Sequence record: MN022785.1
Strand: one strand, 5' to 3'
Origin: Escherichia phage VEc20
Length of the DNA stretch: 64,000 bases
The notes under the pieces: model-generated
The model's database searches: none
Told to the model about the DNA's origin: nothing
What the model saw: the letters and a program-made list of their open reading frames with translations, nothing else
Made by a program: the position numbers and the translations under genes
In this document: piece after piece, positions 1-64,000 of the stretch
How the letters are laid out: every line of letters starts with the position of its first letter
Position numbering within the stretch: the first letter of the stretch is position 1

Positions 1-65
1 GCCTTGGTAAAAACGCTTACTTCCGCCGTGTATATGTTAAAGGTATCTAATCTTTGACGATTTAA

Positions 66-95
66 GGGACCTTCGGGTCCCTTTAGTTGTTTTTA
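66..95 (+). terminator. UUCG-tetraloop hairpin (GGGACC-TTCG-GGTCCC) followed by T-rich tract
   Basis: Inverted repeat 66-81 then T-rich run; lies upstream of the gene 24 late promoter. Confidence 0.5.
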
Positions 96-98
96 TGG

Positions 99-106
99 TA
101 TAAATA
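99..106 (+). promoter_or_regulatory. late promoter TATAAATA
   Basis: Exact TATAAATA about 28 nt upstream of the gene 24 ATG; T4 late promoter consensus. Confidence 0.65.
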
Positions 107-133
107 AATCATATAAACCAAAAGGAAAGCGCA

Positions 134-1417
134 ATGGCTAAAATCAACGAACTTCTGCGCGAATCAACCACAACGAATAGCAACTCAATCGGTCGCCCAA
201 ATCTCGTTGCTTTGACTCGCGCTACCACTAAATTAATATATTCTGACATTGTAGCAACGCAAAGAACTAATCAACCTGTTGCTGCTTTTTATGGTATCAA
301 ATACCTTAACCCAGACAATGAATTTACATTTAAAACTGGTGCTACTTACGCTGGCGAAGCTGGATATGTAGACCGAGAACAAATCACAGAATTAACAGAA
401 GAGTCTAAATTAACTCTCAATAAAGGCGATTTATTCAAATATAATAATATCGTTTATAAAGTATTAGAAGATACTCCATTTGCTGATATTGAAGAAAGCG
501 ACTTAGAGTTAGCTCTTCAGATTGCAATTGTTCTTTTAAAGGTTCGTCTATTTTCTGACGCAGCGTCAACAAGCAAATTTGAAAGCTCTGATAGTGAAAT
601 TGCGGATGCTAGATTCCAGATTAATAAATGGCAAACCGCAGTTAAATCTCGTAAACTTAAAACTGGCATCACAGTTGAATTAGCGCAAGATTTAGAAGCA
701 AATGGATTCGATGCTCCTAATTTCTTGGAAGATTTGCTTGCAACTGAAATGGCGGATGAAATAAATAAAGATATTTTACAGTCTTTGATTACAGTGTCAA
801 AACGCTATAAAGTTACAGGAATTACTGATAATGGATTCATCGATTTGAGTTATGCATCTGCACCTGAAGCTGGTCGTTCATTATATCGAATGGTATGTGA
901 AATGGTTTCACATATCCAAAAAGAATCAACTTATACAGCAACATTTTGTGTAGCTTCAGCTCGTGCTGCTGCGATTCTTGCTGCATCAGGTTGGTTAAAA
1001 CATAAACCGGAAGATGATAAATATCTTTCACAAAATGCCTACGGGTTCTTAGCTAATGGTTTACCGCTTTATTGCGATACTAACAGCCCATTAGATTATG
1101 TAATCGTTGGTGTAGTAGAAAATATCGGTGAAAAAGAAATTGTTGGTTCAATTTTCTATGCTCCGTATACAGAAGGTCTTGACTTAGATGACCCTGAACA
1201 TGTAGGTGCATTTAAAGTTGTTGTTGATCCAGAAAGCTTACAACCGTCTATCGGTTTATTAGTTAGATATGCTTTATCAGCAAATCCTTATACCGTAGCA
1301 AAAGATGAAAAAGAAGCAAGAATAATTGATGGTGGAGACATGGATAAAATGGCGGGTCGTTCAGATTTGTCTGTTTTATTAGGTGTTAAATTACCAAAAA
1401 TTATTATTGATGAATAA
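134..1417 (+). CDS. 24: head vertex protein gp24
   Basis: 427-aa ORF recognised as T4 gp24; length matches; late promoter upstream; RBS AAAGGAAAG. Confidence 0.9.
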   Translation: MAKINELLRESTTTNSNSIGRPNLVALTRATTKLIYSDIVATQRTNQPVAAFYGIKYLNPDNEFTFKTGATYAGEAGYVDREQITELTEESKLTLNKGDLFKYNNIVYKVLEDTPFADIEESDLELALQIAIVLLKVRLFSDAASTSKFESSDSEIADARFQINKWQTAVKSRKLKTGITVELAQDLEANGFDAPNFLEDLLATEMADEINKDILQSLITVSKRYKVTGITDNGFIDLSYASAPEAGRSLYRMVCEMVSHIQKESTYTATFCVASARAAAILAASGWLKHKPEDDKYLSQNAYGFLANGLPLYCDTNSPLDYVIVGVVENIGEKEIVGSIFYAPYTEGLDLDDPEHVGAFKVVVDPESLQPSIGLLVRYALSANPYTVAKDEKEARIIDGGDMDKMAGRSDLSVLLGVKLPKIIIDE

Positions 1418-1423
1418 AACAAA

Positions 1424-1448
1424 GGGACCGAAAGGTCCCTTTTTATTT
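1424..1448. terminator. bidirectional intrinsic terminator hairpin
   Basis: GGGACC-GAAA-GGTCCC with A-run before and T-run after; sits between convergent genes 24 and rnlB. Confidence 0.6.
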
Positions 1449-2454
1449 AGCTCACCAACTCAATCCAAGCTGGACGAAGTACATCTTGTACCATTTTAAC
1501 TAATTCCTTTTTAATCAAAGAAGGATTATCTGCTTGAGTTAGAGTAATACCTTCACGAGAAGTTTCTTCCAAAATATCTTGAACAGTTAGCCCCATCACC
1601 TTTCCAAAATCCTTTGGACCAATTTCGCCAATTTTAGAAATAACGTTATTTACGCGGTTTAGTGTAACGTAACAAGCTAAAATTCCAACCAATTTGTTAT
1701 CAGCTTCTGATAGTTCAACTTTAGCTTTAATAGGCTTATCAGACTTTTTCTTTTCACTAAATTTAGAGTTCTTGCATTTAATCGCTACACGAGCACCGTT
1801 TGGCAGCCATTTAGGGAAACAAGGCTTCAGAACATAACCTTCTGCAGTATTATCACCAATAACATTAGCATCAAATACACAATTATTTGCTTCGACAAGG
1901 TCTTCCGATGCCGTAACGTTATAAGCGGCTAAGACGGAATCAAGGTCGTTTGGAATCATGATAAGAGCATCAAATGTTCCACGTCCAAGCATTGGTGCCA
2001 TTTTAAAACCAAACGTATTACAGAAATCTTGCATTTCGTAATCACTCATGTAATAAGTATCACCGCTTTCCGTGTTTATGATGATATCGAATACATAGAA
2101 ATCTTTTTCACCGTAGTCAACACCTTTCTGAATTCCACCACCAGCGAATTCACCAAAGACTTGATATGTCACCGGCATTGAAGTTGAAATACTGTCCATG
2201 ACTTCTTGAACGCCTTTAATAGCTTTATCATACTTTTTGAGTACTATTTCATAGCCATAAAAATCTTCTGCTGGAAGAATAGGGCCAGTACGTTTAGCGC
2301 AAGTTACTTTATCACGCTCAATAATCAATGAGAAATTTGTACCATGAATCTTTTCACGAGCTACCCACTCCCCACCAGTCAATCCCAAGCTATAAAGTTT
2401 TTCAATGAATTTAGAATTGTAATGATTTTCAAGACTGCTATATTTTTTAAACAT
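1447..2454 (-). CDS. rnlB: RNA ligase 2
   Basis: 335-aa ORF starting [12 protein letters not shown] with the KIHGTN adenylation motif; T4 Rnl2 is about 334 aa at this position. Confidence 0.9.
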
Positions 2455-2463
2455 AATTAATCC

Positions 2464-2742
2464 TCAAAATGTAATTTCTAACCAATCACCATCACGCTGA
2501 TCACTATTGACTTTAAAGCTGAATCCTTCTTTTCTCAGCCAATCACCAATTTCTTCAGTAATCAATTTATCACGAGCAATACAATAATAATTAAAATGTG
2601 TTTTACCTTGTTCAGCTGCTTTATTAGCAAGTTCCGAAAAATCTTTAATAAAACATTCTAGCTTAAACTGTTTACTTTTGAATGCTTTTTCGCGTAATTG
2701 ATTAGCAAAAGATTCATTTTCATAAAGATCATACTGTTCCAT
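2464..2742 (-). CDS. hypothetical protein (24.2-like)
   Basis: 92-aa ORF tightly packed between rnlB and the next ORF. Confidence 0.5.
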   Translation of the reverse strand: MEQYDLYENESFANQLREKAFKSKQFKLECFIKDFSELANKAAEQGKTHFNYYCIARDKLITEEIGDWLRKEGFSFKVNSDQRDGDWLEITF

Positions 2743-2944
2743 TTTTCACCTTTTTATTGATATGTCTTTTTCTATAGACAACTTTTTCTCGAGTTTCAAA
2801 TTTATTCTTAGCAGTCATAGCTCGAGCCCATAATACAGCCACTTCTTTTGCCTGTAAGTTTAATTCACGAGCAATTTCAATGAATGACTTTCCAGACTCA
2901 TGAAGAGTAAACACCACAACCTCAGTTCTCATAATCAATCTCAT
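2729..2944 (-). CDS. hypothetical protein (24.3-like)
   Basis: 71-aa ORF overlapping its neighbour by 14 nt. Confidence 0.5.
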   Translation of the reverse strand: MRLIMRTEVVVFTLHESGKSFIEIARELNLQAKEVAVLWARAMTAKNKFETREKVVYRKRHINKKVKNGTV

Positions 2945-3000
2945 GTTATCGAGTTGGTGCCATTATATACATCATTTTCTGATTGTGTTTTGTGTGCTTT

Positions 3001-3027
3001 CAAAATGAAGAAAGGGGCCGAAGCCCC
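3001..3027 (-). terminator. intrinsic terminator downstream of hoc
   Basis: GGGGC-CGAA-GCCCC (UUCG loop in minus-strand RNA) followed on the minus strand by TTTCTTCATTTT. Confidence 0.55.
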
Positions 3028-3033
3028 TTATGA

Positions 3034-4452
3034 TTATGGATAGGTATAGATGATACCAGTTTCTAAAGCAGTTTTATGAATGATATATCCATTACGCGAT
3101 TCTTGGACATCAACTTCTGGATAGTCTTTCATCATCTTCTGAAGAGTGTAACGATGCAGGTAGTATTTACTATCTGGATCTTCAGTTTTCCAATCTTTAC
3201 CTTCTTCAGTCATTTTTTGAATTTCATCCATAACCCACCAACCGCACCAGATGTAAGCTGAGCTACGGTGTGGAAGAGGATGAACATAAGGTAATTCACC
3301 TTCTGGTTCTGGAGCAACTTTATCAGTTACCTGAACTTGACCTTCTGCCGTAATAGTTTTGCTATCATAATCAGCAGCAGTAACAGTTGCAGTAACTTCA
3401 ATAGTTTGACTTCCAATAGATGAGGTATCAACAGTATATACGTTAGTTGACCCTTCCACAGGAGAAGAATCTTTCTTCCATGAGTAAGTAATTTGTGCTG
3501 CTTCAGGTGCGCCATTAACATTAGCAGTAAATGTAGCCGAAGCATCTTGCTGAACATTAATAGAAGGAGGAGTCAATGTAACCTGTGGATTCATTGTCTT
3601 CTTATTAACTGTCAATGATACTTCATTGGAAGTAACTTCCTTTTCATTATAATTTTCTGCAGTTACTTGGGCTACGCATTTAATTCTTTTTACTCCACTT
3701 GTAGTTGGAGTATAGTTAAATGTAGAGTTAGTTTCTCCACCAACTTGTGAATCATCTACATACCACTGATACGTAGCAGACGCTCCGTCAGGTTGAGAAG
3801 CTAATGCAGCAGTAAATTGAACCGGGGTTCCAATTACTCCAGCAGCAGGACTAGCAGGAGTTACTGCCAAGGTAGTTGTCTGTGTCTTTTTATTAACTGT
3901 CAATGATACTTCATTGGAAGTAACGCTCAGTGCATCATAATCTGTCGCAGTTACTTGAGCTACACACTTAATTTTTTTAACTCCGCTTGTAGTAGGAGTA
4001 TAATTGAATGTAGCAGAAGTTGCTTCGCTCACAGGAGAACCGTCAACGTACCATTGATACGTAGCAGATGCGCCCGATGGCTGTGAAGCTAAGGCAGCAG
4101 TAAATTCAACGGCTGTTCCGATTACTCCTTCTGGAGGACTATTAGGAGTTACAGCTAAGGTAGTTGTTTGTGTCTTATTTTGAACTGTGATAGTTGTACT
4201 AATTTCAGCTGTTTCAGCTTCAGAATCAGGAATAGTATTTGTTGCAACTACCTTAATAGTCTTTTGACCAGCAGGTCCTTTTAATACATAATCAAAAGTT
4301 GCTGCTGATCCTTCTTGGGGAGCATTATCTACGCTCCAAGCATAGGTAATAGTTCCACCTCCAGTTTCACCACTGGGTGTAGCAGTAAACTGCTTGGTTT
4401 CATCAATAACCCCTGTCGGTGTTTTAGGAGTTATATCAACTGTAAAAGTCAT
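3034..4452 (-). CDS. hoc: highly immunogenic outer capsid protein Hoc with an extra Ig-like domain
   Basis: 472-aa ORF starting MTFTVDITPKTPTG with the conserved C-terminal capsid-binding region; two tandem ~96-aa Ig-like repeats of about 85% identity. Confidence 0.85.
   Translation of the reverse strand: MTFTVDITPKTPTGVIDETKQFTATPSGETGGGTITYAWSVDNAPQEGSAATFDYVLKGPAGQKTIKVVATNTIPDSEAETAEISTTITVQNKTQTTTLAVTPNSPPEGVIGTAVEFTAALASQPSGASATYQWYVDGSPVSEATSATFNYTPTTSGVKKIKCVAQVTATDYDALSVTSNEVSLTVNKKTQTTTLAVTPASPAAGVIGTPVQFTAALASQPDGASATYQWYVDDSQVGGETNSTFNYTPTTSGVKRIKCVAQVTAENYNEKEVTSNEVSLTVNKKTMNPQVTLTPPSINVQQDASATFTANVNGAPEAAQITYSWKKDSSPVEGSTNVYTVDTSSIGSQTIEVTATVTAADYDSKTITAEGQVQVTDKVAPEPEGELPYVHPLPHRSSAYIWCGWWVMDEIQKMTEEGKDWKTEDPDSKYYLHRYTLQKMMKDYPEVDVQESRNGYIIHKTALETGIIYTYP
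3601..4176 (-). repeat. tandem in-frame duplication (2 x 288 bp) inside hoc
   Basis: Sequence ttattaactgtcaatgatacttcattggaagtaac recurs at 3602 and 3890 (offset 288 bp); encodes two similar Ig-like domains. Confidence 0.85.
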
Positions 4453-4461
4453 AAGTTATCC

Positions 4462-5142
4462 TTATTTTAATGTTACGAAAGAAGAATTACGTGTTTCACG
4501 AATTAGAACTGATCCGTCACGATTAATGTAGTAAATTAAGCTAAATAAAGTTTGGTGTGCCGACGCATGTTCAAAACTAGTTGGATGAGATTTCCAATCA
4601 GGAGTTTCAGCGATCCATTGATAAATCCACCAAGGAACCGTACAGAATCCTGGATTTTTCCCCAATAATTGAAGATTCGGGCTAAAGTTTTCCGGAAGAG
4701 TAAATACAGACGGCTTTTCAGATTCAATAATCTCAGCTACAGCTTGTTCGAATTTTTCTTCAACAAAAGGAGTATCTTCAATCAAAACATCAGTATTTTC
4801 AGGAATTTTATCCGTTTCTACCACTTCAATTTTAATATCAGATTTAACTGGAGAATCAATCAGAAGTGCTGCTTCTGGATTAACTTCTTCATCGTCATAT
4901 TTTAACCCCTCTGCAGCATCAGCAGCATCAATTAAGTCTTTAATAGATAACCCATCAGTCTCTGGCATAGGTTCACTAGCGAGCTTCTGGAGGGCTTCTT
5001 CAATATCAGCAACGATATTATCAAAAGATTTATTCTTTTTGACCTTTATACCAAACTGTTCAGCATATTCAGCTAATTTAGCTTTAGCTTCTTTATTATC
5101 ATCAAGAGCCTTCAGCTCTGCAATATAATCTTTATCTATCAT
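4462..5142 (-). CDS. inh: prohead protease inhibitor Inh-like protein
   Basis: 226-aa ORF immediately upstream of hoc; position and length match T4 inh. Confidence 0.7.
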   Translation of the reverse strand: MIDKDYIAELKALDDNKEAKAKLAEYAEQFGIKVKKNKSFDNIVADIEEALQKLASEPMPETDGLSIKDLIDAADAAEGLKYDDEEVNPEAALLIDSPVKSDIKIEVVETDKIPENTDVLIEDTPFVEEKFEQAVAEIIESEKPSVFTLPENFSPNLQLLGKNPGFCTVPWWIYQWIAETPDWKSHPTSFEHASAHQTLFSLIYYINRDGSVLIRETRNSSFVTLK

Positions 5143-5155
5143 AATATTTCCTCAG

Positions 5156-5163
5156 TATAAATA
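5156..5163 (+). promoter_or_regulatory. late promoter TATAAATA
   Basis: Exact TATAAATA 29 nt upstream of the segE-like ATG. Confidence 0.6.
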
Positions 5164-5191
5164 TAGATATATTTATTACTCGGAAAATAGT

Positions 5192-5809
5192 ATGTACCAC
5201 TTTGTATATGAAACAACAAATCTAATAAATGGTAAAAAGTATATAGGAAAACACTCTACTGATGACTTGAATGATGGTTACCTTGGTTCCGGTAAGGCAA
5301 TTCAGCAGGCTATAAAGAAATATGGTGAAAACAATTTCTCTAGAACAATACTAAAAGAGTTTAAAACTTCCGAAGAAGCGTACATGTATGAAGAAGAAAT
5401 TATAACTCCTGAACTAATAAAAAGCAAAAATTATTATAATATGAAACCTGGTGGAATTGGTGGAATTGTTATGACTACAGAGGTTATAGCAAAGATGAAA
5501 GAATCTTCCGCTAAAAGATTTGAAAACTCACCAGGCACGGTATTAGGTAAAACTTGTTACACCAATGGAACTAAAAATATTTTTATTAAACCTGGAGAAC
5601 TTGTTCCAGAAGGATTTGTAAAAGGGATGGTTCATCCTAATAGAAAGTCCAGAAAAGGATGTAAAGTCAAACCGACTACCACAGGAACTTTTTGGGTCAA
5701 TAATGGCGCAATAAATAAATTAATACAACCAGACGGTATTATTCCCGACGGATTTATTAAAGGTCGTCTCATGAAAAGAGATTCTAAAGGCAAATTTAGT
5801 AAGGCATAA
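5192..5809 (+). CDS. segE: GIY-YIG homing endonuclease (segE-like)
   Basis: 205-aa ORF; N-terminal GIY-YIG motif YHFVYETTN...KKYIGK; sits between inh and uvsW where T4 carries segE. Confidence 0.65.
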   Translation: MYHFVYETTNLINGKKYIGKHSTDDLNDGYLGSGKAIQQAIKKYGENNFSRTILKEFKTSEEAYMYEEEIITPELIKSKNYYNMKPGGIGGIVMTTEVIAKMKESSAKRFENSPGTVLGKTCYTNGTKNIFIKPGELVPEGFVKGMVHPNRKSRKGCKVKPTTTGTFWVNNGAINKLIQPDGIIPDGFIKGRLMKRDSKGKFSKA

Positions 5810-5811
5810 TT

Positions 5812-7320
5812 ATGGATATTAAAGTACATTTTCACGACTTCAGTCATGTACGCATCGATTGTGAAGAGAGCACGTTCCACGAATTAAGAGATTTCTTTTC
5901 GTTTGAGGCCGATGGATATAGATTTAACCCTCGCTTCAGATATGGCAACTGGGATGGGCGAATCCGTCTTTTAGATTATAATCGTCTTCTTCCATTCGGC
6001 TTAGTCGGGCAAATTAAAAAGTTCTGCGATAACTTTGGCTATAAAGCCTGGATTGACCCACAGATTAACGAAAAAGAAGAATTATCAAGAAAAGATTTTG
6101 ATGAATGGCTTTCTAAATTAGAAATCTATTCAGGAAATAAAAGAATTGAACCGCATTGGTATCAAAAAGATGCAGTGTTCGAAGGATTAGTTAATCGTCG
6201 TAGAATTCTTAATCTTCCAACATCCGCTGGTAAATCGTTAATTCAAGCTTTGCTTGCGCGATATTATTTGGAAAATTATGAAGGTAAAATTCTTATCATT
6301 GTTCCAACAACTGCTCTAACAACTCAGATGGCTGATGACTTCGTTGACTATCGTTTATTCAGTCATGCAATGATAAAGAAAATTGGTGGCGGAGCATCAA
6401 AAGATGATAAATATAAAAATGATGCACCAGTCGTTGTTGGTACATGGCAAACTGTAGTAAAACAACCGAAAGAATGGTTCTCACAGTTTGGAATGATGAT
6501 GAATGATGAATGCCATCTTGCTACAGGAAAAAGTATTTCATCTATCATATCAGGTTTAAATAACTGCATGTTCAAATTTGGTCTATCTGGTTCATTACGT
6601 GATGGCAAAGCCAATATCATGCAGTATGTTGGAATGTTTGGTGAAATATTTAAGCCAGTAACGACTTCTAAGTTAATGGAAGATGGACAAGTAACTGAGC
6701 TAAAAATTAATAGTATTTTTCTTCGCTATCCCGATGAGTTCACTACTAAATTAAAGGGAAAAACTTATCAAGAAGAAATAAAAATTATTACGGGGCTTAG
6801 TAAAAGAAATAAATGGATCGCTAAATTGGCTATTAAGCTTGCACAAAAAGATGAAAACGCTTTTGTCATGTTTAAACATGTATCACATGGTAAAGCTATT
6901 TTCGATTTAATTAAAAATGAATACGATAAAGTTTATTACGTATCAGGGGAAGTTGATACCGAAACCCGCAATATAATGAAAACCTTAGCTGAAAATGGTA
7001 AAGGAATAATTATAGTAGCTAGTTATGGTGTATTTTCTACTGGTATTTCAGTTAAAAATCTGCATCACGTTGTTTTAGCGCACGGTGTTAAATCAAAAAT
7101 CATTGTATTACAAACAATCGGTCGTGTATTACGTAAGCATGGTTCTAAAACAATCGCAACAGTCTGGGACCTCATAGATGACTGTGGTGTCAAGCCAAAA
7201 TCTGCTAATACTAAAAAGAAATATGTTCACTTGAACTATCTTTTAAAACACGGCATTGATCGTATTCAGCGCTACGCAGATGAAAAATTTAATTACGTAA
7301 TGAAAACAGTTAATTTATAA
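5812..7320 (+). CDS. uvsW: UvsW DNA helicase
   Basis: 502-aa ORF with Walker A (PTSAGKS) and DECH box. Confidence 0.9.
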   Translation: MDIKVHFHDFSHVRIDCEESTFHELRDFFSFEADGYRFNPRFRYGNWDGRIRLLDYNRLLPFGLVGQIKKFCDNFGYKAWIDPQINEKEELSRKDFDEWLSKLEIYSGNKRIEPHWYQKDAVFEGLVNRRRILNLPTSAGKSLIQALLARYYLENYEGKILIIVPTTALTTQMADDFVDYRLFSHAMIKKIGGGASKDDKYKNDAPVVVGTWQTVVKQPKEWFSQFGMMMNDECHLATGKSISSIISGLNNCMFKFGLSGSLRDGKANIMQYVGMFGEIFKPVTTSKLMEDGQVTELKINSIFLRYPDEFTTKLKGKTYQEEIKIITGLSKRNKWIAKLAIKLAQKDENAFVMFKHVSHGKAIFDLIKNEYDKVYYVSGEVDTETRNIMKTLAENGKGIIIVASYGVFSTGISVKNLHHVVLAHGVKSKIIVLQTIGRVLRKHGSKTIATVWDLIDDCGVKPKSANTKKKYVHLNYLLKHGIDRIQRYADEKFNYVMKTVNL

Positions 7321-7336
7321 GGGCTTCGGCCCTTTG
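7320..7336 (+). terminator. short UUCG hairpin after uvsW
   Basis: GGGC-TTCG-GCCC followed by TTT; weak. Confidence 0.3.
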
Positions 7337-7345
7337 GAGAAAAAG

Positions 7346-7576
7346 ATGTTACTAGAATTTAAACAATTTCTTTATGAAGCTTCTATTGATGAATTTATGG
7401 GTAAAATTGCCTCTTGTCAAACATTAGAAGGTTTAGAAGAACTTGAAGCTTATTATAAGAAAAGAGTTAAAGAAACTGAATTAAAAGATACTGATGACAT
7501 CTCAGTCAGAGATGCTTTGGCAGGAAAAAGAGCTGAATTAGAAGATTCAGACGATGAAGTAGAAGAAAGCTTTTAA
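7346..7576 (+). CDS. uvsW.1: UvsW.1-like small acidic protein
   Basis: 76-aa ORF from the first ATG (7346) with GGAG RBS; the supplied ORF starts at an upstream TTG. Confidence 0.6.
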   Translation: MLLEFKQFLYEASIDEFMGKIASCQTLEGLEELEAYYKKRVKETELKDTDDISVRDALAGKRAELEDSDDEVEESF

Positions 7577-7577
7577 A

Positions 7578-7608
7578 TTAAAAAAGGCCCAACCAAAAAG
7601 GAAGGGCC
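7578..7608 (-). terminator. hairpin with minus-strand U-run
   Basis: GGCCC...GGGCC stem; on the minus strand followed by CTTTTTTAAT; downstream of the uvsY operon. Confidence 0.4.
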
Positions 7609-7631
7609 AAAACTATAGACTAAAGGTCACA

Positions 7632-7799
7632 CTATAGCAAAAGTTGCGTTTCATTTAATTGTTCTTCCGAACTTTCTGAAACTGGTAGTTCTTTAATGTA
7701 ATTATAGCAAGGCCCAGGATGTACAGGACCTTTGTCTGTTTCAACAACCAATGCAGAATCGATTGGAGTTTTACAGACAACACAAATCTTATCTGACAT
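7632..7799 (-). CDS. small Cys-containing protein (uvsY.-2-like), 55 aa
   Basis: Hand-translated MSDKICVVCKTPIDS...HPGPCYNY; strong RBS GAGGAG; late promoter immediately upstream; below the 60-aa ORF cutoff. Confidence 0.45.
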   Translation of the reverse strand: MSDKICVVCKTPIDSALVVETDKGPVHPGPCYNYIKELPVSESSEEQLNETQLLL

Positions 7800-7824
7800 G
7801 ATTGTCTCCTCTGAATTATATATC

Positions 7825-7832
7825 TATTTATA
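7825..7832 (-). promoter_or_regulatory. late promoter TATAAATA (minus strand)
   Basis: Plus-strand tatttata = minus-strand TATAAATA, about 26 nt upstream of the 55-aa ORF. Confidence 0.5.
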
Positions 7833-8052
7833 CAACTCTCATATGCATATCAATGCCCATATCTTTAGAATAAAAATATTCATCAAGATATCCGGCAAAT
7901 TTTCCTTTAATATAAAGAACATCTTCACCGCACGGGTGGTCAGCCAGGATACGAATATCCTGACGCTTGAGATTATACTTTTTCATTAAGAATTGAATTT
8001 CCGTTTCAAATTCTTCTTCATAATTAAAAGCATCATCAATGCTATATCTCAT
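7828..8052 (-). CDS. hypothetical protein (uvsY.-1-like)
   Basis: 74-aa ORF; TAATG stop/start overlap with uvsY. Confidence 0.55.
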   Translation of the reverse strand: MRYSIDDAFNYEEEFETEIQFLMKKYNLKRQDIRILADHPCGEDVLYIKGKFAGYLDEYFYSKDMGIDMHMRVV

Positions 8053-8465
8053 TATTTTCCAGCCTCAAATGCTCGCATGTCTTGAATATGCTTAATAGCA
8101 AATCCACGTGATTTAATAGCATCAAGAGCTCCGCTACAGAAATCTAATAAAATCCCCCAATACTGTAACGAGGTATCAACCTTTAAAACATCCTTATCAG
8201 CTGATAGAACTGTCTTCATTTCTGATTTCTCGTAACGATCCATACTAAATTCATCACCATCTCCTCGTCCCGAGTAGTAGTCTAATTTAGCTTTAAGAGC
8301 AACTTTTTTCTGTGCTTCAATTCTAAGCATTTCCTTTTTAATACTTGAATGCTTATTAAGCCATTTACTATATAACATCACATTATTAGCTGCTTCATAT
8401 TGTAATTTAGTCGAATCTATAAACACATCTTTCTTCAATTCTTCTTGAAGATCTTCTAATTTCAT
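8052..8465 (-). CDS. uvsY: recombination mediator UvsY
   Basis: 137-aa ORF, the T4 UvsY length, between genes 25 and uvsW. Confidence 0.9.
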   Translation of the reverse strand: MKLEDLQEELKKDVFIDSTKLQYEAANNVMLYSKWLNKHSSIKKEMLRIEAQKKVALKAKLDYYSGRGDGDEFSMDRYEKSEMKTVLSADKDVLKVDTSLQYWGILLDFCSGALDAIKSRGFAIKHIQDMRAFEAGK

Positions 8466-8505
8466 ACTGTTCTCTATTCAATTGTTATTGGATGGACTTA
8501 GATTC

Positions 8506-8531
8506 ATTATACCACGTTTATACGTGAAGCA
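8506..8531 (-). promoter_or_regulatory. MotA-dependent middle promoter of uvsY
   Basis: Minus strand reads aATGCTTCA-N13-TATAAT; MotA box centred near -30, directly abutting the gene 25 stop codon. Confidence 0.6.
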
Positions 8532-8930
8532 TTATACTCTATTACTGGAAGCCAGTTGCAGTTTTATCTGCTCAATATCATCAGGGTTATCAATGACCGA
8601 AAAGCGTATTTCTACTATCAGAGTATAATCATCATAAACCGGTATTACATTAACTGCTAATTTATCAATACGTGGCTCATAGTTTCTTACTGCGCTTTCG
8701 ATGTTACGCTCAACCGTATCAGCAGTAAGAGGAGTCATATTTTCAAAAAGCTGATCTGATAAATCACATCCAAATTCAGGGTCAAAAGGTCTCGACCCCT
8801 TTCTGGTTGTAATAATTCCTAAAAGACTGTTTTTAATTGACCTTAATCCAAGAGATCTGGAAACGTCTTTGTCCCAATCCATTTTCATTTCTGGGTCAAT
8901 GTCAGAATAAAGCTTATTAATATTTGCCAT
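8532..8930 (-). CDS. 25: baseplate wedge protein gp25
   Basis: 132-aa ORF, T4 gp25 length and position. Confidence 0.85.
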   Translation of the reverse strand: MANINKLYSDIDPEMKMDWDKDVSRSLGLRSIKNSLLGIITTRKGSRPFDPEFGCDLSDQLFENMTPLTADTVERNIESAVRNYEPRIDKLAVNVIPVYDDYTLIVEIRFSVIDNPDDIEQIKLQLASSNRV

Positions 8931-9556
8931 TACAATAGCTCAAAGAATTCTTTGAGTCCTCTTATTACATGAGCGTGAGATTTTCCACACTCTGGACACT
9001 TAATTGGAACAGCCAAATAAACAGTAGGCTTTAAAAGCATATCTTTTATAGCTACAATATCTGACTCTGTGATGATAGAATATAAATCTTCCAACTCTTT
9101 TTCATTCAAGTCTTCAATTGGAATGCTTTCCCCGTTAGCATGAATCGTTTCTATGCATGATACTATCATGTGGGCTATATTTTTATCATCAAAAATTTTA
9201 GGGTAATGGAACTTAATTTTGATGTCACCCAGTGTATACCAGAGGTCTTCTGGTGCATCTATTTGTGTATGTAATAGATTTATATGGGTTGGTATTTCAG
9301 TTCCACAGGTGCACTTCCAGGAGTTTTCGTGATTAACTTCGCCGAGAGAATGTGCCCATAAATGAATCAACAATAGTTCTGATTCTTGGCGGTTTAAATC
9401 TTTTGCATTTGTGCAGTCTTTGATTAGCTTTTTAACAATTACTTCTACGGAACCATTATTTTTGGCAGTAATAAGTTCTAGATATTCTTTAAGCGTGAAT
9501 GCGCGACAATTGATTATTTTAGAACCAACTCTCACATCAAATTTGTATTCATACAT
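8930..9556 (-). CDS. 26: baseplate hub protein gp26
   Basis: 208-aa ORF; 1-nt overlap with gene 25; RBS AGGAG. Confidence 0.85.
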
Positions 9557-9577
9557 ATTTAGCTCCTTTATTTATCA

Positions 9578-9585
9578 TATTTATA
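9578..9585 (-). promoter_or_regulatory. late promoter TATAAATA (minus strand) for genes 26-25
   Basis: Plus-strand tatttata at 9578-9585, upstream of the gene 26 start at 9556. Confidence 0.55.
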
Positions 9586-9589
9586 AATA
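9582..9589 (+). promoter_or_regulatory. late promoter TATAAATA for gene 51
   Basis: Exact motif 18 nt upstream of the gene 51 ATG; divergent with the minus-strand late promoter. Confidence 0.6.
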
Positions 9590-9606
9590 GAATAAAAGGA
9601 GCATCT

Positions 9607-10356
9607 ATGGCAAACATTATTCGTTGTAAATTACCAGATGGTGTTCATCGTTTTAAACCATTTACGGTAGAAGATTATCGAGATTTTTTGTTAGTTCGAA
9701 ACGATATAGAACATCGGTCACCACAAGAACAAAAAGAAATAATTACTGATTTAATTGATGATTATTTTGGAGACTATCCGAAGACTTGGCAACCATTTAT
9801 ATTTTTGCAGGTATTTGTAGGGTCAATAGGTAAAACTAAAGTACCAGTCACATTCGTATGTCCAAAATGTAAAAAAGAAAAGACAGTTCCATTTGAAATA
9901 TATCAAAAAGAATTAAAGGAACCTGTTTTTGATGTAGCTAATGTTAAAATTAAATTAAAGTTTCCTTCTGAGTTTTATGAAAATAAAGCAAAGATGATTA
10001 CTGAAAATATTCATTCCGTCCAAGTAGATGAAATTTGGTATGATTGGAAGGAAATTAGCGAGTCCAGTCAAATAGAACTAGTTGACGCCATCGAGATAGA
10101 AACATTAGAAAAAATTCTCGATGCAATGAATCCTATTAATTTAACTCTACATATGTCATGCTGTAATAAGTACATTAAAAAATACACTGATATAGTAGAC
10201 GTGTTTAAGCTATTAGTTAACCCAGATGAGATATTTACTTTTTATCAAATTAATCACACACTCGTAAAAAGTAATTATAGCTTAAATTCAATAATGAAAA
10301 TGATTCCTGCCGAGCGCGGATTCGTATTAAAACTGATTGAGAAGGATAAACAATAA
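9607..10356 (+). CDS. 51: baseplate hub assembly protein gp51
   Basis: 249-aa ORF, T4 gp51 length and position. Confidence 0.85.
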
Positions 10357-11531
10357 TGAGTATGTTGCAACGCCCCGGATATCCAAATCTCAGCGTTAAA
10401 TTATTTGATAGCTACGACGCTTGGAGTAATAATAGATTTGTTGAATTAGCTGCTACTATTACCACATTAACTATGCGGGATTCTCTTTATGGCCGAAATG
10501 AAGGAATGCTGCAGTTTTATGATTCTAAAAACATCCATACAAAAATGGATGGAAATGAAATAATTCAGATTTCTGTAGCTAATGCAAATGATATTAATAA
10601 TGTTAAAACACGAATTTATGGATGTAAGCATTTTTCCGTGTCAGTAGATTCAAAAGGTGATAACATCATTGCTATTGAATTGGGAACTATTCATTCTATA
10701 GAAAATCTTAAATTTGGTAGACCATTTTTCCCTGATGCGGGTGAATCTATAAAAGAAATGCTTGGCGTCATTTATCAAGACCGTACATTATTAACTCCAG
10801 CGATAAATGCTATAAATGCTTATGTTCCTGATATTCCATGGACTAGCACATTTGAAAACTATTTGTCATATGTCAGAGAAGTTGCTCTAGCTGTAGGAAG
10901 CGACAAATTTGTATTTGTGTGGCAAGACATCATGGGAGTTAACATGATGGACTATGATATGATGATAAATCAAGAACCATATCCAATGATTGTCGGTGAG
11001 CCATCTTTAATAGGTCAATTTGTCCAAGAATTAAAATATCCATTAGCATATGATTTTGTTTGGTTGACTAAATCGAATCCTCACAAACGTGACCCAATGA
11101 AAAACGCTACTATCTATGCGCATTCATTTTTAGATTCTTCATTGCCAATGATTACTACAGGAAAGGGTGAAAACTCTATTGTAGTGTCAAGGTCAGGTGC
11201 TTATTCTGAAATGACTTATAGGAATGGATATGAAGAAGCTATTCGTCTTCAAACTATGGCACAATATGACGGCTATGCTAAATGTTCTACTGTCGGTAAT
11301 TTTAACTTGACTCCTGGTGTTAAAATTATTTTTAATGATAGTAAAAACCAATTTAAAACAGAATTTTACGTTGATGAAGTTATCCATGAATTATCCAATA
11401 ATAATTCAGTAACTCATCTATATATGTTCACTAATGCAACGAAACTGGAAACAATAGACCCAGTTAAGGTTAAAAATGAATTTAAATCTGATACTACCAC
11501 TGAAGAAAGTAGTTCTTCCAATAAGCAATAA
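10356..11531 (+). CDS. 27: baseplate hub protein gp27
   Basis: 391-aa ORF, T4 gp27 length; TAATG overlap with gene 51. Confidence 0.9.
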
Positions 11532-12009
11532 AGAAGTTTCTATTCCTAAAATGGGTCTTAAACATTATAACATTTTAAAAGATGTTAAAGGTCCTGATGA
11601 AAATTTAAAACTTCTTATTGATTCTATTTGTCCGAATTTATCGCCGGCAGAAGTTGATTTCGTTTCTATTCATTTATTGGAATTTAATGGAAAGATTAAA
11701 TCTCGTAAAGAAATAGATGGCTATACTTATGACATTAATGATGTCTATGTATGCCAAAGATTGGAATTTCAATACCAAGGAAATACATTTTATTTTAGAC
11801 CTCCTGGAAAATTTGAACAATTTTTAACGGTGAGCGATATGTTATCTAAATGCTTGCTTAAGGTCAACGATGAAGTTAAAGAAATTAATTTTCTTGAGAT
11901 GCCAGCATTCGTTTTAAAATGGGCAAATGATATTTTTACAACTTTAGCAATTCCTGGCCCTAATGGTCCAATAACTGGAATTGGCAATATTATTGGATTA
12001 TTTGAATGA
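11476..12009 (+). CDS. 28: baseplate hub distal protein gp28
   Basis: 177-aa ORF overlapping the gene 27 3' end in another frame. Confidence 0.75.
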
Positions 12010-13778
12010 AAAAGCCACAAGAAATGCAAACGATGCGTAGAAAAGTTATTTCAGATAATAAACCAACACAGGAAGCGGCTAAATCCGCTTCCAACACTTT
12101 ATCTGGGCTTAATGACATTTCTACAAAATTGGATGATGCTCAAGCTGCTTCTGAATTAATTGCTCAAACTGTCGAAGAAAAATCGAATGAAATAATTGGA
12201 GCAATTGACAATGTAGAAAGTGCAGTGAGTGATACTACTGCTGGTTCTGAGTTAATTGCTGAAACTGTCGAAATTGGCAACAATATTAATAAAGAAATCG
12301 GTGAATCACTCGGAAGCAAATTAGATAAATTAACAAGTTTACTAGAGCAAAAAATCCAGACAGCTGGAATTCAACAGACTGGAACTAGTTTAGCCACTGT
12401 TGAAAGCGCTATTCCTGTTAAAGTCGTTGAGGATGATACTGCCGAATCTGTGGGTCCTTTATTACCAGCTCCCGAAGCAGTTAATAATGATCCTGACGCT
12501 GATTTTTTCCCTACCCCTCAACCAGTTGAACCCAAACAAGAATCGCCAGAAGAAAAACAGAAAAAAGAAGCATTTAACTTAAAATTATCTCAAGCTTTAG
12601 ATAAATTAACAAAGACTGTTGATTTTGGATTTAAGAAATCCATTTCAATTAGTGATAAAATATCAAGCATGTTATTTAAGTACACCATAAGTGCTGCTAT
12701 TGAAGCTGCTAAAATGACTGCAATGATATTGGCTGTTGTTGTTGGAATAGACCTTTTGATGGTTCATTTTAAATACTGGTCAGATAAATTTTCAAAAGCC
12801 TGGGATTTATTTAATACTGACTTTACTAAATTCTCTAGCGAAACCGGAACATGGGGTCCTTTATTACAGAGCATCTTTAGTTCTATTGATGAAATTAAAA
12901 AGTTTTGGGAAGCCGGAGATTGGGGTGGATTGACAGTAGCTATTGTTGAAGGGCTTGGAAGTGTTCTTTATAATTTAGGAGAGCTTATTCAATTAGGTAT
13001 GGCTAAATTATCTGCAGCAATTCTTCGAGTCATTCCTGGCATGAAGGATACTGCTGATGAAGTAGAAGGAAGAGCATTAGAAAATTTCCAAAATTCTACT
13101 GGAGCATCTCTTAATAAAGAAGACCAAGAAAAAGTAGCAAATTATCAAGATAAACGAATGAATGATGATCTTGGCCCAATAGCAAAAGGATTAGACAAAA
13201 TTGCGAACTGGAAAACTCGTGCATCTAACTGGATTCGTGGTGTAGATAATAAAGAAGCATTGACTACTGACGAAGAACGTGCAGCAGAAGAAGAAAAATT
13301 AAAACAACTTTCACCGGAAGAAAGAAAAAATGCTTTAATGAAAGCTAATGAAGCTCGTGCTGCGATGATTCGTTTTGAAAAATATGCTGATTCAGCTGAT
13401 ATGAGCAAAGACTCGACAGTTAAATCAATTGAAGCTGCTCATGAAGACCTTAAAAAACGAATGAATGATCCGGATTTAAATAATTCACCAGCAGTTAAAA
13501 AAGAACTTGCTTCTAGATTTGCTAAAATTGATGCCACTTATCAAGAGCTCAAGAAAAATCAACCTGAAGCAAAACCTGAAACTTCTGCTAAATCACCAGA
13601 AGCAAAACAGGTCCAGGTGATTGAAAAGAACAAAGCACAGCAAGCTCCTGTTCAACAAGCATCTCCTTCAATCAATAATACTAATAATGTTATTAAGAAA
13701 AATACTGTCGTTCATAATATGACACCCGTAACGAGCACGACTGCTCCTGGTGTATTTGATGCGACTGGAGTTAATTAA
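12006..13778 (+). CDS. 29: baseplate hub / tail length determinator gp29
   Basis: 590-aa ORF, T4 gp29 length; ATGA overlap with gene 28. Confidence 0.85.
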   Translation: MKKPQEMQTMRRKVISDNKPTQEAAKSASNTLSGLNDISTKLDDAQAASELIAQTVEEKSNEIIGAIDNVESAVSDTTAGSELIAETVEIGNNINKEIGESLGSKLDKLTSLLEQKIQTAGIQQTGTSLATVESAIPVKVVEDDTAESVGPLLPAPEAVNNDPDADFFPTPQPVEPKQESPEEKQKKEAFNLKLSQALDKLTKTVDFGFKKSISISDKISSMLFKYTISAAIEAAKMTAMILAVVVGIDLLMVHFKYWSDKFSKAWDLFNTDFTKFSSETGTWGPLLQSIFSSIDEIKKFWEAGDWGGLTVAIVEGLGSVLYNLGELIQLGMAKLSAAILRVIPGMKDTADEVEGRALENFQNSTGASLNKEDQEKVANYQDKRMNDDLGPIAKGLDKIANWKTRASNWIRGVDNKEALTTDEERAAEEEKLKQLSPEERKNALMKANEARAAMIRFEKYADSADMSKDSTVKSIEAAHEDLKKRMNDPDLNNSPAVKKELASRFAKIDATYQELKKNQPEAKPETSAKSPEAKQVQVIEKNKAQQAPVQQASPSINNTNNVIKKNTVVHNMTPVTSTTAPGVFDATGVN

Positions 13779-13786
13779 GGAATAAT

Positions 13787-14881
13787 ATGGCAATTGTTAA
13801 AGAAATAACTGCTGATTTAATTAAAAAGTCCGGTGAGAAAATTTCAGCCGGACAGAGTACTAAATCAGAAGTAGGAACTAAAACATACACTGCCCAGTTT
13901 CCAACTGGGCGTGCTAGTGGTAATGACACTACAGGGGACTTCCAGGTAACAGATCTATATAAGAATGGATTATTATTTACTGCATACAATATGTCATCTA
14001 GGGATTCTGGAAGTCTTAGATCGATGAGATCTAACTACTCTTCTTCATCTTCGAGTATTTTACGTACAACAAGAAACACTATTAGTAGTACAGTATCAAA
14101 ACTATCAAATGGATTAATATCAAATAATAATTCAGGAACAATAAGTAAAGCTCCTATCGCAAACATTCTTTTACCGAGATCTAAATCTGATGTTGATACA
14201 TCATCACATAGATTTAATGATGTTCAAGAAAGCCTTATCAGTAGAGGTGGAGGTACTGCTACTGGAGTGCTAAGTAATATTGCTTCAACTGCAGTATTTG
14301 GGGCGTTGGAAAGTATAACACAAGGTATAATGGCTGATAATAATGAACAGATTTATACGACAGCCAGAAGTATGTATGGTGGTGCTGAAAATAGAACTAA
14401 AGTGTTTACATGGGATTTGACTCCACGTTCAACAGAAGATTTAATGGCTATTATTAATATCTATCAATATTTTAACTATTTTTCTTATGGTGAAACGGGT
14501 AAATCTCAATATGCTGCTGAAATAAAGGGGTATTTAGATGATTGGTATCGTTCTACGTTAATTGAACCTTTATCTCCGGAAGACGCAGCTAAAAATAAAA
14601 CACTATTTGAGAAAATGACATCGAGTTTAACTAACGTTCTAGTGGTTTCAAACCCGACAATTTGGATGGTGAAAAACTTTGGTGCAACATCTAAGTTTGA
14701 TGGAAAAACGGAAATATTTGGCCCATGCCAAATACAGAGCATCAGATTTGATAAAACACCTAATGGTAACTTTAACGGATTAGCTATTGCTCCAAACCTC
14801 CCTAGTACATTTACTCTCGAGATTACTATGAGAGAAATTATCACGTTAAACCGTGCTTCTTTATATGCGGGGACTTTTTAA
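13787..14881 (+). CDS. 48: baseplate tail-tube junction protein gp48
   Basis: 364-aa ORF, T4 gp48 length and position. Confidence 0.85.
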   Translation: MAIVKEITADLIKKSGEKISAGQSTKSEVGTKTYTAQFPTGRASGNDTTGDFQVTDLYKNGLLFTAYNMSSRDSGSLRSMRSNYSSSSSSILRTTRNTISSTVSKLSNGLISNNNSGTISKAPIANILLPRSKSDVDTSSHRFNDVQESLISRGGGTATGVLSNIASTAVFGALESITQGIMADNNEQIYTTARSMYGGAENRTKVFTWDLTPRSTEDLMAIINIYQYFNYFSYGETGKSQYAAEIKGYLDDWYRSTLIEPLSPEDAAKNKTLFEKMTSSLTNVLVVSNPTIWMVKNFGATSKFDGKTEIFGPCQIQSIRFDKTPNGNFNGLAIAPNLPSTFTLEITMREIITLNRASLYAGTF

Positions 14882-15846
14882 TGTATTCTTTAGAGGAATT
14901 TAATAATCAAGCAATAAACGCAGATTTCCAACGTAATAATATGTTTAGCTGCGTTTTTGCAACAACTCCATCAACTAAAAGCTCTTCGTTGATAAGTTCA
15001 ATTAGCAACTTTTCTTATAATAACTTGGGCCTAAATTCAGATTGGTTAGGATTAACTCAAGGTGATATTAATCAGGGAATTACCACGCTAATTACAGCTG
15101 GCACACAAAAACTGATAAGAAAATCAGGGGTTAGTAAATATCTTATTGGTGCCATGAGTCAACGTACAGTTCAAAGTTTATTAGGCTCATTTACAGTTGG
15201 TACATATTTAATTGACTTCTTTAACATGGCATATAACTCATCTGGATTGATGATATATTCTGTAAAAATGCCAGAGAACAGATTATCCTATGAAACTGAC
15301 TGGAACTATAATTCTCCTAATATTCGTATAACCGGAAGAGAATTAGACCCTTTGGTTATTTCATTTAGAATGGATTCAGAAGCTTGTAACTATCGTGCAA
15401 TGCAAGACTGGGTTAACTCTGTTCAAGACCCAGTAACTGGACTGCGTGCTTTGCCGCAAGATGTCGAGGCAGATATTCAGGTTAATCTTCATTCTCGCAA
15501 TGGATTACCACATACTGCGGTGATGTTCACTGGATGCATTCCAGTGTCCGTAAGCGCTCCTGAGTTATCATATGATGGAGATAACCAAATAACTACATTT
15601 GATGTTACTTTTGCGTATAGAGTGATGCAGGCTGGAGCAGTTGATAGACAAGCTGCCCTTGAATGGCTTGAATCTGCTACTATAAATGGTATTCAAAGCG
15701 TTCTCGGAAATAGTGGAGGTGTTACTGGACTATCTAATTCGCTTTCACGACTTAGTAGATTAGGGGGAACTGCAGGAAGCATTTCAAACATTAATACTAT
15801 GACAGGAATTGTCAATTCGCAAAGTAAAATATTAGGAGCAATATAA
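14881..15846 (+). CDS. 54: baseplate tail-tube initiator gp54
   Basis: 321-aa ORF; TAATG overlap with gene 48. Confidence 0.85.
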   Translation: MYSLEEFNNQAINADFQRNNMFSCVFATTPSTKSSSLISSISNFSYNNLGLNSDWLGLTQGDINQGITTLITAGTQKLIRKSGVSKYLIGAMSQRTVQSLLGSFTVGTYLIDFFNMAYNSSGLMIYSVKMPENRLSYETDWNYNSPNIRITGRELDPLVISFRMDSEACNYRAMQDWVNSVQDPVTGLRALPQDVEADIQVNLHSRNGLPHTAVMFTGCIPVSVSAPELSYDGDNQITTFDVTFAYRVMQAGAVDRQAALEWLESATINGIQSVLGNSGGVTGLSNSLSRLSRLGGTAGSISNINTMTGIVNSQSKILGAI

Positions 15847-15850
15847 CAAC

Positions 15851-15880
15851 GGGGACCTTTCGGTCCCCATATTTTTATTT
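15851..15880 (+). terminator. intrinsic terminator after gene 54
   Basis: GGGGACC-TTTC-GGTCCCC followed by ATATTTTTATTT. Confidence 0.6.
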
Positions 15881-16165
15881 GCGGAATGAAATGAAAGCAG
15901 AAACTGAAGCAACTAAACTGTCTTCAATATAAACTTCAATTTTTACCGGAGCTTCTGACTCAAATTTACCTGTTACTACACCCTGAAAAATACTTTCAGT
16001 CTGTTCTGGCTTTGAAAAATTTTCAGAAGGAAAAATTCCGAACTTTTTATCTGTTCCAAAAATTTTAATAAATTCATCGTAAACCGCTTCGTTAAAAGCA
16101 TTATCAGCAGGAATAACGCCTTCAACTACAAGTTCTTGACCTAAAAAGCGTAAAGAAGATTTCAT
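15875..16165 (-). CDS. hypothetical protein (alt.-3-like)
   Basis: 96-aa ORF with RBS GAGGAA; driven by the early promoter at 16197-16225. Confidence 0.55.
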   Translation of the reverse strand: MKSSLRFLGQELVVEGVIPADNAFNEAVYDEFIKIFGTDKKFGIFPSENFSKPEQTESIFQGVVTGKFESEAPVKIEVYIEDSLVASVSAFISFRK

Positions 16166-16196
16166 TTTGTGTTCCTCATGTTATGTCAGTAAGACT

Positions 16197-16225
16197 ACTA
16201 TAACACAACACGAGGGACTTGTAAA
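16197..16225 (-). promoter_or_regulatory. early promoter (TTTACA-N17-TATAGT)
   Basis: Minus strand GTTTACA-17 bp-TATAGT; part of a 54-bp element (16173-16226) identical to 30449-30502. Confidence 0.55.
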
Positions 16226-16401
16226 CTACATTTTGAACTTTTTAGTACGCGGAATAGGCATGCGTCGATTTTATACTGTTTCATTGTTTGAAGAGCAGTA
16301 TCAAAAACAGCATTAATGACACCAATTGGATTTCCACTCAAGTTTTTAAGCTTAACTAATGATAGTTTCTCATTAACACCTATCATTACGATATGCATCA
16401 T
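16198..16401 (-). CDS. Alt N-terminal paralog fragment (aligns to Alt residues ~65-130)
   Basis: 67-aa ORF MMHIV...TMKQYKIDAC aligning to Alt MMHIVPF...TMRQYKIDAC; ATGA-coupled to the upstream fragment. Confidence 0.5.
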   Translation of the reverse strand: MMHIVMIGVNEKLSLVKLKNLSGNPIGVINAVFDTALQTMKQYKIDACLFRVLKSSKCSLQVPRVVL

Positions 16402-16583
16402 TTTATCGCCTGGTTTAACGTTTTATTTGTATCACCGTCAGAGGTGTATGTACAAAATCTAAATCCAGGAAGTACGCTTTCTTCACCGGCTTGAATAGCA
16501 AAAATTTGAGGTATTTTATGCTTAGGATTTAAGTTAACAACCGGCGCCGAAGCGCCGTCAAATAATTCTGTAATAAGTTCCAT
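16398..16583 (-). CDS. Alt N-terminal paralog fragment (aligns to Alt residues ~2-60)
   Basis: 61-aa ORF MELITELFD...NLNPKHKIPQIF...CTYTSDGDTN aligning to the Alt N-terminus; starts 3 nt after the alt stop. Confidence 0.5.
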   Translation of the reverse strand: MELITELFDGASAPVVNLNPKHKIPQIFAIQAGEESVLPGFRFCTYTSDGDTNKTLNQAIK

Positions 16584-16586
16584 GAT

Positions 16587-18683
16587 TTATCCTTGAACGA
16601 ACTTGTAAGGCATGTTTGTAATATCTATGCAAGACGCAATAATTCCAAGAGATGATTCGACTTTCTGTTTAACATTTGATGAAACAAATGATGCAAAATC
16701 AACTCTATCTTCTATTTCAATATCACCAGTCATTGCAACTACTTCACCAGTTTCCATTAGACGGTCACCGTCATAAATTACTGATTCGGTGAGTTCTTCC
16801 GTAGTCATAACTTCAGCTTGAATGAGTTTTGTATTATTAGATGTTGTTCCGTCGTTATTAGAAGCATCAGTTATTTTATTGACTTTGACCATCAATCCAC
16901 GCGGTAGAATAACTTCAGCTTCTGTTGCTATTCCGAGACTTCCTGGATATACAACATTAACTTTATGAGCTCCATCAATTGCCCATCCTATTTGAACTTT
17001 AACGTATTCAGGATTTTCTTTATACGCTCTTATTTCGTTTGGATTAATAGTTATTCCTTCTTCATTTTTATCAACTGTTAATTCATTGCGAGCTTCTGGT
17101 TCTAAAAGACCAATACCAGCATGTGTAATTCCAAAACGTCCAAAAATGATAGGAGTTAAAGAAGTAGATACAAAATTTCTGAAATAGAATACTTTATTTT
17201 TAACTAGTGCTTCGTATATAGGAGCAGTCATACTTTGAGCACGATAAACTGTAATGCCTTCTGGTATACGATCACCATTTTCAAAAGCAGAATCTAAATT
17301 AGTTATAGCAGCTTCAATTTCTTTTTCACTCATTACTTCATAACGTTCTGGATCATAACGACCCAAAAGAAGATTATTGATGTCAGTATATCCTGAACCG
17401 CAATACTCTCTAATGCCACGCTTTTGTGATGGAGTATATTTAGAACCATCACGGGCAATAGTAATATCAATCATTGGACCTGCACCAATTCCAGAGAAAC
17501 TATAAATCATTCTTTTGAGGAATTTAGTTTTTGTCGCGTTCCAGGAATTTTTAGTTATTTCTTCCCAGACTTCATCTGGCTGTCCTTTACGGGTTTTATT
17601 ATGTTTATCAAGCCAAGTATCTTTATATTCTTCAAATAATTGATTAACAGCTGCTGCGTATTTCTCTAAACATTTTATTGAAGTAGTCGGTTCATTTTTA
17701 ATCGCATTAAGAATTACATCTTTAATTTTTTCAGAAACTTCATTAACCTCACTTTTTGAAAAGAATTTATAGTCATAATGAAGTTCATCTGCAGTTCCTT
17801 CGGCAATGATTTTTGCTGCCTTAGTTTTAGAAGCTAATGAATTAATTCCAATTTTCATTTCTTCTGCTTCGGGAATTAAAGGTGCAGTAGCTGGTTTATT
17901 AAAATTAGCTGCTGTAGATTCATACTTCTGGAATAATTCACTTTCAAATCTAGAAGACTCTAATGATTGACTTTGTGCAATTGCTCTACGGGAAATTTTA
18001 ACTTTAACGATTACAGCTTGGTCAGAACGTTTATCATTTTCTTGTGCAATAGATGCTGCAATTGCCTCATTTTTAGTTACTTGAGCTCCAGTATCTTTAT
18101 TGATATAAACATCACCGACCTTCGATTCAACTTTAGTAAAGAGCTCGGTACTAATTTCCGGAACCCCTGGAATGTCTTCTAGTGATACATTTTTGCGATG
18201 TATAAGAATATATGCATACTTTTTATCATAATCCCAGAGTTCCTTAAGAAGGACGTATCTGCCACCTGAACGACTACGGATAAGTCTATCAGCAATAACT
18301 TGAATTTGTCGAGCTTGACCAGCAGTTTTAGACTTAAGAATACGGAGCATACAGGCATCAATTTTATACTGACGCATTGTTTGCATTGCAACAGTAAAAA
18401 CCGAATTGATATAATTAATTGGGCTTGGACCAAGACCTTTCAATTTAGCAATTGAACCTTTAGCGGTTAATGTAAAAGGAACAATATGCATCATTTTATC
18501 GCCCATCTTTAAATCACGATTAGTATCACCTCCAGATGTATAGGTACATAAACGAAAGCCTGGTTGTTCAATTGCATCATCAACATGAACTGAAAAAATT
18601 TGTGGTATTTTCTTCTTTGGATTTAAGTTTGTAATCGGAAGAGTAGTATCTTCGTCAAATAATTCTGTAATTAGTTCCATCAT
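16587..18683 (-). CDS. alt: ADP-ribosyltransferase Alt (packaged RNA-polymerase-modifying enzyme)
   Basis: 698-aa ORF; ART-like motifs (R...STS...EAE) in the C-terminal half; late promoter upstream. Confidence 0.85.
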   Translation of the reverse strand: MMELITELFDEDTTLPITNLNPKKKIPQIFSVHVDDAIEQPGFRLCTYTSGGDTNRDLKMGDKMMHIVPFTLTAKGSIAKLKGLGPSPINYINSVFTVAMQTMRQYKIDACMLRILKSKTAGQARQIQVIADRLIRSRSGGRYVLLKELWDYDKKYAYILIHRKNVSLEDIPGVPEISTELFTKVESKVGDVYINKDTGAQVTKNEAIAASIAQENDKRSDQAVIVKVKISRRAIAQSQSLESSRFESELFQKYESTAANFNKPATAPLIPEAEEMKIGINSLASKTKAAKIIAEGTADELHYDYKFFSKSEVNEVSEKIKDVILNAIKNEPTTSIKCLEKYAAAVNQLFEEYKDTWLDKHNKTRKGQPDEVWEEITKNSWNATKTKFLKRMIYSFSGIGAGPMIDITIARDGSKYTPSQKRGIREYCGSGYTDINNLLLGRYDPERYEVMSEKEIEAAITNLDSAFENGDRIPEGITVYRAQSMTAPIYEALVKNKVFYFRNFVSTSLTPIIFGRFGITHAGIGLLEPEARNELTVDKNEEGITINPNEIRAYKENPEYVKVQIGWAIDGAHKVNVVYPGSLGIATEAEVILPRGLMVKVNKITDASNNDGTTSNNTKLIQAEVMTTEELTESVIYDGDRLMETGEVVAMTGDIEIEDRVDFASFVSSNVKQKVESSLGIIASCIDITNMPYKFVQG

Positions 18684-18703
18684 ATCCTCTCTAGTGTTTA
18701 TTC

Positions 18704-18711
18704 TATTTATA
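18704..18711 (-). promoter_or_regulatory. late promoter TATAAATA (minus strand) for alt
   Basis: Plus-strand tatttata about 21 nt upstream of the alt ATG. Confidence 0.55.
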
Positions 18712-18716
18712 AAATT

Positions 18717-18734
18717 AAAGGCCCGAAGGCCTTT
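18717..18734 (-). terminator. UUCG hairpin terminator between gene 30 region and alt
   Basis: AAAGGCC-CGAA-GGCCTTT; minus-strand RNA carries a UUCG loop followed by U-rich sequence. Confidence 0.45.
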
Positions 18735-18921
18735 AGTAATCTAGTGGTAAGAGAGTACGATATATTTCAAACTTTGGTCCTTTTTCATAGGCATCAAATG
18801 TTTCTGTAAATTTATTATAAGCGTATGCATCTACAAATTCGAGAATGACTTGTGATACAGAAGTAGAAACATCTCCACCTTCTTTTTGAGCAATGACAAT
18901 TGTTTCTAAGTAAGCTTTCAT
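18733..18921 (-). CDS. hypothetical protein
   Basis: 62-aa ORF overlapping the gene 30 stop by 4 nt. Confidence 0.5.
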   Translation of the reverse strand: MKAYLETIVIAQKEGGDVSTSVSQVILEFVDAYAYNKFTETFDAYEKGPKFEIYRTLLPLDY

Positions 18922-20381
18922 AGACCAGTTACCTCATGAAAATCACCAAATACATCCTCGAATGTATTAGCTTTAGTTTTATCTTCACGTAAACGAATCG
19001 CAATCGGAAGAAATAATTTAACGTAATCAGTGCGGCCATCAGATTTTAACCAACCGTTGCATTCGCACTCTAGAATTTTTCCAATATAATAATTTTGGTT
19101 TTCCATAATGCGAGTACGGTCAAGTTCATGTGATTTTACACCGGCTTTATCTTTTAAGCCTGAACCAGCATTTACCTTAATTTTTCCACACTCTGACTCA
19201 AGAATAAATCCACCCGCTTTAGTAGGGTCTTTACGGTGAGGATAAATTCCTACAATTTTTAAATCAACATCAATTACTTCTTTAAATTTATAGAGATTTT
19301 TTGAACGAGCATTTTCCCATAATCCATCGATATTTTTGAGAATAATACCTTCAAGACCTTGGTCAATATACTTTTTATAAATTACCTTAGCTTCATCTAG
19401 GTTATTTACTACCTGGTTTTCAATTAAAATTACTTTATCATAGCCTGATGTCATTTGTTCTAGTTTAGAAAAACGTACATCATATTTTAAACGAAACGCC
19501 GGAAGACCGTATATTTCTACCAACGGGACATAATCCCAGACCTGAAACTTCATGCATTGAGCTTCTTTTTCGGAAATGGTTCCCTTTAAAGATTTATTAG
19601 CGATTCCATTAGAAGTAGTACGTGATTCAGCTACTTCGGCGAATTCTTTGGCTTTACTAATTTCAGGATAAGCATCAAAAAGAAAATCTAGGCCTTCTGG
19701 CTCCTTTTTAACTTGCTCATGGTATACCAATTCGCCATCAATTAACACGCCTTCTGGATGAATCTGGCGGGCTTCAGCGGTCATTTTGATTAATTCTTCC
19801 TTAAGAAGATCTAATCCTAGATATTCATTACCGGCTCGTGATAAAAGACGAACATCATCTAATTCATCACCTCTGACTTCGGCAAAGCACCGAGCCCCAT
19901 CAGCTTTTAACTGGGCAAAGGCTGGAAATTTGATATTCTTATTAATGCCTTTTTCATCATAAGAACTTGCCAGCATTTGAGGTTGTTCAGGAATTAAACC
20001 TGGCCAAACTTTGTTTGCAATAGATACTGAAGCACCACATTCAAGGTCTCGCATCATCACTCGACGCAAAACTTCAACATCATCTTTTTTACCATCGGTG
20101 ATATATCCAGTTAATTCCTCAATTGCTGCATTTCCAGTCAATTTCCGAGTAGCTAATGTGAATTCAATGAAGTCAAGCATATCGGTAAGAGTCAACATTC
20201 CAAAACTCTGGGTAGCAATACCAGGTTTAGGCCATTTCTTGATATAATACTGCAGCCCACGAGAATAAGTCAGACGATATACTCGTTTAAGCAATTCATT
20301 ATCTTTATTCTTTTCAAGAATTGCTTGCTTCTGCTTAGTTGAACCAATAGATGCTATTTCGTTCAGAATTTTAAGAATCAT
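18918..20381 (-). CDS. 30: ATP-dependent DNA ligase gp30
   Basis: 487-aa ORF, T4 ligase length; adenylation motif KADGAR. Confidence 0.9.
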   Translation of the reverse strand: MILKILNEIASIGSTKQKQAILEKNKDNELLKRVYRLTYSRGLQYYIKKWPKPGIATQSFGMLTLTDMLDFIEFTLATRKLTGNAAIEELTGYITDGKKDDVEVLRRVMMRDLECGASVSIANKVWPGLIPEQPQMLASSYDEKGINKNIKFPAFAQLKADGARCFAEVRGDELDDVRLLSRAGNEYLGLDLLKEELIKMTAEARQIHPEGVLIDGELVYHEQVKKEPEGLDFLFDAYPEISKAKEFAEVAESRTTSNGIANKSLKGTISEKEAQCMKFQVWDYVPLVEIYGLPAFRLKYDVRFSKLEQMTSGYDKVILIENQVVNNLDEAKVIYKKYIDQGLEGIILKNIDGLWENARSKNLYKFKEVIDVDLKIVGIYPHRKDPTKAGGFILESECGKIKVNAGSGLKDKAGVKSHELDRTRIMENQNYYIGKILECECNGWLKSDGRTDYVKLFLPIAIRLREDKTKANTFEDVFGDFHEVTGL

Positions 20382-20647
20382 TGTTCATCCTTCAGAGTTT
20401 GGTTTACAGCTCTATTATAAATCAATTCATCATTAAGCTCAGTCAAAGACTTATGATATGTGGTTCTAACTTTATTTCCTTGCATCCAGTGCTTGATATA
20501 AATGAAACCTTGCTCTACGCATTTTTTAAAAATTCGTTCGTCTTTTTGAGCTCGGAATTCTGGATTGCATCTAAAAAATTGATTTACGTGACCGTAATCA
20601 CGTGTAGTATTACCTTCATTTTCATAAATAGTGTGAACAACAAACAT
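20378..20647 (-). CDS. hypothetical protein (30.1-like)
   Basis: 89-aa ORF with 4-nt overlaps to both neighbours. Confidence 0.5.
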   Translation of the reverse strand: MFVVHTIYENEGNTTRDYGHVNQFFRCNPEFRAQKDERIFKKCVEQGFIYIKHWMQGNKVRTTYHKSLTELNDELIYNRAVNQTLKDEQ

Positions 20648-21486
20648 TAGAATGCTCCTTGGAAAATATTATCACCACAAGTAGGTCTATTATACAAATA
20701 CTCTATACCGCCGGGTTTAATATAGTTCCATGTCTGAAACGGATGTGTCTGATATGGATGATATAGATGATTATAAGGATTAAATCCAGGAGTTCTCCAG
20801 GTAGTGTTCCAACGAAAAGAATCGTTTTTAATCATCTTTTCAATTACATCTTTTATAGCTTTTTCACTATCAAAACTTTCTTTATTTTCCTTTGGTGAAA
20901 AAAGCTTATTCTCTACATCGTTCCATGTATAAACTCGCTGAGCAGTTTTTGGAATACTGTCACGTTCCCCTCGAGCCATCCAATAAACAGGAACACTTAA
21001 TATTTCACTCGCGTGATCGCAGTGGTGAGCGAGATCGTCAATATAACAAATTACGTTATATTTCTCTTTTGCCTTTTTGAACAACTCTTCTTTTGAAGAA
21101 TCATGACCACACATCAGTACTTCTGAGAAGGCACCAGGAAAAAGAGCATTCAAATTAAATTGACGATTCAGCAGAGCGTCAATAGAATCACCCAGCGCTG
21201 TAACAGCTACAAAATTATAATCTTCTTTTAATTTGTTAATTACACACAGAGCATCTTTATATGGAGACAAGTAACGAATAAAATCTGAACGATTGTATTT
21301 TTCAATTAACTTGACACCAAGTTCTTCATCACAATTAAAAAGTTTACCAGGAGAAATAAATTTTTCATCTTGGATCATTTTTAAAATATGTTCCAACGGA
21401 AGATTATATTTCTGAGCAAAATAAGGAAGGCCTGATTGCCAGCTTAAACACACTCCATCAATATCAGTTAAAATAGTAGGCTTCAT
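20647..21486 (-). CDS. HAD-superfamily hydrolase-like protein (30.2-like)
   Basis: 279-aa ORF with N-terminal DxDGV motif (ILTDIDGVCL). Confidence 0.55.
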   Translation of the reverse strand: MKPTILTDIDGVCLSWQSGLPYFAQKYNLPLEHILKMIQDEKFISPGKLFNCDEELGVKLIEKYNRSDFIRYLSPYKDALCVINKLKEDYNFVAVTALGDSIDALLNRQFNLNALFPGAFSEVLMCGHDSSKEELFKKAKEKYNVICYIDDLAHHCDHASEILSVPVYWMARGERDSIPKTAQRVYTWNDVENKLFSPKENKESFDSEKAIKDVIEKMIKNDSFRWNTTWRTPGFNPYNHLYHPYQTHPFQTWNYIKPGGIEYLYNRPTCGDNIFQGAF

Positions 21487-21947
21487 AGAGAGTCTCTTAA
21501 TAGGTTTAACACATCAATAAATTCAGCTTCGGTTAGTATTGTATCATCTTTTGTTAGACCACTAGCCATGCTGTGCTTCAAAACTTTTCCTTTCGAGGCT
21601 TGTAACGCATCACGAAAGCCCTTGTTTTGGATCGCTGCTTCAAAATATGCATTTGTGTATAATTCTTTCCACGCCGGGGAGTATCTTGAAAATGGAACTC
21701 CAAGCCAGAAGAGGGTTCCACGGTCTTGAGCTCTTGCATAAGACCTTCCAGCTTGTTGGGCGGCAAGCCCGGATAACCCAAATATACGACGTTGTTGTTC
21801 AACGTTTTTCACCTTGCATCCTTGGAGGAATCCTTCAAGACCTCCAAATTGAATACCATCCATAACGAAAGGCCAATGGGCGAAATTACTTAATGCACAT
21901 GATGGCCACCTAAAATTGCTTCTAATCTCTAACTCAGACATTTTCAA
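21483..21947 (-). CDS. NADAR/YbiA-family protein (30.3-like)
   Basis: 154-aa ORF; segment LSNFAHWPFVMDGIQFGGLEGFLQGCKV resembles the YbiA/NADAR core FSNFAAWP...EHYFQAQKF. Confidence 0.5.
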   Translation of the reverse strand: MKMSELEIRSNFRWPSCALSNFAHWPFVMDGIQFGGLEGFLQGCKVKNVEQQRRIFGLSGLAAQQAGRSYARAQDRGTLFWLGVPFSRYSPAWKELYTNAYFEAAIQNKGFRDALQASKGKVLKHSMASGLTKDDTILTEAEFIDVLNLLRDSL

Positions 21948-22140
21948 TGCTTATAATTTCAACATCAGCCCAATGACCATAGCAAGGAAGACGAAATTCA
22001 ACTGGCCAGTTAGGGTCCTTTTCTAATATAATAGACTCAACTCGTGGTTCTTCACGTTCATCAGTATATGGATTTTTATCTGTTACTTTATATGTGACCT
22101 TAATGTACTGAATTCCAAAAATCTTATTAATTATATTCAT
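21934..22140 (-). CDS. hypothetical protein
   Basis: 68-aa ORF in the operon. Confidence 0.45.
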   Translation of the reverse strand: MNIINKIFGIQYIKVTYKVTDKNPYTDEREEPRVESIILEKDPNWPVEFRLPCYGHWADVEIISIENV

Positions 22141-22334
22141 ACTAATTCCTTTAATCCGTAGATAGGAGATAATTCATCACCCATACGAAGGTCTTCATTT
22201 CCATCTACCCAGGAAACAATATAAGCCTCTTTTATTTGAATACCACTCCATTTAAATGGAGGTAGAACCTTAGAAATTAATCCAGGTATACCAACTCCCT
22301 TTAATTCAACAGTTTGACCTAAAAAGAATTTCAT
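22137..22334 (-). CDS. hypothetical protein
   Basis: 65-aa ORF, 4-nt overlap. Confidence 0.45.
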   Translation of the reverse strand: MKFFLGQTVELKGVGIPGLISKVLPPFKWSGIQIKEAYIVSWVDGNEDLRMGDELSPIYGLKELV

Positions 22335-22621
22335 TAGAACCTCATCTGAAAACCGTGCGATTTAACATTACCGCCGCCAATATCAGAGATATTAATTTCG
22401 CGCGCAATTGAAGGGTCAATGTCAATTTCACGATTGAGTTTAGTGATAGCTAAAGTATCGCGCCCATTTACAGTACGAAACTCTAAAGGACAAACCACAT
22501 CAACGTAGTTTTTAATCGATTCACTGGTAGGCTGCAAATGAGCAGGAAGGTCTTTAGGCGCCTTTGAGAAAACCACTTCACAGAAATTTTTGCGGGTATC
22601 AAAATAAGTAGTCATAAACAT
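22334..22621 (-). CDS. hypothetical protein
   Basis: 95-aa ORF, 1-nt overlap. Confidence 0.5.
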   Translation of the reverse strand: MFMTTYFDTRKNFCEVVFSKAPKDLPAHLQPTSESIKNYVDVVCPLEFRTVNGRDTLAITKLNREIDIDPSIAREINISDIGGGNVKSHGFQMRF

Positions 22622-22638
22622 AGTATTTTCCTCAGTAA

Positions 22639-22664
22639 GGGGCCGAAGCCCCTCATTTTATTTT
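22639..22664. other. intergenic GC hairpin (GGGGC-CGAA-GCCCC)
   Basis: UUCG-loop hairpin in minus-strand RNA between two early ORFs; the T-run is on the plus side only. Confidence 0.4.
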
Positions 22665-23040
22665 AAATATCAAATTCGTTAAGAACTACATCAAAGATTG
22701 CTTCAAGATGCTCAGGTTTAGCTCTGTTACTCAGAATATGACGAATCCAAGTTTTAACCAGAAGCTTGCGATTAACGCCATTCCAGCAAGGATGAGTCCC
22801 TAAATCGCGTTGACGAAAATCATCATCCAAAGCAATTTTGAAGTTGGAACCTTCCATTGTGATTGAAACCGTGATGCCATTTTCAAATCGCATATAAACG
22901 TAGTTAGGAGTCATATACTGTTCAATTTCGCATACTGATCCATTTTGATGTTTCCAAAGGCAGATGGTATCAATAGAACCTGCAATACCATTAGAAACAT
23001 ATTTACGTTCAAAGTTAATGTAGTTCATTTTATTCTCCAA
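22663..23040 (-). CDS. hypothetical protein
   Basis: 125-aa ORF downstream of the early promoter at 23065-23092. Confidence 0.5.
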   Translation of the reverse strand: MENKMNYINFERKYVSNGIAGSIDTICLWKHQNGSVCEIEQYMTPNYVYMRFENGITVSITMEGSNFKIALDDDFRQRDLGTHPCWNGVNRKLLVKTWIRHILSNRAKPEHLEAIFDVVLNEFDI

Positions 23041-23064
23041 GATGTTTAATTGCGGTACAGGTAT

Positions 23065-23092
23065 ATAATATCATGTCCTGTACCAAAGTAAA
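23065..23092 (-). promoter_or_regulatory. early promoter (TTTACT-N16-TATTAT) inside an inverted repeat
   Basis: An 8-bp inverted repeat GGTACAGG/CCTGTACC (23054-23084) brackets the -10 region. Confidence 0.4.
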
Positions 23093-23095
23093 CAA

Positions 23096-23428
23096 TTATT
23101 TTACTACTTTCCAATGCTGCATGTCAAGTTTACCAACTTTTTTCATCTTCTCAATTAAGCGTTCGGCACGTTGGCGAGCTGTAACATAATACCATTCACC
23201 TAATTCATTTTGTTCAATTTTTCCAACGATTACTGTATTCAATTCATAAATCCAACCAGTAAAGAAATTATGAACTTGAATTGTAAAGGTGAAATCTGTT
23301 CCCATACCTTCTGTTGTTTCTACTTCAATAATATCACCTTCAACTGCCATTAAGAACCACATAGTTTCATCATATTTACCATTGAAGCATTTAGTTTTAA
23401 CTGCAGCGTTCAGATTAATCGTTTTCAT
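23096..23428 (-). CDS. hypothetical protein (30.9-like)
   Basis: 110-aa ORF downstream of the early promoter at 23456-23484. Confidence 0.5.
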   Translation of the reverse strand: MKTINLNAAVKTKCFNGKYDETMWFLMAVEGDIIEVETTEGMGTDFTFTIQVHNFFTGWIYELNTVIVGKIEQNELGEWYYVTARQRAERLIEKMKKVGKLDMQHWKVVK

Positions 23429-23455
23429 TTTATTCTCCTTTGTTTGTGTAAGATA

Positions 23456-23484
23456 ATACTATCACAAAGGAACCATACTGTAAA
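23456..23484 (-). promoter_or_regulatory. early promoter (TTTACA-N17-TAGTAT)
   Basis: Minus strand GTTTACA-17 bp-TAGTAT about 28 nt upstream of the 23428 start. Confidence 0.5.
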
Positions 23485-23504
23485 CAACTTTATGCAATCT
23501 TTGG

Positions 23505-23533
23505 AAAATAAAAAAGGACTCCCGAAGGAGTCC
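23505..23533 (-). terminator. intrinsic terminator (UUCG hairpin plus U-run)
   Basis: GGACTCC-CGAA-GGAGTCC; minus-strand RNA hairpin followed by UUUUUUAUUUU. Confidence 0.6.
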
Positions 23534-23538
23534 TCAAC

Positions 23539-23757
23539 TTATGCTTTCTGCTTACCAAAACGAGAAGCATCATCTCGAAGAACCGCACGTGCTCGGCGCA
23601 TGATCTTCTCAACAGTTTGATTGATACGAGAGTTCGACCCACGCTTGTAGCCAGCGCGTTTAGAATCACCAACTTTCTTTTCAACTGCTTTCTTTGCTTT
23701 AGCTTGTTTTGCCATTATAAATTCTCTTTTAAATGAAAATGCAGGACTTATTGGCAT
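23539..23757 (-). CDS. small highly basic protein
   Basis: 72-aa ORF, or 58 aa if it starts at ATG 23715 (MAKQAKAKK...); Lys/Arg-rich; terminator directly downstream. Confidence 0.45.
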   Translation of the reverse strand: MPISPAFSFKREFIMAKQAKAKKAVEKKVGDSKRAGYKRGSNSRINQTVEKIMRRARAVLRDDASRFGKQKA

Positions 23758-24113
23758 TGCCTGCGCAAGCCCTCAAGGGGAACATAGGTTTTTGGATATT
23801 TAACGACCAGGATAACCATAAACCCGTCATCATACCTTATAGCTCTTATCTGTTGCACACCGTTAGCTTAAAGGTTCCGGGTTCGATTTCTCGAGGATAA
23901 GATATATACTGATGGATATATAGGCCTTGAGGCGTACTCCCGATTGGCCATCACCTCGGGGTAGCATGCACTTGCCGCTATAAGAATAACATTCAAGAGG
24001 TACACCGTAAAACTGCCGGGGTCTTAAAACTATAATGATTCGCAAATCATTAATCAGACAGTTCGACGGCTCCTCGATTTTAGCTCACACTAAGGCAGTG
24101 AATCTCCAGTAAA

Positions 24114-24362
24114 TTACTTCAGTGTTACCACAAAGTGACGAACTGCTTTTCGTGCAGCAGAAGCCAAAGGCTTAGCATATTTAAGTTCATCTTTTTCCTG
24201 AAGCTCAGCAGCTAATGCAGTTTGAGCAGGATTCAGATGTTTGAAATAACGCAGGATTTCAAGAGCTTCGGCTTCAACATCAATAGATGCGCCATAGTTT
24301 TCGTGACCATTATTCCATGCGTTTCGTTGCAGTTCAAGAGCGTGTTGTAATTGTTTAATCAT
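24114..24362 (-). CDS. rIII: RIII-like lysis-inhibition accessory protein
   Basis: 82-aa ORF immediately downstream of gene 31; length and position match T4 rIII. Confidence 0.6.
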   Translation of the reverse strand: MIKQLQHALELQRNAWNNGHENYGASIDVEAEALEILRYFKHLNPAQTALAAELQEKDELKYAKPLASAARKAVRHFVVTLK

Positions 24363-24501
24363 TTAAAAATTCTCGTTAGAGATTAAAACTCGGTAGTCAC
24401 GTTCTTCTGAATTTCATCTTCTTTCGACAGATCTCTCAGTTGTAGACTACCACATAGAATTGTTCGGTTAACTTATTATTCCGACACCCAATTCATATTA
24501 T

Positions 24502-24509
24502 TATTTATA
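24502..24509 (-). promoter_or_regulatory. late promoter TATAAATA (minus strand)
   Basis: Plus-strand tatttata right after the gene 31 stop, upstream of rIII. Confidence 0.4.
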
Positions 24510-24845
24510 TCACTTATAAAGACACGGAATAGCTTTATAGTGACAGGTAACAAATTTTTGTTTAATTTCTTTTGGCTGCTTAAGACCCAGAGCTACAAAA
24601 GGATGCGGAACATTTCGAATTTGACCAACTGGGAGAGAAGTCAAATCACCAACTTCGCAGAAACCTTCAGGAACATCAGGACCGACAGAGTGAATTACAC
24701 ACAGTTCAGGAACTTCACCTTGAACACGTTTACCGATAATAAGTCCTGATTCTGTAACTTCTTCATCACCGGCTTGTGAAGGTTCAGAAACTAAAATAAC
24801 ATATTCACCGACAGCGCGAATTGGTAGCTGTTGTACTTCAGACAT
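24510..24845 (-). CDS. 31: co-chaperonin gp31 (GroES analogue)
   Basis: 111-aa [22 protein letters not shown]... recognised as T4 gp31. Confidence 0.9.
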
Positions 24846-24875
24846 CGTTTTTCCTTTTTGTTAACAGATGAGTTA

Positions 24876-24900
24876 ATAATAACAAATAATTCTTAAAGCA
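24876..24900 (-). promoter_or_regulatory. MotA-dependent middle promoter of gene 31
   Basis: Minus strand AATGCTTTAA-N12-TATTAT, abutting the upstream ORF stop. Confidence 0.5.
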
Positions 24901-24901
24901 T

Positions 24902-25210
24902 TTATTTACCAATAAATTGGAGCAAATGCTCAACTTTCATACCATTAACAGAAATCAATTTGTCAATAGAAAAACCTCGCCAAGCGCCAAGTTCAACATC
25001 AAATACTGGAATCATATCCGTAGATTCTTTCCGAGTAGATTCAGTCAATTTACCGGTTTGCATGGTTGGCATAAAGTCTGCATCACGAGTACCTTTCATA
25101 GTACGAATAGTACCATCAGACTTTTCAAAAACTACGTTTGAAACACCCATGGACAATTTAGTTTTCAAAATTTCACGAATTGCTACTTTCTGCTCAGTTG
25201 TTAGTTTCAT
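24902..25210 (-). CDS. hypothetical protein (31.1-like)
   Basis: 102-aa ORF. Confidence 0.5.
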   Translation of the reverse strand: MKLTTEQKVAIREILKTKLSMGVSNVVFEKSDGTIRTMKGTRDADFMPTMQTGKLTESTRKESTDMIPVFDVELGAWRGFSIDKLISVNGMKVEHLLQFIGK

Positions 25211-25447
25211 TTATTTACCTATCACAGTTTTAATATGAGTTGTTCCACGTTCTTTAAGGGTGGAAAGTAATTTTTGGCATTTTTCTAAATCAGATTTCCA
25301 ACTATGTGGTCTATCAATACAAACCCAGTTTGACTTATAATACTGCTTCCATTTAGAGAAAAAATACTTCTTATACTCTACAGCAAATGAAATGTTCTCG
25401 TTGGAATAAGAACTAATTGCTGTGAGCTGTACCAAACGAAATTTCAT
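25211..25447 (-). CDS. hypothetical protein (31.2-like)
   Basis: 78-aa ORF. Confidence 0.45.
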   Translation of the reverse strand: MKFRLVQLTAISSYSNENISFAVEYKKYFFSKWKQYYKSNWVCIDRPHSWKSDLEKCQKLLSTLKERGTTHIKTVIGK

Positions 25448-26028
25448 TATTCACCACAGAATTCGTTGATATTTTCCCAGTTTAACTTATTCAAGTTTTT
25501 CTTAGGAACATTAAACACTTCAATACCTGCATTTCGCAGAATATCATCCCAGCCAGGTTTATTTTTATCGTATGTTTCACAATAAACCAGCTTTTTAATT
25601 CCAGATTGAGCTATCGCTTTTGCGCAATCTGGACATGGAGAAAGTGTTACATACATAGTAGCACCTTCAATAGAAGAACCATTTCGTGCAGCAAACAAAA
25701 TTGCATTTAGTTCAGCATGAATTTCATTTTTAGATGACCATTCCGAGTGAGCACTACGATGTTCTTTCGCCAAGACAAAACGATCAGTTGAACCAAATGA
25801 TACACATTCGGGCTTATGGCCTTGAATGATAGTGTGTTTAGGCTTATTCAACAACCAACCTTGCTCAGCAGCATAATCACAGCAATTTACTCCACCTGCG
25901 GGTGAACCATTATACCCAGTAGAAATAATACGTCCATTCTTTTCAATTACTGCTCCTACCTTCCAGGAACAACATTTTGATTCCTGCGATACTAAATATG
26001 CAATTTGAAGTACTGTACTCGCTTTCAT
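25447..26028 (-). CDS. cd: dCMP deaminase
   Basis: 193-aa ORF with zinc-binding motifs HAE...PCxxC (HAELNAI...SPCPDCAKA). Confidence 0.9.
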   Translation of the reverse strand: MKASTVLQIAYLVSQESKCCSWKVGAVIEKNGRIISTGYNGSPAGGVNCCDYAAEQGWLLNKPKHTIIQGHKPECVSFGSTDRFVLAKEHRSAHSEWSSKNEIHAELNAILFAARNGSSIEGATMYVTLSPCPDCAKAIAQSGIKKLVYCETYDKNKPGWDDILRNAGIEVFNVPKKNLNKLNWENINEFCGE

Positions 26029-26363
26029 TTCATAATCACCAGATAAGCAGATTTAGCAGTTTCAACACGATAAATTTCGTGACGAAGTTTAGTTATACTT
26101 TTAATAACAGAACTAATTATATTCTGCCCATCTTTAAAGCGGTTTTTCTTATCAATAAAAACTGCGCCAGTCATCTTTTTGTGAAGCTCAACTGGATACT
26201 TCGTCACAATAATAGCATCATACACAGAAGGATGAATACTATTCACCAGAGTATCATTCATTAAAGTTATTCTAATGAACTGTGCTGTTTCAGAATCAAG
26301 CGCTCTATGATCGCCAGTATCATTTTCAAGACAATTATCAATTATATCAGTTAAATTCATCAT
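26025..26363 (-). CDS. hypothetical protein (cd.1-like)
   Basis: 112-aa ORF, 4-nt overlap. Confidence 0.5.
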   Translation of the reverse strand: MMNLTDIIDNCLENDTGDHRALDSETAQFIRITLMNDTLVNSIHPSVYDAIIVTKYPVELHKKMTGAVFIDKKNRFKDGQNIISSVIKSITKLRHEIYRVETAKSAYLVIMK

Positions 26364-26596
26364 AGTACGCCATACACCCTTTGTGCTTCAACTAATCCAT
26401 CAAAATCCAGTTTAAGATGCGATATTTGATCGCCATCACCTGGATTCACAATTACTAATACTGAACGAGGAGTTTCGGTAATAACACGAACCGATGTTTC
26501 AGGAAATCGTTCAGAAACCTTATTTACCAATTCCTGAGCAAATAGTTTAACTTTTTCTTGGAATTCTTTAACAGTAATTGGTTTTTCACTTAGCAT
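26360..26596 (-). CDS. hypothetical protein (cd.2-like)
   Basis: 78-aa ORF. Confidence 0.45.
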   Translation of the reverse strand: MLSEKPITVKEFQEKVKLFAQELVNKVSERFPETSVRVITETPRSVLVIVNPGDGDQISHLKLDFDGLVEAQRVYGVL

Positions 26597-27117
26597 GTTG
26601 ATCCCAGCTCCTTACTTTCAACGTTTTTAACTAATTTGACAGAAACTAATTCAGCATCTTGAGTAATCATTACCGGGCCTTCTTCATACTCTTCAAGATA
26701 TTCTAGAGCTTTCTTTTTAGCTTCTTCCTTCGTATCAGTTTGAGCATAGATATAAAACATACAACCAGTAATACCTACTACTTTCCACTTAATTTCTTTA
26801 TCAGTTTTAATTTCAAATTTACTGACAGAATCATCTTTTTGAACTTCTTCGAAAAAAGAATATTCTAACATATAAGCAATTGAAAATAACGGGCTAACTT
26901 TATAAGATTCGCCCATTACATCAACAGCTTTATACCAACAATCATCAATTTCGCGTTTAATGCTAATAACATTTTTCGCAGGATCTATTTTTACTTTAAA
27001 TGAATTTTCCCCAATAAACTGGGCAATTCGTTTATTAGCCCCGCAAGTTTCATTAAAAATATCTTTATATCCAGCTTTAAAGCGATAAACCTTATCTTCT
27101 TCAAACCATTCGCTCAT
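26590..27117 (-). CDS. hypothetical protein (cd.3-like)
   Basis: 175-aa ORF downstream of the early promoter at 27148-27176. Confidence 0.5.
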   Translation of the reverse strand: MSEWFEEDKVYRFKAGYKDIFNETCGANKRIAQFIGENSFKVKIDPAKNVISIKREIDDCWYKAVDVMGESYKVSPLFSIAYMLEYSFFEEVQKDDSVSKFEIKTDKEIKWKVVGITGCMFYIYAQTDTKEEAKKKALEYLEEYEEGPVMITQDAELVSVKLVKNVESKELGSTC

Positions 27118-27147
27118 TTCAATTTCCTCATTTGTTTTGGTAGAGCT

Positions 27148-27176
27148 ATAATATCACAACTCTACCGTAAAGTAAA
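27148..27176 (-). promoter_or_regulatory. early promoter (TTTACT-N17-TATTAT) inside an inverted repeat
   Basis: GGTAGAG/CTCTACC inverted repeat (27139-27166) brackets the -10. Confidence 0.45.
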
Positions 27177-27179
27177 CTA

Positions 27180-27485
27180 TTAAATTGCTTTGAATTCTGA
27201 TGTCTGTGATTCAAAGCGAATATCGCCTTTGATGACTAGCTCAGCATCAAGACCGAATACAACAATGATATGCGCTGAACCTGGATACAACGTGATGGCA
27301 ACAGAATCCACCTGGTCTGGAAGCAAAGTATTCAATACATGAGTCACTTGAGCGTGGATTCGAAGTTCAGCTGCATTATCAAGCTTTTCAAACATGTTAT
27401 TAGCGATAATTTGGCTAAACACTACTTCTACGATTTTAGAGTAAGTCGGAAACATATTTACCTCACATAATTTTCTTCGAGCCAA
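27180..27485 (-). CDS. hypothetical protein (cd.4-like)
   Basis: 101-aa ORF. Confidence 0.45.
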   Translation of the reverse strand: MARRKLCEVNMFPTYSKIVEVVFSQIIANNMFEKLDNAAELRIHAQVTHVLNTLLPDQVDSVAITLYPGSAHIIVVFGLDAELVIKGDIRFESQTSEFKAI

Positions 27486-27658
27486 TCAATAACATCCAAA
27501 GCGTTATCAAAAGTTGAACCATCTACTTTGTCTTCTGTTTCATAATCAAGAACATCTAGGCCTACTCTTCCGTCAACAATAGGCCATAAACAAAATAGAT
27601 ATTTCTTTTCTTTTTCAATTTTATCACAAAGACGATAAATCTTTTCTATATTATTCAT
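27458..27658 (-). CDS. hypothetical protein (cd.5-like)
   Basis: 66-aa ORF. Confidence 0.4.
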   Translation of the reverse strand: MNNIEKIYRLCDKIEKEKKYLFCLWPIVDGRVGLDVLDYETEDKVDGSTFDNALDVIDWLEENYVR

Positions 27659-27847
27659 AAGTTTTCCATGGTAAAGGCAGTTTAGTTTTCTTTACTGTTA
27701 GTTCAATATCAGGATTCTTTTCTCTTAATTTAAGGCATTCCTCCCAAGCTCTGATTTCACTAGTGAATACACAAAATTGCCCATTACTAGTACCAACTAA
27801 ACCACTATTTACAATAACAATAGACCAAGTTTCATGATGCCACGCCA

Positions 27848-27848
<1 letters not shown>
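27651..27848 (-). CDS. hypothetical protein
   Basis: 65-aa ORF, 1-nt overlap with pseT. Confidence 0.4.
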
Positions 27849-29073
<1,225 letters not shown>

Positions 29074-29076
29074 TTA

Positions 29077-29307
29077 TTATTTCTCAACCAATGATTGAAT
29101 ATAATCATGCAGGTCTTTAGATGCTTTACCCCACTTATTTTGGTATTCATTTTTAAGATTAGCCCGAGATTGAGCTAATAAAACATCATTAGTTGGAGGT
29201 AAAGATTCTAACCGTTGAATCTGGCGTCCATAAATCATTGCAGCCATCTCGGATTCATAAATCAATCCTTTGAGATGTTCAAATTGATGCCATGAAATCA
29301 TTTGCAT
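29077..29307 (-). CDS. hypothetical protein
   Basis: 76-aa ORF. Confidence 0.4.
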   Translation of the reverse strand: MQMISWHQFEHLKGLIYESEMAAMIYGRQIQRLESLPPTNDVLLAQSRANLKNEYQNKWGKASKDLHDYIQSLVEK

Positions 29308-29597
29308 TTATCCTCTTTTAGCTCTTGACGATAATAACATATCATAGTTTTTTGGTCATGTACATATCGTTTTACATCATTAAGCCAAATACGAAATTCC
29401 TGGGAATCTTCAAATGGCATACCGACCCAAGCTTTACCATCAATAACTTTAACTTGCCAAGATAGTTTAGCTTCATCATATGACTTTATTTGTACAGGCC
29501 AATTAGGATGAACTGTTTCTTTCTTTACTTCTAGAGGCTTTGTCGAACAACCAACTAGAAGACCAATAGATAATATTACTGCTGATAGTTTAATCAT
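29298..29597 (-). CDS. pseT.2: o-spanin (outer-membrane lipoprotein) candidate
   Basis: 99-aa ORF with signal peptide and lipobox LLVGC; 4-nt overlap with the upstream i-spanin candidate. Confidence 0.55.
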   Translation of the reverse strand: MIKLSAVILSIGLLVGCSTKPLEVKKETVHPNWPVQIKSYDEAKLSWQVKVIDGKAWVGMPFEDSQEFRIWLNDVKRYVHDQKTMICYYRQELKEDKCK

Positions 29598-29947
29598 TTA
29601 GAAAGGTCCTGGATGTCTTCTGCGAACTTGTTGAAGGAGTTGTTGATTTGTTTTTCAACCAATCCTGGCTTATGAGCCACCACATCCGCCTTCTTTGCGT
29701 CTTTGCGCAGTTTTTCATTTTCACGCTCAATAGCAGCAATTGCCTCACGATTTTTATTATTCATCGCATCAATATAATTATACTGAATTCGCAAATTGTT
29801 TAATGCTAAAGCGTTTTCATTGGCCGTTTTTGTAATTTCTACAACAGACGTTTCTAATCTTTCAATTTTATTTTTTAAAATTAAAGAAGTTCCGCCCAAT
29901 GCAATTACAATTAATAGCAAACCTGTTGTCGTATTACTTAATTGCAT
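29594..29947 (-). CDS. pseT.3: i-spanin (N-terminal TMD, periplasmic coiled coil) candidate
   Basis: 117-aa ORF; hydrophobic segment LLLIVIALGG followed by a charged helical region. Confidence 0.55.
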   Translation of the reverse strand: MQLSNTTTGLLLIVIALGGTSLILKNKIERLETSVVEITKTANENALALNNLRIQYNYIDAMNNKNREAIAAIERENEKLRKDAKKADVVAHKPGLVEKQINNSFNKFAEDIQDLSK

Positions 29948-30444
29948 AAAGTTTTAATAACCTCTATAATATCGTCTTGAGAAAGACCGTTAATTAAAAT
30001 ATGATGTTCCGCCGGAGATTTAGAAATTTTAAAGCATGCCGCAACATCTTCTGCCATATCTGATGCACTACGATTTGGATTACTAATCCCAAGGCGGTGT
30101 TTTCCCGTTAAAGGATTAACGATGATATAGCATTTACAGTTGTTAATATGAACATTAGGTTGAGTCTGATTAATGAACACATCACAATCATATTTCGCAA
30201 GCTGATTTTCTAAAAAGACTTTCATCTCCTCAACCGCATCAGGAAGCATATCACGGGCTTGCTCAAGACGACGATTTCGATATTCTTTAATGGTCGTTTT
30301 CCGCTTGACTTGCTTAGCTAAATCTTTCTTAAGATCGGTGATATATCCAACTCGACGATTTCCTTTGAATACAGAAATCCCATCTGTAGTATCACCGTAT
30401 GCTTCAACGACCATTTCAGTAGTAATAAGTTGTAAATCCATCAT
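29938..30444 (-). CDS. alc: Alc-like transcription terminator of cytosine-containing DNA
   Basis: 168-aa ORF between the spanins and rnlA; length and position match T4 alc. Confidence 0.6.
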   Translation of the reverse strand: MMDLQLITTEMVVEAYGDTTDGISVFKGNRRVGYITDLKKDLAKQVKRKTTIKEYRNRRLEQARDMLPDAVEEMKVFLENQLAKYDCDVFINQTQPNVHINNCKCYIIVNPLTGKHRLGISNPNRSASDMAEDVAACFKISKSPAEHHILINGLSQDDIIEVIKTLCN

Positions 30445-30472
30445 AAAGTCCTCATGTTATGTCAGTAAGACT

Positions 30473-30501
30473 ACTATAACACAACACGAGGGACTTGTAA
30501 A
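30473..30501 (-). promoter_or_regulatory. early promoter (TTTACA-N17-TATAGT)
   Basis: 54-bp element 30449-30502 identical to 16173-16226, covering -35, -10, leader and RBS. Confidence 0.55.
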
Positions 30502-30505
30502 CAGC

Positions 30506-32093
<1,588 letters not shown>

Positions 32094-32101
32094 AATAAAA
32101 T

Positions 32102-32115
32102 GGGCCTTGCGGCCC
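32102..32115 (-). other. intergenic hairpin between nrdB and denA
   Basis: GGGCC-TTGC-GGCCC; GCAA loop in minus-strand RNA, followed by AUUUUAUU. Confidence 0.4.
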
Positions 32116-32120
32116 ACTCC

Positions 32121-33290
32121 TTAAAAATATTTTTTAAAACTCATCATAACTTTATCATCAACATCATTATCAATCTGTGCTACAAGGTAAGATGACAGTT
32201 CTACTTCTTGCGGCGCGGATTGAACATTATCAGAATTAAGGTATTCACGAATCCAAGGATATGGATGTTTAACCGGAGCATCGGTAATTGGGCATGGAAG
32301 ACCGCACTGTTTCATACGAGATACAGTTAAGTAATCAATAAAGCTCCACATGCTATTTGTATTTAATCCAGGAACATCACCATCTTTAAATAAATGAACT
32401 GCCCAATCTTTTTCTTGGCGGTTAACTTCCATGAAAATATCAACTGCTTCTTGTTCACACTCTTGAGCAATTTTAACCCATTCATCGCCATCAGTGCCAA
32501 GTTGAAGTTGACGAATAATATATTGAGTGCCTTTAAGGTGAAGCTGCTCATCACGTGCAATGAACTTCATAATCTTGGCATTACCTTCCATGATTTCCAT
32601 ATTCTTGTGGAAGTTAAAGGTACATGCGAAAGATACATAAAAACGAATAGCTTCTAAGGCATTAATAACGTGCAAACAGAGGTAAAGAGATTTCATTAGC
32701 TCTCGTTTGGCGTATTCAACGACTTTACCAAGTTCATCTTTGCGCCAACCTTCAGACAAAATTCCTTCGTATTCTTCTTTAGCGTTTTCCCAATAACGAG
32801 TTTTAATCAGAACATCATCATAATAACGTCCAATGGATTCAGCACGTTTCATAATAGCTTCATCTAGTACAATCTCATCAAATACCTTTGACGGATCAGT
32901 ATAAAGATTTCGCATGATATGTGTATATGAACGGCTGTGAATAGTTTCACTAAAAGTCCATGTAGCAACCCATGTATCAAGGCTTGGGTCTGAAATTAAT
33001 GACATAAGTACAGCAGACGGTGCACGACCCTGAATGCTATCCAAAAGTGATTGATACTTCAGGTTATTAGTAAAAATATTTTGCTGATACTGAGGAAGCT
33101 TATTAAACTGTGCAGCATCCATCATTAAGTTTACTTCTTCAGGACGCCAGAAAAATGATAAAGATTTCTCAATAAGTTCTTCAAATACTCTATGCCGTTG
33201 AATATCATATCGAGCTAAACCCAATCCAGAACCAAAAAACATCGGCTCAGTCAAAATATTAACAGGGGATGTATTAAAAACTGTACTCAT
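32121..33290 (-). CDS. nrdB: ribonucleotide reductase small subunit NrdB (uninterrupted)
   Basis: Continuous 389-aa ORF with no intron. Confidence 0.9.
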   Translation of the reverse strand: MSTVFNTSPVNILTEPMFFGSGLGLARYDIQRHRVFEELIEKSLSFFWRPEEVNLMMDAAQFNKLPQYQQNIFTNNLKYQSLLDSIQGRAPSAVLMSLISDPSLDTWVATWTFSETIHSRSYTHIMRNLYTDPSKVFDEIVLDEAIMKRAESIGRYYDDVLIKTRYWENAKEEYEGILSEGWRKDELGKVVEYAKRELMKSLYLCLHVINALEAIRFYVSFACTFNFHKNMEIMEGNAKIMKFIARDEQLHLKGTQYIIRQLQLGTDGDEWVKIAQECEQEAVDIFMEVNRQEKDWAVHLFKDGDVPGLNTNSMWSFIDYLTVSRMKQCGLPCPITDAPVKHPYPWIREYLNSDNVQSAPQEVELSSYLVAQIDNDVDDKVMMSFKKYF

Positions 33291-33928
33291 TTAGAATCCT
33301 TAAATTTACATTTATCATAATGCCATCTTAGAGCATTGCCTTTATTAACTTTCTTGCCACAATGCGGACAAGGCGGATACTCTATACTTTGCTTAGTTCT
33401 CAAAGAAATCAAATCGCGAGTTTCTTTAGTATGAGGAACATCTCTTGTCGGAGAGATTGTACCATACATCGGATTAAGCACGCCGACTTTAGCAGCAGCT
33501 ATATTCTTTTTAGCTTCTTCGGTTTTAGGTTTTCTCATGCGAGCTAAATGCTCTTTGGTAAATTTCCTTCCTTTAAGAGCTCTACTTATCTTTTCCCTGG
33601 TTTCTATAGAAACTTCACGTCCTATAGCAGCTTCAGATAAACGTCGTCTACCTAATTCGTATAGTTGAGAAGAAATTTTATATGAGCGATTTTTACCAGT
33701 CAAGCACATTAAACCAAAAGCTTTCTTTAATCCTGGGGTGTCATATATTTTGCATAAAAGCCAATGAGCTATAAAATGCTCTCTACCTGTTAATTCAACT
33801 AAATTTTCTTTATCATCAGAACCTCCCATGCATCTAGGGATTATATGATGAGTCTCTTTATATCCTAATAAAGGTTCCCGAGCCTGAGCTCGGGAAATTA
33901 GGTCATTATAGATTTTTTGATAATTCAT
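33287..33928 (-). CDS. mobE: HNH homing endonuclease (mobE-like)
   Basis: 213-aa ORF with HNH motif HHIIPRCMGGSDDKENLVELTGREHFIAH; sits between nrdA and nrdB where T4 carries mobE. Confidence 0.6.
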   Translation of the reverse strand: MNYQKIYNDLISRAQAREPLLGYKETHHIIPRCMGGSDDKENLVELTGREHFIAHWLLCKIYDTPGLKKAFGLMCLTGKNRSYKISSQLYELGRRRLSEAAIGREVSIETREKISRALKGRKFTKEHLARMRKPKTEEAKKNIAAAKVGVLNPMYGTISPTRDVPHTKETRDLISLRTKQSIEYPPCPHCGKKVNKGNALRWHYDKCKFKDSK

Positions 33929-36192
33929 TACAATTTACACGCTGCACAATCTTCAGCTTTTGGAGTTTCTATTTCATAATCATCAGTACCAGAACCATCG
34001 CGGGTATTATGATAATAGAAATTTTTTCCGCCAAAATACCAAAAATACAAAAGGTCATCAATCATTATTGACATTGGAACCTTGCCTTTAGGGAAGATTT
34101 GGGGGTCATAGTATGTATTCGCCGAAGCTGATTGACAAACCCATTTCAGCATAATAGCTACCTGCGTAAGATAAGGTTTATTACCTTTCTTAGCTAATTT
34201 CCATGTATAGTCGTAAAGGTCTATGTTATGCTCAATATTGGGCACGACCTGATTAAAGGAGCCCTCTTTTGATTCTTTAACAGAGACTGGTCCACGTGGA
34301 GGCTCGATACCGTTTGTACTGTTAGAAACTTGGGAAGATGACTCACATGGCATAAGTGCTGATAATGTGCTATTACGGATGCCAAAGAGCTTAAGGTCTT
34401 CCCGCAGCGACGACCAGTCACAAACGTATTTTGGAGCTGCGATTTGGTCAATCTTTTTATTGTACCAGTCGATAGGTAATTCGCCTCGAGACCAACGAGT
34501 GTCTGAATAATATTCGCAAGGTCCTTTTTCTTTGGCGAGCTTAATGGATGCTTTAATGAGTCCATACTGTAATCTCTCAAATAGTTCATGTGTTAAATCG
34601 TTAGCATCTTCATAAGAAGCAAAGTTACTTGCCAGCCAAGCTGCATAGTTAGTAACACCTACACCGAGGTTACGACGCTTTTTAGCTTTTTCTGCTTCAG
34701 GAACTGGATATCCTTGGTAATCCAAAAGATTATCAAGAGCACGAACTTGGACTTCTGCCAATTCATTAATTTTATCTTGGTCTTGCCAATCAAAATTATC
34801 CAGTACGAATGCAGAAAGAGTACACAATCCAATTTCAGCATCAGGACTATTCACATCATTTGTTGGAATAGCAATTTCACAGCACAAGTTACTCTGACGA
34901 ATAGGTGCCTTTTCACGAATAAACGGAGTATAGTTATTCGTATTATCAATGAACTGCACATAAATCCTTGCTGTTCCTGAACGTTCAGTCATGAGCAATT
35001 CAAATAGTTCACGGGCTTTAATACGCTTTTTACGAATATTAGGGTCTTTTTCTGCGGCTTCGTATAATTCACGGAAACGGTCTTGGTCTTTAAAATAAGA
35101 ATAATAAAGCTCGCCACCCATTTCATGCGGACTGAACAAAGTAATGTAATCGTTCTTTCCGAATCGTTCCATCATCAAATCATTCAGCTGAACACCATAA
35201 TCCATATGACGAATGCGGTTTTCTTCTACGCCTTTGTTATTTTTCAAAACGAGAAGATTTTCAACTTCCAAATGCCAAATAGGATAATAAGCAGTAGCAG
35301 CGCCGCCACGAATTCCACCCTGTGAACATGATTTAACTGCAGTCTGAAAATGTTTCCAAAAAGGAATAACACCAGTATGACGTACTTCACCCATGTCAAT
35401 CTTAGAACCTTCAGCACGAATCATACCAACGTTAATACCAATTCCAGCGCGTTTAGAGATATATTCAACAATTGAAGCAGAAGCTTTATTAATTGACTTC
35501 AATGAATCACCAGCTTCAATAACAACACATGAACTAAACTGTCGAGTCGGAGTACGGCAACCAGCCATAATAGGAGTTGGCAATGAAATCTGTCGAGTAG
35601 ATACCGCTTCATAAAAACGAATAACATGTTTTAATCTATCAACAGGTTCATCTTGATGCAATGCCATTCCAATAGTCATAAATGCAAACTGTGGAGTTTC
35701 ATAAATTTGACCAGTGGTTTTATCTTTAACTAGATATTTTTCTTTTAATTGCATCGCCCCGGAATAAGTAAATTCCATATCCCGCTCGTGCTTAATTTTT
35801 GATTCTAAAAATGTAATTTCTTCTGCTGAATATTTTGACAATAATTCAGGGTCGTATTTACCTTCATTTACACAGTAAGAAATATGGTCAATAAATGAAC
35901 GTGGTTCATACTGCCCATAAACATGCTTACGAAGAGCAAACATTAAACAGCGTGCAGCTACATATTGATAATCAGGCTCTTCAACCGAAATAGAATTCGC
36001 AGCGGCCTTAATGACAATAGTCTGAATATCATCAGTTGTCATTCCATCACGGAGATAAGATTTAATATTTTCATATAATTCATAAGGATCTACTGATGTT
36101 CCCTCAGCTGCCCAAGATAAAACTTTAATAATTTTTTGCGGGTCAAAGCTCTGAGAAACACCACTACTTTTGATAACATTAATTAATTGCAT
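33928..36192 (-). CDS. nrdA: ribonucleotide reductase large subunit NrdA
   Basis: 754-aa ORF, T4 NrdA length. Confidence 0.9.
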   Translation of the reverse strand: MQLINVIKSSGVSQSFDPQKIIKVLSWAAEGTSVDPYELYENIKSYLRDGMTTDDIQTIVIKAAANSISVEEPDYQYVAARCLMFALRKHVYGQYEPRSFIDHISYCVNEGKYDPELLSKYSAEEITFLESKIKHERDMEFTYSGAMQLKEKYLVKDKTTGQIYETPQFAFMTIGMALHQDEPVDRLKHVIRFYEAVSTRQISLPTPIMAGCRTPTRQFSSCVVIEAGDSLKSINKASASIVEYISKRAGIGINVGMIRAEGSKIDMGEVRHTGVIPFWKHFQTAVKSCSQGGIRGGAATAYYPIWHLEVENLLVLKNNKGVEENRIRHMDYGVQLNDLMMERFGKNDYITLFSPHEMGGELYYSYFKDQDRFRELYEAAEKDPNIRKKRIKARELFELLMTERSGTARIYVQFIDNTNNYTPFIREKAPIRQSNLCCEIAIPTNDVNSPDAEIGLCTLSAFVLDNFDWQDQDKINELAEVQVRALDNLLDYQGYPVPEAEKAKKRRNLGVGVTNYAAWLASNFASYEDANDLTHELFERLQYGLIKASIKLAKEKGPCEYYSDTRWSRGELPIDWYNKKIDQIAAPKYVCDWSSLREDLKLFGIRNSTLSALMPCESSSQVSNSTNGIEPPRGPVSVKESKEGSFNQVVPNIEHNIDLYDYTWKLAKKGNKPYLTQVAIMLKWVCQSASANTYYDPQIFPKGKVPMSIMIDDLLYFWYFGGKNFYYHNTRDGSGTDDYEIETPKAEDCAACKL

Positions 36193-36509
36193 AAGTCCTC
36201 AACTTGAAAATCGTCTTTAAACAATCGGTTAACTATATGAGCTATTATATCACCATGACACGGCTTTGGTTTACATGTGCATCCTAGCCTCATTCCGCGT
36301 AAAGGCTCTAAATGTGCTTTAGTTATTTCTCCGGATTTAATTCGACGTATAAAATCTTTTTTGAATAATTCAATGGCAGCCTCCCGGCTGCCAGCATCTT
36401 TACCGACGTAATTTCCCCAAAATGTACCGCGGTGAATATTAATATCAAAGTCGGATTTATATTTATTCACTACCTGGCATAGACGGCCCGCGCGACGATA
36501 ATTCGTCAT
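36183..36509 (-). CDS. hypothetical protein
   Basis: 108-aa ORF with Cys/His cluster ([11 protein letters not shown]). Confidence 0.5.
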
Positions 36510-36738
36510 ATTGTTTTTCCGTTAAAACAGTAATATCATAGTAACAATCAGAAGAAGTTTTAACTGTAGAAATTTTATTATCAAAATACTCACGAGTCAT
36601 TTTATGAGTATAATATTTTTTACCATAAATGATAATAGGCTGATTTGGTCCTGGAACTTCTAACTCGCTTGGGTTAGGAAGTGTAAAAAGAATGGCACCA
36701 GAAGTATCTTTAAATCGTAAAATCATATATCCTCTCAA
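36463..36738 (-). CDS. hypothetical protein
   Basis: 91-aa ORF. Confidence 0.45.
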
Positions 36739-36749
36739 TTAAATTAAAA

Positions 36750-37061
36750 TTATACCGCCATTTTTCCTTTCAAGACACCGTGGGATTGATAATCTTTGAG
36801 AACGAAATCTTTAGGCCTAAGTTTAAGAACATATTTTAATTGTTCTTTAGTAGAAAGATATCGGAATTTATAAGGTAGACCACTTATTACCAGCTCACAA
36901 AGCTCTTTAGGTTCACGCCTCAAAATTTCTTTACATTGTTCTACGTGATTCATATAGATATGAGTATTACCACCAGAAAATATCAAATCTCCTGGAATAA
37001 GATTACACATCTTAGCTACAATATGCGTCAAGGCAGCGTACGAGGCAATGTTGAACGGTAG
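36750..37061 (-). CDS. td: thymidylate synthase, exon 2
   Basis: Encodes LPFNIASYAALTHIVAKMC... through the stop; the 3' splice site follows the intron-terminal G at 37062. Confidence 0.85.
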   Translation of the reverse strand, partial: LPFNIASYAALTHIVAKMCNLIPGDLIFSGGNTHIYMNHVEQCKEILRREPKELCELVISGLPYKFRYLSTKEQLKYVLKLRPKDFVLKDYQSHGVLKGKMAV

Positions 37062-38077
37062 CATTATGTTCAGATAAGGTCGTTAATCTTATCCCGGAAT
37101 TATATCCAGCTGCATGTCACCATGCAGAGCAGACTATATCTCCAACTTGTTAAAGCAAGTTGTCTATCGTTTCGAGTCACTTGACCCTACTCCCTAAAGG
37201 GATAGTCGTTAGGCATTTATGTAGAACCAATTCCACTTATCAGATTTTACACGGTAAGTAACTAATCCTGATGAAATTTCAAAATGTCTAGCCGCATCGG
37301 CTGCACATTCAAAAATAATCCCATCGCATGAAATCTTTTTGATGTTAGCTGGCTTTTTGCCTTTCATCTTTTCAGATAGTTTAGTTTTAGTTTTTTCTGA
37401 ATGTTTGTGATTAAAGAACGGGTTATTTTCACCTGAACGTTTTCGGCACTTTCCACAAGTATCGGCCGAAGATGGTATGCGAACACCGCATTTACAAAAC
37501 TTGTGGTTTTCTGGATTCCATCGGCCATTTTTACTTCCGTGTTTACCATAAAGAGCTTTCCGACCATCAGGACCAAGCTTAAGCATCTTAGCTTTAACAG
37601 TTTCAGCTCGTTTCTTAGCAATTTCTTCTTTTAATGGATGATTTGAAAGCACATCGCCAAAAGACGCATCAGCAATATTATATCCATTAATTTTAGAATT
37701 TAGCTCTTTAATCCAAAAATTTTCTCGTTCAATAATCAAATCTTTCTCATATGGAATTTCTTCCAGTACAGAGCATTCAAAAACATTACCATGTTTATTA
37801 AAAGACCTTTGAAATTTTATAGAAGAGTGAACACCGTTTTCAAGGTCTTTAAAATGTCTCTTCCATCTTTTCTCAAAATCTTTAGCACTTCCAACATACA
37901 CTTTACCGTTTAAAGTGTTTTTAATCTGATAAATTCCGCTTTTCATAAACACCTCTTTTTATATAGAAGTATTTATTAAAGGGTAGTCCTACAATTTAGC
38001 ACGGGATTGTCTACTAGAGAGGTCCCCCGTTTAGATAGATTACAAGTATAAGTCACCTTATACCTAGGCCTAAATTA
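37062..38077 (-). mobile_element. td group I self-splicing intron carrying the I-TevI gene
   Basis: 1016 nt between exon 1 (...FLG) and exon 2; 5' end reads UAAUUUAGGCCUAGGUAUAAGGUGAC and 3' end ...CAUAAUG, as in the T4 td intron. Confidence 0.85.
37209..37946 (-). CDS. I-TevI: intron-encoded GIY-YIG homing endonuclease I-TevI
   Basis: 245 aa from ATG 37946 (MKSGIYQIKNTLNGKVYVGS...) with RBS GAGG. Confidence 0.85.
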   Translation of the reverse strand: MKSGIYQIKNTLNGKVYVGSAKDFEKRWKRHFKDLENGVHSSIKFQRSFNKHGNVFECSVLEEIPYEKDLIIERENFWIKELNSKINGYNIADASFGDVLSNHPLKEEIAKKRAETVKAKMLKLGPDGRKALYGKHGSKNGRWNPENHKFCKCGVRIPSSADTCGKCRKRSGENNPFFNHKHSEKTKTKLSEKMKGKKPANIKKISCDGIIFECAADAARHFEISSGLVTYRVKSDKWNWFYINA

Positions 38078-38626
38078 ACCCAAGAAAACATCTACACTGC
38101 GTTGATACCACTGCAAATCCAAATAGCCATTACGCACATTAAACTGATAGAACATATGACAAGGCGGTAATGCCATATATTTAAGTTCAGCTGGATTCCA
38201 CGCAGAAACAATTTGTCGCCTATCATTCGGCAGTTTTTTAATACGATCAATAACTTCTACAATTTGGTCTACACCGCCAAAATCACGCCACTGTTTTCCA
38301 TAAATTGGACCAAGTTCACCGCTATGGTATCCTAAATCTTTTGCTTGATTTTCGTAATTTTCATCCCAGACTGTTTTGCCTTGAATTAATGAATCATGCT
38401 GAATTAATCGTAAATCATTGACATTTGTGCTTCCTGATAAAAACCAAAGTAGCTCAGCAATGCATGCATTCCAGGCGAGCTTTTTAGTTGTTACTGCAGG
38501 AAAACCTTTACTTAAATCCCAGCGTAATTTAGTACCGAACAAAGCAATTGTTCCTGTGCCTGTTCGATCATCGGTTTCATAGCCATTTTCAAAAATGTCT
38601 TTAATTAAATCTTGGTATTGTTTCAT
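38078..38626 (-). CDS. td: thymidylate synthase, exon 1
   Basis: 183 codons MKQYQDLIKD...QRSVDVFLG ending at the 5' splice site; 183 + 103 = 286 aa. Confidence 0.85.
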
Positions 38627-38671
38627 TTAGTACCTTATATAAATTATAATACATTTTATGAAGCTAAATAA

Positions 38672-39019
38672 TCAATACGGTTTAGCATCAAATTTTCTTT
38701 CGATTTCAGGAGTGAAATATAATTCTTTACCGCGTTTAGAAAAGCGACCAATAATATGATAATTATTCTCATCAAACGTGATATTACCAATATCCATAGC
38801 TTTCAACCAAATATCGATATTTCTATCCAGCTTTATGTCAAAATTCCAATACGGAGAACTATTACCGAAAATACTGCAAGCGGATTCAGTGAAACAACTG
38901 CTATAAATCTTGTCTTTAGGAACTACTAATTGATAGACACCTTTAATAAACTGAGGACCTTGCCATTTTGGCTGTTTTGCGTCTTTTTCTAATAGAATAG
39001 GATAATAATTAAAGTTCAT
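38672..39019 (-). CDS. hypothetical protein encoded by a cassette inserted between frd and td
   Basis: 115 aa from ATG 39019 (MNFNYYPILLEK...); no recognisable motif. Confidence 0.5.
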   Translation of the reverse strand: MNFNYYPILLEKDAKQPKWQGPQFIKGVYQLVVPKDKIYSSCFTESACSIFGNSSPYWNFDIKLDRNIDIWLKAMDIGNITFDENNYHIIGRFSKRGKELYFTPEIERKFDAKPY

Positions 39020-39039
39020 ATTTTCCGCCACGCGTTATT

Positions 39040-39866
<827 letters not shown>

Positions 39867-39876
39867 ATTATTTTCC

Positions 39877-40119
39877 TTAAATAGACTTTTTCACAATTTT
39901 CCAATCAGCTTTAAACTGCTCGACGTCAGAATGGTAAATCCAGAATCCTGCGCTTTCTCCGTCTTCATAAAGAGGACATCCATCACATTCATCTTCCCAT
40001 CCCATGCCACGTAAAAGGTGTTCAGCTTTTTCAACAAGTTCAGAATCTTTACCGATGATATTAAAATACCATTTACCTCTAACTTCTGAATCTTTGATGC
40101 TCTGGCGTTGTAATCTCAT
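39877..40119 (-). CDS. hypothetical protein (frd.2-like)
   Basis: 80-aa ORF. Confidence 0.45.
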   Translation of the reverse strand: MRLQRQSIKDSEVRGKWYFNIIGKDSELVEKAEHLLRGMGWEDECDGCPLYEDGESAGFWIYHSDVEQFKADWKIVKKSI

Positions 40120-40228
40120 TTTATTCTCCTTAGCAAGCTTTAATCAAAAGATATAAACAGACCAACATAACTGCTGCCATAATATAAGGTGCGAACATTT
40201 TCTTTTCTCCATTAGTTTTGATAGGGTA

Positions 40229-40257
40229 ATAGTATCACACTACTACCCTTCTGTAAA
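40229..40257 (-). promoter_or_regulatory. early promoter (TTTACA-N17-TACTAT)
   Basis: Member of the GATAGGGTAATAGTA...TGTAAAC promoter family. Confidence 0.5.
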
Positions 40258-40275
40258 CTACTTTTTGAAAGTTTT

Positions 40276-40623
40276 TCACAAAAGTTCAATGATTTCATCT
40301 ACATTGTTTTCGTCAACAATGCAGTGAATTTTTGTTACGCCAGAAACTTTGTCTTTGACTTCATCTTCTTCAGAAGTCGGTTCTTTATACTCACGAAAAC
40401 AATGAAATTCGTCTTCACAAACGTTAAAGTAAAAATGCTTTCCATTTGCGCATTCAATGTGTTTTATTACTCTAAATCCATCAACAAAGAAAGCTTCTTT
40501 AACTTCAAACCATCCGCCATTTTCTTGAATAATTTTAACTATTGCTGAATTAGAACGTGGGCGATAATTAATAAATGTATCAATAAGTCTTGGAACAAGT
40601 TCATACTTTTTACCGATATACAT
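40276..40623 (-). CDS. hypothetical protein (frd.3-like)
   Basis: 115-aa ORF. Confidence 0.5.
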   Translation of the reverse strand: MYIGKKYELVPRLIDTFINYRPRSNSAIVKIIQENGGWFEVKEAFFVDGFRVIKHIECANGKHFYFNVCEDEFHCFREYKEPTSEEDEVKDKVSGVTKIHCIVDENNVDEIIELL

Positions 40624-40667
40624 TATGTTTTCCTCATTTTAACGGGGCTGTAATAGCCCCTTGATAA

Positions 40668-40895
40668 TTATTGTTCAATCAATCCCATGTAAAATTCTGC
40701 GTCTTCAGAATCCATACCATCACAATATTCATTAGCCATAAAGCGGGTGAGGTCTTCAAGAGGACCTTCAATAACGATTTGAATACTCCAAAACTTAGAA
40801 TCTTGCACGCTTGTGATACTAAGTTCAGGATAACGATTACGAATAATTTCTTCGATATATTCAAAATCAACGATGTCAATATCAACTTTAGCCAT
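40668..40895 (-). CDS. hypothetical acidic protein
   Basis: 75 aa from ATG 40895 (MAKVDIDIV...) with RBS GAGGAAA; the longer supplied ORF would start upstream of its own promoter. Confidence 0.5.
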
Positions 40896-40938
40896 ATTAT
40901 TTTCCTCTTTAATCATCAGCAGTATTGCCGATAGTTGT

Positions 40939-40967
40939 ATAGTACCATGGAAGGACAAGGATGTAAA
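40939..40967 (-). promoter_or_regulatory. early promoter (TTTACA-N17-TACTAT) with A/T-rich UP region
   Basis: Part of cassette 40930-41017, near-identical to 58478-58567 except for the -35/-10 spacer and terminator stem. Confidence 0.55.
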
Positions 40968-40989
40968 CCGTTTTGTGAAAAAATTTTTG

Positions 40990-41017
40990 AAATAAAAAGG
41001 GGACCTCTAGGGTCCCC
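40990..41017 (-). terminator. intrinsic terminator downstream of gene 32
   Basis: GGGGACC...GGTCCCC hairpin followed on the minus strand by TTTTTATTT. Confidence 0.6.
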
Positions 41018-41039
41018 AATTAATTAGTAATATAATCTA

Positions 41040-41945
41040 TTAAAGGTCATTCAAAAGGTCATCTAGGTCCGTGTCATCAGCACTAGATGAACTGCCAGAG
41101 CTTGAGCTCATAAAATCATCTTCAGTTTTTGTATTGAAGTCATCAACATTGAATGCATCCAAATCATCAGCAACTTTATCAGCTTTCTTAGCAGCAGTTG
41201 CAGCAGCACCGCCCATCACAGCAGTTCCCATAACTTGACCGAATTTAGTATTCAGTTCTTCAAATGATTTGAATTTATCTTTAGAAGTCATTTCAGAAAG
41301 GTCAACCATTTGTTCGAACAGTTCTTTCTGGAAAGATTCATCATCAATGTTTGGAATCGCAGATTGATTCAGGAATTTAGATTCATCGTAGTTACTAAAT
41401 CCGGAAACTTGTTTAACTTTCAGTACAAAGTTAGCACCTTCCCACGGACAAGTTACATCAACCGGAGTTTCACCCATTTCAACATCAACCGCAATCATTG
41501 CATTGATTTTATCCCAGATTTTCTTACCGAAACGATATTTAAATACTTTACCTTCATTTTCTGGAGCAGCTGGGTCTTTTACAACAAGAATATTAGCCCA
41601 GTAAGAAGTTTTACGTTTAACAAGACTGTACTCTTTATTGTCAGTGTTGTACAGATCATTTTTACTGATGTACTGACATACTGGGCAAGAATCGTAATCA
41701 CCATGGGTAGATGAACATGTTTCAATATACCATTTACCATTTTTCTTGAAACCGTGATTTACAAGAATTGCGAATGGTGCTTGTTCATCATTTTTAGACG
41801 GAAGAAAACGAATTACTGCTTGACCGTTACCCGCATTATCGAGTTTCAGTTTCCACTCGCCTTTATCTTCAGAAGAAAAACCTTTATTGCCATTCAGTTT
41901 AGCCATTTGTGCAGCAAGTTCAGCAGTAGATTTACGTTTAAACAT
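41040..41945 (-). CDS. 32: single-stranded DNA-binding protein gp32
   Basis: 301-aa [24 protein letters not shown]... with an acidic C-terminal tail. Confidence 0.95.
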
Positions 41946-42012
41946 TTTATTTCCTTTTTAATTTAATTTAATTAACAGTTGGTGCTATGACACTTTACCT
42001 CATAGCTGGCAT
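41946..42012 (-). promoter_or_regulatory. gene 32 translational operator (pseudoknot plus A/U-rich repeat)
   Basis: mRNA leader GCUAUGAGGUAAAGUGUCAUAGCACCAACUGUUAAUUAAAUUAAAUUAAAAAGGAAAUAAA-AUG matches the T4 gene 32 autoregulatory leader. Confidence 0.7.
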
Positions 42013-42632
42013 AATTCGCAATACTCTGGGTCTTCGAGAGGTATCCAACCTAAGTTGAAATACTTTACCATCGATTTAGCAGTTGTATCAGTTATATTTA
42101 TATTACCTTTAACTCTTCGCCATCCAGGAGTTTTACCGTACAGATTAGAGGATAATAATAACACATAATTCTCGTAAGCAATATGAGATAATTTCCAAGA
42201 CTCTATATTAGCTCGTGATGTTTTCCAAGGTCTAAAATCGTCACGGTTCATATAATTAGCCAATCTCATATGCTCTCTAACTTCCGGGTCTTTGGCTGGA
42301 TGAGTTTCACCACTCACACCAAATCCACCACCAGCATATACCAGATTAAAATAGTCTGGATTATCTCTTGCATTTACTTCAAGTTGGTATTTTCGTTCTG
42401 CTTCAATAACATCCAAGTCATCATCAATTTGAATTATTTTAACGCTCGGTTTTTGAAGCATTAGCGCATTCAAAAATCTTTTTTGTTTACATGAGCTCCA
42501 GTATTCCTTTCCGGAAGAGTCATATATTATTCCGTTCTCAAATGAGCAATTTAATTTACTACCGATATAATAGTATGGCGGAGTCTTATTTTTGACACGG
42601 TCTTCAAATGTAAACCAATATACTATATTCAT
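42000..42632 (-). CDS. segG: GIY-YIG homing endonuclease (segG-like)
   Basis: 210-aa ORF with N-terminal IVYWFTF...YYIGSK motif; between genes 59 and 32 as segG is in T4. Confidence 0.6.
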   Translation of the reverse strand: MNIVYWFTFEDRVKNKTPPYYYIGSKLNCSFENGIIYDSSGKEYWSSCKQKRFLNALMLQKPSVKIIQIDDDLDVIEAERKYQLEVNARDNPDYFNLVYAGGGFGVSGETHPAKDPEVREHMRLANYMNRDDFRPWKTSRANIESWKLSHIAYENYVLLLSSNLYGKTPGWRRVKGNINITDTTAKSMVKYFNLGWIPLEDPEYCELCQL

Positions 42633-42633
42633 A

Positions 42634-43287
42634 TCAATACTTGCAAGATTTCACAATTTCAATGAAAACATTTTTAGCTTTCTGTGAATCAATATTTAAA
42701 ATTTTTCTATAAGCCTTTAACTTTATAGAATAATTATTCCAGACTAAATTATCAGTCTGTTCATCGTGTTTATCAATTATATTTAAAAACGAATCAAGCA
42801 AGATAAACGTTTCAAACGAAATTATGTTCGATTGAAGTAGTTTAAAAATATAACTTGATTGAACTTTTGGATTATATTCAAAAATTTCTTTAAAAGCAGA
42901 AACTTCAACTTTTTTACTGAAATAGTAAATGTTGCGAATATCTTCTTCAAACTTAAATTTAATTTGCTTCAAGCGTCCGATATATTCACGATAAAACACA
43001 AGTGCATCAGCGTCAGAGATGTCGCCAATCCAAGCATCCTGGTTAGCAACCAGATTGCTTATAAAGATTAAAGCAAGTTCCTTTAATTTATATTTTTCTG
43101 ATAACTTCTGGAAAAAATACTTATCCCTTCGCTTTTGATAAGCGGCATCAGACACCCGCATGCACCAATTATACTTAATTACATCATACTTTCCATTCAT
43201 ATGTTGTTTTATCATTAAGTATAATTTATAAACTGATTTACCATCAATATATCTTTCACCACCAGCAGGCATGCGGAGTTTAATCAT
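42634..43287 (-). CDS. 59: helicase loader gp59
   Basis: 217-aa ORF, T4 gp59 length and position. Confidence 0.85.
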   Translation of the reverse strand: MIKLRMPAGGERYIDGKSVYKLYLMIKQHMNGKYDVIKYNWCMRVSDAAYQKRRDKYFFQKLSEKYKLKELALIFISNLVANQDAWIGDISDADALVFYREYIGRLKQIKFKFEEDIRNIYYFSKKVEVSAFKEIFEYNPKVQSSYIFKLLQSNIISFETFILLDSFLNIIDKHDEQTDNLVWNNYSIKLKAYRKILNIDSQKAKNVFIEIVKSCKY

Positions 43288-43622
43288 AGTAGAAAATCTA
43301 ATGTATTAGTTTTTTCACAACGAACAACAGAAGGACGTAAAAGATTTTCGTCAATAGCTTCTGACTGAATTTTTTCAATTATACCCGAAGGAATAAATTT
43401 AGCAAATTGAGTTTCAGGAATAGAATTTTCTTCCAAGAATGCTGTTGTAGCTTCAAGATAACTCATTCCAAACTCTTCTACCATTTTTTCAATAATAAAT
43501 CCATTTTCTTGACGATCAAGAAGCTTTGCTATTTCATCCTTTTCTTTCTTGATTGAAAGTTCTTTTTCTGAAAGACCGGTCTCATCGACCGGACGAATAT
43601 CATTTAGAGAAAACTGTGTCAT
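43284..43622 (-). CDS. 33: late transcription co-activator gp33
   Basis: 112 aa from ATG 43622 (MTQFSLNDIRPV...); the supplied ORF starts at an upstream TTG. Confidence 0.7.
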   Translation of the reverse strand: MTQFSLNDIRPVDETGLSEKELSIKKEKDEIAKLLDRQENGFIIEKMVEEFGMSYLEATTAFLEENSIPETQFAKFIPSGIIEKIQSEAIDENLLRPSVVRCEKTNTLDFLL

Positions 43623-43869
43623 AAAGTTCAACTACCTCTTCAGTTTCAGCTTCAAACACATCACGGTTATCTTTATGATACAAAGCTAACAAACGATTAA
43701 ACATCTTACCATCAACGCCAAGTTCATCTTTAGCACGAATTCGAATATCTTTAATCAGTTCATTATAACCGGAAATTTTCAGTTTATGATCAGATGCTTC
43801 TTTAATAAATTTAGCCAAGTCTTCGCCATGGATAGCTTCATCAAATTCAACCATTTCTTTTTTAGCCAT
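43600..43869 (-). CDS. dsbA: dsDNA-binding protein DsbA
   Basis: 89-aa ORF between rnh and gene 33. Confidence 0.65.
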   Translation of the reverse strand: MAKKEMVEFDEAIHGEDLAKFIKEASDHKLKISGYNELIKDIRIRAKDELGVDGKMFNRLLALYHKDNRDVFEAETEEVVELYDTVFSK

Positions 43870-43877
43870 TATTCACC

Positions 43878-44795
43878 TCAAAATTCATTAATGCTATTAG
43901 TTAATTTAGAAAGACCCGCTTTTACAAAATATGAATAAATTTTGCCACGCGGTGGTAATTTATATGAATTATAGTAATTCACAATGTTTGAAGCAATATT
44001 ATCAGGAATATAATCAAAATCAATTAGAACTAAATTTTCTTTATAACGATTATATTCAGATTCTGTGAGAAGCACCTTAGCTTGCTCACGGTCATTAGCA
44101 ATAGCTTCAACGATTGAAGTTTTCATTGAAGGAGTTCGTTCACCTTCAACTCTGGTAAACCAAAAGTCAGATCGTACTTTAACTGAAGCAACGTTATCCT
44201 TTTTGTCGCCCTTAAGGATTTTAGTCATACAGTCAATTTCAGCAGAACCGCTTTTAATTTTAACCCATTTCTTATGCATCGGTGACCATTGCTTAACATT
44301 TGGATATTTGTGAAGCTGTGTAAAGTCACCATCCGATGAAATGATTAAAATCTTATGTCCTTCTAAAGAGAACTTTTTAACAAGAACAGCAATGTGGTCA
44401 TCTGCTTCATACTTATCAATATCCATAACAATGTATGGCATATAAGCTTTCAATTCATCTATAACTTTATGGCTGGATTCAAAATAACCTTCCCAGTCCC
44501 AAGTAGATTCTTCTCGTGCTTTTCCACGGTTTTTCTTGTAATAATACGCGAAATCACGACGCCAATATCCAGATTTCGCGTTATCAATACACAGTACAAT
44601 TTTAGTGTATCCAAGTGTTTTTGCTTTTTTGACATTAAACTTAATTGAGTTCAATATCAAATGACGAACCATTGATAAATTAATTTTTTCTTTATCTGGG
44701 AAGTTTACCAGAGCAGTTGAAAGAGCAATTTGACTAAAGTCAATAAAGCAAATTCCTTCTTTGTAATCTTCATCCAGCATCATTTCTAAATCCAT
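43878..44795 (-). CDS. rnh: RNase H / 5'-3' exonuclease
   Basis: 305 aa from ATG 44795 (MDLEMMLDEDYKEG...) with RBS GAGG; the supplied ORF starts at an upstream TTG. Confidence 0.85.
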   Translation of the reverse strand: MDLEMMLDEDYKEGICFIDFSQIALSTALVNFPDKEKINLSMVRHLILNSIKFNVKKAKTLGYTKIVLCIDNAKSGYWRRDFAYYYKKNRGKAREESTWDWEGYFESSHKVIDELKAYMPYIVMDIDKYEADDHIAVLVKKFSLEGHKILIISSDGDFTQLHKYPNVKQWSPMHKKWVKIKSGSAEIDCMTKILKGDKKDNVASVKVRSDFWFTRVEGERTPSMKTSIVEAIANDREQAKVLLTESEYNRYKENLVLIDFDYIPDNIASNIVNYYNSYKLPPRGKIYSYFVKAGLSKLTNSINEF

Positions 44796-44824
44796 ATGAA
44801 CCTCGTTCAATTAGTGAGATTTCT

Positions 44825-44853
44825 ATTATATACTATCTAAATCTTAAAGTAAA
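44825..44853 (-). promoter_or_regulatory. early promoter (TTTACT-N17-TATAAT) for rnh
   Basis: Minus strand GTTTACT-17 bp-TATAAT about 23 nt upstream of the rnh ATG. Confidence 0.5.
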
Positions 44854-44857
44854 CAGG

Positions 44858-44865
44858 TATAAATA
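44858..44865 (+). promoter_or_regulatory. late promoter TATAAATA for gene 34
   Basis: Exact motif 35 nt upstream of the gene 34 ATG. Confidence 0.6.
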
Positions 44866-44899
44866 CTTATTATTGAAAACACAATAGGAGCCCGGGAGA

Positions 44900-47800
44900 A
44901 TGGCCGAGATTAAAAGAAAGTTCAGAGCAGAAGATGGTCTGGACGCAGGTGGCGATAAAATAATCAACGTAGCTTTAGCTGATCGTACCGTAGGAACTGA
45001 CGGTGTTAACGTTGATTACTTAATTCAAGAAAACACAGTTCAGCAATATGATCCAACTCGTGGATATTTAAAAGATTTTGTAATCATTTATAATAATCGT
45101 TTTTGGGCAGCAACGGATAATATTCCAAAACCTGCTGGAAATTTTAATAGAATTCGTTGGAAAGCATTACGTACTGATGCCGTATATACAACCGTATCAT
45201 CTGGACCATATCAATTAAAATCCGGAGAAGCAATTTCAGTAGATACATCAGTTGGCAATGACATTGAGTTTACTTTACCAGCTTCTCCGCTTGATGGAGA
45301 AACCGTAATAATTCAAGATATCGGTGGAAAACCTGGCATAAATCAGGTTAAAATAAATTCTTCAAATCAGAGTATTGTCAATTTTAGAGGTGAACAGGTA
45401 CGTTCAGTTTTAATGACTCATCCAAAGTCACAGATGGTATTCATTTTTAATAATCGTTTGTGGCAAATGTATATTGCTGATTATAGCAGAGAAGCTGCGA
45501 TTGTTACTCCATCGACTGCATATCAAGCACAATCTAATGATTTTATCGTACGTAGATTTACTTCTGCCGCGCCGATTAATGTTAAGCTCCCAAGATTTGC
45601 CAATCATGGAGATATCATTAATTTCGTTGATTTAGATAAATTAAATCCACTTTATCATACAATTGTTACGACATATGATGAAACGACGTCAGTGCAAGAA
45701 GTTGGAACTCATTCCATTGAAGGCCGTACATCGATTGACGGTTTCTTGATGTTTGATGATAATGAGAAATTGTGGAGATTGTTTGACGGGGATAGTAATG
45801 CGCGTTTACGCATTATAACAACTAATTCTAATATTCGTCCAAATGAAGAAGTCATGGTATTTGGCGCGAATAATGGAACAACCCAAACAATTGAACTTCA
45901 GCTTCCAACCGATATTTCCATTGGTGATACTGTTAAAATTTCCATGAATTACATGAGAAAAGGACAAACAGTTAAAATCAAAGCTGCCGGTGAAGATAAA
46001 ATTGCTTCTTCAGTTCAATTGCTGCAATTCCCAAAACGCTCAGAATATCCGCCTGAAGCTGAATGGGTAACAGTTCAAGAATTAGTTTTTAATGGTGAAA
46101 CTAATTATGTACCAGTTTTGCAACTTGCTTATATAGAAGATTCTAATGGAAAATACTGGGTTGTACAGCAAAACGTTCCGACAGTTGAAAGAGTCGATTC
46201 TTTAAATAATTCTACTAGAGCAAGATTAGGCGTAATTGCTTTAGCTACGCAAGCTCAAGCAAATGTCGATTTAGAAAATTCTCCACAAAAAGAATTAGCA
46301 ATTACTCCAGAAACGTTAGCTAATCGTACTGCTACTGAAACTCGCAGAGGTATTGCAAGAATAGCAACTACTGCTCAAGTGAATCAGAACACCACATTCT
46401 CTTTTGCAGATGACCTTATCATCACTCCTAAAAAGCTGAATGAAAGAACTGCTACAGAAACTCGTAGAGGTGTCGCTGAAATTGCTACGCAGCAGGAAAC
46501 TAATACAGGTACTGATGATACTACAATCATCACTCCTAAAAAGCTTCAAGCTCGTCAAGGTTCTGAATCATTATCTGGTATTGTAACTTTTGTATCTACC
46601 GCAGAAGCTACTCCAGCTTCTAGCCGTGAATTAAATGGTACGAATGTTTATAATAAAAACACTAATAATTTAGTTGTTTCACCTAAAGCTTTGGATCAGT
46701 ATAAAGCTACTCCAACGCAACAAGGCGCAGTAATTTTAGCAGTTGAAAGTGAAGTAATTGCTGGACAAAGCCAAGAAGGATGGGCAAATGCGGTTGTAAC
46801 GCCAGAAACGTTACATAAAAAGACATCAACTGATGCAAGAATTGGTTTAATTGAAATTGCTACACAAAGCGAAGTTAATACAGGAACTGATTATACTCGT
46901 GCAGTCACTCCTAAAACTTTAAATGACCGTAGAGCAACTGAAAGTTTAAGTGGTATAGCTGAAATTGCTACACAGGTTGAATTCGACGCAGGCGTCGACG
47001 ATACTCGTATCTCTACACCATTAAAAATTAAAACCAGATTTAATAGTACTGATCGTACTTCTGTTGTTGCTCTATCTGGATTAGTTGAATCAGGAACTCT
47101 CTGGGACCATTATACCCTTAATATTCTTGAAGCAAATGAGACACAGCGTGGTACACTTCGTGTAGCTACACAAGTTGAAGCTGCTGCAGGAACATTAGAT
47201 AATGTTTTGATAACTCCTAAAAAGCTTTTAGGTACTAAATCTACTGAAGCACAGGAAGGTGTCATTAAAGTTGCAACTCAGTCTGAAACTGTGGCTGGAA
47301 CGTCAGCAAATACTGCTGTATCTCCAAAAAATTTAAAATGGATTGTGCAGAGTGAACCTACTTGGGCAGCTACTACTGCAATAAGAGGTTTTGTTAAAAC
47401 TTCATCTGGTTCAATTACATTCGTTGGTAATGATACGGTAGGTTCAACACAGCCATTAGAATCATATGAGAAAAATGGTTATGCAGTATCACCATATGAA
47501 TTAAATCGCGTATTAGCAAATTATTTGCCATTAAAAGCAAAAGCTGTAGATAGTAATTTATTAGATGGTCTAGATTCGCTCCAGTTCATTCGTAGGGACA
47601 TTGCACAAACAGTTAATGGTTCACTAACCTTAACCCAACAAACGAATCTGAGTGCCCCTCTTGTATCATCTAGTACTGCTACATTCGGTGGATCAGTTTC
47701 AGCAAATAGTACATTAACTATTTCTAATACTGGAACGGCAACTCGTCTGATTTTTGAGAAAGGACCTCAAACTGGAACAAACCCAGCTCAAACGATGACA

Positions 47801-48769
47801 GTCAGAGTGTGGGGAAATCAATTTAGTGGGGAATCAGACACAACACGTTCTACCGTATTTGAAGTTAGTGATGAAACGTCTAGTCATTTTTATTCTCAGC
47901 GTAATAAAGCTGGAAATATAACATTTAATATCAACGGTACAGTAACACCGATAAATGTTAATGCTTCAGGAACATTGAATGCAAATGGTGTAGCAACATT
48001 TGGTAATTCAGTCACTGCAACTGGTGAAATTATTTCTCGAAGCGCAAATGCTTTCCGTGCTATTAACGGAAATTATGGTTTCATTGTTCGCAATGATGGG
48101 TCAGTAACGAATTTTATGCTTACTGCATCGGGTGATCAAACTGGCGTATTTAATGGATTGCGTCCTTTAGCTATTAATAATGCATCTGGCCAAGTAACGA
48201 TTGGTGAAAGCTTAATCATTGCAAAAGGTGCTACTATAAGTTCAGGCGGTTTAACTGTTAACTCGAGAATTCGTTCTCAGGGTACTAAAACCTCTGATTT
48301 ATATACCCGTGCGCCAACATCTGATACAGTAGGATTCTGGTCAATCGATATTAATGATTCAGCCACTTATAACCAGTTCCCGGGTTATTTTAAAATGGTT
48401 GAAAAAACTAATGAAGTGACTGGACTTCCATACTTAGAACGTGGTGAAGAAGTTAAATCTCCTGGTACATTGACTCAGTTTGGTAACACACTTGATTCAC
48501 TTTACCAAGATTGGATTACTTATCCAACGACCCCAGAAGCACGTACCACTCGCTGGACACGTACATGGCAGAAAACCAAAAACTCTTGGTCAAGTTTTGT
48601 TCAGGTATTTGACGGAGGTAACCCTCCTCAACCTTCAGATATAGGAGCGATCCCATCTGATAATGGAATAATAGGTAATCTTACTATTCGCGATTTCTTG
48701 CGAATTGGTAATGTTCGCATTATTCCTGACCCAGTGAATAAAACTGTTAAATTTGAGTGGATTGAATAA
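44900..48769 (+). CDS. 34: long tail fibre proximal subunit gp34
   Basis: 1289-aa ORF, T4 gp34 length, with repetitive beta-rich segments. Confidence 0.9.
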   Translation: MAEIKRKFRAEDGLDAGGDKIINVALADRTVGTDGVNVDYLIQENTVQQYDPTRGYLKDFVIIYNNRFWAATDNIPKPAGNFNRIRWKALRTDAVYTTVSSGPYQLKSGEAISVDTSVGNDIEFTLPASPLDGETVIIQDIGGKPGINQVKINSSNQSIVNFRGEQVRSVLMTHPKSQMVFIFNNRLWQMYIADYSREAAIVTPSTAYQAQSNDFIVRRFTSAAPINVKLPRFANHGDIINFVDLDKLNPLYHTIVTTYDETTSVQEVGTHSIEGRTSIDGFLMFDDNEKLWRLFDGDSNARLRIITTNSNIRPNEEVMVFGANNGTTQTIELQLPTDISIGDTVKISMNYMRKGQTVKIKAAGEDKIASSVQLLQFPKRSEYPPEAEWVTVQELVFNGETNYVPVLQLAYIEDSNGKYWVVQQNVPTVERVDSLNNSTRARLGVIALATQAQANVDLENSPQKELAITPETLANRTATETRRGIARIATTAQVNQNTTFSFADDLIITPKKLNERTATETRRGVAEIATQQETNTGTDDTTIITPKKLQARQGSESLSGIVTFVSTAEATPASSRELNGTNVYNKNTNNLVVSPKALDQYKATPTQQGAVILAVESEVIAGQSQEGWANAVVTPETLHKKTSTDARIGLIEIATQSEVNTGTDYTRAVTPKTLNDRRATESLSGIAEIATQVEFDAGVDDTRISTPLKIKTRFNSTDRTSVVALSGLVESGTLWDHYTLNILEANETQRGTLRVATQVEAAAGTLDNVLITPKKLLGTKSTEAQEGVIKVATQSETVAGTSANTAVSPKNLKWIVQSEPTWAATTAIRGFVKTSSGSITFVGNDTVGSTQPLESYEKNGYAVSPYELNRVLANYLPLKAKAVDSNLLDGLDSLQFIRRDIAQTVNGSLTLTQQTNLSAPLVSSSTATFGGSVSANSTLTISNTGTATRLIFEKGPQTGTNPAQTMTVRVWGNQFSGESDTTRSTVFEVSDETSSHFYSQRNKAGNITFNINGTVTPINVNASGTLNANGVATFGNSVTATGEIISRSANAFRAINGNYGFIVRNDGSVTNFMLTASGDQTGVFNGLRPLAINNASGQVTIGESLIIAKGATISSGGLTVNSRIRSQGTKTSDLYTRAPTSDTVGFWSIDINDSATYNQFPGYFKMVEKTNEVTGLPYLERGEEVKSPGTLTQFGNTLDSLYQDWITYPTTPEARTTRWTRTWQKTKNSWSSFVQVFDGGNPPQPSDIGAIPSDNGIIGNLTIRDFLRIGNVRIIPDPVNKTVKFEWIE

Positions 48770-48777
48770 GAGGTATT

Positions 48778-49893
48778 ATGGAAAAATTTATGGCAGAGTT
48801 TGGACAAGGATATGTCCAAACGCCATTTTTATCGGAAAGCAATTCAGTAAGATATAAAATAAGCATAGCGGGTTCTTGCCCGCTTTCTACTGCGGGGCCA
48901 TATGTTAAATTTCAGGATAATCCCGTTGGAAATCAAACATTTAGTGCAGGTCTTCATTTAAGAGTTTTTGACCCTTCTACGGGAGCATTAGTTGATAGCA
49001 AGTCATATGCTTTTTCTGCTTCAAACAATACAACATCTGCCGCTTTTGTCAGTTTCATGAATTCTTTGTCAAACAATAGACTTGTTGCTATATTAACTAG
49101 CGGAAAGGTTAATTTTCCTCCTGAAGTGGTATCTTGGTTAAGGGGAGCAGGAACTTCAGTTTTTCCATCAGATTCAGTATTGTCAAGATTTGACGTGTCA
49201 TATGCTGCTTTTTATACTTCTTCTAAAAGAGCTATTGCATTAGAGCATGTTAAACTAAGTAATAGAAAAAGCACAGATGATTATCAAACTATTTTAGATG
49301 TTGTATTTGATAGTTTAGAAGACGTCGGAGCTACAGGATTTCCTAAAAGAACATACGAAAGCGTTGAGCAATTTATGTCTGCGGTTGGAGGAACTAATAA
49401 TGAAATTGCGCGATTGCCAACTTCAGCTGCTATAAGTAAACTTTCTGACTACAATTTAATTCCTGGTGATGTTCTTTATCTTAAAGCACAACTATATGCT
49501 GATGCTGATTTACTTGATCTTGGAACTACAAATATATCTATTCGTTTTTATGATGCATCAAATGGATATATTTCCTCGACCCAAGCTGAGTTTACTGGGC
49601 AAGCTGGGTCTTGGGAATTAAAAGAAGATTATGTAGTTGTTCCTGAAAATGCAGTAGGATTTACGATATATGCACAAAGAACTGCCCAAGCAGGTCAAGG
49701 CGGCATGAGAAATTTAAGCTTTTCTGAAGTATCAAGAAATGGCGGCATTTCAAAACCTGCCGAATTTGGCGTCAACGGTATTCGCGTTAATTATGTCTGC
49801 GAATCGGCTTCACCTCCAGATATAATGGTACTTCCTACACAAGCCTCTTCTAAAACTGGCAAAGTGTTTGGGCAAGAATTTAGAGAAGTTTAA
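48778..49893 (+). CDS. 35: long tail fibre hinge protein gp35
   Basis: 371-aa ORF with RBS GAGG. Confidence 0.85.
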   Translation: MEKFMAEFGQGYVQTPFLSESNSVRYKISIAGSCPLSTAGPYVKFQDNPVGNQTFSAGLHLRVFDPSTGALVDSKSYAFSASNNTTSAAFVSFMNSLSNNRLVAILTSGKVNFPPEVVSWLRGAGTSVFPSDSVLSRFDVSYAAFYTSSKRAIALEHVKLSNRKSTDDYQTILDVVFDSLEDVGATGFPKRTYESVEQFMSAVGGTNNEIARLPTSAAISKLSDYNLIPGDVLYLKAQLYADADLLDLGTTNISIRFYDASNGYISSTQAEFTGQAGSWELKEDYVVVPENAVGFTIYAQRTAQAGQGGMRNLSFSEVSRNGGISKPAEFGVNGIRVNYVCESASPPDIMVLPTQASSKTGKVFGQEFREV

Positions 49894-49898
49894 ACTGA

Positions 49899-49925
49899 GG
49901 GAGCCTTCGGGTTCCCTTTTTCTTT
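49899..49925 (+). terminator. intrinsic terminator after gene 35
   Basis: GGGAGCC-TTCG-GGTTCCC followed by TTTTTCTTT. Confidence 0.55.
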
Positions 49926-49932
49926 ATAAATA
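49925..49932 (+). promoter_or_regulatory. late promoter TATAAATA for genes 36-37-38
   Basis: Exact motif 24 nt upstream of the gene 36 ATG. Confidence 0.6.
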
Positions 49933-49955
49933 ATATTAAAATAAAGGGGCATATA

Positions 49956-50606
49956 ATGGCTGATTTAAAAGTAGGTTCAACTGTAGGTGGATCTGTCATT
50001 TGGCATCAAGGAAATTTTCCATTGAATTCAGCCGGTGACGATGTACTCTACAAATCATTTAAAATATATTCAGAATATAATAAACCACAGGCAGCTGATA
50101 ACGATTTCGTTTCTAAAGCTAATGGTGGTACTTACACCGGTCCAATTACTATTAATTACGGGGTAAATAGTTATCTTCAATTAAGTAATAATGAAACCCC
50201 CATTCGAATTCGTTCTGGTGGCGGTACCGGTAATACTCTTGTAGTTGGCGGCTCTTCCGGCGGTATTAGTTTTAGACCTGCAGGTAGTGAAATCACTACT
50301 GGACAAATTACTATTACACCAGAAGGTTTGACAACATTTACCAGGGCTGTAACGGCTCCATCGGTAACTGTTACATCTACTCCTTCCGCAGCATCTGATG
50401 TTACTCGTAAAGATTATGTTGATGGAGCAATAAATACTGTTACAGCAAATGCAAACTCTAGGGTATTACGCTCTGGAGACACTATGACAGGAAATTTAAC
50501 TGCGCCAAACCTTTTTTCACAGAATCCTGCATCTCAACCTTCACACGTTCCACGATTTGACCAAATCGTAATTAAGGATTCTGTTCAAGATTTCGGCTAT
50601 TATTAA
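49956..50606 (+). CDS. 36: long tail fibre protein gp36
   Basis: 216-aa ORF between genes 35 and 37. Confidence 0.85.
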
Positions 50607-50614
50607 GAGGACTT

Positions 50615-53600
50615 ATGGCTACTTTAAAACAAATACAATTTAAAAGAAGCAAAACTGCAGGTCAACGTCCTGCTGCTTCAGTATTAGCCGAAGGTGAATT
50701 GGCTATAAACTTAAAAGATAAAACAATTTTCACAAAAGATGACTTAGGTAGTGTTATAGAATTAGGTTTAAAATATGGAGGAACAATTGATGGTTCTTTA
50801 ACTGTTAATGGAAACATAATTGGAAATTTAACAGGTAACGCTGCAACTGCAACGAAATTAAAAACAGCACGAAAAATTAATGGTATATCCTTTGATGGGT
50901 CAAAAGATATCACGCTAACTCCATCTGACATAAATGTCAATAGCACAACGTTTATAAAAAATAACGGCGAATTACCTGTTGATGCTAATTTAGATGAGTA
51001 TGGGCCTGTTGAAGAATATCTTGGAGTTTGGTCGAAAGCAACTTCAACCAACGCTCAACCAGCAAATAAATTTCCAGAAGAAAATGCTGTAGGTGTTCTA
51101 GAAGTATTTGTGGCCGGTCAATTTGCTGGTACTCAGAGATATACAACTAGATACGGAAATGTTTATATTCGTTCCTTGACTGCTACATGGAACGGAGTAA
51201 ACGGTCCGTGGAGTGCGTGGCGAAATATTCAATCTGGTACTCGTCCACTGTCAACAACGATTGATCTTAATGATCTAGGAGGCGCTGAACACCTTGGTTT
51301 GTGGCGAAATAGTTCAAATTCCATTGCTACCTTTGACAGAAATTTCCCAGAAGAAGGATCGTCAGCTCAAGGACTTTTAGAAGTATATGAAGGTGGAAAC
51401 TATTCTCGCACACAGAGATATACGACCAGATTTGGTGTTGTTTATACTCGCTGTCTTGCTGCTGCATGGGATGCATCTGCACCTAAATGGGGACCGTGGC
51501 AACAAGTCGGTAATGTCACACCGGCGACTTTCTATGACGGAGACCTGAATGATTTTAAAGCTCCTGGGTTATATAACATTTTAGGCACTGATGCCGTTAT
51601 TAACTGTCCTACCGGTGAAGGTTTGCCGACTGTTATTGTTGGTTTGCTGGAAGTTAAACAGCGTGCTTCTGGCGGTGCTATTTTCCAAAAATTTACTACT
51701 GCCGGAACGGGTGCAACTACTCGCGATCGTATTTTTGAGCGTGCATATACTGGTGGTGTGTGGGGTGCATGGAACGAAGTATATACATCTTATTCCCTGC
51801 CAATTACTTTGGGTATGGGTGGTATTAAATCTAACTTAGCAGAGTTAGACTGGCAAACATTTGATTTTGTTCCTGGTAGTATGTTTAGCGTTCCTTTGAA
51901 CAAAATAAAGAACATGCCAGCTAATATGGATTGGGGTACGATTGACGGAAACTTAATTATGTTTTCTGTTGGTCCTAGCGAGCACACCAGCACAGGACGT
52001 ACTGTTCAGGTTTGGCGTGGTACTGTATCCCAGACAAACTACCGTTATTTTGTCGTTCGTGTATTCGGTAATTCAGGAAATAGAACTTGCACAGTTCGTC
52101 GCGTTGTTCTTGAAGATGGTCGCCACAAATGGACAGCGCAACAAGATTTTAATGGCGCAGTTAACTTCGGTGCTCCTACCAATTTTAACTCTACTGTTAA
52201 CCTTAATAACACTACCACTTTTAAAACAGAAGTTAAATTTCGCTCATTGAATGCATTCCGTATGTATGGCGGAAAATTTGGTACAATTTTCCGTAATGAT
52301 GGAGAGAGTCTTTATATTCTTTCCACCGACGAAGATGATCAAGATGGAAACTTTAATAAAAATAGACCTTTCCGCTATCAATTAAAAACTGGCGATGTTA
52401 CTTTGGGTGGCACTAGTGGTGCTAACGTTTTAAAATTAAAACGTGATTCTCTCACCGCATTTTTTGGTGGTGATATTAACATGAAAGGCTTGATGACTTT
52501 TGACGCCGGACGTTTAGGATCACGAGATTATTTTAAATTTAACCATTGGGGTGATAGTAATAATGCGCGCGATAACATTATTCAGTTAGAAGACAGCAAA
52601 GGCGTTCATTTTTCCACTGAACGTACTTTAGCGACAGGTGCAATTAAAACTAAATTTTTTGGTGAAACCTTCACTGACGGTACATTATACCTAAATCAGA
52701 TGAATAATAGCTCTGAACGATTCTCTATCAACAATTGGGGAAATTCAGAAGTTGGACGCGCGGCAATCTTAGAAATCAGCGATTCACAAGGTTATCACTT
52801 CTATACGGAACGTAGAACAGATGACAGTTTGGTGTTTGATATATCCGGTGCGTTGACCGTGCGTGGACCTAACGGAATAACCGTCAAAAACTCAACTGGT
52901 GCACGCCATATCTGGTTTAGAGATGATAGCGAAACAGAAAAGGCTGTTATTTGGGTGACCGATGATGGTATTTTACATATACGAAATAATCGTGGGGGTT
53001 CATTTAGTCATCACTTCCAAGGTGCAATGATTAAAGCGGGAGAGCGTGTTCCTTATGCCGGAGATCAAGGGCTTATTCGCGGTGAAGTTTCTGGTGGTGC
53101 ATGGGTAGACTGGCGAGATCGTCCGGCTGGATTGTTGGTAGACTGTCAGGACTCACGAAGTCAAGCATATAACATTTGGAAAGCTACTCATTGGGGCGAA
53201 CAGCACCTTGCGGCGATGGGTGTTCATGCTGGCGGTGGTAATCCTCATGTTGTATTGCATGTGGGTGGGAGTGATTATGCATTTGCATCTAACGGTGATT
53301 TTACTGCTGGTGCTGCTGTATATTGTAACGACGTTTATATTCGTTCTGACCGTCGTCTGAAAAATAATGTTGAAGACTACGAAGAGAATGCGGTGGATAA
53401 GGTAAATAAACTCAAAGTTAAAACCTATGATAAAGTTAAATCTCTTTCTGACCGCGAAGTTATCGGCCATGAGATTGGTATTATCGCACAGGATTTGCAA
53501 GAAGTATTACCGGAAGCTGTTAGCACTTCTAGTGTCGGATCTCAGGATAACCCAGAAGAAATTTTAACAATTTCTAACTCTGCTGTGAACGCGCTTTTAA

Positions 53601-53698
53601 TTAAGGCTATCCAAGAAATGAGCGAAGAAATTAAAGAATTAAAAACGCCTTTCTTCACTAAAATTGCTCGCAAAATTAGTAATTATTTTAAATTCTAA
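50615..53698 (+). CDS. 37: long tail fibre distal subunit gp37 with C-terminal intramolecular-chaperone-like domain
   Basis: 1027-aa ORF; SDRRLK motif about 116 aa from the C-terminus. Confidence 0.9.
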
Positions 53699-53704
53699 CA
53701 ACAA

Positions 53705-53720
53705 GGGGCTTTGCCCCTTT
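53705..53720 (+). other. short GC hairpin between genes 37 and 38
   Basis: GGGGC-TTT-GCCCC followed by TTT; weak terminator or attenuator. Confidence 0.35.
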
Positions 53721-53730
53721 GGAGAAAATT

Positions 53731-54531
53731 ATGGCAGTAGTTGGAGTTCCTGGCTGGATTGGAAGTTCAGCCGTAAATGAAACGGGTCAGCGCTGGATGA
53801 GTCAAGCAGCTGGTCAATTAAGATTGGGTGTTCCTTGCTGGATGAGTCAATTTGCAGGTCGCTCAAGAGAAATTATTCATACACTTGGAGCAGACCATAA
53901 CTTCAATGGTCAATGGTTCCGAGATAGATGTTTTGAGGCCGGTAGTGCACCTATAGTGTTTAATATTACAGGTGATTTAGTATCATATTCTAAAGATGTT
54001 CCTTTATTCTTCATGTACGGGGATACGCCTAATGAATATGTTGTTCTTAATATTCATGGTGGTGTTCATATGTGGGGTCGTGGTGGTAATGGTGGATACA
54101 CTCACTCGGGAGGCGACGGTAACGGTACACAAGGTGGTCATGTTATTCAAAATGATATCGGTGGACGGCTTCGTATTTGGAACTACGGTGTTATAGCTGC
54201 TGGCGGTGGCGGCGGTGGTGGTATTGCATATCGTCCACACTCAGGGGCAAACTGGCAAGATATCGGTGGCGGTGGTGGTCGACCTTTCGGTGGCGCTGGC
54301 GGTGGCGGTTATTCCGGTGGTGCTGCTTCGTATGAAGGTCCGGGTGGTGGTTATGACTATGGTAACGCACACTCCGGCGCTGGTGGTAATGCTGGTGCTG
54401 CTGGTCAGAATGCATGGTCTGACGGCGGTAAAGTTCTTAAAGTTGGTGTTGGTGGTGCGTCTGGTCATGCAGTGTTTGGATCTTCTCCAACTTGGGGTGT
54501 TGTTGGAACAATTTACGGACCAAGAGTATAA
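53731..54531 (+). CDS. 38: receptor-recognising adhesin gp38 (T2-type, glycine-rich motifs)
   Basis: 266 aa from ATG 53731 ([19 protein letters not shown]...) with RBS GGAG; C-terminal half has poly-Gly blocks ([25 protein letters not shown]) separated by short variable segments. Confidence 0.8.
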
Positions 54532-54561
54532 TGTGAATAAATACCCTTAAAAGGAGGGTCT

Positions 54562-55218
54562 ATGGCAGCACCTAGAATATCATTTTCGCCCTCTGATATT
54601 CTGTTGGGTGTTCTAGATCGCTTGTTCAAAGATAACGCTACCGGGAAGGTTCTTGCTTCCCGGGTAGCTGTCGTAATTCTTTTGTTTATAATGGCGATTG
54701 TTTGGTATAGGGGAGATAGTTTCTTTGAGTACTATAAGCAATCAAAGTATGAAACATACCGTGAAATTATTGAAAAGGAAAGAAATGCACGCTTTGAATC
54801 TGTCGCCCTGGAACAACTCCAGATAGTTCATATATCATCTGAGGCAGACTTTAGTGCGGTGTATTCTTTCCGCCCTAAAAACTTAAACTATTTTGTTGAT
54901 ATTATAGCATATGAAGGAAGATTACCTTCAACAATAACTGAAAAATCACTTGGAGGATATCCTGTTGATAAAACTATGGATGAATATACAGTTCATTTAA
55001 ATGGACGTCATTATTATTCCAACTCAAAATTTGCTTTTTTACCAACTAAAAAGCCTACTCCCGAAATAAACTACATGTACAGTTGTCCATATTTTAATTT
55101 GGATAATATCTATGCTGGAACGATAACCATGTACTGGTATAGAAATGATCATATAAGTAATGACCGCCTTGAATCAATATGTGCTCAGGCGGCCAGAATA
55201 TTAGGAAGGGCTAAATAA
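54562..55218 (+). CDS. t: holin T
   Basis: 218-aa ORF, T4 holin length, one N-terminal TMD (VAVVILLFIMAIVWY) and a large periplasmic domain; RBS AAGGAGGG. Confidence 0.9.
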   Translation: MAAPRISFSPSDILLGVLDRLFKDNATGKVLASRVAVVILLFIMAIVWYRGDSFFEYYKQSKYETYREIIEKERNARFESVALEQLQIVHISSEADFSAVYSFRPKNLNYFVDIIAYEGRLPSTITEKSLGGYPVDKTMDEYTVHLNGRHYYSNSKFAFLPTKKPTPEINYMYSCPYFNLDNIYAGTITMYWYRNDHISNDRLESICAQAARILGRAK

Positions 55219-55491
55219 TTATTTGTTCGTATACATCTCTAAATATCGATATACACTCTCAAAACCCTCGTTGAATTCGTCGATGAGGGTTTTCTTATCT
55301 TCTTGAGTTAATTCAGAAACAATTTTACGGAATGAATTCTGATTTAACTTTCTACCTTCATGCGTTACTCCAATCTCATTCAGAAATGCAATAAAATTAG
55401 CACGATTTTCAACAATATCTTCTCTGGAAAATTTAATCAAAATAGACGCAACAGTAATAATTTCACGAACTGTATCAATGTTTTTATTCAT
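55219..55491 (-). CDS. asiA: anti-sigma70 protein AsiA
   Basis: 90-aa ORF MNKNIDTVREIITVASILIKFSRED... recognised as T4 AsiA. Confidence 0.9.
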   Translation of the reverse strand: MNKNIDTVREIITVASILIKFSREDIVENRANFIAFLNEIGVTHEGRKLNQNSFRKIVSELTQEDKKTLIDEFNEGFESVYRYLEMYTNK

Positions 55492-55652
55492 TAACTATAC
55501 CACTCAATTAGTTGACTTTGTTATAATATCATCAGACACTTGATTTGTAAACTGGTCTGTGTTATTTTCTTCAAAAATTTTTTCTACGAATTCCTTGAAC
55601 GACTCACGTTCCTGAGCTACATTATGCTCGATTACCTTTTCAAGATTATGAC

Positions 55653-55931
55653 TCATTCGAAATAATCTTCAATTTCGTAATCATGGACATAAATCATTAT
55701 AGTTTTTAATACATCATCAATACTTTTTCCTGGAGCTGGAATTACGTAAAAATATCCTGCTTTTGAGAGGTCTTTATAAGTTCCAACCAAGAAATCATTA
55801 TTCTCGAGATGTAATTCTTCAACTAATTCATTAACAATTGAATGGTATAAATTTGGTAGAAACTTATATAGCTTTTCTAGAATATCAATTTTGATTGTAT
55901 ATTGAACCACAGATTGAGAATCAATAATCAT
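55653..55931 (-). CDS. arn: Arn-like anti-restriction protein
   Basis: 92-aa acidic ORF, T4 Arn length and position. Confidence 0.55.
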   Translation of the reverse strand: MIIDSQSVVQYTIKIDILEKLYKFLPNLYHSIVNELVEELHLENNDFLVGTYKDLSKAGYFYVIPAPGKSIDDVLKTIMIYVHDYEIEDYFE

Positions 55932-56014
55932 AGACCTTCCCCTTATGTTTCTGTTTGCGATTAGATTCTTTAAACGCTTTCTTCTTATCCTTATGAACAG
56001 AAGCTTTATTAAAA

Positions 56015-56233
56015 TTATGTTTTGCGACTAAATTGTTCATAGTGCTGAATTACCTCTCTCAAACATTTGCATGTGAATGAAAACTTTTTAGCTACACCAC
56101 ATTCAAATATATGTTCTCTTAAATCACGTGTGTCAGTATATCCCATCTCAACAATAAAATGTCGTATTAGATTTTTATCTTTATCATTGAGAGAATTAAA
56201 ATAATCGGATTTTGAATTAATTTCCCTGGCCAA
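56015..56233 (-). CDS. hypothetical protein
   Basis: 72-aa ORF. Confidence 0.45.
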   Translation of the reverse strand: MAREINSKSDYFNSLNDKDKNLIRHFIVEMGYTDTRDLREHIFECGVAKKFSFTCKCLREVIQHYEQFSRKT

Positions 56234-56513
56234 ATTGAATCACCTTCAGTTGACGTTTTAGTTCTTTTATCATTTCTTCATTCATCGCAATATAAAGATC
56301 GCGTAAAGCGGGTTTTAACATTCCATTTACTGGAGAACTAAATGGACATACATAATCTTTTCCTACGAGCTTTTTAGTGAATTCCATATTACAGAACTGA
56401 AATGCCGGTTCATTAGCATAAATTCCCCAATTGGTTGACATCATTTTATTGGCATATTCCAATGCTTGGATTTGATTAGTAATTCCATCAATTTGAAACT
56501 TTTTAATATTCAT
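56217..56513 (-). CDS. hypothetical protein
   Basis: 98-aa ORF. Confidence 0.45.
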   Translation of the reverse strand: MNIKKFQIDGITNQIQALEYANKMMSTNWGIYANEPAFQFCNMEFTKKLVGKDYVCPFSSPVNGMLKPALRDLYIAMNEEMIKELKRQLKVIQFGQGN

Positions 56514-56980
56514 TAGTAAAGGTCCTCGGAGTAAAGTTCTTTTTCACTACCACCACGTTCAATACGCACTTGTCCAGCGTAAGTTGCAATAATCATTGCT
56601 TCTTCACGTGTCCAGTAATTGCTATACTGGTCAATAAATCCTTGGTCTTCACCACAAACATGGTCTGATACAAGTTTATCACTTACCTGGTCAAGAACTT
56701 CAGCCATATCTTTAGAATAATGACGAGCACCAGGAATAACCAGAGTCCCACCATCTTTTAACTTAAAGCGGTTGGCTGCACACACAATTCGACGTTGATA
56801 TTTTTCATTATTGTTCCAATGAGCTACTTGCCAACAGATTTCAGGAACCTCTTCTAAAACATCCTCTTCCGTATATTCGGTGTAGTCGCCATAGGCCTGT
56901 AATTTAGCTGCTAGACTTTCTGGAGTTTCACGTAATAAAGCCAGGTCTAATAATTCAAGACGCTCTTTGAAGGTTTTCAT
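56513..56980 (-). CDS. hypothetical protein
   Basis: 155-aa ORF, 1-nt overlap. Confidence 0.5.
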
Positions 56981-57128
56981 TTGGTTTCCTCAACACTTTT
57001 AATTTTTATAGCTTGTTTAGAACTTTCAAAGCATTGACAATATACTCTTACCGCATCAAACTGGTTGGCCGCTTTAAGATGGACTACACCTTCGTCGTTA
57101 TAAAATTCTACGACAATTTTAAATGTTT

Positions 57129-57458
57129 TCATTTAAACCATCCTTTAATACGTTGCCATAAAGTTTTCTGTTGAGCTTTGTTAACACCAATTGAACGAAT
57201 AACTGGTTGAGATTCCTGAAATTCTTTATAATCAGCAAGGTAAATTTCGTAAGCTGCATCCGTAAATGAACTTATCGCTGCCATAAAATTATTGCGAATA
57301 CCTACTGAAGCATCTTTACTTTCACGAATAATCATGTATTTACCAGTCTTAATCTTTACGATAGTTCCAAGATAAGCTCCATGGTACCAGATGTCCCAAC
57401 CCTCTTGAGTAGGTTCTACACAACGACGAAGTTCATTGACAATTTCTAACTTGTTCAT
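57129..57458 (-). CDS. hypothetical protein
   Basis: 109-aa ORF just downstream of motA. Confidence 0.5.
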   Translation of the reverse strand: MNKLEIVNELRRCVEPTQEGWDIWYHGAYLGTIVKIKTGKYMIIRESKDASVGIRNNFMAAISSFTDAAYEIYLADYKEFQESQPVIRSIGVNKAQQKTLWQRIKGWFK

Positions 57459-57468
57459 TATTTATTCC

Positions 57469-58104
57469 TCACAGTTCAGATGCTACAGTGATTACAACTT
57501 CAATATTTTCTGCCGAGCGTTTAATGTCAAGATACACATTACCGTTTTTAGCGATTTTACATGACATTCCGATATCAGTAAATTTCTGAATATGATGTTC
57601 CATCATTTTGTATCCAAAAATTCGCATATTTCCATTATTGTTAATTTCAAAATTACGAATTCCGTGAGTGCGTTTTTCTAAAATGGCAAGATAATTACTA
57701 CGATAAGTTTCAACCTTTTTAAGAACAAATCCATTTTCATCTAAAAGTTTTAACATGAGGTCTTTATCTTCTTCCATATCAGAAGTAATCTCACGAGCTT
57801 TACGAGTTGCTCGTTTTTTCAGTAGTTCAGGAGCATTTTCCTGTGCATATAAAGTTGCCGCATTTGAAATAATATCCTGAGCTTCACCAGTAATGATTAA
57901 TCCATCACCAGATTTCTCCACCAGGCCTTTTTTAATCAATACCCCAATATTACTATTAACTACTGCGTTACCTAAATCTGGATGCACCTCACGAACTTCT
58001 GCGGCTGTAATGAAATCTTTCTTAGCAATGGTAATTAAAATCGCAGCAGTTTTTTCATTCAGAACATCGTTAGAAGCTTTGATGATGTAAGTTACTTTAG
58101 ACAT
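57469..58104 (-). CDS. motA: middle-transcription activator MotA
   Basis: 211-aa ORF MSKVTYIIKASNDVLNEKTAAILITIAKKDF... recognised as T4 MotA. Confidence 0.85.
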   Translation of the reverse strand: MSKVTYIIKASNDVLNEKTAAILITIAKKDFITAAEVREVHPDLGNAVVNSNIGVLIKKGLVEKSGDGLIITGEAQDIISNAATLYAQENAPELLKKRATRKAREITSDMEEDKDLMLKLLDENGFVLKKVETYRSNYLAILEKRTHGIRNFEINNNGNMRIFGYKMMEHHIQKFTDIGMSCKIAKNGNVYLDIKRSAENIEVVITVASEL

Positions 58105-58141
58105 TTTAATCTCCGTTTCAGTTCATTTATTTGATAGGTCT

Positions 58142-58169
58142 ATAGTATCATGTTTAAAGCAGAAGTAAA
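58142..58169 (-). promoter_or_regulatory. early promoter (TTTACT-N16-TACTAT) for motA
   Basis: Contains the family-conserved GATAGGTCTATAGTATCA segment. Confidence 0.5.
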
Positions 58170-58209
58170 CACTTTTTTGCACTCTTTTTCAAGAGCTCTA
58201 ATAAAGTAC

Positions 58210-58437
58210 TTACTTAATGTTCAGATTACGAACTTCGATTTCGTCTTCATGGGCAAAATCAAACTGTTTGAATTCTGTGTCACCTTTAAATTTAAAAATC
58301 ATTGTGAAGAAAGTCAGAACACCAGGTTTTTCTTCACGAACTCCACAGATATCATATTCAATACCATCTACAACCAGTTTGTTAGCAGTCAGAGCATTTT
58401 TAGCTTTAACGATTTCGTTTTCGATTTTAAATTTCAT
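58210..58437 (-). CDS. hypothetical protein
   Basis: 75-aa ORF driven by the early promoter at 58487-58515. Confidence 0.5.
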   Translation of the reverse strand: MKFKIENEIVKAKNALTANKLVVDGIEYDICGVREEKPGVLTFFTMIFKFKGDTEFKQFDFAHEDEIEVRNLNIK

Positions 58438-58486
58438 TTTTTGTATCTCCGGGTTGTTTGTTTCAGTTCATTTATTTGATAGTTGT

Positions 58487-58515
58487 ATAGTACCACAGTA
58501 TGCTTTGGTTGTAAA
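58487..58515 (-). promoter_or_regulatory. early promoter (TTTACA-N17-TACTAT) with UP region
   Basis: Cassette 58478-58567 shares the -10 and UP/-35 flanks with 40930-41017. Confidence 0.55.
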
Positions 58516-58539
58516 CCGTTTTGTGAAAAAATTTTTGAA

Positions 58540-58567
58540 ATAAAAAAGGGAGAGCCTCGGCTCTCCC
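58540..58567 (-). terminator. intrinsic terminator
   Basis: GGGAGAGCC-TC-GGCTCTCCC followed on the minus strand by TTTTTATTT. Confidence 0.6.
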
Positions 58568-58572
58568 TAAAA

Positions 58573-58722
58573 TTACTGCATGACTGTGATAACTGTCATG
58601 ATAACACGTTGAATTCCGAACGCAAGAAGACCTCCTGCTACGGCAGGAACAACACCTAAACCCGCCAGTAAAATGCCACCAGATACTAATGCAGCGCTTG
58701 TGATACCAATGAATGGACTCAT
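58573..58722 (-). CDS. small hydrophobic membrane protein (49 aa)
   Basis: Hand-translated MSPFIGITSAALVSGGILLAGLGVVPAVAGGLLAFGIQRVIMTVITVMQ; ATGA overlap with the gene 52 stop. Confidence 0.5.
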   Translation of the reverse strand: MSPFIGITSAALVSGGILLAGLGVVPAVAGGLLAFGIQRVIMTVITVMQ

Positions 58723-60047
58723 TTGATTTCCTCTAAATCTTTGGTGTATTCTGTAACTACATCAGTAGTTTTCCAATATTCGTTTTCTTCTTTTTTGGCT
58801 TTAGCTTCTTCAGCAAGTTTCTTTGCTTCGTCGGAAGTCATATGAAAAATGTTCATTCCAACTAGTTTATCAACATGAGAAGAATACATATCAATTTTAG
58901 AAAGTTCTTCGGTCAGTTCTTTGCGAGTTTTACCTTGTACAACAATTTCACCTGAAATTACTTTCTTAATGAAATGTGCCTTGGCAAAAGCTAAACGAAA
59001 TGCTGATTCAGTTTCTTTGATTTTGTTATCAATTCGTTTTTGGACATAAGTTTTACGAACTTCAACGAAGTCTTTGATTAAATCAACTACATTATCGTAA
59101 ACTTGCAGCTTTCCTTTCTCATTAATGACGGTAATATTCTGGGAACGACGCTCAATCAACCCGAAGTCTTTCATAATTTTTGCATGGCGTTCTTCTTCAT
59201 TATCGCTCAAAGAGTATTCTTTTCGGAATTTAACTTTGAATCCAAAACCATGCTCACCACAAGCATCATCCCATGTAATGAAGCCTTTATCTTCAAGCGG
59301 GTCTAAGATTTTACTCACATAAGTTTCACGATCATACTTATATGGAATCTCAGTGATATGCATTTGAGTTCGTGAAGTAAACTTATATGTTCCACGAATT
59401 TCATATTGCCCATCAATTTCAACGACTTCACCACGAAATTCTGGGAATTCTACCTTCGGTTTAGTTACTTTCTTTCCTTGAAGAGCTTGCAGTACAGCTT
59501 TCTTGACAGAAGAAACACTATGAGGAAGAATGTAAGTTGCATAACCAGTTGCAATACCGGAAACGCCATTAAGAAGAACAGTAGGAATAATAGGCAAATA
59601 GAAAGCAGGCGGAATGTGTTCTTTATCTTGATGTACTGGAGCATATTCAGTATCTTTATATACGTTATAGAAATTTTTACTTACACGAGCAAAAATATAA
59701 CGACTTGCTGCTACCTTTTGGACAGTACGAGAACCAAAGTTTCCTTGACCGTCTAACAGAGGAAAGTTATTATTCCAAGTGTTAGCCATCAAAGCACCTG
59801 CGTCTTGCGCAGAGTTTTCACCATGATGATATCCAAGGTCCGCTACACCGCCTGCGATAGAAGCGAGTTTGTGAAACTTATCTTTATTTCCTCGTGCCAA
59901 ATCAAGAGCTCGAGCAATAACAAATCGTTGAACTGGCTTAAATCCGTCAATCATATTTGGAATGGCACGATTTTCAACCGTGTACATAGCATAAGCCAAT
60001 GCTTCATTATCAATGATACTTTTTAAATCACGATTATTCAGTTGCAT
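58719..60047 (-). CDS. 52: DNA topoisomerase II medium subunit gp52
   Basis: 442-aa ORF, T4 gp52 length; GyrA-like segments. Confidence 0.9.
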   Translation of the reverse strand: MQLNNRDLKSIIDNEALAYAMYTVENRAIPNMIDGFKPVQRFVIARALDLARGNKDKFHKLASIAGGVADLGYHHGENSAQDAGALMANTWNNNFPLLDGQGNFGSRTVQKVAASRYIFARVSKNFYNVYKDTEYAPVHQDKEHIPPAFYLPIIPTVLLNGVSGIATGYATYILPHSVSSVKKAVLQALQGKKVTKPKVEFPEFRGEVVEIDGQYEIRGTYKFTSRTQMHITEIPYKYDRETYVSKILDPLEDKGFITWDDACGEHGFGFKVKFRKEYSLSDNEEERHAKIMKDFGLIERRSQNITVINEKGKLQVYDNVVDLIKDFVEVRKTYVQKRIDNKIKETESAFRLAFAKAHFIKKVISGEIVVQGKTRKELTEELSKIDMYSSHVDKLVGMNIFHMTSDEAKKLAEEAKAKKEENEYWKTTDVVTEYTKDLEEIK

Positions 60048-60051
60048 AAAT

Positions 60052-60192
60052 TTACCATACTAGTGAATGTAGTGCCATAATAACATCAGAAATGAAAAGC
60101 ACGACTTGAATTAATCCGAACATTATTCCGTAATATAATGCTATCAATAAAATAGCAAGGGCTAATGAATAGCCCAAGATTTTCTTAATCAT
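60052..60192 (-). CDS. small hydrophobic membrane protein (46 aa)
   Basis: Hand-translated MIKKILGYSLALAILLIALYYGIMFGLIQVVLFISDVIMALHSLVW. Confidence 0.4.
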   Translation of the reverse strand: MIKKILGYSLALAILLIALYYGIMFGLIQVVLFISDVIMALHSLVW

Positions 60193-60343
60193 TAGTAGAT
60201 AACAACACAAATGTTAAATATGCACACATACCCTGAGCTAAAGCTTGCGAAAACACACTGCTGGCATCAATACAGATAGTTAAAACACATGCTACTATCC
60301 AACAAATAAATGAAATAACTCCTAATAATTTTGCGATATTCAT
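60185..60343 (-). CDS. small hydrophobic membrane protein (52 aa)
   Basis: Hand-translated MNIAKLLGVISFICWIVACVLTICIDASSVFSQALAQGMCAYLTFVLLSTND. Confidence 0.4.
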   Translation of the reverse strand: MNIAKLLGVISFICWIVACVLTICIDASSVFSQALAQGMCAYLTFVLLSTND

Positions 60344-60350
60344 ATTTTCC

Positions 60351-60431
60351 TCACTGGCGTCCGAAGACGCCTTTAGTTTTAAGATTATTACGATAGAACT
60401 GCATCACGTGTTCGTTGTGGAAATTACTCAT
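60351..60431 (-). CDS. stp: Stp peptide (26 aa)
   Basis: Hand-translated [26 protein letters not shown], matching T4 Stp as I recall it; TAATG overlap with ndd. Confidence 0.7.
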
Positions 60432-60889
60432 TAATATGCCTGCAAAACGAATTTAAAATTATCAGCCAACATACGGTTCATTTCTTCAAGTGTTTGATAC
60501 TCAGAATGATGATTACGAGTAAACGCTAAAGCTAACTGTCCTTTTCCAAATCCCGTCGTCAGAGGTTTCATCTTAGAAGCAGGCAGATAAAATACTGCGT
60601 ATGGAACATTGTTATTTGCAATAGTACGTGCAAGCTGAGACCGACGTTGACGAATATGACTTAGAACTGCACTGAATCCTTGCTTAGAACGCTGATTACC
60701 TACATAAAATCGTGCAGACACGCATGGATTACTAAATGGACGACCATCTAATTTACTCGCTAAAAAGTAAAATCCAGGTTTAGATAAAAAGTCTTTATGC
60801 GGAGTTCCCAAAAACCATTCACCGTTCTTGATTGTACCAATAACGGTAGCGCCTGCGTTGTTCAGATCAGTAACAGTCATGTATTTCAT
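60431..60889 (-). CDS. ndd: nucleoid disruption protein Ndd
   Basis: 152 aa from ATG 60889 ([18 protein letters not shown]...) with RBS AGGAAA. Confidence 0.8.
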
Positions 60890-60947
60890 ATTAATTTCCT
60901 CTAAATTATTTTCTACTCCAAGGCCGCATGAATACGCGGCCATTAAA

Positions 60948-61163
60948 TTAATCGTCGCAGTCGACGCTCAATTCCCAAAACTCTTCTACAGTATAAGTTT
61001 CAGTATCATTTTCAATACAGAAACGTTCATTACTGTTATTTGCTAAAGTAGCATTAACTGTCGGTTTCTCGCTAGTGCTCTTAAGAGGTGAAATACGAAT
61101 TAACTGATCACCGTTATCTAAACAGAAAATTTCACCAACTTTTACATCTTTAAAACTTTTCAT
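60948..61163 (-). CDS. hypothetical protein
   Basis: 71-aa ORF. Confidence 0.45.
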
Positions 61164-61278
61164 AATTCACCTCAAGGAGTATAAAATCCAAACGCAGTTG
61201 TTGACCATCCCATCCAATATGGAAAATTTGCACCAATGTAAAACATAAGAATATAAAACCAACCGCTCAGCAAATTCA

Positions 61279-61497
61279 TCATTTTACACCATTCCAAATT
61301 GTTTCAACCACAGATTTTAAACCATTTTGATGAATATCCATTCCGACTACTGCCATCAAATAGATTCCAACTACAACTGAACCTAAGGCAAAAATCAACA
61401 TGAAAATGAATAAAGCCGGAAAAATATTATCGAAAAACCATTCAATAAATGTAAAAACACTGCGTTTACGCTTCATATTTTCCTCACATAAATCCAA
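61279..61497 (-). CDS. small membrane protein
   Basis: 72-aa ORF with a long hydrophobic stretch. Confidence 0.4.
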   Translation of the reverse strand: MDLCEENMKRKRSVFTFIEWFFDNIFPALFIFMLIFALGSVVVGIYLMAVVGMDIHQNGLKSVVETIWNGVK

Positions 61498-61597
61498 AGT
61501 AAGCGTTTAATACATCAATCATTAAAACGATTGGGAATATACTCAAAACTACTAGTATTATAACTACATTCCATATAGCTTTAACAATCTTTTTCAT
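61484..61597 (-). CDS. small membrane protein (37 aa)
   Basis: From ATG 61597 with RBS GGAGG (MKKIVKAIWNVVIILVVLSIFPIVLM...). Confidence 0.4.
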   Translation of the reverse strand: MKKIVKAIWNVVIILVVLSIFPIVLMIDVLNAYFGFM

Positions 61598-61625
61598 TTT
61601 GTGTTCCTCCGTAGTTGATAGGGTA

Positions 61626-61654
61626 ATAGTACCACGGAGGAACAGTCTTGTAAA
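61626..61654 (-). promoter_or_regulatory. early promoter (TTTACA-N17-TACTAT)
   Basis: GATAGGGTAATAGTACCA family member. Confidence 0.5.
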
Positions 61655-61839
61655 CAACTTTTTAAAAATATTCGTAATAAATGTGAATACCAACTACTAC
61701 CGCTGAAACCTGTGCAACCCACCACGCACAAGCAATAAGTACAGAATTCAAAATTTTCATAATAACCTCATTACAAAAGTAAATGTTAAACAAATTAATG
61801 GAATACTAATTAACCAAACAAAACACCACCATAATGAAC

Positions 61840-62103
61840 TCATAGTTCAATCTCAGCGATTTTCATTTCATTATTGTTAATAGCATTTTTAAGACTATCC
61901 GAAAGAATTACATTCCAGTGGTCATTCATATGACCATTAACTAAGCGTGTAATTTCTTCGGGAGTTGAAAAATAAGGCGTATCAGACTCCCAATGCGATA
62001 ATCCTAAGCGAGTATAAATCATGCCTTCATCATCGCTAGAATATTCAACTGACACAAACTCATCAGTTATTTTATGTTTAGCGTAATAAAATTTAAATTT
62101 CAT
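61840..62103 (-). CDS. hypothetical protein (87 aa)
   Basis: From ATG 62103 with RBS GGAG. Confidence 0.5.
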   Translation of the reverse strand: MKFKFYYAKHKITDEFVSVEYSSDDEGMIYTRLGLSHWESDTPYFSTPEEITRLVNGHMNDHWNVILSDSLKNAINNNEMKIAEIEL

Positions 62104-62137
62104 TTTACTCTCCAAATCCGTATCAGTTGATAGTTGT

Positions 62138-62166
62138 ATAGTACCACGGTCCTTGTGGTATGTAAA
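62138..62166 (-). promoter_or_regulatory. early promoter (TTTACA-N17-TACTAT)
   Basis: Third copy of the GATAGTTGTATAGTACCA cassette (62129-62190). Confidence 0.5.
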
Positions 62167-62183
62167 CCATTTTGTGAAATTTT

Positions 62184-62741
62184 TTAAATGGAAAGATACC
62201 ATCCGCTGTAGTTGCTTTTTCTTACAACCTTACGAAGGTCTTCTCTATCACCGATGAACTTCGGAGTGTATTGGATGACACCTGGATGAATTTCTTTAGT
62301 GTTGAATATAATTATACAGTCAGCGACTTGATGATTTAGAATGGGCCCTAGATTTATTCCAGAACCATATGGATACTCTCCGCTGCATCCTGTTGTCACC
62401 GAAATCCAACGTGAGTCAGTTTGATGTGTCTTAACTTCTACACGAAGCCCGCAGTATCTTGGATGCGCCAATACATCCCATGCATATGTGTACGGATCAT
62501 CGACATCTTCTTGACCTTTGTTAACATACCCGCTCAGCCAATCTGCTACAAAAAACTCTGCGTACACAGCGATACGGCATCTTTCGATAACTTCTGCCTT
62601 ATCCTGATTTGGGTTTTGTTTTAAAGAGTATCTTGCAGTATCAACAATTTTGACCTTCATTTCACTAGTCAAGTCACTGTTCGATAGGGTAAATGTCGGA
62701 ATCTGAAATAGTCTCTGTAACCCCGGATTCGTTTTCTGCAT
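62184..62741 (-). CDS. denB: endonuclease IV-like protein
   Basis: 185-aa ORF, T4 DenB length, between ndd and rIIB. Confidence 0.6.
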   Translation of the reverse strand: MQKTNPGLQRLFQIPTFTLSNSDLTSEMKVKIVDTARYSLKQNPNQDKAEVIERCRIAVYAEFFVADWLSGYVNKGQEDVDDPYTYAWDVLAHPRYCGLRVEVKTHQTDSRWISVTTGCSGEYPYGSGINLGPILNHQVADCIIIFNTKEIHPGVIQYTPKFIGDREDLRKVVRKSNYSGWYLSI

Positions 62742-62800
62742 TTAAACTTTCCTTTTATGTCTGAATCACTGGTATTCATATAATAAATCATAATTTCTCT

Positions 62801-62823
62801 TAAAACAAAAGGGCCGAAGCCCT
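62801..62823 (-). terminator. UUCG hairpin with U-run
   Basis: AGGGC-CGAA-GCCCT; minus-strand RNA hairpin followed by UUUUGUUUU; the same hairpin recurs at 63038. Confidence 0.45.
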
Positions 62824-62827
62824 TATT

Positions 62828-63022
62828 TTATTTGAATTGTGCAATTCTTTTCTCTAGACATTCAGCATAAGATTTCATTGAGATAAACTGCGAAAGTAAC
62901 AGTTCTTGCTCAACTGCATTAACTGTTAGAAACTTTGCGCTTTCTAAAAATTTGCTCAGTGCATTAATTTTGAGCATTAATTGATCGTATTCTTCTTTTA
63001 CTCGTGCTTGATAACCTAACAT
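62828..63022 (-). CDS. hypothetical protein
   Basis: 64-aa ORF flanked by two copies of the AAGGGCCGAAGCCCTTA hairpin. Confidence 0.45.
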   Translation of the reverse strand: MLGYQARVKEEYDQLMLKINALSKFLESAKFLTVNAVEQELLLSQFISMKSYAECLEKRIAQFK

Positions 63023-63037
63023 AATTTTCCTCAGTTA

Positions 63038-63051
63038 AGGGCCGAAGCCCT
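63038..63051. other. intergenic UUCG hairpin
   Basis: AGGGC-CGAA-GCCCT directly after the rIIB stop. Confidence 0.4.
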
Positions 63052-63989
63052 TATTTAAATTGTTCAGTAACGTCTTCAACTACTTCGTATTGGCAGGTAC
63101 GCATTTTAGCATCGTTGTAATCAATCGGAATTGATACTACATCACGCGGATGTACTTTAACTTTTACAACTCGGCTAGTTGAACTGCCAAAGTGACGAAT
63201 ATAAGATTTAGAACACACATGCAGACCGCGAGAACAAGTTTGTGTATCATCGTCATTCACACGAGTACGTGGCATTTTAACTACTTTACCAGGGCTGTTA
63301 TCAAAAGTATTTGAATGACAGTCAAAGTAATTGCTGCGAACTACTTTCCAAGCATAGAAGTAACCGTCTTCTGTAATTTCAATATCGTTTGCTACCAAGA
63401 AATCAAAGAGTCGAGATACCGCTTTTTGGCTTGGGTTTTCCAACAGATTTTCCAAGAACGGAAAATAGAATTCAAAGTTTTCGCCTTTTTCCATCGAGTC
63501 AAGAATACGATCAACCAAACCAGATCGCAATTCAATATTTTGATAGAACAAGCTTCCACCTTCAATTCGAACATCGCCGGAAATATATTTTTCAACAGCG
63601 CGACGAACATTAATTTTTTGTGCCGCTTCTTCCAACTTATCCGCTACAAGCAGATTAAGAATTTCCTGGAAGTTTGAATGAGTATTAGGAGTTGCGTTAT
63701 AAGTTACACCGTCAACAGTAATTGAAATGAATTTTTTAGATGCATTCCAAATAATGTCAGATTTAGCAACTGGAGCAATAACTGCATCGCTATTAACTTT
63801 AACTGTAATGTCACCGCTAATAGTAACTTTAGAGCGTTCTGCTTCTTCAGCATTTTTCAAAACACGACGGATTGTGTCAACCGATACACCTTGCCAATCA
63901 GCCAATTCCTGTTGGGTGTAATTACCACTTGAATACAGCTTAACAATTTCAGCTTGTTCGTTTTTGGTCAGGCATTTAATATTGTACAT
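63051..63989 (-). CDS. rIIB: rIIB protein
   Basis: 312-aa ORF, T4 rIIB length, at the end of the early array. Confidence 0.8.
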   Translation of the reverse strand: MYNIKCLTKNEQAEIVKLYSSGNYTQQELADWQGVSVDTIRRVLKNAEEAERSKVTISGDITVKVNSDAVIAPVAKSDIIWNASKKFISITVDGVTYNATPNTHSNFQEILNLLVADKLEEAAQKINVRRAVEKYISGDVRIEGGSLFYQNIELRSGLVDRILDSMEKGENFEFYFPFLENLLENPSQKAVSRLFDFLVANDIEITEDGYFYAWKVVRSNYFDCHSNTFDNSPGKVVKMPRTRVNDDDTQTCSRGLHVCSKSYIRHFGSSTSRVVKVKVHPRDVVSIPIDYNDAKMRTCQYEVVEDVTEQFK

Positions 63990-64000
63990 AATTTTCCTTA

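What the first reader, a model, noticed from the sequence alone, without database searches (positions are those of the whole stretch)
3601..4176. Hoc carries an extra, tandemly duplicated Ig-like domain
A 288-bp unit is repeated in tandem and in frame inside hoc. The protein is 472 aa against about 376 aa for T4 Hoc, with two adjacent ~96-aa Ig-like repeats of about 85% identity. Hoc decorates the capsid surface, so an added domain changes displayed epitopes and surface-binding properties.
Basis: partly seen in the sequence, partly recalled or inferred. Interest (0 to 1): 0.5.

Follow-up and report, generated by a model that had tools for sequence, protein, structure and literature searches.

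The report
Common two-copy Ig-domain Hoc allele
The capsid decoration gene hoc of this T4-like phage really does carry two tandem copies of its second immunoglobulin-like domain, but this is an old, common and already annotated allele found in about a third of sequenced T4-type phages.

Summary
T4 Hoc (376 aa) has one such unit.

It is not new. The GenBank record of phage RB30 hoc (AY101183) already annotates an [quoted passage not shown]. In an evenly spaced sample of 60 of the 616 phage records holding the unit, 22 carry two or more copies.

The unit is copy-number polymorphic in Tequatrovirus: 1, 2, 3 or 4 copies give Hoc proteins of 376, 472, 568 and 664 aa.

The copies are old and both are constrained. 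Synonymous divergence between them is 0.71, against 0.20-0.25 between this phage and T4 in the other parts of hoc, and dN/dS is 0.20. This excludes an assembly artefact and a recent duplication.

An AlphaFold model shows four confident beta-sandwich domains. The capsid-binding C-terminal domain differs from T4's at one residue. A longer fibre with a second domain-2 binding surface is an inference and has not been tested.

Verdict: real, ordinary, already known; low interest.

The parts
3034..4452 (-). hoc coding sequence, 472 aa plus stop: highly immunogenic outer capsid (head decoration) protein
   Evidence: ORF. phmmer to T4 Hoc 5vf3_Z gives E 1.5e-219. PHROG 1149 'Hoc-like head decoration' gives E 1e-138. 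It is 98.1% nt identical to hoc of phage vB_EcoM_G2133.
4177..4452 (-). Ig-like domain 1 (aa 1-92)
   Evidence: Aligns to T4 Hoc residues 1-92. Beta-sandwich strands at aa 4-91 with pLDDT 86-94. 87.7% nt identity to T4.
3889..4176 (-). Domain-2 unit, copy 1 (aa 93-188), the more T4-divergent copy, with a T4-like 'TDYDALSV' tail
   Evidence: 233/288 nt identical to T4 domain 2. Pfam PKD/Ig_2 hits. Strands at aa 99-187 with pLDDT >90.
3601..3888 (-). Domain-2 unit, copy 2 (aa 189-284), the T4-like copy except for its 'ENYNEKEV' tail
   Evidence: 262/288 nt identical to T4 domain 2. Pfam PKD best stretch is aa 197-267. Strands at aa 194-283 with pLDDT >90.
3313..3600 (-). Ig-like domain 3 (aa 285-380)
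   Evidence: Aligns to T4 Hoc 189-284. Pfam Ig_3/I-set at aa 289-373. Strands at aa 290-376.
3034..3312 (-). C-terminal capsid-binding domain (aa 381-472) plus stop codon
   Evidence: Differs at one residue from T4 Hoc 285-376 (E424 for D328), with the His-Arg of 'PHRSS' conserved. Fokine et al. 2023 (PMC10385173) assign this domain to binding of the gp23* hexamer. The model is low-confidence here (pLDDT <55).
3012..3029 (-). Intrinsic-terminator-like hairpin (AAGGGGCTTCGGCCCCTT followed by a T-rich tail) 5 nt after the hoc stop codon
   Evidence: A terminator is annotated at the same place in phage G2133.
4462..5142 (-). inh (inhibitor of prohead protease gp21), immediately upstream on the same strand, 9 nt from the hoc start; probably co-transcribed with hoc
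   Evidence: ORF. PHROG 1051 gives E 3e-102. T4 annotation has the same order. Co-transcription is inferred.

Best explanation
This is the ordinary hoc gene of a Tequatrovirus (T4-like phage) in its two-unit allelic form. Hoc is a fibre made of Ig-like domains anchored to the centre of each gp23* hexamer by a C-terminal domain. Here the second Ig-like domain, a 96-aa PKD/Ig-like unit, is present as two diverged tandem copies. The architecture is D1, D2a, D2b, D3, C-terminal domain. The 288-nt unit is a copy-number-variable cassette in this genus, with 1-4 units giving 376, 472, 568 and 664 aa. The variation is most likely generated and reshuffled by unequal homologous recombination between units and between co-infecting phages, because multi-unit alleles keep the units in a conserved order and individual units are mosaics. 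Both copies in this window are old and under purifying selection, so both are expected to fold and be displayed. Inferred consequences: a fibre about one domain longer (roughly 45 A added to T4's ~180 A) and a second copy of the domain-2 surface. That surface includes the S-L-T motif reported as the MUC2-binding site in phage PNJ-9 Hoc. Capsid attachment should be unchanged. What is shown: gene identity, repeat, domain count, population frequency, age and constraint. What is inferred: recombination mechanism, fibre length, binding effect.
For: Repeat and frame. Identity as Hoc with one extra domain 2: T4 Hoc aligns to 1-104 and 189-472; PKD/Ig Pfam hits; PHROG Hoc. Synteny uvsY-uvsW-segE-inh-hoc-24.3-24.2-rnlB-gp24-gp23 as in T4. 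Prior annotation: RB30 AY101183 'intragenic repeat led to appearance of additional immunoglobulin-like domain' with five annotated domains; RB30 Hoc is 91.5% identical to this one. Frequency: the 288-nt unit hits 616 phage records at 890 places. In an evenly spaced sample of 60 records, 38 have 1 place, 19 have 2, 2 have 3 and 1 has 4. An independent estimate from hoc span gives about 23/60 records at ~1419 bp. Copy-number series: protein clusters of 376, 472 and 568/570 aa and slur14 Hoc of 664 aa with four units 72-84% identical. Age and constraint: dS between copies is 0.71 against 0.20-0.25 for window versus T4 in D1, D2b and D3+C-terminus, and dN/dS is 0.20. First copies resemble first copies of other phages (88.6%) more than the second copy of their own gene (79%). 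Mosaicism and order: T4's unit is copy-2-type over nt 1-228 and copy-1-type at nt 229-252. Arrays are mostly order-preserving subsets of slur14's A-B-C-D. Fold: four beta-sandwich domains with pLDDT >90 over aa 1-380; the best Foldseek matches are four-Ig arrays, Dscam1 and ICAM-5 D1-D4, at E ~1e-13. Function of Hoc domains in mucus binding, and S183/L184/T185 in PNJ-9 domain 2: PMC11853027. That motif occurs at aa 183-185 and 279-281 here.
Against: Nothing contradicts the identification. The functional consequences are untested: I found no paper measuring capsids or binding for a 472-aa Hoc. The C-terminal domain of the model is low-confidence, so the model says nothing about attachment. In the unit classification, 9 of the 472-aa clusters came out as 'C-B' rather than 'A-B', because their first unit is an A/C mosaic; the 'ordered subset' picture is therefore approximate. 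Copy counts from BLAST 'places' are indirect and come from a sample of 60 records.
Confidence: 0.93

Rival explanations
1. A recent duplication specific to this phage lineage, which added a new domain to a T4-like four-domain Hoc (the reading implied by the first reader).
For: T4, the reference, has one unit. The repeat is perfectly tandem and in frame.
Against: The copies differ at 21% of nucleotides, with dS 0.71. That is about three times the divergence between this phage and T4 elsewhere in hoc. Copy 1 and copy 2 are each closer to the same-position copy in other phages than to each other. The same two-unit form is present in about a third of records, including RB30, PP01 and Yersinia, Serratia, Salmonella and Shigella phages.
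Confidence: 0.03
2. Assembly artefact: a collapsed or expanded repeat produced by the assembler.
For: Tandem repeats are a known source of misassembly, and no read data are available here.
Against: At 79% identity the two copies are easily told apart by reads. The reading frame is intact, with dN/dS of 0.20. The same structure appears in hundreds of independent assemblies and in a 2002 Sanger-era single-gene record.
Confidence: 0.01
3. Reversed polarity: the multi-unit array is ancestral, and the single-unit T4 form arose from it by unequal-crossover deletion and gene conversion. This phage would then carry a less collapsed array rather than an 'extra' domain.
For: Two-, three- and four-unit alleles are mostly order-preserving subsets of one A-B-C-D series. 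Single-unit alleles fall into all four unit types and are mosaics of copy-1-type and copy-2-type characters. T4's unit is a copy-2/copy-1 chimera. The unit types diverged well before the present alleles did (dS 0.71).
Against: T4's chimera is copy-2 head plus copy-1 tail. A single unequal crossover in a copy1-copy2 array would give the opposite arrangement, so at least one extra conversion event is needed. No outgroup-rooted phylogeny was made. Expansion from one unit, with later exchange against single-unit alleles, fits equally well.
Confidence: 0.45

Closest known systems
Hoc of phage RB30 (GenBank AY101183.1, protein AAM52483.1)
   Same: 472 aa and the same five-part architecture. The record annotates the same 288-nt intragenic repeat as the origin of an additional Ig-like domain. 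91.5% aa and 91.2% nt identity to the window's hoc.
   Different: About 8.5% of residues differ, concentrated in the variable loops of the two D2 units. RB30 lacks the neighbouring segE gene according to PMC2330249, whereas this window has it.
Hoc of phage T4 (PDB 5VF3 chain Z; 376 aa)
   Same: Same gene and position. [quoted passage not shown]
   Different: T4 has one D2 unit. Its unit is a mosaic: it is like the window's copy 2 over nt 1-228 and like copy 1 at nt 229-252.
Longer Tequatrovirus Hoc alleles: UGKSEcP1/UGKSEcP2 (568/570 aa), vB_Eco_OMNI12 (three D2 matches by BLAST; protein length not checked), slur14 (664 aa)
   Same: Same unit, same frame and same flanking domains. They belong to the same copy-number series.
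   Different: Three or four units instead of two, including unit types ('SLVDGETTTTF', 'SQIGEATSATF') that are absent from this window.
Hoc homologues with other domain counts: PNJ-9 (three domains, lacks D3), Serratia phage Muldoon (10 Ig-like domains, 1174 aa)
   Same: [quoted passage not shown] Variable domain number is a recognised property of the family (PMC11853027; PMC10385173).
   Different: Different domains are lost or gained, and the sequences are more distant. In the lineage of loci L007 and L008 a D3-like domain, not D2, is tandemly duplicated.

Membership tests
Hoc (highly immunogenic outer capsid protein) of T4-like phages | [quoted passage not shown] | tested here: met
   Window aa 377-472 aligns to T4 281-376 with one substitution, and 'PHRSS' is conserved. 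PHROGs 21694, 14282 and 11091, all 'Hoc-like head decoration', match aa 389-472.
Hoc (highly immunogenic outer capsid protein) of T4-like phages | N-terminal linear string of Ig-like (PKD/I-set) domains | tested here: met
   Pfam PKD, Ig_2, Ig_3 and I-set hits. The AlphaFold model has four all-beta domains with pLDDT >90. The top Foldseek matches are four-Ig-domain arrays.
Hoc (highly immunogenic outer capsid protein) of T4-like phages | Genomic position between inh and 24.3/24.2/rnlB, near gp24 and gp23 | tested here: met
Hoc (highly immunogenic outer capsid protein) of T4-like phages | One molecule bound at the centre of each gp23* hexamer on the mature capsid; dispensable for growth | not testable with these tools
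   Needs virion proteomics, cryo-EM or genetics. Inferred from the near-identity of the binding domain to T4's.
Two-unit (RB30-type) hoc allele | In-frame tandem repeat of the 288-nt domain-2 unit giving a 472-aa protein | tested here: met
   The RB30 annotation places the repeat_region at CDS nt 338-915 and lists five domains.
Two-unit (RB30-type) hoc allele | Copies are positional orthologues of those in other two-unit alleles (a shared old duplication, not an independent event) | tested here: met
   Identity is 88.6% among first copies, 88.1% among second copies, 80.4% between first and second copies, and 79% within the same gene, over 29 protein clusters.
Diversity-generating or programmed variation systems (DGR, phase-variable repeats) | Template repeat plus reverse transcriptase with adenine-specific changes, or short-unit slippage repeats that shift the frame | tested here: not met
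   The repeat unit is a whole 288-nt domain kept in frame. Differences between the copies include 27 synonymous against 20 nonsynonymous codon changes, with dN/dS 0.20. No reverse transcriptase lies nearby in the annotated neighbourhood. This is ordinary paralogue divergence.

The most novel reading that the evidence does not exclude
Domain 2 of Tequatrovirus Hoc is an ordered cassette array of at least four diverged unit types (A-B-C-D). Natural alleles are order-preserving subsets of 1-4 units, reshuffled by unequal and homologous recombination inside a hypervariable island whose flanks are almost invariant and which lies next to the SegE homing site. T4's textbook four-domain Hoc would then be a collapsed mosaic. 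Unit number and type would tune fibre length and mucin/glycan avidity. I found no paper in the searchable library that describes this series systematically, although the two-unit form itself is annotated.
Probability: 0.3. Interest if true: 0.35.

Novelty: already known. Interest (0 to 1): 0.12.

Why it matters
Hoc is the T4 surface protein used for antigen display, and it is implicated in phage adherence to mucus. Hoc length and domain-2 content therefore matter for anyone using a T4-like phage other than T4 for display, therapy or mucus-binding studies. About one third of natural isolates present a Hoc fibre that is longer by one or more domains. For genome annotation, a 472-aa Hoc is normal and should not be flagged as an anomaly or misassembly. 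The finding opens no new question, because the two-unit allele has been annotated since the RB30 record and variable Ig-domain number is a recognised property of Hoc homologues.

Tried and rejected
1. I tried to count multi-copy genomes with an 80-nt query across the copy1/copy2 junction at a strict E-value. It returned only 48 records because the junction flanks diverge beyond megablast's reach. I used it only as a lower bound and replaced it with the blastn 'places per record' count.
2. The coverage statistic ('580 records cover at least 80% of the query') is misleading. Single-unit genes are reported as 100% covered in two pieces, so I used the record spans instead.
3. Self-BLASTP of the distant homologues returned no lines, probably a flaw in my own filter. 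I replaced it with an offset-identity scan.
4. Literature searches for a paper on the RB30 or five-domain Hoc found nothing specific. Sathaliyawala et al. 2010 (PMC2909354) is not held.
5. An exact T4 late-promoter motif (TATAAATA) for inh-hoc was not found on the minus strand upstream of inh. There is only a one-mismatch AATAAATA at about 5170-5177. I make no promoter claim.
6. An Rfam scan of the whole window found nothing.
7. A diversity-generating retroelement or slippage-type variation was considered and rejected (see Membership tests).

Full report
**Observation.** The window carries a 472-aa ORF on the minus strand at 3034-4452.
- Tandem Repeats Finder reports a single array at 3595-4188, with period 288, 2.1 copies and 79% matches.
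- The repeat finder gives two adjacent 288-nt copies at 79% identity.
- In codon register, copy 1 is aa 93-188 (window 3889-4176) and copy 2 is aa 189-284 (window 3601-3888).
- The repeat is real, in frame, and far beyond chance.

**What the gene is.**
- The protein matches T4 Hoc (PDB 5vf3 chain Z, 376 aa) at E 1.5e-219. It aligns in two collinear blocks, query 1-104 and 189-472, so the additional 96 residues are a second copy of Ig-like domain 2.
- Pfam finds PKD, Ig_2, Ig_3 and I-set domains. PHROGs assigns 'Hoc-like head decoration'.
- The neighbourhood is the T4 order: uvsY, uvsW, segE, inh, hoc, 24.3, 24.2, rnlB, gp24, gp23.
- hoc starts 9 nt after inh and is followed by a strong terminator-like hairpin at 3029-3012.
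- The closest genome is Escherichia phage vB_EcoM_G2133, at 98.1% over hoc and 98.3% over 8.4 kb.
- An AlphaFold2 model built on a 34-sequence alignment shows four consecutive all-beta domains (aa 4-91, 99-187, 194-283, 290-376) with pLDDT mostly above 90. The C-terminal domain is low-confidence.
- The best Foldseek matches in the PDB are four-Ig-domain arrays such as Dscam1 and ICAM-5 D1-D4, at E ~1e-13.
[quoted passage not shown] Fokine et al. 2023 place that pair at the gp23* interface (PMC10385173).

**It is already known and common.**
RB30 Hoc is 472 aa and 91.5% identical to this one.
- A blastn search with one 288-nt unit hits 616 phage records at 890 places. In an evenly spaced sample of 60 records, 38 have one unit, 19 have two, 2 have three and 1 has four.
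- An independent estimate from the span of the whole-gene match gives about 23 of 60 records at ~1419 bp and about 28 of 60 at ~1131 bp. A few records have an ~852-bp form.
- In the 5.8-billion-protein collection, the best 120 clusters fall into length classes of 376, 472 and 568/570 aa.
- Phage slur14 encodes a 664-aa Hoc with four tandem units that are 72-84% identical to each other.
- So the domain-2 unit is a copy-number polymorphism of 1-4 units in Tequatrovirus, and this window holds the two-unit allele.
- Variable Ig-domain number in Hoc homologues in general is stated in the literature: 1 to 10 Ig-like domains (PMC10385173) and a three-domain variant lacking D3 (PMC11853027).

**Age, constraint and mosaicism.**
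- Nei-Gojobori estimates between the two copies are dS 0.71 and dN 0.14, giving dN/dS 0.20. Between this phage and T4, dS is 0.20-0.25 in D1, in D2 copy 2 and in D3 plus the C-terminus.
- Across 29 two-unit protein clusters, first copies are 88.6% identical to one another and second copies 88.1%. First versus second copies are 80.4% identical, and 79% within the same gene.
- The copies are therefore positional orthologues. They derive from a duplication that predates the divergence of present alleles, and both are under purifying selection.
- This excludes an assembly artefact and a recent lineage-specific duplication.
- At sites where the window's two copies differ, T4's single unit follows copy 2 over nt 1-228 and copy 1 at nt 229-252, the 'TDYDALSV' versus 'ENYNEKEV' segment.
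- Single-unit alleles in general are mosaics of copy-1-type and copy-2-type characters.
- I classified every unit against slur14's four units (A-D). Multi-unit alleles are almost all order-preserving subsets: AB, AC, AD, BD, ABC, ABD, ACD, ABCD. The exception is a 'CB' class whose first unit is an A/C mosaic.
- This pattern is what unequal homologous recombination within an ordered array would produce. It does not by itself say whether one unit or several is ancestral.
- hoc is also a divergence island. Flanking DNA (inh, segE, uvsW, 24.2, 24.3) is 96-100% identical to T4, while hoc is 88-93% identical.

**How it most likely works.**
- Shown: the gene encodes D1, D2a, D2b, D3 and an essentially T4-identical capsid-binding domain.
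- Inferred: the protein binds the centre of gp23* hexamers as in T4 and projects a fibre one Ig-like domain longer. T4's four-domain fibre is ~180 A (PMC10385173), so roughly 45 A is added.
- The D2 surface is displayed twice, in two sequence variants.
- The residues reported as critical for MUC2 binding in domain 2 of phage PNJ-9 Hoc are S183, L184 and T185 (PMC11853027). They correspond to the S-L-T of the conserved 'SLTVNK' strand. That motif occurs at aa 183-185 and again at 279-281 here.
- A gain in avidity or reach for mucin or glycan binding, and altered antigenicity, are therefore plausible. I found no experimental data on any 472-aa Hoc.

**Comparison and verdict.**
- The feature is a member of the Hoc family and of the RB30-type two-unit allele. 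All sequence-testable defining features are met.
- It is not a diversity-generating or slippage system.
- Novelty: already known. Interest is low.
- The only mildly new aspect is the systematic picture assembled here: a 1-4-unit ordered cassette array in which T4 is a mosaic at the low end. I could not find this described in the searchable literature.

Noticed in passing
window 5192-5809 (+): A GIY-YIG homing endonuclease gene that is 204/205 aa identical to T4 SegE, sitting between inh and uvsW as in T4. An exact TATAAATA lies 29 nt upstream, at 5156-5163 (+). RB30 (per PMC2330249) and slur14 (only ~50 nt between uvsW and inh in its annotation) carry multi-unit hoc alleles but lack segE. SegE homing co-converts flanking markers (PMC2330249), and the D2 array lies only about 1-1.6 kb away, so homing could help shuffle hoc alleles.
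   Followed up: partly
window ~400-7000 compared with T4 (locus L024): hoc is a divergence island. Flanking genes (inh, segE, uvsW, 24.2, 24.3) are 96-100% identical to T4 in 100-nt blocks, while hoc is 88-93% identical. A second divergent patch (55-85% identity) lies at about window 1850-2350, inside the rnlB homologue.
   Followed up: partly
L025 (Escherichia phage slur14, LN881736.1) 931-2925: A 664-aa Hoc with four tandem domain-2 units that are 72-84% identical to each other. It is the longest Tequatrovirus allele seen here and served as the A-B-C-D reference for typing units.
   Followed up: yes
L008 1501-2916 and L007 1501-2919 (IMG/VR UViG_2974546015_000001 and UViG_2974735671_000001): A more distant Hoc lineage (47-49% identity to the window's Hoc) is also 471-472 aa. 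There a D3-like domain, not D2, is tandemly duplicated. The offset is 94-95 aa, with 81% identity in L008 and 53% in L007. This is an independent case of domain gain by tandem duplication.
   Followed up: partly
phage records MG010123.1 and PV654520.1 (hits H47 and H83): Records labelled 'Staphylococcus phage SAJK-IND' (32 kb) and 'Pseudomonas phage vB_PSGBLB0006' carry hoc genes 88-92% identical to this Tequatrovirus hoc. Mislabelling or contamination of the records seems likely.
   Followed up: no
window 1-64000: No Rfam family reaches its gathering score anywhere in the 64-kb window, so no group I intron or other curated RNA is detected.
   Followed up: no
phage records OQ349392.1 (KIT06), OL770074.2 (RPN187), PV648359.1 (LF82-1): Short hoc forms with a span of about 852-867 bp also occur among close relatives. 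They are presumably three-part proteins like the PNJ-9 variant that lacks a domain.
   Followed up: no

What the first reader, a model, noticed from the sequence alone, without database searches (positions are those of the whole stretch)
5156..5809. segE-like GIY-YIG endonuclease expressed from a late promoter
This free-standing GIY-YIG ORF lies on the late (plus) strand with an exact TATAAATA 29 nt upstream, so it would be co-expressed with the uvsW helicase and late structural genes. Together with mobE-like, I-TevI and segG-like genes this makes four homing-endonuclease genes in 64 kb.
Basis: partly seen in the sequence, partly recalled or inferred. Interest (0 to 1): 0.35.

Follow-up and report, generated by a model that had tools for sequence, protein, structure and literature searches.

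The report
Phage T4 segE homing endonuclease gene
This is the well-studied segE homing-endonuclease gene of a T4-type phage, sitting in its usual place behind the late promoter that relatives lacking segE use for the uvsW helicase gene, so it is ordinary and already known.

Summary
ORF 5192..5809 (+, 205 aa) has an exact TATAAATA at 5156-5163, 28 nt before its ATG.

It is not merely "segE-like". It is segE:
- The protein matches T4 SegE at 204 of 205 residues.
- The upstream region is identical to T4, and the gene order hoc-inh | segE-uvsW is the same.

Pfam (SegE_GIY-YIG), profile comparison and a predicted structure all place the N-terminal domain with the I-TevI catalytic domain. Published T4 work shows that SegE is an active homing endonuclease targeting uvsW, and that its RNA and protein are both late.

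Comparison with relatives refines the picture:
- About 485 segE-free phages keep the same promoter block (5143-5179) at the same spacing before uvsW. segE therefore sits behind the resident inh/uvsW divergent late promoters.
- segE travels with a roughly 150-nt divergent uvsW 5' end (74% identity to the empty-site allele, then about 99%).

The count of four homing-endonuclease genes in the window is supported.

One oddity remains. The canonical GIY-YIG arginine helix has no aligned counterpart in the SegE family.

Verdict: already known, low interest.

The parts
4462..5142 (-). inh (prohead protease inhibitor), the left-hand neighbour, transcribed divergently
   Evidence: ORF. Annotated as inh in T4 at the homologous position. 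Classed late RNA and late protein in T4.
5143..5179 (.). Conserved 37-nt intergenic block holding the divergent late promoters. The left edge of the segE insertion is at 5179/5180.
   Evidence: In the spread sample of matches, segE-free phages match only query positions 1-37, at 100% identity. The sequences of phiD1, SA35RD and UFV06 confirm this.
5156..5163 (+). TATAAATA late-promoter octamer driving segE-uvsW
   Evidence: Exact match. Identical in T4. Found at the same 28-nt spacing before the uvsW ATG in segE-free phiD1. Annotated as a T4-late promoter in SA35RD. T4 segE and uvsW RNAs are late.
5170..5177 (-). AATAAATA (7 of 8) on the - strand, 27 nt before the inh ATG: the probable inh late promoter
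   Evidence: Read. STML-198 has an exact TATTTATA (the reverse complement of TATAAATA) at the equivalent place. The review mentions a late promoter upstream of inh. Assigning that promoter to these bases is my inference.
5180..5191 (+). segE leader (TCGGAAAATAGT) with a weak GGA Shine-Dalgarno-like motif at 5182-5184. It replaces the ATGGTATTTAGAC of the empty-site alleles.
   Evidence: The review lists segE among genes with a recognisable translation initiation region.
5192..5809 (+). segE coding sequence (205 aa plus stop)
   Evidence: 204/205 aa identical to T4 SegE. Five nucleotide differences from T4T over 5100-5830.
5192..5467 (+). GIY-YIG catalytic domain (about aa 1-92): Y6, Y17, H21, D28, Y30, G32-S33-G34, K43, E67, N83
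   Evidence: Pfam PF19835. hhalign to I-TevI gives probability 91%, E 1e-6. The AF2 model has block-mean pLDDT of 93-98 over residues 1-80 and 85 over 81-90. Foldseek top hits are 1mk0 and 1ln0, probability 1.00.
5477..5806 (+). C-terminal half (about aa 96-205), presumed DNA-binding. It has a helix at 96-112 and then two copies of a beta-hairpin plus P-x-G-F-x-K-G motif (aa 121-146 and 166-192).
   Evidence: Sequence. Secondary structure from the model. Conserved G165, W168, G172, P185, G191 and R192 in homologues. No Pfam model matches. The DNA-binding role is inferred from the domain layout of other GIY-YIG homing endonucleases.
5710..5717 (+). AATAAATA (7 of 8) inside segE, 94 nt before the uvsW ATG: candidate embedded promoter for uvsW
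   Evidence: The review states that promoters for the downstream gene are embedded in segE. Whether this is that promoter was not shown here.
5812..7320 (+). uvsW helicase gene, starting 2 nt after the segE stop codon
   Evidence: T4 annotation.
5812..5961 (+). uvsW 5' tract linked to segE. It is 74% identical to the empty-site allele, mostly at synonymous sites, with one codon fewer (MDIK... against MTDIK...). It is the presumed cleavage-resistant version of the homing site and part of the mobile cassette.
   Evidence: Identity per 30 nt against phiD1 is 23, 23, 22, 22, 21, then 28-30. The distribution over 771 phage records is bimodal. Alignment.

Best explanation
The ORF is segE, the free-standing GIY-YIG homing endonuclease gene of T4-type phages, in a phage about 98% identical to T4 over this region.

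Shown here:
- The gene with its 12-nt leader, together with about 150 nt of a divergent uvsW 5' end, forms a cassette of roughly 780 bp (5180 to about 5961).
- The cassette sits immediately downstream of the divergent inh/uvsW late-promoter block.
- segE is therefore the first cistron of the late segE-uvsW transcript that starts a few bases after TATAAATA (5156-5163).
- uvsW starts 2 nt after the segE stop codon.

Taken from published T4 work:
- SegE RNA and protein appear only late in infection, together with Inh and UvsW.
- SegE cuts the uvsW region of relatives that lack segE (the review lists uvsW as the target gene).
- In mixed infection, repair of that break copies segE and flanking markers into the recipient with nearly 100% efficiency.

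Inferred:
- The divergent, mostly synonymous uvsW 5' tract is what makes the carrier genome a poor substrate.
- The highly conserved junction of empty-site phages is the homing site.
- The N-terminal domain (Y6, Y17, E67, N83) does the chemistry, and the C-terminal half with its two repeated hairpin motifs binds DNA.
For: Identity with T4 SegE is 204/205 aa, and the DNA including the promoter is identical apart from 5 nt. The gene order is the same as in T4.

Family and fold: Pfam SegE_GIY-YIG is above its cut-off. PHROG 314 scores 1e-43. hhalign to I-TevI gives probability 91%. The AF2 model has mean pLDDT 85.6, and its best PDB matches are the I-TevI catalytic domain, at probability 1.00 and TM 0.62-0.65 normalised to the target.

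Presence/absence polymorphism at one fixed site: 168 records hold at least 80% of the segE query, and in the spread sample segE-free phages keep only 5143-5179. 485 records carry the empty-site junction, 333 of them at 99% identity or more, including T2.

Linked target-side divergence: 157 records are at least 95% identical to the window's uvsW 5' end, 589 are 60-80% identical and 25 are mosaic. The boundary falls about 150 nt into uvsW.

A segE homologue with 64% aa identity occupies the same inh|uvsW site, behind the same promoter pair, in the Gelderlandvirus STML-198.

Literature: segE is active, free-standing, inserted at inh/uvsW, targets uvsW, and is transcribed from a promoter in the upstream non-coding region. 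Homing from T4 into RB30 is almost 100% efficient. segE, uvsW and inh are each classed late RNA and late protein, and SegE peptides are detected only at the late time points.
Against: Nothing contradicts the identification. Caveats follow.
- The canonical catalytic Arg (I-TevI R27) has no aligned counterpart, and no Arg is conserved in 65 family members.
- The exact cleavage position could not be read. The primary paper is not held, and two secondary sources differ: 'uvsW' against 'hoc.1-uvsW intergenic region'.
- This phage's protein differs from T4's by D97E, and none of the experiments were done on this phage.
- uvsW may also be transcribed from a promoter inside segE, so co-transcription need not be the only route.
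Confidence: 0.96

Rival explanations
1. segE and uvsW are not mainly co-transcribed. The upstream TATAAATA serves segE, and uvsW is driven chiefly by a promoter embedded in the segE coding sequence, for example AATAAATA at 5710-5717. This is not exclusive with the main explanation.
For: [quoted passage not shown] A 7-of-8 late-like octamer lies 94 nt before the uvsW ATG. The inh promoter appears to use the same AATAAATA variant.
Against: No terminator lies between segE and uvsW, and the gap is only 2 nt. In segE-free phages the upstream TATAAATA is the only promoter-like element before uvsW, at the same spacing. There is no exact late octamer and no MotA box inside segE.
Confidence: 0.3
2. The gene is a decaying or domesticated remnant that no longer cuts DNA, consistent with the missing canonical arginine.
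For: I-TevI R27 aligns to a gap, and no Arg is conserved in the family. The general GIY-YIG Pfam model scores just under its cut-off, 21.5 against 22.6 bits.
Against: The ORF is intact and 98-100% identical across the carriers sampled. Y6, Y17, K43 and N83 are invariant, and H21 and E67 nearly so, in 65 homologues down to about 30% identity. T4 SegE, one residue different, is reported active in vitro and in crosses, and its protein is made.
Confidence: 0.02
3. Beyond selfish homing, SegE's breaks serve the phage itself, for example by excluding competitor markers or stimulating local recombination or amplification near uvsW, as recently proposed for SegB.
For: Marker exclusion by Seg enzymes is documented. 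A 2026 paper reports SegB-driven amplification of anti-defence loci (PMC13096335 abstract). Mosaic uvsW 5' alleles exist in 25 records.
Against: Nothing in this window bears on it. The flanking genes (inh, uvsW) are core genes, not anti-defence cargo. Only about a quarter of relatives carry segE, as expected for a selfish element.
Confidence: 0.08

Closest known systems
Bacteriophage T4 SegE (gene segE; UniProt P18060 as listed)
   Same: 204/205 aa. The promoter and leader are identical. The insertion site between inh (hoc.1) and uvsW is the same, as is the 2-nt gap to uvsW.
   Different: One conservative substitution (D97E) and four synonymous changes. The host phage differs from T4 elsewhere: no segD, no nrdB intron, a different mobE-like gene and different tail-fibre tips.
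I-TevI catalytic domain (PDB 1LN0, 1MK0)
   Same: Same fold (Foldseek probability 1.00). Aligned Tyr6, Tyr17, Glu (E67 with E75) and Asn (N83 with N90). A two-domain layout with a C-terminal DNA-binding part.
   Different: Only 26-28% identity. SegE is free-standing rather than intron-encoded. SegE lacks the first helix that carries R27 and has instead a shorter loop with invariant D28, Y30 and G32-S33-G34. The C-terminal half has no zinc finger and no I-TevI DNA-binding domain (compare).
Other free-standing T4 homing endonuclease genes, such as segG between genes 32 and 59
   Same: An intergenic cassette integrated into a resident transcription unit, with promoters for the neighbouring gene kept or embedded. 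The window's segG-like ORF likewise holds a TATAAATA upstream of gene 32, at 42095-42102.
   Different: segG, segC, segF and mobE are described as promoter-less cassettes read from upstream genes. segE lies directly behind a promoter in non-coding DNA, and that promoter is shown here to be the resident uvsW promoter.
segE homologue of Salmonella phage STML-198 (Gelderlandvirus)
   Same: Same inh|uvsW site, the same divergent late-promoter pair, the same 2-nt gap to uvsW, and uvsW beginning MDIK.
   Different: 64% aa and 68% nt identity, 209 aa, and a TTG start as annotated.

Membership tests
T4 SegE orthologue | Near-identity to T4 SegE over the full length | tested here: met
   204/205 identical, no gaps.
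T4 SegE orthologue | Location between inh (hoc.1) and uvsW, in the same orientation as uvsW | tested here: met
T4 SegE orthologue | Site-specific cleavage of the segE-free uvsW region, and preferential inheritance in mixed infection | not testable with these tools
   Reported for T4 crossed with RB30. The primary paper is not held.
GIY-YIG nuclease superfamily | N-terminal 'GIY' and 'YIG' motifs, each with a conserved Tyr, about 10 residues apart | tested here: met
   FVY (Y6) and YIG (Y17). Both Tyr are present in 65/65 homologues and align to I-TevI Y6 and Y17.
GIY-YIG nuclease superfamily | Conserved Arg in the centre of the domain (I-TevI R27), as in the definition quoted | tested here: inconclusive
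   BLASTP and hhalign both put the I-TevI helix that carries R27 opposite a 9-residue gap. No Arg is conserved among 65 homologues; the conserved basic residues are K15 (64/65), H21 (64/65) and K43 (65/65). The model has a loop at residues 24-34 where I-TevI has, by my recollection of its structure, its first helix. Whether a Lys or His occupies the Arg position in space could not be read, because model coordinates are not returned.
GIY-YIG nuclease superfamily | Conserved Glu in the C-terminal part (I-TevI E75) | tested here: met
   E67 aligns with E75 in the profile alignment and is present in 63/65 homologues.
GIY-YIG nuclease superfamily | Conserved Asn of the homing-endonuclease/UvrC lineage (I-TevI N90) | tested here: met
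   N83 aligns with N90 and is present in 65/65.
GIY-YIG nuclease superfamily | Three-stranded sheet flanked by helices (the I-TevI fold) | tested here: met
   The model has strands at 2-10, 16-23 and 49-57 and helices at 35-44, 60-70 and 73-77, with block-mean pLDDT of 93-98 over residues 1-80. The best PDB matches are 1mk0 and 1ln0, probability 1.00. Pfam PF19835 scores 36.5 against a cut-off of 25.
Free-standing homing endonuclease gene (mobile cassette) | Present or absent at one fixed site among otherwise collinear close relatives | tested here: met
   168 records hold at least 80% of the segE query, against 485 with the empty-site junction. The left edge is sharp at 5179/5180.
Free-standing homing endonuclease gene (mobile cassette) | The carrier allele differs from the empty allele in the target region (self-protection or co-converted tract) | tested here: met
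   The first 150 nt of uvsW are 74% identical and the rest about 99%. The distribution is bimodal. That this tract confers resistance to cleavage is an inference.
T4 late promoter | TATAAATA octamer a short distance upstream of a late gene | tested here: met
   Exact octamer 28 nt before the ATG. It is conserved in relatives with and without segE.
T4 late promoter | Transcript appears late in infection (gp55/gp33-dependent) | not testable with these tools
   For T4 itself, segE is classed late RNA and late protein. The start site was not mapped here.

The most novel reading that the evidence does not exclude
The SegE clade may be a biochemically proven GIY-YIG endonuclease lineage that has lost the helix carrying the canonical catalytic arginine. 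In its place it has built the active site around an invariant D28-x-Y30-x-G-S-G loop together with K43 and/or H21. That would be a variant catalytic architecture within the superfamily.
Probability: 0.35. Interest if true: 0.3.

Novelty: already known. Interest (0 to 1): 0.08.

Why it matters
It matters little as a discovery. segE, its site, its activity and its late expression are textbook T4 biology. The analysis is useful as a clean worked example of how a free-standing homing endonuclease gene fits into a host transcription unit. The gene sits exactly behind a divergent late-promoter pair that the phage cannot afford to lose. It supplies the ribosome-binding region for the displaced uvsW gene. 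It also carries a recoded copy of its own target. The survey shows that about a quarter of sequenced T4-type relatives carry it and that mosaic alleles exist. The one point a specialist might follow up is the missing canonical arginine in this clade.

Tried and rejected
- A sequence search of PDB chains with SegE did not find I-TevI. It returned only marginal hits (phage tail tube gp13, E 0.008), which I treat as chance. The relationship needed profile and fold comparison.
- The Rfam scan of the whole window found nothing at gathering thresholds, not even the td group I intron that houses I-TevI, so it gives no information here.
- The sigma-70 promoter scan of 4400-7900 found fewer sites than shuffles did (5 against 13.8), and none before segE. 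Terminator-like sites were at chance level.
- There is no MotA-box (TGCTT) middle-promoter motif and no second exact late octamer in 5000-5900, so I could not confirm the review's 'embedded promoter' beyond one 7-of-8 match.
- The primary SegE paper (FEBS Lett 1997) and the T4 genome review (Miller 2003) are not held, so the exact cleavage coordinates and the curated promoter list could not be checked.
- I considered a fifth endonuclease gene in the window. T4's segD and I-TevIII are absent here, and the ORFs in stretches without a T4 match belong to unknown-function or tail-fibre families.
- The minus-strand ORFs overlapping segE (5302..5427 and 5632..5880) are not annotated in T4, and I treat them as chance ORFs.

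Full report
**1. What is in the sequence**

The window has an ATG-initiated ORF at 5192..5809 on the + strand (205 aa). An exact TATAAATA lies at 5156-5163, with 28 nt between it and the ATG. To the left, on the opposite strand, is a 226-aa ORF (4462..5142). To the right, 2 nt after the stop codon, a 502-aa ORF starts at 5812.

The octamer count alone is not significant: 11 in 64 kb against 8.4 +/- 3.0 in shuffles. Its placement is what counts. Set against the ORF lists and the T4 gene table, ten of the eleven copies sit upstream, in the right orientation, of genes that T4 annotates: 24, segE/uvsW, uvsY.-2, 26, 51, alt, rIII, 32, 34 and 36. The eleventh, at 31042 (+), lies antisense inside rnlA.

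**2. Identity**

A megablast of 4400-7400 finds 798 phage records. The best are Tequatrovirus genomes at 98-99% identity, and T4 itself is at 97.9%. The features under the match are annotated hoc, inh, segE and uvsW.

T4 records place segE exactly here, between inh (-) and uvsW (+). The protein is 204/205 identical to T4 SegE, the only change being D97E. The DNA from 5100 to 5830 differs from T4T at five positions, none of them in the promoter or leader. So this is segE itself, not a segE-like gene.

**3. Protein family**

- Pfam gives SegE_GIY-YIG (PF19835) at 36.5 bits against a cut-off of 25. The general GIY-YIG model falls just below its cut-off, at 21.5 against 22.6 bits.
- PHROG 314 'homing endonuclease' scores 1e-43.
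- A database search returns 1418 homologues, most of them carrying PF19835, PF01541 or NUMOD3.
- A profile of 65 homologues aligns to the window's own I-TevI with probability 91% and E 1e-6.
- An AlphaFold model built on that alignment has mean pLDDT 85.6, with block means of 93-98 over residues 1-80.
- The model's only meaningful PDB matches are the I-TevI catalytic domain (1mk0, 1ln0), at probability 1.00, TM 0.61-0.65 normalised to the target, and 26-27% identity.

**4. Catalytic residues**

In both the pairwise and the profile alignments, Y6 and Y17 match I-TevI Y6 and Y17, and N83 matches N90. In the profile alignment E67 matches E75.

Across the 65 homologues:
- Y6, Y17, G19, D28, Y30, G32, S33, G34, K43, G45 and N83 are invariant.
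- K15, H21 and F49 are each present in 64/65.
- E67 is present in 63/65.

The I-TevI segment that carries R27 falls opposite a 9-residue gap. No arginine is conserved anywhere in the domain.

The model shows a loop at residues 24-34 and only one helix (35-44) between strands 2 and 3. By my recollection of the I-TevI structure, it has two helices there. The definition of the superfamily quoted includes this Arg, so I mark that feature as inconclusive. Sequence says it is absent. Whether K43 or H21 takes its place in space could not be read with the tools.

This does not weaken the identification, because T4 SegE is reported to be an active site-specific nuclease.

**5. C-terminal half**

Residues 96-205 match no Pfam model. 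The sequence holds two copies of one motif: aa 121-146 (TCYTNGTKNIFIKPGELVPEGFVKGM) and aa 166-192 (TFWVNNGAINKLIQPDGIIPDGFIKGR). Each is modelled as a beta-hairpin. G165, W168, G172, P185, G191 and R192 are conserved in the family. By analogy with other two-domain GIY-YIG homing endonucleases this is the DNA-binding part. That is an inference.

**6. The promoter belongs to the locus, not to segE**

A sensitive search with 5143-5811 finds 168 records that hold at least 80% of the query. In the spread sample of the remaining matches, segE-free phages match only query positions 1-37, that is 5143-5179, at 100% identity.

In segE-free phages the same block is followed by ATGGTATTTAGAC and then the uvsW ATG. 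In phiD1 the TATAAATA-to-ATG spacing is 28 nt, as before segE here. This was checked in:
- phiD1 and UFV06, both Tequatrovirus;
- SA35RD, a Mosigvirus. Its authors annotated the octamer as a T4-late promoter.

On the minus strand of the same block, 5177..5170 reads AATAAATA, 27 nt before the inh ATG. The review refers to a late promoter upstream of inh.

The Gelderlandvirus STML-198 carries a segE homologue with 64% aa identity at the same site. It has an exact TATAAATA and an exact reverse-complement copy facing inh.

The cassette therefore begins exactly where the divergent promoter pair ends. segE has become the first cistron of the resident late uvsW transcript.

**7. The right-hand side**

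Against phiD1, the first 150 nt of uvsW are 111/150 identical. The next kilobase is 28-30 identical per 30 nt. The differences are mostly synonymous, and some codons differ at more than one position (AGC against TCG for Ser, AGA against CGC for Arg). By my own translation of the alignment, there are five amino-acid changes and one codon fewer.

Across 771 phage records this 150-nt tract is bimodal:
- 157 records are at least 95% identical to the window;
- 589 records are 60-80% identical;
- 25 records are 80-90% identical.

One of the intermediates, UFV06, lacks segE and is a mosaic. Alignment columns 1-88 are of the empty-site type and columns 89-150 of the carrier type.

The empty-site junction is a 78-nt stretch running from just after the octamer into codon 16 of uvsW. 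It is at least 99% identical in 333 records, including T2, and 90-95% identical in a further 142.

This is the pattern expected of a homing site and a cleavage-resistant carrier allele. From memory, the abstract of Kadyrov et al. 1997 places the cut at the 5' end of uvsW in RB30 and says T4's own DNA is cut less efficiently. I could not verify this, because the paper is not held. The two secondary sources say 'uvsW' and 'hoc.1-uvsW intergenic region'.

**8. Expression**

The T4 review states that segE is transcribed from a promoter in the non-coding region upstream of its ORF. It also states that promoters for the downstream gene are embedded in segE.

The supplements of a time-resolved RNA and protein study of T4 infection class segE, uvsW and inh each as late RNA and late protein. 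SegE peptide intensities are zero until the late time points, in step with UvsW and Inh.

Since the window's promoter, leader and coding sequence are essentially T4's, late expression is well supported by transfer from T4.

Inside segE I found no exact late octamer and no MotA box. There is only one 7-of-8 match, AATAAATA at 5710-5717. It may be the embedded uvsW promoter.

**9. The count of four endonuclease genes**

- 33287..33928 (-) is an HNH/NUMOD3 protein of 213 aa in PHROG 655 'homing endonuclease'. It is 60% identical to T4 MobE over 127 residues and nearly identical over the first 60.
- 37209..37952 (-) is I-TevI, with all three of its Pfam domains.
- 42000..42632 (-) belongs to PHROG 7504 'homing endonuclease', scoring 2e-132, at the position where T4 has segG.
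- nrdB is an uninterrupted 389-aa ORF, so there is no nrdB intron and no I-TevIII.
- The 23-24 junction shows no similarity to T4's segD region.
- The stretches of the window with no T4 counterpart hold no endonuclease families.

Four is therefore correct for this window. T4 has six in the equivalent interval.

**10. Verdict**

The finding is a correct rediscovery of a gene that has been characterised genetically, biochemically and by omics. Novelty is 'already known', and interest is low.

The only residual curiosity is the absent canonical arginine in the SegE clade.

Noticed in passing
window 1-133: The region upstream of gene 24 shows no similarity to T4's segD region. It has a GC-rich hairpin (GGGACCTTCGGGTCCC) followed by TATAAATA at 99-106. 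This phage appears to lack segD.
   Followed up: partly
window 32121-33290 (-): nrdB is one uninterrupted 389-aa ORF. The T4 nrdB group I intron and its defective I-TevIII gene are absent.
   Followed up: partly
window 33287-33928 (-): The HNH/NUMOD3 gene between nrdA and nrdB is 213 aa, against 141 aa for T4 MobE. It is nearly identical over the first 60 residues and then divergent. It fills the space that T4 gives to mobE plus nrdB.1, and 33539-33742 has no T4 match. It could be a fuller-length MobE or a different allele such as Hef. This was not resolved.
   Followed up: partly
window 38672-39031 (-): A 119-aa ORF (PHROG 1928, unknown function) lies between td and frd, where T4 has no gene. 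38630-39034 has no T4 match.
   Followed up: partly
window 26590-27117 (-) and 28753-29073 (-): Two ORFs of unknown function (PHROG 3710 and PHROG 2364) occupy stretches with no DNA match to T4, in the cd-pseT region.
   Followed up: partly
window 50770-54536: The distal part of gene 37 and the following gene have no DNA similarity to T4. ORF 53719-54531 matches PHROG 2056/1121, 'tail fibre protein; host specificity / adhesin'. T4's record notes that the T2 subfamily uses an unrelated gp38 as its adhesin, so this may be a receptor-recognition module of that kind.
   Followed up: partly
window 3034-4452 (-): hoc encodes 472 aa, against 376 aa in T4. The BLAST segments overlap by about 300 nt in T4 coordinates, which suggests an extra repeat of an internal domain. 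phiD1 has a hoc of the same 1419-nt length.
   Followed up: no
L005 (Escherichia phage UFV06) 1495-1706; 25 phage records in all: These are segE-free phages with a mosaic uvsW 5' end, empty-site type for the first 88 alignment columns and carrier type for columns 89-150. They are evidence of recombination inside the tract linked to segE.
   Followed up: partly
L007 (Salmonella phage STML-198) 2462-3131: A segE homologue with 64% aa identity sits at the same inh|uvsW site in another genus, behind an exact divergent TATAAATA/TATTTATA pair. Its uvsW also begins MDIK.
   Followed up: partly
window 42095-42102 (-): An exact TATAAATA lies inside the segG-like ORF, 149 nt upstream of gene 32. It matches the published statement that gene 32 promoters are embedded in segG.
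   Followed up: no
window 31042-31049 (+): An exact TATAAATA lies on the strand antisense to rnlA, with no obvious downstream ORF. It is probably a chance match.
   Followed up: no
window 36750-38626 (-): The Rfam scan at gathering thresholds reported no group I intron, even though td is split by the I-TevI-containing intron as in T4. The large ORF insertion probably defeats the model.
   Followed up: no

What the first reader, a model, noticed from the sequence alone, without database searches (positions are those of the whole stretch)
8506..8531. MotA-box middle promoters abut upstream stop codons; the uvsY one marks a likely replication origin
Three minus-strand sites read TGCTT(T/C)(C)A-N12/13-TA(C/T)(T/A)AT: upstream of uvsY (8506-8531), gene 31 (24876-24900) and rnlA (31657-31682). 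Each MotA box starts within 1-2 nt of the upstream gene's stop codon. In T4 the uvsY middle promoter is the core of the oriF replication origin, so 8450-8540 is a candidate origin here.
Basis: partly seen in the sequence, partly recalled or inferred. Interest (0 to 1): 0.4.

Follow-up and report, generated by a model that had tools for sequence, protein, structure and literature searches.

The report
T4-type uvsY middle promoter / oriF
The flagged sequence is this T4-like phage's copy of the well-studied T4 uvsY middle promoter, which in T4 also serves as the replication origin oriF, so the finding is correct but is textbook biology and not a discovery.

Summary
The window is a Tequatrovirus (T4-like) genome segment, colinear with T4 107.3-168.9 kb at 89-98% identity. 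Site 1 (8506-8531, minus strand) reads TAA|TGCTTCA-N13-TATAAT. It differs from the T4 PuvsY/oriF core by 4 substitutions and one 10-bp indel over 115 aligned columns. Its predicted start, 8499, maps onto the published T4 PuvsY start 115371. Site 2 maps the same way onto published P31 (131540). Site 3, upstream of rnlA, is identical in T4 but is not among the 58 mapped T4 middle promoters, so it remains a candidate. The window encodes MotA (97.6% identical to T4) and AsiA (98.9%), plus RNase H, gp59 and UvsW.

The stop-codon abutment is real for these three sites. For PuvsY it holds (0-1 nt) in four of the five Tevenvirinae lineages compared, and for P31 (0-2 nt) in all five. It is not a general rule: of 19 mapped T4 middle promoters in this span, 2 abut a stop codon and 16 lie inside coding or intron sequence.

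The origin call rests on orthology to T4 oriF, and I did not test function. The window carries one copy of a 10-bp leader unit that T4 has twice. One copy is the norm among relatives.

Verdict: already known, low interest.

The parts
8525..8534 (-). Extended MotA box TAATGCTTCA of the uvsY middle promoter. Its first three bases are the gp25 stop codon TAA (8534-8532).
   Evidence: Sequence read. Identical to T4. The T4 record M77695 annotates a 'mot box' overlapping the end of gene 25. TAAT-GCT is invariant in six Tevenvirinae sequences.
8506..8511 (-). Sigma-70 -10 element TATAAT of PuvsY, 13 nt downstream of TGCTTCA.
   Evidence: TATAATG is invariant across genera. Annotated as TATA_box in M77695.
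8499..8499 (-). Predicted transcription start (A) of PuvsY. In T4 this transcript is also the oriF primer RNA.
   Evidence: Maps to T4 115371, the published PuvsY start (Hinton 2010 Table 1; mapping).
8430..8498 (-). [quoted passage not shown] It contains one copy of CCAATAACAA (8491-8482).
   Evidence: 70-74% A+T, and 80th-95th percentile for low duplex stability in the window. Aligned to T4. The DUE definition comes from PMC3016281. The boundaries are approximate.
8052..8465 (-). uvsY gene (recombination mediator), the gene served by the promoter.
   Evidence: ORF. 98.5% identical to T4 UvsY.
8532..8930 (-). Gene 25 (baseplate wedge subunit), whose stop codon abuts the MotA box.
   Evidence: ORF. 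Annotated in matching records and in T4.
24876..24900 (-). P31 middle promoter: TGCTTTA-N12-TATTAT. The predicted start 24869 equals T4 131540.
   Evidence: The box, the -10 element and a 0-2 nt distance to the 31.1 stop are conserved in Mosigvirus, SP18, Karamvirus and Klebsiella phage Roth01.
31657..31682 (-). Candidate promoter upstream of rnlA: TGCTTCC-N13-TACTAT preceded by TGG (extended -10). Predicted start about 31650.
   Evidence: Identical in T4 but not in the list of mapped T4 middle promoters. Mosigvirus has a sigma-70-type TTTACA-N17-TACAAT at the homologous place.
47109..47134 (-). P34i, the middle promoter of the second R-loop origin oriG/ori(34), antisense inside gene 34. Predicted start 47102.
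   Evidence: One search hit. Maps to T4 P34i start 153011. 160 of 161 bases identical to T4. T4 rep_origin oriG is annotated at 152947.
57472..58104 (-). motA, the activator that binds MotA boxes.
   Evidence: tblastn 97.6% identity over all 211 aa of T4 MotA.
55222..55491 (-). asiA, the anti-sigma co-activator required for middle promoters.
   Evidence: tblastn 98.9% identity over 90 aa.
5812..7320 (+). uvsW helicase. In T4 it unwinds origin R-loops late in infection and so shuts off oriF and oriG.
   Evidence: ORF. 98.2% identical to T4 UvsW. Role taken from PMC3016281.
43881..44795 (-). rnh (RNase H), proposed in T4 to process the R-loop RNA into a primer.
   Evidence: 99.7% identical to T4 RNase H. 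Role taken from PMC3016281.

Best explanation
Window 8499-8534 (minus strand) is the MotA/AsiA-dependent middle promoter of uvsY. Early in infection AsiA remodels region 4 of host sigma-70. MotA then binds the box TAATGCTTCA centred near -30, sigma region 2 reads TATAAT, and transcription starts at A8499. Together with about 50-70 bp of A+T-rich leader and 5' coding sequence downstream, the promoter forms the orthologue of T4 origin oriF/ori(uvsY). By analogy with T4, part of the transcript stays annealed as a persistent R-loop. The R-loop is processed (probably by phage RNase H) into a 3'-OH that primes leading-strand synthesis, and the displaced strand allows gp59 to load the gp41/61 primosome. 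UvsW later unwinds the R-loop.

Site 2 is the ordinary P31 middle promoter, with no origin role known. Site 3 is a plausible but unverified promoter.

The stop-codon abutment follows from genome compaction. Each intergenic gap (66, 56 and 52 nt) is just promoter plus leader, and the A/T-rich stop codon supplies the W-W-W 5' part of the MotA box.

Shown here: sequence identity, position, conservation, and presence of the trans-acting genes. Inferred from T4: MotA dependence, the transcription start, the R-loop and origin firing.
For: - The window is colinear with T4 107.3-168.9 kb at 89-98% identity. The site lies between gp25 and uvsY, as in T4.
- From the MotA box to +70 the window differs from T4 by 4 mismatches and one 10-bp gap in 115 columns.
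- The predicted start 8499 equals the published T4 PuvsY start 115371, and 24869 equals the P31 start 131540.
- T4 records annotate rep_origin oriF, with a note that the primer RNA is the uvsY transcript, and a mot box plus TATA box at this site.
- Kreuzer & Brister 2010 (PMC3016281) give the minimal oriF as about 100 bp, made of a middle-mode promoter plus an A+T-rich DUE. They report that R-loop formation does not depend on specific sequence and that the DUE can be replaced by heterologous unwinding elements.
- The MotA box consensus (a/t)(a/t)(a/t)TGCTTtA lies 12 +/- 1 bp from the -10 element (PMC2988021). Site 1 matches with TAATGCTTCA and a 13-nt spacer.
- MotA, AsiA, RNase H, gp59, gp32 and UvsW are all encoded in the window at 97.6-100% identity to T4.
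- Phylogenetic footprint: in Tequatro-, Mosig-, Gapriver- and Karamvirus the spacer and leader diverge, while TAAT-GCT and TATAATG stay invariant.
- The leader is 70-74% A+T and sits at the 80th-95th percentile for low duplex stability.
Against: - No experiment exists on this phage. The origin role comes entirely from T4.
- The window has one copy of CCAATAACAA in the DUE where T4, the only phage in which oriF was assayed, has two.
- Simple thermodynamic scans (duplex stability, RNA:DNA hybrid against duplex) do not separate the two origin promoters from other middle promoters. PuvsY sits at the 23rd percentile and P34i at the 18th, while P32 and Ptd are more hybrid-favoured. Nothing in the sequence alone marks this promoter as an origin.
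- Even in T4, motA mutations do not abolish replication and several origins are used.
Confidence: 0.8

Rival explanations
1. Site 1 is only the uvsY middle promoter in this phage. Origin activity is peculiar to the T4 lineage, for example linked to its duplicated 10-bp unit, and one-copy phages do not fire from here.
For: The two-copy form is confined to 16 T4-lineage records. At least 478 of 499 matching records carry the one-copy form. All oriF experiments cited were done in T4.
Against: The review states that R-loop formation at oriF does not depend on specific sequence and that the DUE can be replaced by heterologous unwinding elements. The remaining leader is still 70-74% A+T. The promoter, RNase H, gp59 and UvsW are all conserved.
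Confidence: 0.15
2. The rnlA-upstream motif (site 3) is not a MotA-dependent promoter. It is either an extended -10 sigma-70 promoter (TGGTACTAT) that needs no MotA, or a chance match with no activity.
For: It is absent from the table of 58 mapped T4 middle promoters although its sequence is identical in T4. The box ends in C (TGCTTCC), not A. The loose motif also hits four places with no mapped promoter. SP18 and Roth01 have overlapping denA and rnlA genes with no promoter there.
Against: The spacing and the -10 element (TACTAT, the same hexamer as in mapped PdsbA) fit the consensus. Mosigvirus keeps a promoter at the homologous place, TTTACA-N17-TACAAT, with the same GTGG-TAC-AT context and the same SD-ATG block. 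That argues some promoter is maintained here. MotA tolerates deviations in the box.
Confidence: 0.5
3. The juxtaposition of stop codon and MotA box reflects a dedicated coupling mechanism, such as translation termination influencing promoter use, and not simple compaction.
For: The 0-2 nt distance is conserved across genera at both PuvsY and P31 although the spacers diverge.
Against: 16 of 19 mapped T4 middle promoters in this span lie inside coding or intron sequence, and only 2 abut a stop. In Klebsiella phage Roth01 the gp25 frame reads through the whole promoter and ends at the TAA inside TATAAT. The abutment is therefore dispensable. A TAA stop fits the W-W-W 5' part of the box consensus without further explanation.
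Confidence: 0.04
4. All three motifs are chance matches in an A+T-rich genome.
For: The loose pattern is only about 2.5-fold enriched, and 2 of 100 shuffles reach the observed count.
Against: Sites 1 and 2 coincide exactly with mapped T4 promoters and are conserved in other genera with diverged spacers.
Confidence: 0.01

Closest known systems
Bacteriophage T4 PuvsY middle promoter / replication origin oriF = ori(uvsY) (Kreuzer & Alberts 1985; Menkens & Kreuzer 1988; Carles-Kinch & Kreuzer 1997; reviewed in PMC3016281)
   Same: Same locus between gene 25 and uvsY, the same MotA box TAATGCTTCA, the same 13-nt spacing, the same TATAAT, and the same start position. The leader is nearly identical: 4 substitutions in 115 columns.
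   Different: There is one copy of CCAATAACAA in the leader/DUE where T4 has two. Two bases are swapped in the loop of the spacer palindrome (CACGT-ATAA-ACGTG against CACGT-TAAA-ACGTG). Two substitutions lie next to the uvsY ATG. The one-copy form is the common one among relatives. No functional data exist for this phage.
T4 P31 middle promoter (start 131540)
   Same: Site 2 matches in box, 12-nt spacing, TATTAT and start position. It has 2 substitutions in 51 nt.
   Different: Nothing of note. No origin function is known for it.
T4 oriG = ori(34) with promoter P34i
   Same: It has the same architecture as oriF (middle promoter plus DUE, R-loop mechanism presumed) and is also present in this window at 47102-47134, 160 of 161 bases identical to T4.
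   Different: It lies antisense inside gene 34, not in an intergenic gap. The review notes little sequence homology between oriG and oriF.
Transcript-primed origins (ColE1 plasmid origin, mitochondrial DNA origins, E. coli oriK)
   Same: In all of these a promoter-derived RNA stays hybridised and is used or processed as the leading-strand primer (comparison made in PMC3016281).
   Different: They are unrelated in sequence, use host or organelle factors, and have no MotA/AsiA-type promoter.

Membership tests
T4 MotA/AsiA-dependent middle promoter | MotA box (a/t)(a/t)(a/t)TGCTT(t/c)A centred near -30 | tested here: met
   Site 1 reads TAATGCTTCA and site 2 reads AAATGCTTTA. Site 3 reads TGATGCTTCC, which deviates at the last position. 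Consensus taken.
T4 MotA/AsiA-dependent middle promoter | Sigma-70 -10 element TAnnnT lying 12 +/- 1 bp after the box, with no sigma-70 -35 element | tested here: met
   The spacers are 13, 12 and 13 nt. The -10 elements are TATAAT, TATTAT and TACTAT. The sigma-70 -35/-10 scan finds nothing at site 1.
T4 MotA/AsiA-dependent middle promoter | The phage encodes MotA and AsiA | tested here: met
   motA lies at 57472-58104 (97.6% identical to T4) and asiA at 55222-55491 (98.9%).
T4 MotA/AsiA-dependent middle promoter | A mapped, MotA-dependent transcription start | not testable with these tools
   The orthologous T4 positions 115371 (PuvsY) and 131540 (P31) are published starts. No published start was found for the rnlA site. 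The dRNA-seq supplement I searched did not hold these positions as text.
T4 R-loop origin oriF / ori(uvsY) | A middle-mode promoter is an essential component | tested here: met
   Orthologous promoter with the box, the -10 element and the start position identical to T4.
T4 R-loop origin oriF / ori(uvsY) | An A+T-rich DNA unwinding element directly downstream of the promoter | tested here: inconclusive
   Positions +1 to +100 are 70-74% A+T against 64% for the window, and sit at the 80th-95th percentile for low duplex stability. This is not extreme, the element is 10 bp shorter than in T4, and the hybrid-stability scan does not discriminate.
T4 R-loop origin oriF / ori(uvsY) | Sequence and positional orthology with the roughly 100-bp minimal T4 origin | tested here: met
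   4 mismatches and one 10-bp gap over 115 columns, with the same flanking genes.
T4 R-loop origin oriF / ori(uvsY) | Persistent R-loop, autonomous replication of an origin plasmid in infected cells, and initiation seen by 2D gels or arrays | not testable with these tools
   Known for T4 only.
T4 R-loop origin oriF / ori(uvsY) | Trans-acting factors present (RNase H, gp59, gp32, UvsW) | tested here: met
   All four are encoded in the window at 98-100% identity to T4.

The most novel reading that the evidence does not exclude
oriF as characterised in T4 may be partly a T4-lineage peculiarity. The 10-bp unit CCAATAACAA in the unwinding element is duplicated only in T4-lineage records and is present four times in a genome-reduced T4 mutant. 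This window and at least 96% of the matching records listed carry one copy. If copy number tunes R-loop persistence or origin firing (or uvsY translation), one-copy phages could use this promoter weakly, or not at all, as an origin.
Probability: 0.12. Interest if true: 0.35.

Novelty: already known. Interest (0 to 1): 0.1.

Why it matters
It matters little beyond annotation. These can be carried over to its annotation. Three modest by-products may interest specialists. First, the gp25 stop codon doubles as the 5' part of the MotA box, and this double use is kept in four Tevenvirinae genera. Second, T4 itself is the outlier for the 10-bp repeat in the oriF unwinding element. Third, the rnlA-upstream site looks like an unlisted promoter whose upstream element differs between genera: a MotA box in Tequatrovirus and a sigma-70 -35 element in Mosigvirus.

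Tried and rejected
- **Duplex stability.** A nearest-neighbour profile to single out a DUE shows the uvsY leader is less stable than average but not exceptional. The first 50 bp downstream of P34i (oriG) are average (42nd percentile).
- **Hybrid stability.** I scanned RNA:DNA hybrid stability against duplex stability downstream of 19 promoters. One search used the parameter table in the wrong orientation, so its ddG values are discarded. The corrected one search does not separate origin promoters from other promoters.
- **Spacer palindromes.** CACGT-ATAA-ACGTG in PuvsY and CCACA-TGGAG-TGTGG at the rnlA site could have been a functional element. But 4.1% of 20-nt windows contain such a 5-bp inverted repeat, and 3 of 19 promoters have one, so the excess is weak.
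- **Karamvirus look-alike.** An apparent third copy of the rnlA-site palindrome in Karamvirus turned out to be the codons for a CPHCG zinc-finger motif in a homing endonuclease. It is a coincidence.
- **GC skew.** It changes sign around 7.5-9.5 kb and 44-45 kb, but it follows gene orientation, so it is not independent evidence for an origin.
- **Rfam.** The scan of the whole window gave no family at gathering score.
- **IMG/VR.** A scan for natural spacer variants gave only 3 contigs, all of the known types.
- **Literature.** The dRNA-seq T4 TSS table (bioRxiv 10.1101/2024.04.04.588121) is not held in searchable form. Miller et al. 2003 is not held. I therefore could not check whether an rnlA start was ever recorded.

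Full report
**What the window is**

A 701-base stretch around the finding matches about 500 phage records at 90-99% identity, nearly all Escherichia, Shigella or Yersinia T4-like phages. The match lies under genes annotated as the gp25 baseplate wedge subunit and UvsY. Local BLAST against T4 (NC_000866) shows the whole window is colinear with T4 107.3-168.9 kb, from gene 24 to rIIB, at 89-98% identity. No record is identical, and the best 25-kb match is 96.6%. The window is therefore an ordinary mosaic member of the genus Tequatrovirus.

**The observation**

On the minus strand the three sites read exactly as described.
- Site 1: gp25 stop TAA (8534-8532), then TGCTTCA (8531-8525), a 13-nt spacer, and TATAAT (8511-8506). 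The uvsY ATG is at 8465.
- Site 2: gene 31.1 stop TAA (24904-24902), one A, TGCTTTA (24900-24894), a 12-nt spacer, and TATTAT (24881-24876). The gene 31 ATG is at 24845.
- Site 3: denA stop TGA (31685-31683), TGCTTCC (31682-31676), a 13-nt spacer, and TACTAT (31662-31657). The rnlA ATG is at 31630.

The reading frames and stops were verified. The three intergenic gaps are 66, 56 and 52 nt.

The loose pattern is only mildly enriched. It occurs 9 times against 3.54 +/- 1.91 expected, 2 of 100 shuffles reach 9, and all 9 hits are on the minus strand. About half of the hits correspond to no mapped promoter. Motif counting alone would therefore not carry the claim.

**What the sites are**

Hinton's review tabulates 58 mapped T4 middle promoters with their start sites (PMC2988021). 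I extracted the 19 that fall in this span of T4 and mapped them onto the window. Eighteen are present. The exception is PI-TevIII, because the window lacks that stretch.
- Site 1 is PuvsY. Its -10 element places the start at A8499, which aligns with T4 115371, the published start.
- Site 2 is P31. Its start at 24869 aligns with T4 131540.
- Two further hits of the pattern are PdsbA (43971-43995) and P34i (47109-47134).
- Site 3 is identical in T4 but is not in the table.

The consensus quoted in that review is (a/t)(a/t)(a/t)TGCTTtA, lying 12 +/- 1 bp from a sigma-70 -10 element. Sites 1 and 2 fit it fully. Site 3 deviates at the last box position.

The window encodes MotA (57472-58104, 97.6% identical to T4) and AsiA (55222-55491, 98.9%). 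A sigma-70 two-hexamer scan finds no ordinary promoter at site 1.

**The origin**

The T4 records annotate rep_origin oriF (ori uvsY) at 115321, with a note that the primer RNA is the uvsY transcript. That position corresponds to window 8459. An older T4 entry, M77695, annotates a 'mot box' that overlaps the last bases of gene 25, and a TATA box.

Kreuzer and Brister (PMC3016281) summarise the experimental definition as follows.
- About 100 bp suffices for autonomous plasmid replication in infected cells.
- The transcript forms a persistent R-loop in that element.
- RNase H very likely processes the R-loop into a primer, gp59 loads the helicase, and UvsW later removes the R-loop.
- R-loop formation does not need a specific sequence, and the unwinding element can be replaced by heterologous ones.

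From the MotA box to +70 the window differs from T4 by four substitutions and one 10-bp gap over 115 columns. RNase H, gp59, gp32 and UvsW are encoded in the window at 98-100% identity. The leader is 70-74% A+T and lies at the 80th-95th percentile for low duplex stability.

Origin function here is an inference from T4. My attempts to find an intrinsic signature failed. Neither duplex stability nor RNA:DNA hybrid stability against duplex stability separates PuvsY and P34i from the other middle promoters (the ddG values are void because the parameter table was read in the wrong orientation). GC skew simply follows gene orientation.

**The 10-bp difference**

T4 has CCAATAACAA twice in the leader, and the window has it once (8491-8482). 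Of 499 records matching the 92-nt promoter-leader query, at least 478 are 95% or more identical to the one-copy form. A query spanning the two-copy junction finds only 16 records, all T4, T4T, RB55, RB59 or T4 derivatives. T2, Yersinia phage fPS-2, slur08 and three IMG/VR contigs all have one copy. A CRISPR genome-reduced T4 mutant, T4_583L (PMC9825161), has four copies.

The window therefore carries the common form, and T4 is the outlier. Because the unwinding element tolerates replacement, I expect the one-copy element to work. This has not been tested.

**The stop-codon abutment**

Using the T4 annotation and the 19 mapped promoters:
- only PuvsY and P31 have the box next to an upstream stop codon;
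- P24.3 sits about 40 nt from the hoc stop;
- the other 16 lie inside upstream coding sequence, an intron, or antisense in gene 34.

The title's rule is therefore an effect of looking only at intergenic gaps. At these two promoters, however, the arrangement is conserved well beyond Tequatrovirus.

At gp25/uvsY:
- Mosigvirus reads GTG TAA TGCTTCA-N12-TATAAT.
- Gaprivervirus SP18 reads GGT TAA TGCTTTA-N12-TATAAT.
- Karamvirus reads TAA-T-CGCTTTC-N13-TATAAT.
- In Klebsiella phage Roth01 the gp25 frame reads through the box (AGT AAT GCT AAC ...) and ends at the TAA inside TATAAT.

Spacers and leaders are diverged, while TAAT-GCT and TATAATG are invariant.

At 31.1/31 the stop-to-box distance is 0-2 nt in all five lineages.

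More distant relatives behave differently.
- RB49-type and Acinetobacter Ac42 have other promoter types in the gp25-uvsY gap.
- Slopekvirus and Schizotequatrovirus lack the gp25-uvsY synteny.
- This fits the reported absence of motA from RB49-like phages (PMC1524935).

My reading is that the gaps are exactly promoter plus leader, and that the stop codon supplies the W-W-W 5' positions of the box. This is dual use of bases under compaction, not a special coupling mechanism. The Roth01 arrangement shows the abutment is dispensable.

**Site 3**

The site is 95% or more identical in 494 of 498 Tequatrovirus records, which says little at this evolutionary distance.
- In Mosigvirus the homologous place reads TAG-TTTACA-N17-TACAAT. 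This is a sigma-70-type, T4-early-like promoter. It shares the GTGG-TAC-AT context, a spacer palindrome (CCACAA-GGA-TTGTGG against CCACA-TGGAG-TGTGG) and the SD-ATG block with the window.
- In SP18 and Roth01, denA and rnlA overlap and there is no promoter.
- A look-alike in Karamvirus is just the CPHCG codons of a homing endonuclease.

A promoter of some class is probably maintained here in two genera. Whether the Tequatrovirus version depends on MotA is open, and I put it near even odds.

**Comparison and verdict**

Site 1 works like T4 PuvsY/oriF, and by every sequence criterion I could test it is that element. Site 2 is P31. Nothing here would surprise a T4 specialist, so the novelty class is 'already known' and the interest is low.

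My confidence is about 0.95 that site 1 is a MotA-dependent uvsY promoter, about 0.8 for the combined promoter-plus-origin statement, and about 0.5 that site 3 is a MotA-dependent promoter.

Noticed in passing
window 47102-47134 (minus strand), inside gene 34: This is the second T4 R-loop origin, oriG/ori(34), with its antisense middle promoter P34i (TGCTTCA-N13-TATAAT). It is 160 of 161 bases identical to T4. Similar antisense motifs occur inside gene 34 of SP18 and Roth01. A similar motif at Mosigvirus L014:36020 was not checked against gene 34.
   Followed up: partly
window 8482-8491; T4 L001; L022 (T4_583L): The 10-bp unit CCAATAACAA in the uvsY leader / oriF unwinding element varies in copy number. 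The window and at least 478 of 499 matching records have one copy, only 16 T4-lineage records have two, and the genome-reduced mutant T4_583L has four.
   Followed up: yes
window 8512-8524 and 31663-31677 (minus strand): The promoter spacers contain perfect 5-bp inverted repeats (CACGT-ATAA-ACGTG; CCACA-TGGAG-TGTGG). The T4/window differences at PuvsY fall in the loop, and Mosigvirus keeps a CCACAA-GGA-TTGTGG version at the rnlA site. The background rate of such repeats is 4.1% per 20-nt window, so the significance is weak.
   Followed up: partly
window 8490-8498 (minus strand) and L006-L010: Just after the uvsY transcription start a pyrimidine-rich block is conserved across genera although the rest of the leader diverges: AGTCCATCC, GGTCCTTCC, AGTTCCTTGC, GTCCTTCC, GACCCTTAC, and GGTTCCCTCCC in Ac42. 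Its function is unknown.
   Followed up: no
window 5812-7320 and 7334-7576 (plus strand): uvsW is split into a 502-aa ORF and a separate 80-aa ORF (uvsW.1), as also annotated in SP18, Roth01 and the RB49-type phage. The T4 reference record annotates one fused 587-aa UvsW and flags sequence discrepancies there.
   Followed up: no
L023 about 17200-17260 (Karamvirus) and L024 about 17585-17645 (Roth01): At P31 of these relatives an 8-bp inverted repeat brackets the -10 element and the start, with two compensated differences between the phages: GAGCATGA...TCATGCTC against GACCATGT...ACATGGTC. It is absent from the window, Mosigvirus and SP18.
   Followed up: no
window 32623-32626 (against T4 138457-139058) and the other alignment breaks: The window lacks about 600 bp that T4 has in nrdB (the intron/I-TevIII region, including promoter PI-TevIII). 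It also lacks segE next to uvsW. It has extra or diverged segments at about 26.6-27.1 kb, 28.75-29.07 kb and 50.8-54.5 kb (the tail-fibre gene 37/38 region).
   Followed up: no
window 15757, 37133, 42436, 45141 (minus strand): These four further matches to the loose MotA-box/-10 pattern correspond to no mapped T4 middle promoter. They are probably false positives but were not examined.
   Followed up: no

What the first reader, a model, noticed from the sequence alone, without database searches (positions are those of the whole stretch)
16173..16226. Identical 54-bp promoter-leader-RBS cassette at two loci 14 kb apart
The string tcctcatgttatgtcagtaagactactataacacaacacgagggacttgtaaac occurs identically at 16173-16226 (upstream of the 96-aa ORF beyond alt) and 30449-30502 (upstream of alc). 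On the minus strand it reads GTTTACA-17 bp-TATAGT, then a leader and GAGGA RBS ending 4-5 nt before each ATG. Such identity between unrelated genes fits a mobile regulatory cassette that also offers homology for recombination.
Basis: partly seen in the sequence, partly recalled or inferred. Interest (0 to 1): 0.5.

Follow-up and report, generated by a model that had tools for sequence, protein, structure and literature searches.

The report
Shared early promoter-leader cassette in T4
Two unrelated early genes of a T4-like phage (alc and alt.-3) are driven by the same 54-bp promoter-plus-leader; the two copies appear to be kept alike by copying between the sites, and the unit is predicted to fold so that only RNA started at its own promoter exposes the ribosome-binding site.

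Summary
An exact, maximal 54-bp direct repeat lies at 16173-16226 and 30449-30502, and it is the longest perfect dispersed repeat in the window. The window is a Tequatrovirus about 98% identical to T4. T4 itself has the pair at 53/54, and about 500 sequenced relatives carry both copies, so this is not an assembly artefact.

On the minus strand each copy fills a whole intergenic space: TTTACA, 17 bp, TGt-TATAGT, a roughly 25-nt leader, and GAGGA. One copy precedes alt.-3 (DUF5498) and the other precedes alc.

Both slots also hold an early promoter in Mosigvirus, Dhakavirus and Gaprivervirus, but those are ordinary, non-identical ones. Near-identity is therefore a Tequatrovirus feature. In 22 genomes the two loci have no fixed difference and share 7 of 15 variant alleles, including two-site combinations. 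This indicates recurrent gene conversion between the loci, not a roaming element.

New here: the promoter spacer is complementary to the leader and SD. Read-through RNA folds into an 18-bp hairpin (-22 kcal/mol, z -5.4) that masks GAGG. RNA from the predicted +1 is unstructured. This resembles the T4 e/soc/49/I-TevI gate, but with an early promoter inside the hairpin. The gate function is inferred, not shown.

The parts
16173..16226 (-). Cassette copy A. It fills the whole intergenic unit upstream of alt.-3. Numbering used in this report: position 1 = G at 16226, position 54 = A at 16173.
   Evidence: Exact repeat. In phages with a full-length second alt gene, that CDS ends on cassette base 1, giving TA|G.
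30449..30502 (-). Cassette copy B. It lies between the rnlA stop (TAA + GCT) and alc.
16220..16225 (-). -35 hexamer TTTACA of copy A (copy B: 30496-30501).
16197..16205 (-). Extended -10, TGtTATAGT, of copy A (copy B: 30473-30481).
   Evidence: 'TG_before_second: yes'.
16190..16190 (-). Predicted transcription start of copy A: A at cassette position 37, 7 nt after the -10 (copy B: 30466). Predicted, not mapped.
   Evidence: Inference from promoter geometry. Primary transcripts starting here are unstructured.
16202..16215 (-). 5' arm of the read-through hairpin in copy A (cassette positions 12-25, CCUCGUGUUGUGUU). It contains the anti-SD CCUC and lies in the promoter spacer and the start of the -10. 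Copy B: 30478-30491.
16174..16187 (-). 3' arm of the hairpin in copy A (cassette positions 40-53, GACAUAACAUGAGG). It contains the Shine-Dalgarno GAGG. Copy B: 30450-30463; there the stem extends to 30446 through AAGUCC/GGACUU.
15875..16165 (-). alt.-3, 96 aa, DUF5498. This is the gene expressed from copy A.
   Evidence: Classed as early RNA and early protein in T4.
29938..30444 (-). [quoted passage not shown] It is the first gene expressed from copy B. The T4-annotated start is the second ATG, at 30441.
15849..15870 (.). Bidirectional intrinsic terminator between alt.-3 and gene 54. It closes the one-gene alt.-3 transcription unit.
16198..16583 (-). alt.-1 and alt.-2, remnants of a second alt gene and the source of read-through into copy A. 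The alt.-2 frame ends inside the cassette, at the TAG within TATAGT.
30506..31630 (-). rnlA (gene 63), the upstream gene whose transcripts read into copy B. No terminator lies between it and the cassette.

Best explanation
The 54 bp are one complete expression unit of a T4-type phage: a host-sigma-70 'early' promoter (TTTACA, 17 bp, TGn-TATAGT), a leader of about 25 nt, and the Shine-Dalgarno GAGGA. The unit occupies the whole intergenic space in front of alc and in front of alt.-3.

Both positions are old promoter slots shared by several T-even genera. In Tequatrovirus one resident promoter was overwritten by the other. The alc version was probably copied into the alt.-3 slot. Since then the phage's homologous-recombination machinery has kept exchanging short tracts between the two copies in both directions. 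In many genomes, including this one, the copies are therefore identical.

The unit is also a structural switch. Its promoter spacer carries an anti-SD (CCUC...) that pairs with the leader and SD over 14 + 4 bp. Transcripts arriving from upstream (rnlA into alc; the late alt genes into alt.-3) contain both arms and hide the ribosome-binding site. Transcripts started at the cassette's own promoter begin between the arms and leave it open. Alc and Alt.-3 would then be translated only while early promoters fire.

What is shown: the repeat, the promoter match, positional conservation, shared polymorphisms, and the predicted fold with its conservation. What is inferred: the start site, the direction of the first replacement, and the translational gating.
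For: Repeat and promoter.
- establish the repeat and the promoter match.
- The repeat is the longest perfect dispersed repeat in the window; other early-promoter families are 62-92% identical.

Promoter function.
- In T4 omics data, alt.-3 and alc are early RNA and early protein. alt.-1 and alt.-2 just upstream are 'middle' with no protein detected, and alt is late. This needs a separate early promoter exactly where copy A lies.

Old promoter slots.
- Mosigvirus (APCEc01, phiC120, JS09), Dhakavirus (L016, L022-L026) and Gaprivervirus (VR25) all have GTTTACA...TA-type promoters in the same two intergenic spaces. These are only 65-77% identical to the cassette, and A versus B is 73-81%.

Exchange between the loci, from 22 Tequatrovirus genomes.
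- 8 of 22 genomes have A = B. RB51 has 16A in both copies and ZCEC15 has 29A+32A in both.
- There is no fixed A/B difference.
- 7 of 15 alleles occur at both loci (11T, 15T, 16A, 29A, 32A, 33A, 34T), and so do the allele pairs 29A+32A, 11T+16A and 32A+34T.
- Mean A-B distance (about 2.0) is no larger than A-A distance (2.4).
- One Dhakavirus contig (L022) shows an independent partial A/B conversion.

Hairpin.
- The 54-nt RNA folds at -22 kcal/mol, z -5.39, with 0 of 200 shuffles folding as well. With flanks: -23.3 (A) and -31.3 (B) kcal/mol.
- Primary transcripts fold at only -2.2 and -1.8 kcal/mol, z about -0.3.
- All 20 haplotypes keep GAGG paired, at -16.2 to -23.8 kcal/mol.
- Most variation falls in the loop or bulge (27, 29, 32-34) or is pairing-compatible (13T, 15T, 16A, 40A, 42T, 49C).
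- The Dhakavirus alc promoter has a different sequence but the same anti-SD/SD hairpin (CUCCUCAU/AUGAGGAG, z -4.1 to -4.5). The Dhakavirus alt.-3 promoter and both Mosigvirus promoters do not.
- No terminator lies between the upstream genes and either copy.
- The mechanism is precedented for T4 e, soc, 49 and I-TevI (PMC3014915).
Against: - No 5' end has been mapped at either copy. I found no genome-wide T4 start-site map in the library.
- The within- versus between-genome permutation test for A/B similarity is not significant (1.86 vs 2.03 differences, p = 0.19). The case for conversion therefore rests on shared alleles and allele combinations, and some of those sit in the unconstrained loop where recurrent mutation is possible.
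- My genome sample was chosen partly by cassette variant.
- The direction alc to alt.-3 rests on the hairpin feature only. Overall identity to Dhakavirus B (76%) versus A (73%) does not discriminate.
- Three rare variants break a stem pair (12A, 18A, 40T).
- In T4-type genomes the alt.-2 remnant ORF runs through the 5' arm, so any translation of it would open the hairpin on read-through RNA.
- rnlA RNA is itself 'early', so the benefit of gating at alc is less obvious than at alt.-3.
Confidence: 0.62

Rival explanations
1. PeSL-type mobile regulatory cassette. On this view the promoter unit is a portable module that moves, together with adjacent ORFs, between genome positions by recombination or mini-circle formation. 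The alc and alt.-3 copies would mark such insertions.
For: PeSLs are documented in T4-type phages, including the T4/PST pair, with promoter consensus TTTACW-N17-TAYWAT (PMC2839356 and PMC4122927). Copy A borders a variable region, the second alt gene, which is full-length or deleted. Site A is mosaic: its TIR is 18/18 identical to that of another early gene at 61592-61609.
Against: There are only two copies per genome in about 500 genomes. Both slots and both downstream genes are syntenic and already promoter-bearing in other genera. No stem-loop or terminator lies upstream of the promoter. The alt-paralog deletion ends 19 nt upstream of the cassette, not at it. A crossover between the two direct copies would delete 14.3 kb that includes essential genes 30 and 31, so only non-crossover exchange is viable.
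Confidence: 0.12
2. The hairpin is real but serves another purpose. It could be a processing or stability element for upstream mRNAs, a transcriptional pause or attenuator, or a DNA-level inverted repeat (a protein-binding site or cruciform) that modulates the promoter, for example during early-promoter shut-off.
For: Six of twelve early promoters in the window place their -10 inside a strong hairpin. In three of these (40257, 27176, 23092) the SD is not in the stem, so SD masking cannot be the general reason for the architecture. The mechanism of early-promoter shut-off is described as not completely understood (PMC3014915).
Against: No U-run follows the stem, so it is not an intrinsic terminator. 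In the cassette, in the Dhakavirus alc promoter and at 61654, the 3' arm is exactly the SD, and all 20 haplotypes keep it paired. No Rfam family matches the cassette.
Confidence: 0.2
3. There is no exchange between the loci. On this view the two copies are an old duplication held identical by strong purifying selection on promoter and leader, and the shared variants are recurrent mutations.
For: Many shared variants lie at loop positions (29, 32, 33, 34), where change is tolerated. The within-genome similarity test is not significant.
Against: The same two slots in other genera hold promoters that are only 73-81% alike, so the slots do not force identity. Promoter spacers are normally free to vary. 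Two-site allele combinations (29A+32A, 11T+16A, 32A+34T) recur at both loci, and private variants occur in both copies of single genomes (RB51, ZCEC15).
Confidence: 0.05
4. The repeat is an assembly or sequencing artefact that duplicated a segment.
For: None.
Against: The repeat is present in hundreds of independently sequenced phages and metagenome contigs, with different unique flanks at each site.
Confidence: 0.01

Closest known systems
T4 early (Pe) promoters: sigma-70 'UP/-35/TGn/-10' promoters (Hinton 2010, PMC2988021)
   Same: GTTTACA -35, 17-bp spacer, TGn extended -10, and position immediately upstream of early genes. Both downstream genes show early expression.
   Different: The -10 is TATAGT rather than the usual TA(c/t)TAT/TATAAT seen in the window's other early promoters. 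The 'ATCAAC' motif after +1 is missing. The repeat itself contains no AT-rich UP element.
PeSL (promoter-early stem-loop) cassettes of T4-type phages (Arbiol 2010, PMC2839356; Comeau 2014, PMC4122927)
   Same: A repeated early-promoter unit that extends to the SD and serves as a substrate for homologous exchange between different genome positions.
   Different: There is no stem-loop or terminator upstream of the promoter. Only two copies exist. Both are in conserved slots before conserved genes. The exchange replaces the promoter itself, not the neighbouring ORFs. The stem-loop here encloses the -10 and +1 rather than preceding the promoter.
RBS-masking hairpins with an internal promoter at T4 genes e, soc, 49 and I-TevI, and mobE of Aeh1 (Uzan & Miller 2010, PMC3014915)
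   Same: The SD is paired in long upstream-initiated transcripts. A promoter located inside the structure gives transcripts that lack the 5' arm and can be translated.
   Different: In the known cases the internal promoter is a late promoter, so translation is restricted to late times. Here it is an early sigma-70 promoter, which would restrict translation to the first minutes. alc and alt.-3 are not among the described cases. No experiment exists for them.
Concerted evolution of dispersed repeats by gene conversion (general phenomenon)
   Same: Paralogous copies share polymorphisms and lack fixed differences, while their flanks are unrelated.
   Different: The tract is very short (54 bp) and bounded by the -35 and SD motifs common to all early promoters. 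Exchange among co-infecting phages blurs the within-genome signal.

Membership tests
T4-type early (sigma-70) promoter | -35 GTTTAC(A/T) and -10 TAnnnT hexamers separated by 17 +/- 1 bp | tested here: met
   TTTACA-17-TATAGT, 10 of 12 positions, at both copies.
T4-type early (sigma-70) promoter | Extended -10 TGn | tested here: met
   TGtTATAGT.
T4-type early (sigma-70) promoter | AT-rich UP element upstream of the -35 | tested here: inconclusive
   The upstream flanks differ between copies and are coding sequence. They are moderately A/T-rich (ctaaaaagttcaaaatgta; aaaaattataaaaaatttatcc) but lack the long A/T block of the window's typical early promoters.
T4-type early (sigma-70) promoter | Transcript 5' end about 7 nt downstream of the -10 immediately after infection, independent of phage protein synthesis | not testable with these tools
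   There is only indirect support. alt.-3 and alc are early RNA and early protein, while alt.-1/alt.-2 are middle and alt is late.
PeSL cassette | Early promoter extending to the SD and start codon | tested here: met
PeSL cassette | Stable stem-loop (terminator/attenuator) just upstream of the AT-rich region and -35 | tested here: not met
   No terminator-like site lies upstream of either copy. Site B has only a weak 5-bp UAUCC/GGAUA hairpin inside rnlA.
PeSL cassette | Many copies clustered in hyperplastic regions next to variable ORFans | tested here: not met
   There are two copies per genome, in front of conserved syntenic genes.
RBS-masking hairpin relieved by an internal promoter (e/soc/49/I-TevI type) | SD and/or AUG paired in transcripts initiated upstream | tested here: met
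   In silico only. GAGG is paired in the MFE and centroid structures, z -5.4. This is kept in 20 of 20 haplotypes and in the Dhakavirus alc orthologue.
RBS-masking hairpin relieved by an internal promoter (e/soc/49/I-TevI type) | Promoter placed so that its transcripts lack the 5' arm | tested here: met
   The -10 lies at positions 25-30 and the predicted +1 at 37, after the 14-nt outer 5' arm (12-25) that carries the anti-SD. The primary transcript folds at about -2 kcal/mol. The start site is predicted, not mapped.
RBS-masking hairpin relieved by an internal promoter (e/soc/49/I-TevI type) | The internal promoter is a T4 late promoter (TATAAATA) | tested here: not met
   The promoter is of sigma-70 early type, and no TATAAATA lies within the cassette.
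RBS-masking hairpin relieved by an internal promoter (e/soc/49/I-TevI type) | Demonstrated reduction of translation from long transcripts | not testable with these tools
   This needs reporter or toeprint experiments.
Intrinsic terminator | GC-rich hairpin followed by a U-run | tested here: not met
   The stem is followed by ACACAAAAUG (A) or (CUU)UAUGAUG (B). The scan finds none.

The most novel reading that the evidence does not exclude
A subset of T4-type early promoters, namely the alc/alt.-3 cassette, the Dhakavirus alc promoter and the promoter at window 61654, are built inside hairpins whose 3' arm is the ribosome-binding site. This would form an 'early-only' translational gate, the mirror image of the classical 'late-only' gate at e, soc, 49 and I-TevI. 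The whole promoter-plus-gate unit would be what gene conversion copies between promoter slots, which would explain why the identity runs exactly from the -35 to the SD.
Probability: 0.4. Interest if true: 0.55.

Novelty: new variant of a known kind. Interest (0 to 1): 0.42.

Why it matters
T4 is the reference system for phage gene regulation. Repeated early-promoter units and RBS-masking hairpins are both known there. What is added here is that the two features coincide in one 54-bp unit, that the unit was copied into a second, pre-existing promoter slot, and that the two copies share a common pool of variants.

If the gate works as predicted, it gives a simple cis-acting explanation for how Alc, a potent transcription blocker, and Alt.-3 are confined to the first minutes of infection despite continuous read-through from upstream genes. 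It would also extend a textbook mechanism from late to early promoters.

It is a clean, small natural example for measuring the minimal homology and tract length of gene conversion in T4. For annotation, it shows that the alt.-2 ORF tail is promoter sequence, not coding sequence.

Tried and rejected
1. N-terminal homology of Alt.-3 and Alc, suggested by ELVVEG versus EMVVEAYG. BLASTP finds no alignment, so this is rejected.

2. The cassette boundary as the junction of the alt-paralog deletion. The deletion's right end is 19 nt upstream, so this is rejected.

3. Within-genome excess similarity as proof of concerted evolution. The permutation test gives p = 0.19, so it is not used as evidence.

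4. Sequence identity to other genera as a way to fix the direction of the first replacement. The values are 76% versus 73%, which is not discriminating.

5. Rfam scan of 15.5-31 kb. Nothing matches at the cassette. There are only two sub-threshold chance hits elsewhere.

6. Literature searches for a T4 genome-wide TSS map, and for any earlier mention of an alc/alt.-3 promoter repeat or of hairpins around early promoters. Nothing was found in the held library. Miller et al. 2003 (PMC150520) is not held. The classic T4 literature may therefore already note the repeat, and I could not check this.

7. IMG/VR and metagenome scans added only a few contigs.

8. Terminator function of the hairpin. There is no U-run, so this is rejected.

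Full report
OBSERVATION

The 54-mer TCCTCATGTTATGTCAGTAAGACTACTATAACACAACACGAGGGACTTGTAAAC occurs exactly twice in the window, at 16173-16226 and 30449-30502. No third match appears at up to 3 mismatches, and none appeared in 100 shuffles. The bases flanking both ends differ, so the repeat is maximal, and the flanks are otherwise unrelated. It is the longest perfect dispersed repeat in the 64 kb. Other repeated early-promoter segments are 62-92% identical.

The window is a Tequatrovirus about 98% identical to T4. T4 NC_000866.4 carries both copies, and its copy A differs at one base. Megablast finds the 54-mer in 448 phage records. Each flanked site is present in about 497 records. An assembly artefact is therefore excluded.

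ANATOMY

I number the cassette on the minus strand, with position 1 = G of GTTTACA.

- -35: TTTACA at positions 2-7
- spacer: 17 nt at positions 8-24
- extended -10: TG at 22-23
- -10: TATAGT at 25-30
- predicted +1: about position 37
- SD: GAGGA at 50-54

The promoter matches 10 of 12 consensus positions plus TG.

Copy A precedes alt.-3 (96 aa, PF17602 DUF5498), with 7 nt between the SD and the ATG. Copy B precedes alc (PF17527), with 4 nt to the first ATG and 7 nt to the second. The second is the start annotated in T4. The two proteins are unrelated.

Each copy fills its intergenic space completely. At B the rnlA stop TAA is 3 nt upstream. At A, in phages with an intact second alt gene (685 aa; RB51, RB18, ZCEC15 and others), that gene's stop codon TAG ends on cassette base 1.

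In T4 and in this window the second alt gene has lost about 1.69 kb and is frameshifted, leaving alt.-1 and alt.-2. The deletion junction lies 19 nt upstream of the cassette, so the cassette edge is not the deletion junction. alt.-3 is followed by a bidirectional terminator at 15849-15870, and no terminator precedes either copy.

IS IT A PROMOTER?

No mapped 5' end was available. Indirect evidence is good.

- In published T4 time-resolved omics, alt.-3 and alc are early RNA and early protein.
- In the same data, alt.-1 and alt.-2 immediately upstream are 'middle' with no protein detected, and alt is late (PMC9697503).
- Early promoters sit in the same two intergenic slots in Mosigvirus, Dhakavirus and Gaprivervirus.

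ORIGIN OF THE IDENTITY

In those other genera the two promoters are ordinary T4-type early promoters (TACTAT, 'ATCAAC'). They are only 65-77% identical to the cassette and 73-81% identical to each other. Near-identity of A and B is therefore specific to Tequatrovirus.

I compared both copies in 22 Tequatrovirus genomes.

- 8 genomes have identical copies. RB51 has 16A in both, and ZCEC15 has 29A+32A in both.
- There is no fixed difference between the loci.
- 7 of 15 variant alleles occur at both loci.
- So do the two-site combinations 29A+32A, 11T+16A and 32A+34T.
- Mean A-B distance (about 2.0) is not larger than the A-A distance (2.4).

The simplest reading is recurrent, bidirectional gene conversion between the loci. 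A permutation test for extra similarity within genomes was not significant (1.86 vs 2.03 differences, p = 0.19). I attribute this to frequent exchange among phages that uncouples loci 14 kb apart, but it does mean the case rests on shared alleles and allele combinations. One Dhakavirus contig (L022) shows an independent partial A/B conversion of leader, SD and spacer.

A reciprocal crossover between the two direct copies would remove 14.3 kb that includes essential genes 30 and 31. Only non-crossover exchange is therefore expected to survive. That expectation is an inference from T4 gene content.

THE HAIRPIN (NEW)

The promoter spacer is complementary to the leader and SD. As RNA, the 54 nt fold into an 18-bp hairpin:

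- outer stem: positions 12-25 pair with 40-53
- bulge: positions 26-27
- inner stem: positions 28-31 pair with 36-39
- loop: positions 32-35
- energy: -22 kcal/mol, z -5.39, with 0 of 200 shuffles folding as well

CCUC pairs with GAGG. With natural flanks the values are -23.3 kcal/mol (A) and -31.3 kcal/mol (B). At B the stem is lengthened by AAGUCC/GGACUU to within 1 nt of the first AUG. RNAs starting at the predicted +1 fold at only about -2 kcal/mol, z about -0.3.

All 20 haplotypes keep GAGG paired, at -16.2 to -23.8 kcal/mol. Variation sits mainly in the loop or bulge, or is pairing-compatible. Three rare variants break one pair each.

The Dhakavirus alc promoter has a different sequence but the same arrangement (CUCCUCAU/AUGAGGAG, z -4.1 to -4.5). 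The Dhakavirus alt.-3 promoter and both Mosigvirus promoters lack it. This is why I think the alc version is the original and alt.-3 the recipient. Overall identity does not settle the direction.

MECHANISM PROPOSED

Transcripts entering from rnlA, or from the late alt genes, carry both arms and mask the ribosome-binding site. Transcripts from the cassette's own promoter start between the arms and can be translated. Alc and Alt.-3 would thus be made only while early promoters fire.

This is the logic established for T4 e, soc, 49 and I-TevI, where the internal promoter is a late one (PMC3014915). alc and alt.-3 are not listed there, and here the internal promoter is early.

Caveats:
- The alt.-2 remnant frame crosses the 5' arm in T4-type genomes.
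- rnlA RNA is also early.
- Three other hairpin-embedded early promoters in the window do not include their SD in the stem, so the architecture may have a further, unknown role.

COMPARISON WITH KNOWN SYSTEMS

This unit shares the promoter-to-SD repeat and the role of recombination. It fails the defining upstream stem-loop, the multi-copy distribution and the association with variable ORFans. No Rfam family matches.

I classify it as a new variant of known kinds: a T4 early promoter, homogenised between two slots, combined with an RBS-masking hairpin of the e/soc type but with early polarity. I could not read the classic T4 genome review, so earlier mention of the repeat cannot be excluded.

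VERDICT

Interest is moderate (0.42). The repeat itself is ordinary for T4 biology. The promoter-in-hairpin gate and the evidence that the two slots exchange sequence are the parts worth an experiment.

Noticed in passing
window 61597-61654 (-): Another early promoter (GTTTACA..TGGTACTAT) whose spacer UUCCUCCGU pairs with its own SD ACGGAGGAA. The read-through hairpin folds at -22.4 kcal/mol, z -5.6. It drives a 37-aa hydrophobic ORF starting at 61597. This is the same promoter-in-hairpin design as the cassette with an unrelated stem sequence.
   Followed up: partly
window 16160-16177 and 61592-61609: An 18/18 identical translation-initiation region, TTTCATTTTGTGTTCCTC (= GAGGAACACAAAATGAAA), is shared by alt.-3 and the 37-aa ORF. 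It overlaps the cassette's SD, so site A is a mosaic of two repeat families.
   Followed up: no
window 40229-40257, 27148-27176, 23065-23092 (-): Three further early promoters (upstream of frd.1, cd.2 and 30.7 by position) have strong hairpins whose arms flank the -10 (z -2.9 to -4.3) but do not include the SD. Six of twelve early promoters in the window have the -10 inside a hairpin. I found no description of this in the papers I could read.
   Followed up: partly
window 40930-41003, 58478-58551, 62129-62202: A 74-nt early-promoter repeat family covering the -10, the -35, the AT-rich UP element and part of an upstream GC hairpin, at 86% and 62% identity. This family looks much more like the published PeSL layout than the alc/alt.-3 cassette does.
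   Followed up: no
window 16198-16583 (-), junction about 16237-16245: alt.-1 and alt.-2 are the remains of a second alt gene that is full-length (685 aa) in RB51, RB18, ZCEC15, phage 132, EH2, PST and others. The T4-type allele lacks about 1.69 kb, with about 9 nt aligning on both sides of the junction. The alt.-2 reading frame ends at the TAG inside the cassette's TATAGT.
   Followed up: yes
L022 2490-2549 vs 19059-19119 (IMG/VR Dhakavirus contig 2706795356_000001): In this Dhakavirus the 3' half of the alc promoter unit (ACCTTACACAAACATGAGGAGAACATTATG) is identical to that of its alt.-3 promoter, unlike four sister contigs. This is an independent partial conversion between the same two slots in another genus.
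   Followed up: partly
window 3595-4170: A tandem pair of 288-nt units at 79% identity, which looks like an internal domain duplication in a structural gene.
   Followed up: no
window 3009-3031, 22634-22656, 62805-62827, 63033-63055: A repeated GGGGCCGAAGCCCC-type terminator hairpin family at four sites.
   Followed up: no
window 20082-20109 and 30322-30349: A 28-nt repeat at 89% identity (ATCTTT.TTA..ATCGGTGATATATCCA). One copy lies inside the 5' part of alc, about 100 nt downstream of cassette copy B. Its significance is unknown.
   Followed up: no
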